A stretch of 11,273 nucleotides of DNA from Candidatus Methylomirabilis sp. (GTDB lineage: Bacteria > Methylomirabilota > Methylomirabilia > Methylomirabilales > Methylomirabilaceae): the NCBI GenBank assembly GCA_041498975.1, contig JBGQJI010000080.1, positions 1 through 11,273 of the forward strand, read 5' to 3'. Below, one piece after another: positions 1 to 11,273 of the stretch. The stretch's first letter is position 1. The number at the start of each line of letters is the position of its first letter. The notes below the pieces were generated by a model. It saw only the letters and a list, made by a program, of their open reading frames with translations, was not told the DNA's origin and made no database searches. Position numbers and translations under genes: made by a program.

Positions 1-514
1 ATTGAAAGAGGTCCTGGACGGGCACCCCTGGCCCATCGTCGACGCCTACCTTCAGGACTCACCATTTCACAAGCGGGCCAACCTGTCAAATATCAGCGCA
101 CGATTGCCCTACGATGACTCAAGTGCAAATTACAACTTGGGCTTTCCACGAATGGCTACGGGAGGTTACTCCGCACAGAGGAGACGCGGGGAGAGGGACA
201 ACGGCAACATTCTCCAACCTGGGAAACCTGGCGGAGACAGCCACTGCAGGTCATGGTAGAATCAGCCCGTGAGCCACATCGATCGCGTTCCGATTGCTCT
301 GCAGACGACGTGCTTGGCTCGGAAAACCTTCCCCGGATCGCCCAACCATGCCGCCGGCCGCAGTAGTAGGGGGAGGAGGGGTTCGCGAATCGGTCATGGA
401 GGCCTGCCGTCATACCCTTCGGATTTTATGGCCTCGTGCCCTAAAGGTTGAGGGCGGTCGTAGCTCTTCAGCCTTCGGAAGCCAGAGGTCATCACCGCAC
501 ACAGGAGAGCTGCC

Positions 515-1945
515 ATGACCCACAGGAGCGCCTGGATCTGGCGTCCCCTTGCCACGTTCCTCATCGGCCTCGGCCTTTTCGTGTCCTTCGCCGGGCTGGC
601 GCGCGCGCTGATCACGACGTCCACCTTGTACTACTCCCCCCCTGAGTATTCCGGAGGCTCCGCCAACGGCAGCACATGGACGATCGACTCCGGCCCTGCG
701 ACGTTTAGCTCTGACTCCGGTTTGAAGCTCACCAACACGACCAACGGAACGCTGACCTCGATTGCGACCGTCACCGTCCCAGCCATGGCCGACCAGGCGA
801 TGTTCACGTTCGACCATGGCTATATGGGCGCCGGGGACAGTGTTCGCGACGTCAGAGTTCTGGTCAGCGTGGATGGATGGCGCACCTGGAAGACCTGGAA
901 CGGGAGCGCTTGGGTGGCCGGGAACGGGAGCGACGTGTGCGGGACCGGCTACTCGCTCTATAGGACGGAGCACACCTGGGACCAGATCGCTTCGCTGCTC
1001 CTGGGCACCTCGCGGCTCTCCTTCAGACTCTGCCTCTCTGCTGGCCCCTTCACCAGCGTGTACGTCAATATGCTCCGCCGCATGCAAGGAGGCCAGATCA
1101 CCATCCGCCTCTCGCCGAACCCGGCCACCGTCGGCCAGACCGTGACCGCCGCCGTCACTGTGCCGTCCATCCTGGCCACCGGCTTTTCCACCCCAGGCAA
1201 TCACATCTGTTGGGAGAAGGGCAACTGCTTGAAGAAGACCGTAATCAACGTCTGGCCACCAGGAACCTCCACCTATACACACACTTACACAACCAGTGGA
1301 ACACGGACCGTCGTGGTCTCCTATTGGTTCAAGTCCGGCGCAATGAAGCAATACCTGAGGAATCACTTGATTACCCAGAGCCTGACGGTCGCCGATCACC
1401 GGCCCAGTATTGGCAGCGTGAGTCCCAGCTCTACGACTGCCGGCGCCCCTCAGTTCACGCTGGCGGTCAACGGCAGCAACTTTCAAAGCACAACCTCGGT
1501 GGTCAACTGGAACGGCACGCCCCTCGCCACGACCTTCGTGAGCCCCCGCCAGCTCACGGCCGCGATCCCGACCGCTAACGTCGCAACCGGTGGCCTTGCC
1601 AGTGTGACGGTCGTTGATAGTGCTACCGGCTCTTCGAACCCGGCGACCTTCACCATCAACAACCCCGTCCCTACAACGACCGGCCTCGTTCCCGCCTCGA
1701 TCACCGAACCTGGCGCAGAGTTCGCTCTGACCGTGAGCGGGACCGACTTCATGAACAACTCAACGGTCCAATGGAACGGCACGAGCCTCACGACCTCCTT
1801 CGTGAGTCCTACCCAGCTTCGTGCGGCGATCCCTGCCGCCCATGTGGCCTCGGCCGGGATCGCCGCTGTGACCGTCTTCAACCCTCCCCCGGGAGGGGGG
1901 ACGTCAAACACGCAGACCTTCACGATTGACAGCCTCCCCCGCTAA
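515..1945 (+). CDS. Secreted/surface Ig-like protein: signal peptide or anchor, beta-rich N-terminal domain, PKD-like module, two C-terminal IPT/TIG repeats
   Basis: 476-aa ORF with SD AGGAG at 503-507. Basic then hydrophobic N-terminus (LATFLIGLGLFVSFAGLARA). Thr/Ser/Gly-rich. PKD-like HTYTTSGTRTVVV. Two repeats with the IPT pattern P-x(5,6)-P...FxLxVxGxxF...VxWNG...TxFVSPxQLxAxIP...FTI. Confidence 0.85.
   Translation: MTHRSAWIWRPLATFLIGLGLFVSFAGLARALITTSTLYYSPPEYSGGSANGSTWTIDSGPATFSSDSGLKLTNTTNGTLTSIATVTVPAMADQAMFTFDHGYMGAGDSVRDVRVLVSVDGWRTWKTWNGSAWVAGNGSDVCGTGYSLYRTEHTWDQIASLLLGTSRLSFRLCLSAGPFTSVYVNMLRRMQGGQITIRLSPNPATVGQTVTAAVTVPSILATGFSTPGNHICWEKGNCLKKTVINVWPPGTSTYTHTYTTSGTRTVVVSYWFKSGAMKQYLRNHLITQSLTVADHRPSIGSVSPSSTTAGAPQFTLAVNGSNFQSTTSVVNWNGTPLATTFVSPRQLTAAIPTANVATGGLASVTVVDSATGSSNPATFTINNPVPTTTGLVPASITEPGAEFALTVSGTDFMNNSTVQWNGTSLTTSFVSPTQLRAAIPAAHVASAGIAAVTVFNPPPGGGTSNTQTFTIDSLPR
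1403..1927 (+). repeat. Two tandem ~85-aa IPT/TIG domain repeats (approx. 1403-1657 and 1670-1927)
   Basis: Protein-level match VNWNGTPLATTFVSPRQLTAAIP vs VQWNGTSLTTSFVSPTQLRAAIP. Also visible in DNA (tggaacggcacg and ccttcgtgag occur in both copies). Confidence 0.85.
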
Positions 1946-2105
1946 ACGCTGCGCACCGTTCAACAACCATCCGACGTTCATGCTCCAGCAGAATTCGAGC
2001 AGACCGGGAGAAAGGATGCACCGAGCCACCAGAGGCCTGAAACCCTTCCGGGTAACCAAGACCCAGTCTTGCGAAATGCAACTGCGACAAACGGACTGTA
2101 GTGTG

Positions 2106-2135
2106 TTGACTTGTCTTTTCGCCTTCTGCTACTCT
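2106..2135 (+). promoter_or_regulatory. Putative sigma70-type promoter with extended -10
   Basis: TTGACT (2106-2111), 18-bp spacer, TGn (2127-2129), TACTCT (2130-2135), in a locally AT-richer intergenic stretch upstream of the + strand gene run. Confidence 0.6.
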
Positions 2136-2262
2136 GTGGGCTGCGTTACCCGTCGCCAGGCTGTCCTTTGAAGGATTCGCATGGTAGGGCCCTGCCAGCC
2201 GTCGGATCCGCGAGCCGCTCGAGGAACCATGACGATGCGCTCTGAGGCACGGAGAGACCGGG

Positions 2263-3033
2263 ATGGCGATTGAACTGGTAAAGCTCGACGACCTGATGTC
2301 CGAAGATGGCCATCGGGTTCCAGCGTATCTCCTCACTCCCCCCCGAGCGATGGCTGGTTCCGTACTGGTCCACGGCTACGGCGGCTGCAAGGAACAGATG
2401 CTTGGGCTGGCGGCACGGCTCGCCGATTCCGGAGTTACCGCCCTCTGCGTCGATCTCCGAGGGCATGGCGAGCACCCCGCGCCCCTGGGCCGGGGATTAC
2501 TCCTGGACCTTGAAGCAGGCCTTGCTCGCATCCGTCCTGCCGGGCGGACCATCGCCATCGGTCACAGCCTCGGGGGGCGGCTGGCATTGATGAGTACCGC
2601 CCAGGTGGCAGTGGCGATCTCCCCCGCGCTCCCGTCACGACCCTCCGAGGAGGGGCGACAGATGCTCCTTCACTTCGGGAACACAGCGGTGCGAGTTGCC
2701 GCCCCAGACCAGATTCTCCAACTGTTGCAGGAGATGGGACCGCTCCCCCCCTCCAATCGGCCGAAGCTGCTGATCCACGCCAAGAGCGATATCCCATCCC
2801 TCATCGAGGGGATCGTGGCCCTTGCCGGCTCACAGCCCGCGGCGCTCCGCTGGGAAATCCAGGCAGACCAGCACCAGGAGGCGGCTTTGAGTCCGGGGAT
2901 CCTCGGGTACCTCCCCCGATGGTTCAACCACCTTGATCTGAAATTTAACCGGGAACTGCTGGGAGAGCTCCCCGCACGGGTGGCGAGCCTCTTGGACCAA
3001 GCCGCGCTCTCGCCCCCACATCAACATCGCTGA
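2263..3033 (+). CDS. Alpha/beta-fold serine hydrolase (esterase/lysophospholipase-like)
   Basis: Motifs VLVHGYGG, DLRGHG and nucleophile elbow GHSLGG (GxSxG). Candidate acid residue in LLIHAKSD; candidate His in FNH or DQH. GGAGAG upstream of the start. Confidence 0.9.
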   Translation: MAIELVKLDDLMSEDGHRVPAYLLTPPRAMAGSVLVHGYGGCKEQMLGLAARLADSGVTALCVDLRGHGEHPAPLGRGLLLDLEAGLARIRPAGRTIAIGHSLGGRLALMSTAQVAVAISPALPSRPSEEGRQMLLHFGNTAVRVAAPDQILQLLQEMGPLPPSNRPKLLIHAKSDIPSLIEGIVALAGSQPAALRWEIQADQHQEAALSPGILGYLPRWFNHLDLKFNRELLGELPARVASLLDQAALSPPHQHR

Positions 3034-3117
3034 GCCGGAAGGAGGGCGACGCGAGCCGGCAACGACCCGATCGGCAGATCGCTGACATCAGGGCGGCCCT
3101 GACCAGCGGGAAGAGAG

Positions 3118-3918
3118 ATGAGCGACGACGTGGTCGAGATCCGAGGACAGCAGGTGACCCTCTTTCGCGAAGGGCCCGATGGCCGTCGCCTGGATCGGAG
3201 GGTCCATCTCGCCGACTTTCTCCAGGCGGTCGCCTCCAGCCATCCGGGTCCGATGAAGGACCGGTACCTGTTCCTGCCTCTCGGGACTCGCCTGGCGCGG
3301 GTCAAAGGGGCCAGCACTGTCCTGGTCATCGAGCAGCCGCCCCAGATTCGACAGATTCGGTGGAGCAACGCACGCATGGGCGCGGGAGGATCATACGCCT
3401 CTTATCGCCTAGCCTTCCCGTATCTCATCTATATCTTTACCTTTTACCGCGGAGAGTTCGAGGACCTCCGCCTCTATCACAGGACGGCGCCATTGCGGGC
3501 GGCAAACGACCCGGTCTTCTTGAGCAACCTGATGAACGTGCAGGCCGATCCCGGACTTCTCTCGTGCGCCAGGGCCTGTCTCCGGGGACGCCCATTGGGC
3601 CTCGCCGAGAAGCCGCTGGCCGACCAGGTGGAAGGCCTGCTCACCTATTTTTGGACCTCCGGGTTCTACATGGACATCGAGGGCAACTGTTTTGAGAGGG
3701 CCCGACTCCTGGACCCTCGCATCTGCAGTATGGAAGCCTGGCAGCAGGCGAGCGAGGCGGAGCCCCTCTTCCCCCTGGAGATACCCTGGGAGCTCGGGGC
3801 GCCCGATCTCCAGGCAGAAGTTGACCGCCAATGCGCCCTCCGCCAGAATTACCTGAATCCGATCGAGAGCGCGTCCGGGGTCGCCGATTTACTCTACCGG
3901 CTGGAAGAAGCCTGGTAA
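3118..3918 (+). CDS. Prokaryotic E2/UBC-fold family D-like protein (Prok-E2_D / PRTRC protein B-like)
   Basis: Ordered motifs EQPPQIRxIxW, YRLAFPYLIYIF, LRLY..PL...DPVFxxNLMNV, a Cys in RACLRG (Cys154, codon 3577-3579) and FWxSxF. This matches my recollection of the E2-D pattern (P.L.F...L..AP..NV...G..C.G...FF.S.F). Confidence 0.7.
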   Translation: MSDDVVEIRGQQVTLFREGPDGRRLDRRVHLADFLQAVASSHPGPMKDRYLFLPLGTRLARVKGASTVLVIEQPPQIRQIRWSNARMGAGGSYASYRLAFPYLIYIFTFYRGEFEDLRLYHRTAPLRAANDPVFLSNLMNVQADPGLLSCARACLRGRPLGLAEKPLADQVEGLLTYFWTSGFYMDIEGNCFERARLLDPRICSMEAWQQASEAEPLFPLEIPWELGAPDLQAEVDRQCALRQNYLNPIESASGVADLLYRLEEAW

Positions 3919-3936
3919 TCACAGAGGGATGGAGCC

Positions 3937-4275
3937 ATGAGCGAAAGAGCCCGCATTGAGATGGAGGAACGATACGGCCCCCTGGGAAGCGCGGCGAGTG
4001 AACTCACGATCCAGGGGCGCCGGTATGACCTGTACGAACTGCTCAAGGCGCTCGGAGAGGATTTCGACGATATCCGCCCGATCGACGCCGCGGGACTTGA
4101 GCCCGAGGGCCGCTTCGCCCTTCGAGTCTTTGATCTCGAGGAGCGGATGGTGGTCGCCTACGAGTTCGACGCAAGTTTCCGCATTCTGGCTGAACACCGG
4201 GCGCATATCGCAGAGTGGATGGGCGAGGACTACTACAACTTCAAGTGGGGAGTATGGTGTCCGAATTCCGTCTGA
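3937..4275 (+). CDS. Hypothetical protein, 112 aa, acidic, with aromatic C-terminus ending WCPNSV
   Basis: ATG preceded by GAGGGATGGAG, strong GC3 bias, 18 bp after the preceding gene and 12 bp before the next. No family recognised. Confidence 0.8.
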   Translation: MSERARIEMEERYGPLGSAASELTIQGRRYDLYELLKALGEDFDDIRPIDAAGLEPEGRFALRVFDLEERMVVAYEFDASFRILAEHRAHIAEWMGEDYYNFKWGVWCPNSV

Positions 4276-4287
4276 GGTCGGAATGCC

Positions 4288-5667
4288 ATGGGTGAGCATC
4301 CCCGTATTGAATCCCAACGCCGATATATCGAGTCCAGAGCAGAGGACTTGCTGGGACGGATCGAGTCGATGAACGACGAGGAGCTTCGGTGGACGGTGCG
4401 TCTCTTCGCCGACTGCCTGGATCCGAAAGAGCCCGAGGGGTTGCTTCGAGGCTACAATGAATATTCACGGCTGGAAGATTTGCGGGAGTTCGTGAAGGGA
4501 TTTGTCCCCAGGTACACCAGGCGGGCGTTGGCGGACCTCGAGGCCAAACGGATGAGCGATGGCTCCAGACCCGATGAACTGACCGACGAGGAACTGCAGA
4601 GCATGTCGCTGGCTGAGAAATGGGGCCTGCTCGAACGCTTCCCTGGCAGCTTGGTCGGCTACAAGCTGCGCCGGGAGCTGGCCAGGTTCTTCATGTGCGG
4701 GAACTACGATCTGTACCACGACGCCGGCCTCTCGGAGTCGTCGGTTGAATTCCCGATCTATCACCAGGTGCAGGAGCGGCTGATGGCCTTGCCGGACGCC
4801 CTCGTGGTCAAGCTGGCCGCCAGGGTGCAGGAGGTGAGCGCCGGCCTGGACCGCCTCATGCCCCAGGAGGCAGATGCAGTCCTGGCAAGGATCCGCTCGA
4901 TGATTGGCGAGGCCGTTAGTGTTCACCAACCGCTTGAGTCTTTAGTGGCCGGACGGATGGCAAAGCTGCCCCTGGTGGCTGAGCCGACGACGGCCGAGCT
5001 GTCGGCCGATGTGAAAGAGGCGATCGGAACGATGACGCCCGAGGAGCTCAAGCGCTCCCTGTTTGTGCTCCTCGACCTCATGACGCTGGAGGAGGTCCGA
5101 AGGGACCTGACCCCGCTTCAGGGGCAGTATCCATCGATTCACGACATTCCGCCGGAGGTCCTGGCGGCCCTGGTCCCGACCATCGCGGCAAAGCTGGGCG
5201 ACCGCACTCTGTGTGATTTCGTGGAACGCTATCGGGCCGGCCGAATGCTGGCCATGCCGCCCCTACGGGATCAGGTCTGGTCGCTTCTGCCCATGGACGA
5301 GCGGCTGGCGCTGCTTGAACAGGATAATGACCGCATGGATTTGGCCCAGATCTCACGGCACCTGGCCAAGATCTTCGTGAACCAGGAGTATCGGCTGCTT
5401 TTCGATCCTGAGGCGCAACTCGCGAACATCGAATCACCGGGATATCAGCAACTGGTGCGCAAGCTCCTGCTGGAGTTCGGGCGCCCCGAGGAGGGGCGCC
5501 GCCTTCGCGAGTTGAATCGAGTCATCAGCCGAATGATGCTTGAGGCCGAGGCAGCCCCCTTGTCAGAGCGGGAGGAACGGCTACTCGAGATCCGGAAGGT
5601 CATCGGGACCGCCCTCGAGCTCCCGGACGATCAAATCTTCGCTGGCAGGAAAGGACGCGAGCCATGA
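4288..5667 (+). CDS. Hypothetical alpha-helical protein made of two homologous ~225-aa halves
   Basis: 459-aa ORF with GAGGT upstream. L/E/R-rich amphipathic pattern. The two halves align by eye. Stop overlaps the next start (ATGA, 5664-5667). Confidence 0.85.
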   Translation: MGEHPRIESQRRYIESRAEDLLGRIESMNDEELRWTVRLFADCLDPKEPEGLLRGYNEYSRLEDLREFVKGFVPRYTRRALADLEAKRMSDGSRPDELTDEELQSMSLAEKWGLLERFPGSLVGYKLRRELARFFMCGNYDLYHDAGLSESSVEFPIYHQVQERLMALPDALVVKLAARVQEVSAGLDRLMPQEADAVLARIRSMIGEAVSVHQPLESLVAGRMAKLPLVAEPTTAELSADVKEAIGTMTPEELKRSLFVLLDLMTLEEVRRDLTPLQGQYPSIHDIPPEVLAALVPTIAAKLGDRTLCDFVERYRAGRMLAMPPLRDQVWSLLPMDERLALLEQDNDRMDLAQISRHLAKIFVNQEYRLLFDPEAQLANIESPGYQQLVRKLLLEFGRPEEGRRLRELNRVISRMMLEAEAAPLSEREERLLEIRKVIGTALELPDDQIFAGRKGREP

Positions 5668-5867
5668 CCCGCTGGGAATACAAGGAACGGATGGTCATGT
5701 TCAAGGAGACGAAGGAAGGCCTCGTGAGCGACTTGGGCTGGCTCAATGAGGTGGGCGCCGATGGGTGGGAGCTGGGCGCCTCAGTCCCCCTGATCGCCCC
5801 TAACCGCGATGGCGTGGCCTACGGGACGTTGGGCGCGCTGTTGATCTTCAAGCGCCCGATCGAGTGA
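5664..5867 (+). CDS. DUF4177 domain protein
   Basis: Signature WEYK ... LNEVGADGWEL ... FKRP in a 67-aa ORF. ATGA overlap with the upstream gene and AAGGA upstream. Confidence 0.85.
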   Translation: MTRWEYKERMVMFKETKEGLVSDLGWLNEVGADGWELGASVPLIAPNRDGVAYGTLGALLIFKRPIE

Positions 5868-5877
5868 TGTCGGCGTG

Positions 5878-6864
5878 ATGAACGTATCCCTGGAAGAGCT
5901 GTTGACCTCCCTGCTGGCCGAAACGGAGCGGGCTCGGGCTGCGAGTGATCGCGACCTCCTGGCCGCCGCCCTCTTCCGATTGGCAACGCTGTACCTACAG
6001 CGCGGCGACTCGATGAAAGCGATCCCCACGCTCCAGGAGCTCCTGGCCTTGCAGGAAGAGGCGCAAGACCGCCAAGGAACGATCGTCACGATGGCCATGC
6101 TCGGCGACCTCTATCGACGGCAGGGGGGGTGGCACCAGGCGCTCGCACTGTACGACCGGGTGAGGACGTCCCAGGAGTCCGCCGGCGATAAGGTCGGCAT
6201 GGCAGTCACCGTGGGAAGCATGGGGGTGACATACGAGGGGATGGAGATGTGGGAGGAAGCCCTGAGCACCTACCGGCAAAGCCTGGCGATCAGGGAGTCG
6301 CTCGGGGACTCTGTGGGAGCCGCCCTTATCTGGAACAACATCGGAAACGTCGAAGCGAAGCGACACCGGTTCGACGACGCGCTTGCATCATACGGGAAGG
6401 CCTTGACCCTCCAGGAAGCGTCGGAAGACCGCCTGGGGCAGTCAGTCACACTGGCCAATCTTGCCAGCCTCCATCAGCGCCGCGGGGAGTGGGGTGAGGC
6501 CGCAAAACGGTACCGCGAGAGTCTTTCCCTCATGGGGGAGGAGGATCGGCCCCGACGGGCCGCCACACTCAACGGCCTGGGATTCGTCCGAAAGAAGGCA
6601 GGCGATTTCGAAGAGGCGATCGCGGCCTACAGAGAAGCGCTGCGGCTGTTGGAGGCAACAGGGGATCTCCTTCGGTCCAGCGTCATCCTCCACAATCTGG
6701 CGTGCATCCATGAAGAACGAAAGGAATGGCGCGAAGCGCTCCGGCTGATGGAACAGGTCATCGCCATCGACAAGCGGATCGGACATCCCGATCTGAAACA
6801 GGACATGGAGGCCTTCCGCAGGATCCGAGCACAGCTTGACGCGGAGCGGGACGCGCAGGAGTAG
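5878..6864 (+). CDS. Stand-alone tetratricopeptide repeat protein (about 7 repeats with ~40-aa period)
   Basis: Repeats such as ALIWNNIGNVEAKRHRFDDALASYGKAL and ATLNGLGFVRKKAGDFEEAIAAYREAL, joined by GD-type linkers. Start is either GTG 5875 or ATG 5878. Confidence 0.92.
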   Translation: MNVSLEELLTSLLAETERARAASDRDLLAAALFRLATLYLQRGDSMKAIPTLQELLALQEEAQDRQGTIVTMAMLGDLYRRQGGWHQALALYDRVRTSQESAGDKVGMAVTVGSMGVTYEGMEMWEEALSTYRQSLAIRESLGDSVGAALIWNNIGNVEAKRHRFDDALASYGKALTLQEASEDRLGQSVTLANLASLHQRRGEWGEAAKRYRESLSLMGEEDRPRRAATLNGLGFVRKKAGDFEEAIAAYREALRLLEATGDLLRSSVILHNLACIHEERKEWREALRLMEQVIAIDKRIGHPDLKQDMEAFRRIRAQLDAERDAQE

Positions 6865-6891
6865 CGCCGCCACGACCGGGGAATCGGGGAG

Positions 6892-7305
6892 ATGAAGCAG
6901 GCCACGCGTGATGACGCCCTACGATTGATCGCCGAGGCGGAGAAGGACGTGAAGGACGCCGAGATGCTTCTCCGGTATGAAAGCTATTACCCTCTCTGCC
7001 GTCTCGCCTACCTGGCGGCGGAAAAAGCGATGCGGGGATGGTTGGTCGGGAGGGGACTGCACGTCGCCGGTCAACCCACTCTGTCCTCTCTGGGCCAGCA
7101 GCTCGAGGCGACAGAGCCTGCCCTCGGACCGTTGATGAGGTCGCTCCGCCCGTTGGAGCGGTTTGCTCCGCCGGCCTCAGCAGGCGAGCCTCGTGGAGCT
7201 TCGTCCCCTTTTCCGCTCTACAGCAGGGAAGTCGCAAAAGAAGCCCTCGGCCTTGTCAGACAGATTCTCATCGAGGTCAAGGGGTCCTTGGCGGGGCCGT
7301 CATAA
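6892..7305 (+). CDS. HEPN domain protein (MNT-associated/sacsin-like subtype), degenerate
   Basis: Scaffold AEKDVKDAEMLL...Y...C..A..AAEKAMRG.L...LY SREVAKEALGLVRQIL matches HEPN. The typical HAQQ, THDL and RYP positions are substituted. SD GGGGAG. Confidence 0.78.
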   Translation: MKQATRDDALRLIAEAEKDVKDAEMLLRYESYYPLCRLAYLAAEKAMRGWLVGRGLHVAGQPTLSSLGQQLEATEPALGPLMRSLRPLERFAPPASAGEPRGASSPFPLYSREVAKEALGLVRQILIEVKGSLAGPS

Positions 7306-7335
7306 CATCGTTCTCTCCGGAGGAGCCTGACAGCG

Positions 7336-7614
7336 ATGAAGCGATACTTGCAGTTGCTGGGTGAAATGAGGAACTACCAATTGCCCCAGGCCAAGCGCGC
7401 GGTTCAGGAGATGGCGGCGGACGACGAGCTGGTGATCGTCGTGCCCGAGCAATCGCTGGCAGAGGCGATCCAGCAGTGGGCAAGCAGTCAGGGCTACACG
7501 GTCTCCAATCCGAGAAAGATCGGAGAGGGGATACTCCGGTGGCAGCTCGGTGTCCAGAAGACCGGGGCGGCGGCGGAGAAAGCGCCGGTGGGAGCGCCGA
7601 CGGTTCCCGCCTGA
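7336..7614 (+). CDS. TusA/SirA-like fold protein lacking the CPxP motif
   Basis: LQLLGEMRNYQLPQAKRAVQEMAADDELVIVVPEQSLAEAIQQWASSQGYTV aligns to the TusA pattern LDxxGxxCPxPxxxxKxALxxLxxGxxLxVxxDxxxxxxxIxxWxxxxGxxV. The protein has no Cys. SD GGAGGAG at 7319-7325. Confidence 0.7.
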   Translation: MKRYLQLLGEMRNYQLPQAKRAVQEMAADDELVIVVPEQSLAEAIQQWASSQGYTVSNPRKIGEGILRWQLGVQKTGAAAEKAPVGAPTVPA

Positions 7615-7635
7615 GCCTCGTCAGACCCGATTGAC

Positions 7636-8028
7636 ATGGAATCGCTCGACGCGGCAGAGGTGTTTACCACATGGGTTGGGAAGCTCCTTCGGCCGTTTCT
7701 GCTGGAGCTGCTCGAAAGAAGAGGCAACAGAGGGCCGGCTGAGGCCGATCTGCAGGGGGCGTTCGTGGAACTCTGGCCGGTTTGCTCGATGAAGCTGATG
7801 GTCCAGGAGCCCTGGATGGGGACGGTCCGGTTCAAATGCCTCGCACGGTACCGGTCGGAGGAATTTACACCGATGATCTTAGACCCGATGGGCCATCTGC
7901 GTGAGCGGTTCGGTGGCGGGAAATTCAAGGTGAACTTCTACCAGGGGATGAACTTTCTCGCCACCCGGAACTTCAAGCCCGAAGGCGAACCGAAGTGGAT
8001 GCAGATCCCGGAGCTGCCGGACGACTGA
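7636..8028 (+). CDS. Hypothetical protein, 130 aa
   Basis: Strong GC3 codon bias and 21 bp after the previous stop. Structured-looking C-terminal motif RFGGGKFKVNFY...TRNFKPEGEPKW. No clear SD, so the start is uncertain. Confidence 0.75.
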   Translation: MESLDAAEVFTTWVGKLLRPFLLELLERRGNRGPAEADLQGAFVELWPVCSMKLMVQEPWMGTVRFKCLARYRSEEFTPMILDPMGHLRERFGGGKFKVNFYQGMNFLATRNFKPEGEPKWMQIPELPDD

Positions 8029-8070
8029 ACCGCCGATCCCGCCTTCCTCTTGACCCACTTATAAGGAACA

Positions 8071-8114
8071 GTTTGGAGTTTCGGGTTCGCTCGAAACTCG
8101 AAACCCGTAACTCC
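8071..8114. terminator. Imperfect hairpin built from 7-nt repeats between convergent genes; possible bidirectional terminator
   Basis: GGAGTTtCGGGTT (8075-8087) pairs with AACCCGtAACTCC (8102-8114). It lies between the + strand stop at 8028 and the - strand stop at 8121. No strong U-tract. Confidence 0.5.
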
Positions 8115-8120
8115 CACCTG

Positions 8121-8384
8121 TTACCCCTTCCCAAGCAGGTGCGCGTCCATCTCTTTCTGGGCCTCGCCAAGGGTCATGTGAGGTGTCCGCTTGCTCACCC
8201 ATTCCTGGCGGTGGTCGCACTCAGGGCATTGCATGACGTACACGGTCTCCAGATTGAAGTGGCCGCAGTTGGGGTCGGCGGGATCGTCGGCGAGCGCGAT
8301 CCGATCGAAGGAATCGACGCGACGGGGGGGGCGATCCTTCCGGCTGCAGCGTTTGCAACGAAAGTCAACCGTTGACTCGGCCAC
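8121..8384 (-). CDS. Small putative zinc-ribbon/metal-binding protein, 87 aa
   Basis: CKRC ... CPEC pairs plus an extra CGH. GTG start with SD GGGAGA 6 nt upstream. GC3 bias favours this strand. Confidence 0.8.
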   Translation of the reverse strand: MAESTVDFRCKRCSRKDRPPRRVDSFDRIALADDPADPNCGHFNLETVYVMQCPECDHRQEWVSKRTPHMTLGEAQKEMDAHLLGKG

Positions 8385-8400
8385 TCTATGTCTCCCGTGC

Positions 8401-8438
8401 CAAAGAGGCGCCGCGGGCAGGGCCGCGGCGCCTCTTTG
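8401..8438. repeat. Perfect 16-bp inverted repeat (terminator-like or mRNA-stabilising hairpin)
   Basis: CAAAGAGGCGCCGCGG (8401-8416), 6-nt loop, CCGCGGCGCCTCTTTG (8423-8438), between the last U32 gene and the CxxC gene. Confidence 0.85.
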
Positions 8439-8461
8439 CTGGCGGCAATGAGGAAGATCGT

Positions 8462-9439
8462 CTACTGACTGTGAAGCGCAGCGACAGGGATCCTGCCTTC
8501 TTCCAGTAAGGCCTGGGTCCCCGTGCTCCGTTGCGTATCGCGGTCGGCCTGGATCGCGGCCAACCGCACCTTCCAGGGAACGATGTCAAACCGCTGATCC
8601 TTCGGGTGCGTTTCATAGGCATCGATCAGGTCGCGATAGAACTTGACGATCGCGCCCACGAGGGGAACGGTGTATTCGCGCCCCTGAACCTTCAGACAAT
8701 GGACGCCCATGTCTATCAGGTGCGGGATATCCTCCAGAAGGAAGAACGCGTCGTTCTTGAGGGCGACGCGATCCTCCCACTTGATGTCGCCGCTGTAGAG
8801 TTGCCAGGCCTCGAGACAGACCCGGTAGTCGAGGCCGCCCCGATTCGGGCTGCCCTTGAACAGGTCCTTGCCCGCGGGGTCGGTCGTTCGCTCGAGCCGA
8901 TGATAGGGTGACATCCAGCATTTGCCGAGATACGTGTAGCAGTAGTTGGCGTGGATGAGGATCTCGATCCCGACGTCGAGCTGCTCCTTCCGGGAGGCCA
9001 GCTCTCGAAGGGTCAGCTTGGTGTCCGCCACCACCTGCGAGACGCCGATCTCCCGATAGAAGGCGACGTCGGCATCGTTCAGGATGTTGGCCCCGATGCT
9101 GGCGTGGATGGTCAGCTCCGGGAAATACCGGTGCACGCGAGCGATGGCACCGATATCGGTCATGATGACGCCGTCGGCGCCGTAGCCCACGAAGGTCTCC
9201 AGCCGGCGCAGGAGCTCCGGCACCTCTTTGGACTGCATATTGGTGTTGAACGCCACCCGAAGCTTGGCCCCCCCATCATGGGCGATCCGGACCGACTCGC
9301 GGACGGCCGCGTCGTCCATTTCGAAGGCGTCGCGGCGACGGCTCCAGCCTCGTGGGCCGACGTAGACGGCGTTCGCGCCGTTCCTGACTGCTTCCGCCAC
9401 CATTTCGAGACTCCCCGCAGGTGCTAGCAGCTCAATCAT
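8462..9439 (-). CDS. Peptidase U32 family Fe-S protein, UbiU/RlhA/TrhP-type (probable O2-independent hydroxylase subunit)
   Basis: N-terminus IELLAPAGS...GANAVYVG, then HAS, EILIH, C-x6-C, SPNRGG and KVQGR. True start is ATG 9439 (or 9442) with SD AAGGAG at 9447-9452; the ORF-track extension to 9604 overlaps the upstream gene. Confidence 0.92.
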   Translation of the reverse strand: MIELLAPAGSLEMVAEAVRNGANAVYVGPRGWSRRRDAFEMDDAAVRESVRIAHDGGAKLRVAFNTNMQSKEVPELLRRLETFVGYGADGVIMTDIGAIARVHRYFPELTIHASIGANILNDADVAFYREIGVSQVVADTKLTLRELASRKEQLDVGIEILIHANYCYTYLGKCWMSPYHRLERTTDPAGKDLFKGSPNRGGLDYRVCLEAWQLYSGDIKWEDRVALKNDAFFLLEDIPHLIDMGVHCLKVQGREYTVPLVGAIVKFYRDLIDAYETHPKDQRFDIVPWKVRLAAIQADRDTQRSTGTQALLEEGRIPVAALHSQ

Positions 9440-9465
9440 CATGTTGCTCCTTTTACCTGATGGTC

Positions 9466-10422
9466 TTATGCATCTGCGCCCGGGCGCCGCAACGCAGAAG
9501 CGACCGCCTGTGGCCGCACGCCCAGGTACTCCATCCCAGATGTGCCGAAGTAAAACCCGTTGCAGAGGCCGATTCGAGCATGGCCTCTGAGCGTGTTCCA
9601 CCACCGCTCCTCGGTGCCGTCCGTTCCAGCAAATACTCGCTCCAGCGCTTCGCGGTAGACCCGGCCGACTTCCGCGCGATAGGCGGGACTCTCCGACACC
9701 GCCTCGATCCGAAAGCGCGTATGCCCTTCCCCAACGAGGCCTGGAAGGTGCTCCAGCATGCAGACGTCCTTTCCGCTCAGGACTCCCTTTCCCACCGACT
9801 TCATCGCCCAGTCGCCCTGTCTGAGAAAGAGATCCTGTTGGCAGAGGTCAGGACACTTCATCCCCCACGCCTCCTCATACTCCAGGAGAAAGCAGTGATC
9901 CGAAATGCCGAGCGGCATCTTGCCGTGGACCAGCAGCTCCATCGGAAGCCCGACCTGGCGTTGGATCTCGCCGATCTCCTCCAGGCTCAGCTCGTAGTTG
10001 GGTGTGATCCGCACGGCCCCGAACTGCTTCAGAACCTCGGCGCCGGCGTCAGTATAGACATTGGCGAACGCGCCGACGTGGACCGGCAGGCCGGGGTGTT
10101 CCTCGTGGACGATCTTCAACACCCCGAGGTTATGGACCTCGACTGCGTCGGCGCCTGCCTCGGCGGCCACCGCCATGGCCTTACTAAGCTTGGGGAGAAA
10201 ATCGTTCCGAGGGGCGGCATACGAGGTGACGTACGCCCTCAACCCCTGGGTCTTGACGGCTGCGATCGCCTCCCGCAGGTCACCAAGGTGCTCGAGCAGG
10301 TTCGCCTCGTACAGCCGACAGGTGATGTTTCCCAGGTAGATGGCATCGTACGGGCTCAGGTCCGACGCGTTGAGATCGCGAAGGTTCGAGATCGTGGTGT
10401 TCAGCTCGAATGGTCGGGTCAT
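9466..10422 (-). CDS. Peptidase U32 family Fe-S protein, UbiV-like
   Basis: DAIYLGNITC (Cys35) and ELLVHGKMPLGISDHC-x12-C-x3-C (Cys177/190/194) give the UbiV cysteine layout. SD AAGGAG at 10428-10433 supports a start at 10422. Orthology to ubiV is not established, so no symbol is given. Confidence 0.88.
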   Translation of the reverse strand: MTRPFELNTTISNLRDLNASDLSPYDAIYLGNITCRLYEANLLEHLGDLREAIAAVKTQGLRAYVTSYAAPRNDFLPKLSKAMAVAAEAGADAVEVHNLGVLKIVHEEHPGLPVHVGAFANVYTDAGAEVLKQFGAVRITPNYELSLEEIGEIQRQVGLPMELLVHGKMPLGISDHCFLLEYEEAWGMKCPDLCQQDLFLRQGDWAMKSVGKGVLSGKDVCMLEHLPGLVGEGHTRFRIEAVSESPAYRAEVGRVYREALERVFAGTDGTEERWWNTLRGHARIGLCNGFYFGTSGMEYLGVRPQAVASALRRPGADA

Positions 10423-10442
10423 TCGATCTCCTTGAAACCCGC

Positions 10443-11273
10443 TTACCGGCGCGCCACCGTCCAGGATGCGTCCAACGGGAATTCCTGGAAAGCGGGACGG
10501 GCCACTCCGTCCATCCATGCGTCGATCGTCGCACGGTAGCGCTGAACCAGCGGGCCGAGCAGGTCCGGTGAAAGGCTTCTGCCCTGCAGCTTGACGACAT
10601 CGACGCCGGCATCCAGGACCTCAGATAATCCATCGATGGGGCTGATCTGGCGGCTGGGCAGCAGTCGCCGGGCCACGCTCTGCCCGTTGAGCCAGAGGTC
10701 CCAGGGCTGCTCGCACACCTTGAAGCAGACACCGGCGCCCCCCCGTTTCATGCTACCGACGAGGCGACTCCCCTCCGCTTCAAGCTCCGGCAACGGGATC
10801 GGATTCAGACGGTAGTAGCTGGGCATCCAGCACTTCCCCAGGACGACAAACTCCTCCACCATGTGGATCATGACCTCGATCAGCACACCGGAAATTTGCG
10901 CTGCGGCGTACAGCTCATCGGGCGAGAGCGTACCGGGCAGCACCACAGCATCGGCCCCCAGGTCACGGTAGAAGGCCACATCGGCCTCATTCATAGCGGC
11001 ACAGCCGATGCTGGCGGTGATGCGAAGCTGAGGATAGTGAGTGCCTAGCTCAACGATGAGGCCGGCGTCGTTCACGATCACCCCATCGATTCCCCAGCCG
11101 ATCAGTTCCTGGACCCGCCCGACCAGGGAGCGCCGTTCGCTCCGGCGCGGGATGGTGTTGATGGCAACCTGCAGCTCCCGGCCCTGCGCATGGGCCCCCG
11201 CGATGGCGTCCCGCAGCTCTTCGGGGGTCAGTTCGCCCTTCGCCCCACCGCGACTCCATCCCTTGAGGCCGAC
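10443..11273 (-). CDS. Peptidase U32 family Fe-S protein, UbiU/RlhA-type, 5' end beyond the window edge
   Basis: The frame stays open from 11081 to 11273, reading VGLKGWSRGGAKGELTPEELRDAIAGAHAQGRELQVAINT..., homologous to VGPRGWSRR...AHDGGAKLRVAFNT of the 8462-9439 gene. Also EVMIH, LGKCWM, C-x3-C and KLQGR. Confidence 0.9.
   Translation of the reverse strand, partial: VGLKGWSRGGAKGELTPEELRDAIAGAHAQGRELQVAINTIPRRSERRSLVGRVQELIGWGIDGVIVNDAGLIVELGTHYPQLRITASIGCAAMNEADVAFYRDLGADAVVLPGTLSPDELYAAAQISGVLIEVMIHMVEEFVVLGKCWMPSYYRLNPIPLPELEAEGSRLVGSMKRGGAGVCFKVCEQPWDLWLNGQSVARRLLPSRQISPIDGLSEVLDAGVDVVKLQGRSLSPDLLGPLVQRYRATIDAWMDGVARPAFQEFPLDASWTVARR

Follow-up and report, generated by a model that had tools for sequence, protein, structure and literature searches.

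The stretch of DNA that was analyzed, referred to here as the window, is the whole of contig JBGQJI010000080.1 (11,273 nt; Candidatus Methylomirabilis sp., assembly GCA_041498975.1) and belongs to a genome that is 84.9% complete. Three genes for proteins of the U32 family (PF01136), designated A, B and C, lie head to tail on the minus strand and are separated by short gaps (Table 1). All three score above the gathering cut-off of 22.4 bits (C, 128.6; B, 135.5 and A, 80.9 bits). PF01136 is the sole domain in each, and neither DUF3656 nor any other C-terminal domain was found in the Pfam scan. A first-pass annotation had described three tandem U32 genes with Asp and Glu substitutions, and codon checks showed this to be exact to the base. 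Its model of C and all of the substituted codons stood, while A proved to be cut at its 5' end and the start of B probably lies inside its longest ORF. The truncation of A arises because the window is the whole contig; the N-terminus is found on a second contig, C81 (L005:10554-11141), whose end overlaps that of the window by 435 bp at 96.6% identity, and the two copies of A differ at a few positions, at strain level. For B, the start is probably the ATG at 10420-10422, which sits behind a GGAG, rather than the longest-ORF start at 10518.

Table 1. Coordinates of the U32 genes, their putative cluster ligands and neighboring genes in the window.
Feature	Position	Strand	Remarks
Gene A, UbiU-like U32	10443..11273	-	276 codons + stop; PF01136 E 1.1e-22
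Gene B, UbiV-like U32	9466..10422	-	318 aa; PF01136 E 2.3e-39
Gene C, UbiU-like U32	8462..9439	-	325 aa; PF01136 E 2.9e-37
SIGC Cys of A, TGT codon	11001..11003	-	Candidate alternative fourth ligand
Glu141 of truncated A, GAG codon	10851..10853	-	E176 in full-length L006 numbering; canonical Cys1 position
Three invariant Cys of A	10713..10832	-	C148 (10830-10832), C183 (10725-10727), C187 (10713-10715); codons checked; 66/66
Three invariant Cys of C	8816..8941	-	C167 (8939-8941), C174 (8918-8920), C208 (8816-8818); codons checked; 77/78 rows, other row a gap
Asp204 of C, GAC codon	8828..8830	-	Canonical Cys3 position; codon check and alignment
87-aa protein, zinc-ribbon-like	8121..8384	-	Two CxxC pairs; directly downstream of C
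Alpha/beta-hydrolase	2263..3033	+	256 aa; Abhydrolase_6/1 match

Conservation was assessed in related loci, 80 in all, of Methylomirabilota, Acidobacteriota and two Thermoplasmata bins; together they contain 70 A, 78 B and 80 C genes. The A-B-C order is held wherever the contig reaches and is complete in 70 of the 80 loci; in the 10 that lack A, about 1.7 kb or less separates gene C from the start of the contig. The gene trees of A, B and C show the same groupings, and the trio appears to be a unit under selection. Relative to the window, orthologs of C have a median identity of 74%, those of B 68% and those of A 53%, so that A evolves fastest.

Gene C, the most conserved of the three (orthologs 68-89% identical across the 80 loci), carries the motif C-x6-C-x29-D-x3-C. 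In an 86-row U32 alignment, Asp204 aligns with the third Cys of canonical family members, and the column is Cys in all 75 other rows. The Asp is kept in 80 of 80 orthologs. One question raised earlier was whether cysteines elsewhere in these proteins could take over as ligands. In C, the Cys of a GVHC sequence is an unlikely substitute because it is Thr in 10 of 78 sequences; the answer for A is different.

The motif of A is E-x6-C-x34-C-x3-C (truncated-ORF numbering in Table 1), with a 34-residue insert between C148 and C183, and Glu141 aligns with the first canonical Cys. This Glu is kept in 68 of 70 orthologs and is Gln in the other two (L043 and L082), which are both of the archaeal-bin loci. 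A Gln at this position would fit hydrogen bonding better than iron ligation. The Cys of a SIGC sequence is retained in 64 of 66 A proteins, with Thr in L058 and Ala in L051. Both Gln-bearing sequences have the SIGC Cys and both sequences without it have the Glu. As judged from this pattern, the SIGC Cys, and not the Glu, could be the fourth cluster ligand of A. In addition, A and C share an LGKCWM motif, a long insert between the second and third ligand positions, and K-x-Q-G-R in place of K-x-E-G-R, as had been noted.

Gene B is the intact, UbiV-like member that it was first taken to be. Residues C35, C177, C190 and C194 reproduce the CXnCX12CX3C motif of UbiV, in which the first Cys is upstream of the U32 domain (10.1101/587956, accessible text). 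Two further cysteines, C221 and C287, are present, and all six are invariant in 72 of 72 sequences.

Because they are conserved across 80 loci, the substitutions in A and C are due neither to chance nor to decay. Whether the three-gene order and both carboxylates recur in homologs had been posed as a check, and these counts show that they do. One locus, L091, contains a second, divergent trio in which A' is 49% identical and has the Glu, B' is 58% identical, and C' is 40% identical and has all four cysteines. It follows that the architecture is old and that only the C family has the Asp.

The trio was also compared with the characterized U32 proteins. None of the NCBIfam equivalog cut-offs was reached: against UbiU (NF047963, 440 bits) C scored 126.6 and A 79.5; against UbiV (NF047965, 275 bits) B scored 76.4; and against TrhP (NF011996, 534 bits) C, B and A scored 136.8, 88.1 and 72.2, respectively. 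In a quick LG+G4 tree, for which the program gave a long-branch warning, A and C are placed in a large clade of short UbiU-like proteins next to UbiU (support 83), B groups with E. coli UbiV on long branches (SH-aLRT 80), and all three are outside the TrhP/RlhA clade. Consistent with what had been suspected, the trio falls in no characterized clade, and the conserved A-B-C trio is an uncharacterized U32 module.

The closest resemblance is to UbiU-UbiV (E. coli YhbU/YhbV), the pair that hydroxylates ubiquinone without O2, which are likewise short U32 proteins of ~300-330 aa encoded side by side. UbiV shares with B both the far-upstream first Cys and, as seen in the E. coli sequence, a C-terminal Cys in CNG[FY]. 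UbiU and UbiV form a heterodimer, and the observations on the trio that bear on such an assembly are the adjacency of the genes and their parallel trees. The UbiU motif, given as CX6CX16CX38C in the accessible part of 10.1101/587956, is absent from A and C. The canonical CX6CX15CX3/4C is also not found in them, as each keeps three of the four cysteines, and Cys2 is separated from position 3 by 29 residues in C and by 34 in A. UbiU itself has Arg in the Cys4 column, so a canonical ligand position can be lost within the family (our alignment and the same source). The differences are that UbiU-UbiV are two genes and not three, that their ligand positions are without carboxylates, that UbiU has K-x-E-G-R and lacks the long insert, that their hosts are Proteobacteria, and that the trio has neither a UbiT/SCP2 neighbor nor ubiquinone pathway genes above cut-off. 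TrhP (YegQ) and RlhA (YdcP) share PF01136 with the trio, and their prephenate dependence matches the chorismate mutase neighbors described below. However, they are longer (453 and 653 aa), have the canonical CX6CX15CX3C and carry further domains, which in RlhA is DUF3656 (PMC5727448, accessible text).

The best Foldseek match of the A model is Mk0906 (PDB 5D88; E 6.3e-09, TM 0.47/0.59), which has the same TIM-barrel fold, is 18% identical and is uninformative on cluster ligation. It is the only solved U32 structure that was found, none with a cluster was found in the PDB copy searched, and a sequence search of the PDB gave no match at E <= 0.001. The AlphaFold2 models, which were built without a cluster, have pLDDT < 50 in the cluster loops (A residues 175-217; C residues 165-217 and 219-231).

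In 15 of the 80 loci, the trio has a neighboring chorismate mutase (PF01817), the enzyme that makes prephenate, and the arrangements differ. It directly follows C in L021, L024 and L082, lies downstream of C in L022 (behind a periplasmic-binding-protein gene) and L027, and directly precedes A in L043; in nine Terriglobales loci, a DAHP-synthase-chorismate mutase fusion is upstream. The assignment was confirmed by Pfam in L021, L043, L024, L027, L082 and L049. A point against the link is that none was found in the window or the adjoining C81; the gene is present elsewhere in this genome. The first-pass annotation had proposed a prephenate-dependent hydroxylase, and chorismate mutases beside orthologous trios lend that idea independent support. 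In the accessible text of PMC10990095 and PMC5727448, prephenate is described as the oxygen donor for UbiU/V and as required for RlhA and TrhP.

The trio also adjoins IclR/MarR regulators and CoA-activating enzymes. In 21 of the 80 loci, two family-III CoA-transferases are both encoded no more than 9 kb away, and this pair, an AMP-ligase or both are near the trio in 30 of 80. The CoA enzymes are upstream in Methylomirabilota and downstream in Terriglobales; in L092, a C'-type U32 gene is followed by two family-III CoA-transferases, and an enoyl-CoA hydratase is upstream of the trio in L013 and L021. Many loci, among them that of the trio-bearing, 99% complete genome G003, lack the CoA-transferase cluster, and therefore the link to CoA is not obligatory. 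Together, the chorismate mutase, CoA-transferase and CoA-ligase neighbors suggest a small, water-soluble substrate.

The trio is probably a new oxygen-independent hydroxylase. The explanation that we favor, with about an even chance of being correct, is a heteromeric, prephenate-dependent, O2-independent hydroxylase that acts on an acid or CoA ester. Here, A, B and C would together form a single UbiU/UbiV-type Fe-S enzyme, with B as the UbiV-like partner bearing a putative four-Cys [4Fe-4S] site, and A and C as two different UbiU-like subunits. Reportedly, Bacillus has two U32 paralogs, TrhP1 and TrhP2, which would set a precedent for U32 enzymes built from several subunits. If the analogy with UbiU-UbiV, RlhA and TrhP holds, a C-H bond would be hydroxylated without O2, with prephenate supplying the oxygen atom. 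A small and possibly aromatic carboxylic acid, presented as a CoA thioester, is the probable substrate; it would not be ubiquinone and most likely is not RNA. The Asp of C at position 3 may either ligate the cluster (3 Cys + 1 Asp) or leave an iron open for prephenate or substrate, and in A either the position-1 Glu or the SIGC Cys close to it would serve as the fourth ligand. Against a hydroxylase stands the cost of stoichiometric prephenate use, which would be high for a catabolic route.

A bolder version, which we offer only tentatively, is a heterotrimer with its own chorismate mutase supply, which carries out prephenate-fed, anoxic hydroxylation of an acyl-CoA or aromatic acid and would be the first U32 hydroxylase to act on neither quinone nor RNA. 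Its [4Fe-4S] clusters would be site-differentiated through the Asp of C, and possibly the Glu of A, to bind prephenate or substrate, and the module would have moved between Methylomirabilota, Acidobacteriota and Thermoplasmata archaea.

The same features could be read as those of an Fe-S lyase or (de)hydratase that acts on a CoA ester or chorismate-derived acid, with the non-Cys-ligated iron as Lewis acid, as in aconitase and IspH/IspG. A carboxylate at one ligand position in each catalytic-type subunit would suit this chemistry, as would the enoyl-CoA hydratase and Amidohydro_2 gene that recur nearby. Among NCBIfam families, the adjacent CoA-transferases best match succinyl-CoA:mesaconate, succinate-glutarate and formyl-CoA transferases, with every score far below cut-off. 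However, we know of no U32 protein that is a lyase or (de)hydratase, and the dedicated chorismate mutase genes suggest that prephenate serves as a co-substrate, even if the enzyme might instead convert chorismate or prephenate itself. U32 proteins have been paralleled with IspH in a review (PMC11574389, accessible part), and overall we consider a lyase unlikely.

Somewhat more improbable is that the trio is the RNA hydroxylase of its lineage, a functional analog of TrhP (tRNA ho5U34) or RlhA (23S rRNA ho5C2501). The genome has no PF01136 genes besides these three; a fourth match is the overlapping copy of A on C81. In addition, a CmoA-like gene is present (214 bits against a TIGR00740 cut-off of 193.3), and no TrhO (PF17773) was found in this 84.9% complete genome; a role in tRNA U34 hydroxylation therefore keeps a small chance, and the prephenate link is compatible with it. 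Against this, the proteins are outside the TrhP/RlhA clade, reach at most 136.8 of the 534 bits set for TrhP and have PF01136 without a C-terminal or DUF3656 domain. No CmoB exceeded its cut-off, and the CmoA-like gene is set among glycosyltransferase and deacetylase genes. The IclR/MarR and CoA-enzyme neighbors also speak against RNA, as does the distribution of the trio, which is present in 10 of 17 genomes of the genus and was not found in four that are at least 99% complete and carry another U32 cluster. The trio is accessory within the genus.

That other cluster, likewise uncharacterized, has four genes in G005, G007 and G008 and three matches in G006. Like the trio, it combines tandem UbiU-like genes (36-38% identical to C) with a single UbiV-like gene, whose product shares 41% identity and all six cysteines with B. 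It differs in that its UbiU-like members have four cysteines with a shifted Cys1 (C-x3-C ... C-x3-C), and that its neighbors encode an NMT1/THI5-like protein, a PPDK_N/PEP-utilizer protein and an aminotransferase.

It is doubtful that A or C is a degenerate, cluster-less scaffold beside an ordinary UbiU/V-like pair formed by B and the other subunit. Each lacks one canonical Cys and A evolves fastest, but the remaining three cysteines are invariant in both (Table 1), the replacing residue is itself conserved, without exception in C, and the Cys-lacking C is the most conserved subunit. The least probable reading is a three-subunit UbiU-UbiV for isoprenoid quinone or lipid, perhaps with one subunit per ring position, as ubiquinone synthesis needs three hydroxylations (PMC10990095, accessible text), UbiU and UbiV are the nearest characterized relatives and B has the UbiV motif, and it is opposed by the low equivalog scores, the missing UbiU motif, and a genome that, at 84.9% completeness, gave no UbiG (best 53.8 against 102.95), no ubiA_proteo (122.9 against 275.45) and a sole SCP2 match on another contig, with no SCP2/UbiT gene near the trio. 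No quinone-pathway prenyltransferase, decarboxylase or methyltransferase was found in the flanking ORFs scanned (window, C81, L012, L013, L021, L033, L043, L046, L049 and L090; L022, L024, L027 and L082 in part). Of the substrates first suggested, quinone, lipid or RNA, quinone and RNA are thus less likely, given these absences, the accessory nature of the module and its CoA-enzyme and regulator neighbors.

To our knowledge, no enzymes other than U32 proteins obtain an oxygen atom from an organic donor, in their case prephenate, and the only substrates known to us are quinone and RNA. With three distinct subunits, the module is soluble, occurs widely and is tightly conserved, and it offers natural Cys-to-Asp and Cys-to-Glu variants at ligand positions. 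If its substrate is small and water-soluble, the chemistry would be more tractable than with membrane-bound ubiquinone intermediates; the accessible portions of PMC10990095 and PMC11574389 report no direct hydroxylation activity or in vitro assay for a U32 protein as of 2024. If correct, the proposal would widen the scope of anaerobic hydroxylation in organisms of sediment and peat.

Two other genes of the window may belong with the trio. The 87-aa CxxC protein, which matched no Pfam or NCBIfam family, was located by tblastn in 23 of the 80 loci, downstream of C and on its strand, and in Methylomirabilota it may be a fourth member of the operon. Along its full length, the alpha/beta-hydrolase shares ~40% identity with hydrolases close to the trio in L013, L033 and L049; its family recurs near the trio in other phyla, and it is possibly a trio-associated gene.

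The three head-to-tail genes A, B and C, all of which match Pfam PF01136 (Peptidase_U32), make up a three-gene U32 module that is uncharacterised and has spread horizontally. They lie in a window that is the entire contig C80 (11,273 bp) of a 2.68-Mb host genome (241 contigs, 84.9% complete), and homologues of the window's genes are named after Candidatus Methylomirabilis or NC10. The gaps are about 20 nt from A to B and 26 nt from B to C, and GC content is uniform over the region. The first-pass annotation had proposed a three-subunit U32 complex with Cys-to-Asp and Cys-to-Glu substitutions, and on a codon check all of its coordinates and spacings were correct. In C, the ligand pattern is C167-x6-C174-x29-D204-x3-C208, with D204 encoded by GAC at 8828-8830. 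In A, it is E141-x6-C148-x34-C183-x3-C187 (truncated-ORF numbering), with E141 encoded by GAG at 10851-10853. B has C35, C177, C190 and C194, which is the CXnCX12CX3C arrangement that 10.1101/587956 describes as experimentally shown to bind the cluster in E. coli UbiV. Here, an alignment of 86 U32 sequences, consisting of E. coli UbiU, UbiV, TrhP and RlhA (K-12 record) together with representatives from a 50%-identity library, places E141 in the first canonical Cys column and D204 in the third, which is Cys in all 75 rows outside the C family.

Features of the window and of related loci
Feature	Location	Strand	Remarks
476-aa protein	window 515-1945	+	two IPT/TIG domains, N-terminal hydrophobic segment; unrelated to the trio
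alpha/beta-hydrolase	window 2263-3033		family recurs near the trio in other loci
four ORFs (266, 112, 459 and 67 aa)	window 3118-5867	+	no Pfam family at E <= 0.001
HEPN-domain protein (137 aa), then 92-aa, then 130-aa protein	window 6892-8028	+	
87-aa protein	window 8121-8384		two CxxC pairs; directly after C; found in 23 loci, Methylomirabilota
C	window 8462-9439	-	PF01136
B	window 9466-10518 (longest ORF)	-	PF01136; likely start ATG 10420-10422, GGAG ahead
A	window 10443-11273	-	PF01136; open 5' end
three small conserved proteins	L005 (contig C81 of the host genome) 6601-7884	+	no known family; between second CoA-transferase and AMP-ligase
CmoA-like gene	L094 (G000:C29, host genome) 1242-2039	-	214 bits against TIGR00740 cut-off of 193.3
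U32 cluster of G008	L089 (G008:C1:2022000-2041000) 6866-12086	-	one UbiV-like, three UbiU-like

When species-representative genomes were scanned with C, 91 relatives were confirmed and 80 loci were kept, at 68-89% identity. Every locus with enough upstream sequence (70) has the A-B-C order; in the remaining 10, C lies no more than about 1.7 kb from where the contig begins. The Asp of C is retained in 80/80 loci and the Glu of A in 68/70, being Gln in L043 and L082, both Thermoplasmata bins. The other three Cys residues are equally stable in A (66/66 sequences) and in C (77/78, the remaining row being a gap), as are the six of B (72/72). C is the most constrained and A the least, with medians of 74% (C), 68% (B) and 53% (A) for identity to the window. 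Decay does not account for the substitutions, which are near-invariant over the 80 loci, and the three-gene pattern is real and not an artefact of one lineage. Given this conservation, the substitutions are fixed traits of a unit under selection.

The loci come from Methylomirabilota, from Acidobacteriota (Thermoanaerobaculia and Terriglobales) and from one Rokuibacteriota bin, with further bins labelled Anaeromyxobacteraceae (two), Patescibacteria (one), Acidithiobacillales (one) and Thermoplasmata (two). In the last pair, L082 (a 575-kb contig) and L043, the whole module is found, comprising the AMP-ligase, A, B, C, chorismate mutase and the CoA-transferases, and C is 72-75% identical to that of the window. 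The occurrence of a complete module with so similar a C on archaeal-binned contigs suggests transfer between domains. In L082, an IS605 OrfB/TnpB-like gene adjoins the module and C appears frameshifted. A survey of 151 genomes of the phylum, including one unpublished genome (G047), gave 44 with a match to C at E <= 1e-60, 31 of them with at least 68% identity and the other 13 with 39-42%. Within the genus, the trio is present in 10 of 17 genomes and was not found in four that are each at least 99% complete (G005-G008), and thus it is accessory, not core. These four have a different tandem U32 cluster, with three PF01136 matches in G006 and four in G005, G007 and G008. The cluster was read in detail in G008 only, where the UbiU-like proteins have four Cys each (C-x3-C ... 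C-x3-C). It is broken by an NMT1/THI5-like gene and flanked by a PPDK_N/PEP-utilizer protein (854 aa) and an aminotransferase. A divergent trio in another family of the same class (L091) keeps the order A'-B'-C'. Its A' is 49% identical and retains HMVEEF and SIGC, B' is 58% identical, and C' is 40% identical with all four Cys. By this comparison, the Glu-type A and the UbiV-type B stay constant and C is the part that varies, which fits a substrate-specific role for C.

The position of the trio within the U32 family was examined by profile scores and by a quick maximum-likelihood tree (78 rows, LG+G4, with SH-aLRT as the only support measure). None of A, B and C meets the NCBIfam equivalog cut-offs for TrhP, UbiU or UbiV. 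E. coli UbiU (83) is the neighbour of a clade of short U32 proteins (51 rows, support 97) that includes A and C, and B lies beside E. coli UbiV (80), at a point where the program warns of long branches meeting. TrhP and the N-terminal RlhA domain fall in a clade apart from all three. In the 50%-identity library, the C family has one full-length representative (P0121, 70% identity) besides shorter fragments (61-76%), and identity drops to 35-44% for the next relatives of full length. The K-x-Q-G-R motif that replaces K-x-E-G-R, which had been noted as shared by A and C, is real but occurs in nearly the whole short UbiU-like clade and so is not special to them. Position 1 in this clade is Cys, Asp, Glu, Asn, Gln, Ser, Thr, Gly, Pro or His depending on the subfamily, and in some members its Cys has moved nearer to Cys2 (C-x3-C or C-x2-C). 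Position 3 is Cys in all but the C family. In UbiU, the canonical fourth position has been lost in favour of a distant Cys, as judged from our alignment and 10.1101/587956. The loss in UbiU and the variety at position 1 thus make ligand re-wiring a habit of the family.

Whether another Cys substitutes at the cluster was considered for both proteins. In C, the candidate in GVHC is Thr in 10/78 sequences and is therefore not a plausible ligand; Asp ligation or an open iron site is the simplest account. In A, the candidate in SIGC is a possible ligand and is present in 64/66 sequences; the two sequences that lack it have Glu, and both Gln sequences have it. Across the wider clade, Asp, Glu or Asn at position 1 usually goes with a Cys in the SIG+1 column, and this Cys also occurs in several proteins that keep the full canonical set of four, the N-terminal U32 domain of E. 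coli RlhA among them. The fourth ligand of A could thus be either Glu or the SIGC Cys, the latter being a serious alternative. The carboxylates are proposed iron ligands. AlphaFold2 monomer models have confident TIM barrels (mean pLDDT of 77.5 for A and 74.6 for C) and cluster loops with pLDDT <50 (175-217 in A; 165-217 and 219-231 in C). Among PDB structures, the A model matches the U32 protein Mk0906 (5D88) best, and a PDB sequence search with C returned nothing at E <= 0.001.

Chorismate mutase produces prephenate, and a PF01817 chorismate mutase adjoins the trio in 15/80 loci (jackhmmer search of every open frame in them). In L021, L024 and L082 it directly follows C; in L022 and L027 it is likewise on the downstream side of C (with a periplasmic-binding-protein gene between in L022), and in L043 it directly precedes A. 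In 9 Terriglobales loci, a DAHP-synthase-chorismate-mutase fusion lies about 1.3 kb upstream of the trio. These nine are close kin and count as one event; there are still at least four different arrangements. Pfam confirms the enzyme in six loci (L049, L021, L043, L024, L027 and L082), L022 being a jackhmmer match only. The same search found none in the window or on its neighbouring contig C81; the host genome has one elsewhere, on contig C163. Prephenate is the demonstrated oxygen donor in UbiU/V-dependent hydroxylation (PMC10990095) and is needed by RlhA (PMC5727448).

The second recurrent association is with CoA enzymes. On C81, the genes upstream of A encode an IclR regulator, two family-III CoA-transferases, a zinc-ribbon protein, a short peptide, a 135-aa protein, an AMP-forming ligase and a second IclR. 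The best NCBIfam scores of the ligase are to long-chain-fatty-acid-, acetate- and benzoate-CoA ligase families, all under cut-off. Both CoA-transferases lie no more than 9 kb from the trio in 21/80 loci, and the transferase pair, the ligase or both are found in 30/80. They lie upstream of the trio in Methylomirabilota and downstream of it in Terriglobales; L061, L082 and, for one transferase only, L054 have them on the opposite strand. In L092, a C'-type U32 gene is followed by two family-III CoA-transferases. G003 has the trio with a ligase and a formate/nitrite-type transporter and without an orthologous transferase, so the link to CoA-transferases is not obligatory.

A, B and C are inferred to form one complex. 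The best-supported reading, with chances about even, is a heteromeric UbiU/UbiV-type enzyme that would hydroxylate a small acid or CoA ester without O2 and in dependence on prephenate. The first-pass annotation had named quinone, lipid or RNA as candidate substrates. For the ubiquinone route, no UbiG or proteobacterial UbiA over cut-off was found in the host genome (84.9% complete), and its only SCP2 match is on a contig other than that of the trio. A role on RNA is unlikely. It draws on the CmoA-like gene (carboxy-SAM synthase), which exceeds the TIGR00740 cut-off, and on the failure to find TrhO in this 84.9% complete genome. However, no CmoB over cut-off was found in the same genome, and the CmoA-like gene is not beside cmoB and sits among GT4 glycosyltransferase and polysaccharide deacetylase genes, where it may reflect a non-tRNA use of carboxy-SAM, which also derives from prephenate. 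The trio accounts for every U32 gene in this incomplete genome, which leaves the RNA role a small probability. Full-text literature searches, in a collection lacking most subscription journals, turned up no description of a three-gene U32 module or of U32 proteins with carboxylate substitutions, nor of U32 beside a dedicated chorismate mutase.

The missing N-terminus of A and the genes upstream are provided by C81. Window positions 10839-11273 overlap C81 (L005) 10707-11141 in reverse complement over 435 bp at the contig 3' ends, with 96.6% identity and 15 mismatches. This looks like an assembly break within A between two strains; HMVEEF is also present in the C81 copy. An apparent A-B fusion in Terriglobales (frames of ~650 aa on stop-to-stop reading) was rejected, as a stop codon divides the two same-frame genes, which in L049 are separate ORFs (A 7060-8043, B 8044-8976). 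Genes in high-GC loci were called by a GC3-GC2 criterion instead of the longest ORF. No Rfam family reached its gathering score in the window or C81, and a scan of 7900-11273 gave nothing usable (two promoter-like signals against 0.6 expected and one terminator-like against 2.4).

Some part of the window was listed in 24 sequencing runs, 14 of which have half or more of its words. Near-identical contigs, with 0-5 other letters per piece, occur in three sediment DNA runs (X1, X2 and X4). Contigs from X24, an oligo-dT soil RNA library (share 0.05), match parts of A, B and C at 90-99% and come from a relative; DNA carry-over is possible, and they are not evidence of expression. Two joints, from 9073 to 11245 and from 10879 back to 9043, with sides of 29-31 letters, fall between the paralogues A and C; assembly cross-talk is their most likely cause.

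Several smaller genes accompany the trio. Of the three small proteins of C81, the zinc-ribbon one is about 135 aa long and has two CxxC pairs, the peptide contains Cys and has about 53 aa, and the third, of 135 aa, in the protein atlas matches hypothetical-protein clusters only, with a weak glutaredoxin lead (0.89) under the trust level. The first two are encoded on the plus strand of a region where a minus-strand ORF ('unk272') was discarded as an antisense artefact, tblastx conservation in L066 being 73% for the plus strand versus 61%. In Terriglobales, the ~53-aa peptide and the 135-aa protein are fused as one 213-aa protein (L049:14918-15559). The HEPN, 92-aa and 130-aa set recurs in 3/80 loci (L006-L008; tblastn E < 1e-20, 60-81% identical), downstream of the trio and with unchanged gene order. 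The 92-aa protein has weak TusA and ribbon-helix-helix matches, both under cut-off, and weaker tblastn matches in L010, L014 and L085; the 130-aa protein has no family. Also near the trio are an Amidohydro_2 protein (22 loci), a single-PAS protein (25 loci), a MarR regulator in divergent orientation (25 loci, of which most are Thermoanaerobaculia and other Acidobacteriota bins) and an enoyl-CoA hydratase (L013 and L021). Thermoanaerobaculia flanks (L013 934-3510, L033 60-2612) encode a Pat-like protein combining GNAT with an NDP-forming acyl-CoA synthetase, and the neighbourhood has one or two histone-deacetylase-family genes, which together look like a protein acetylation/deacetylation pair.
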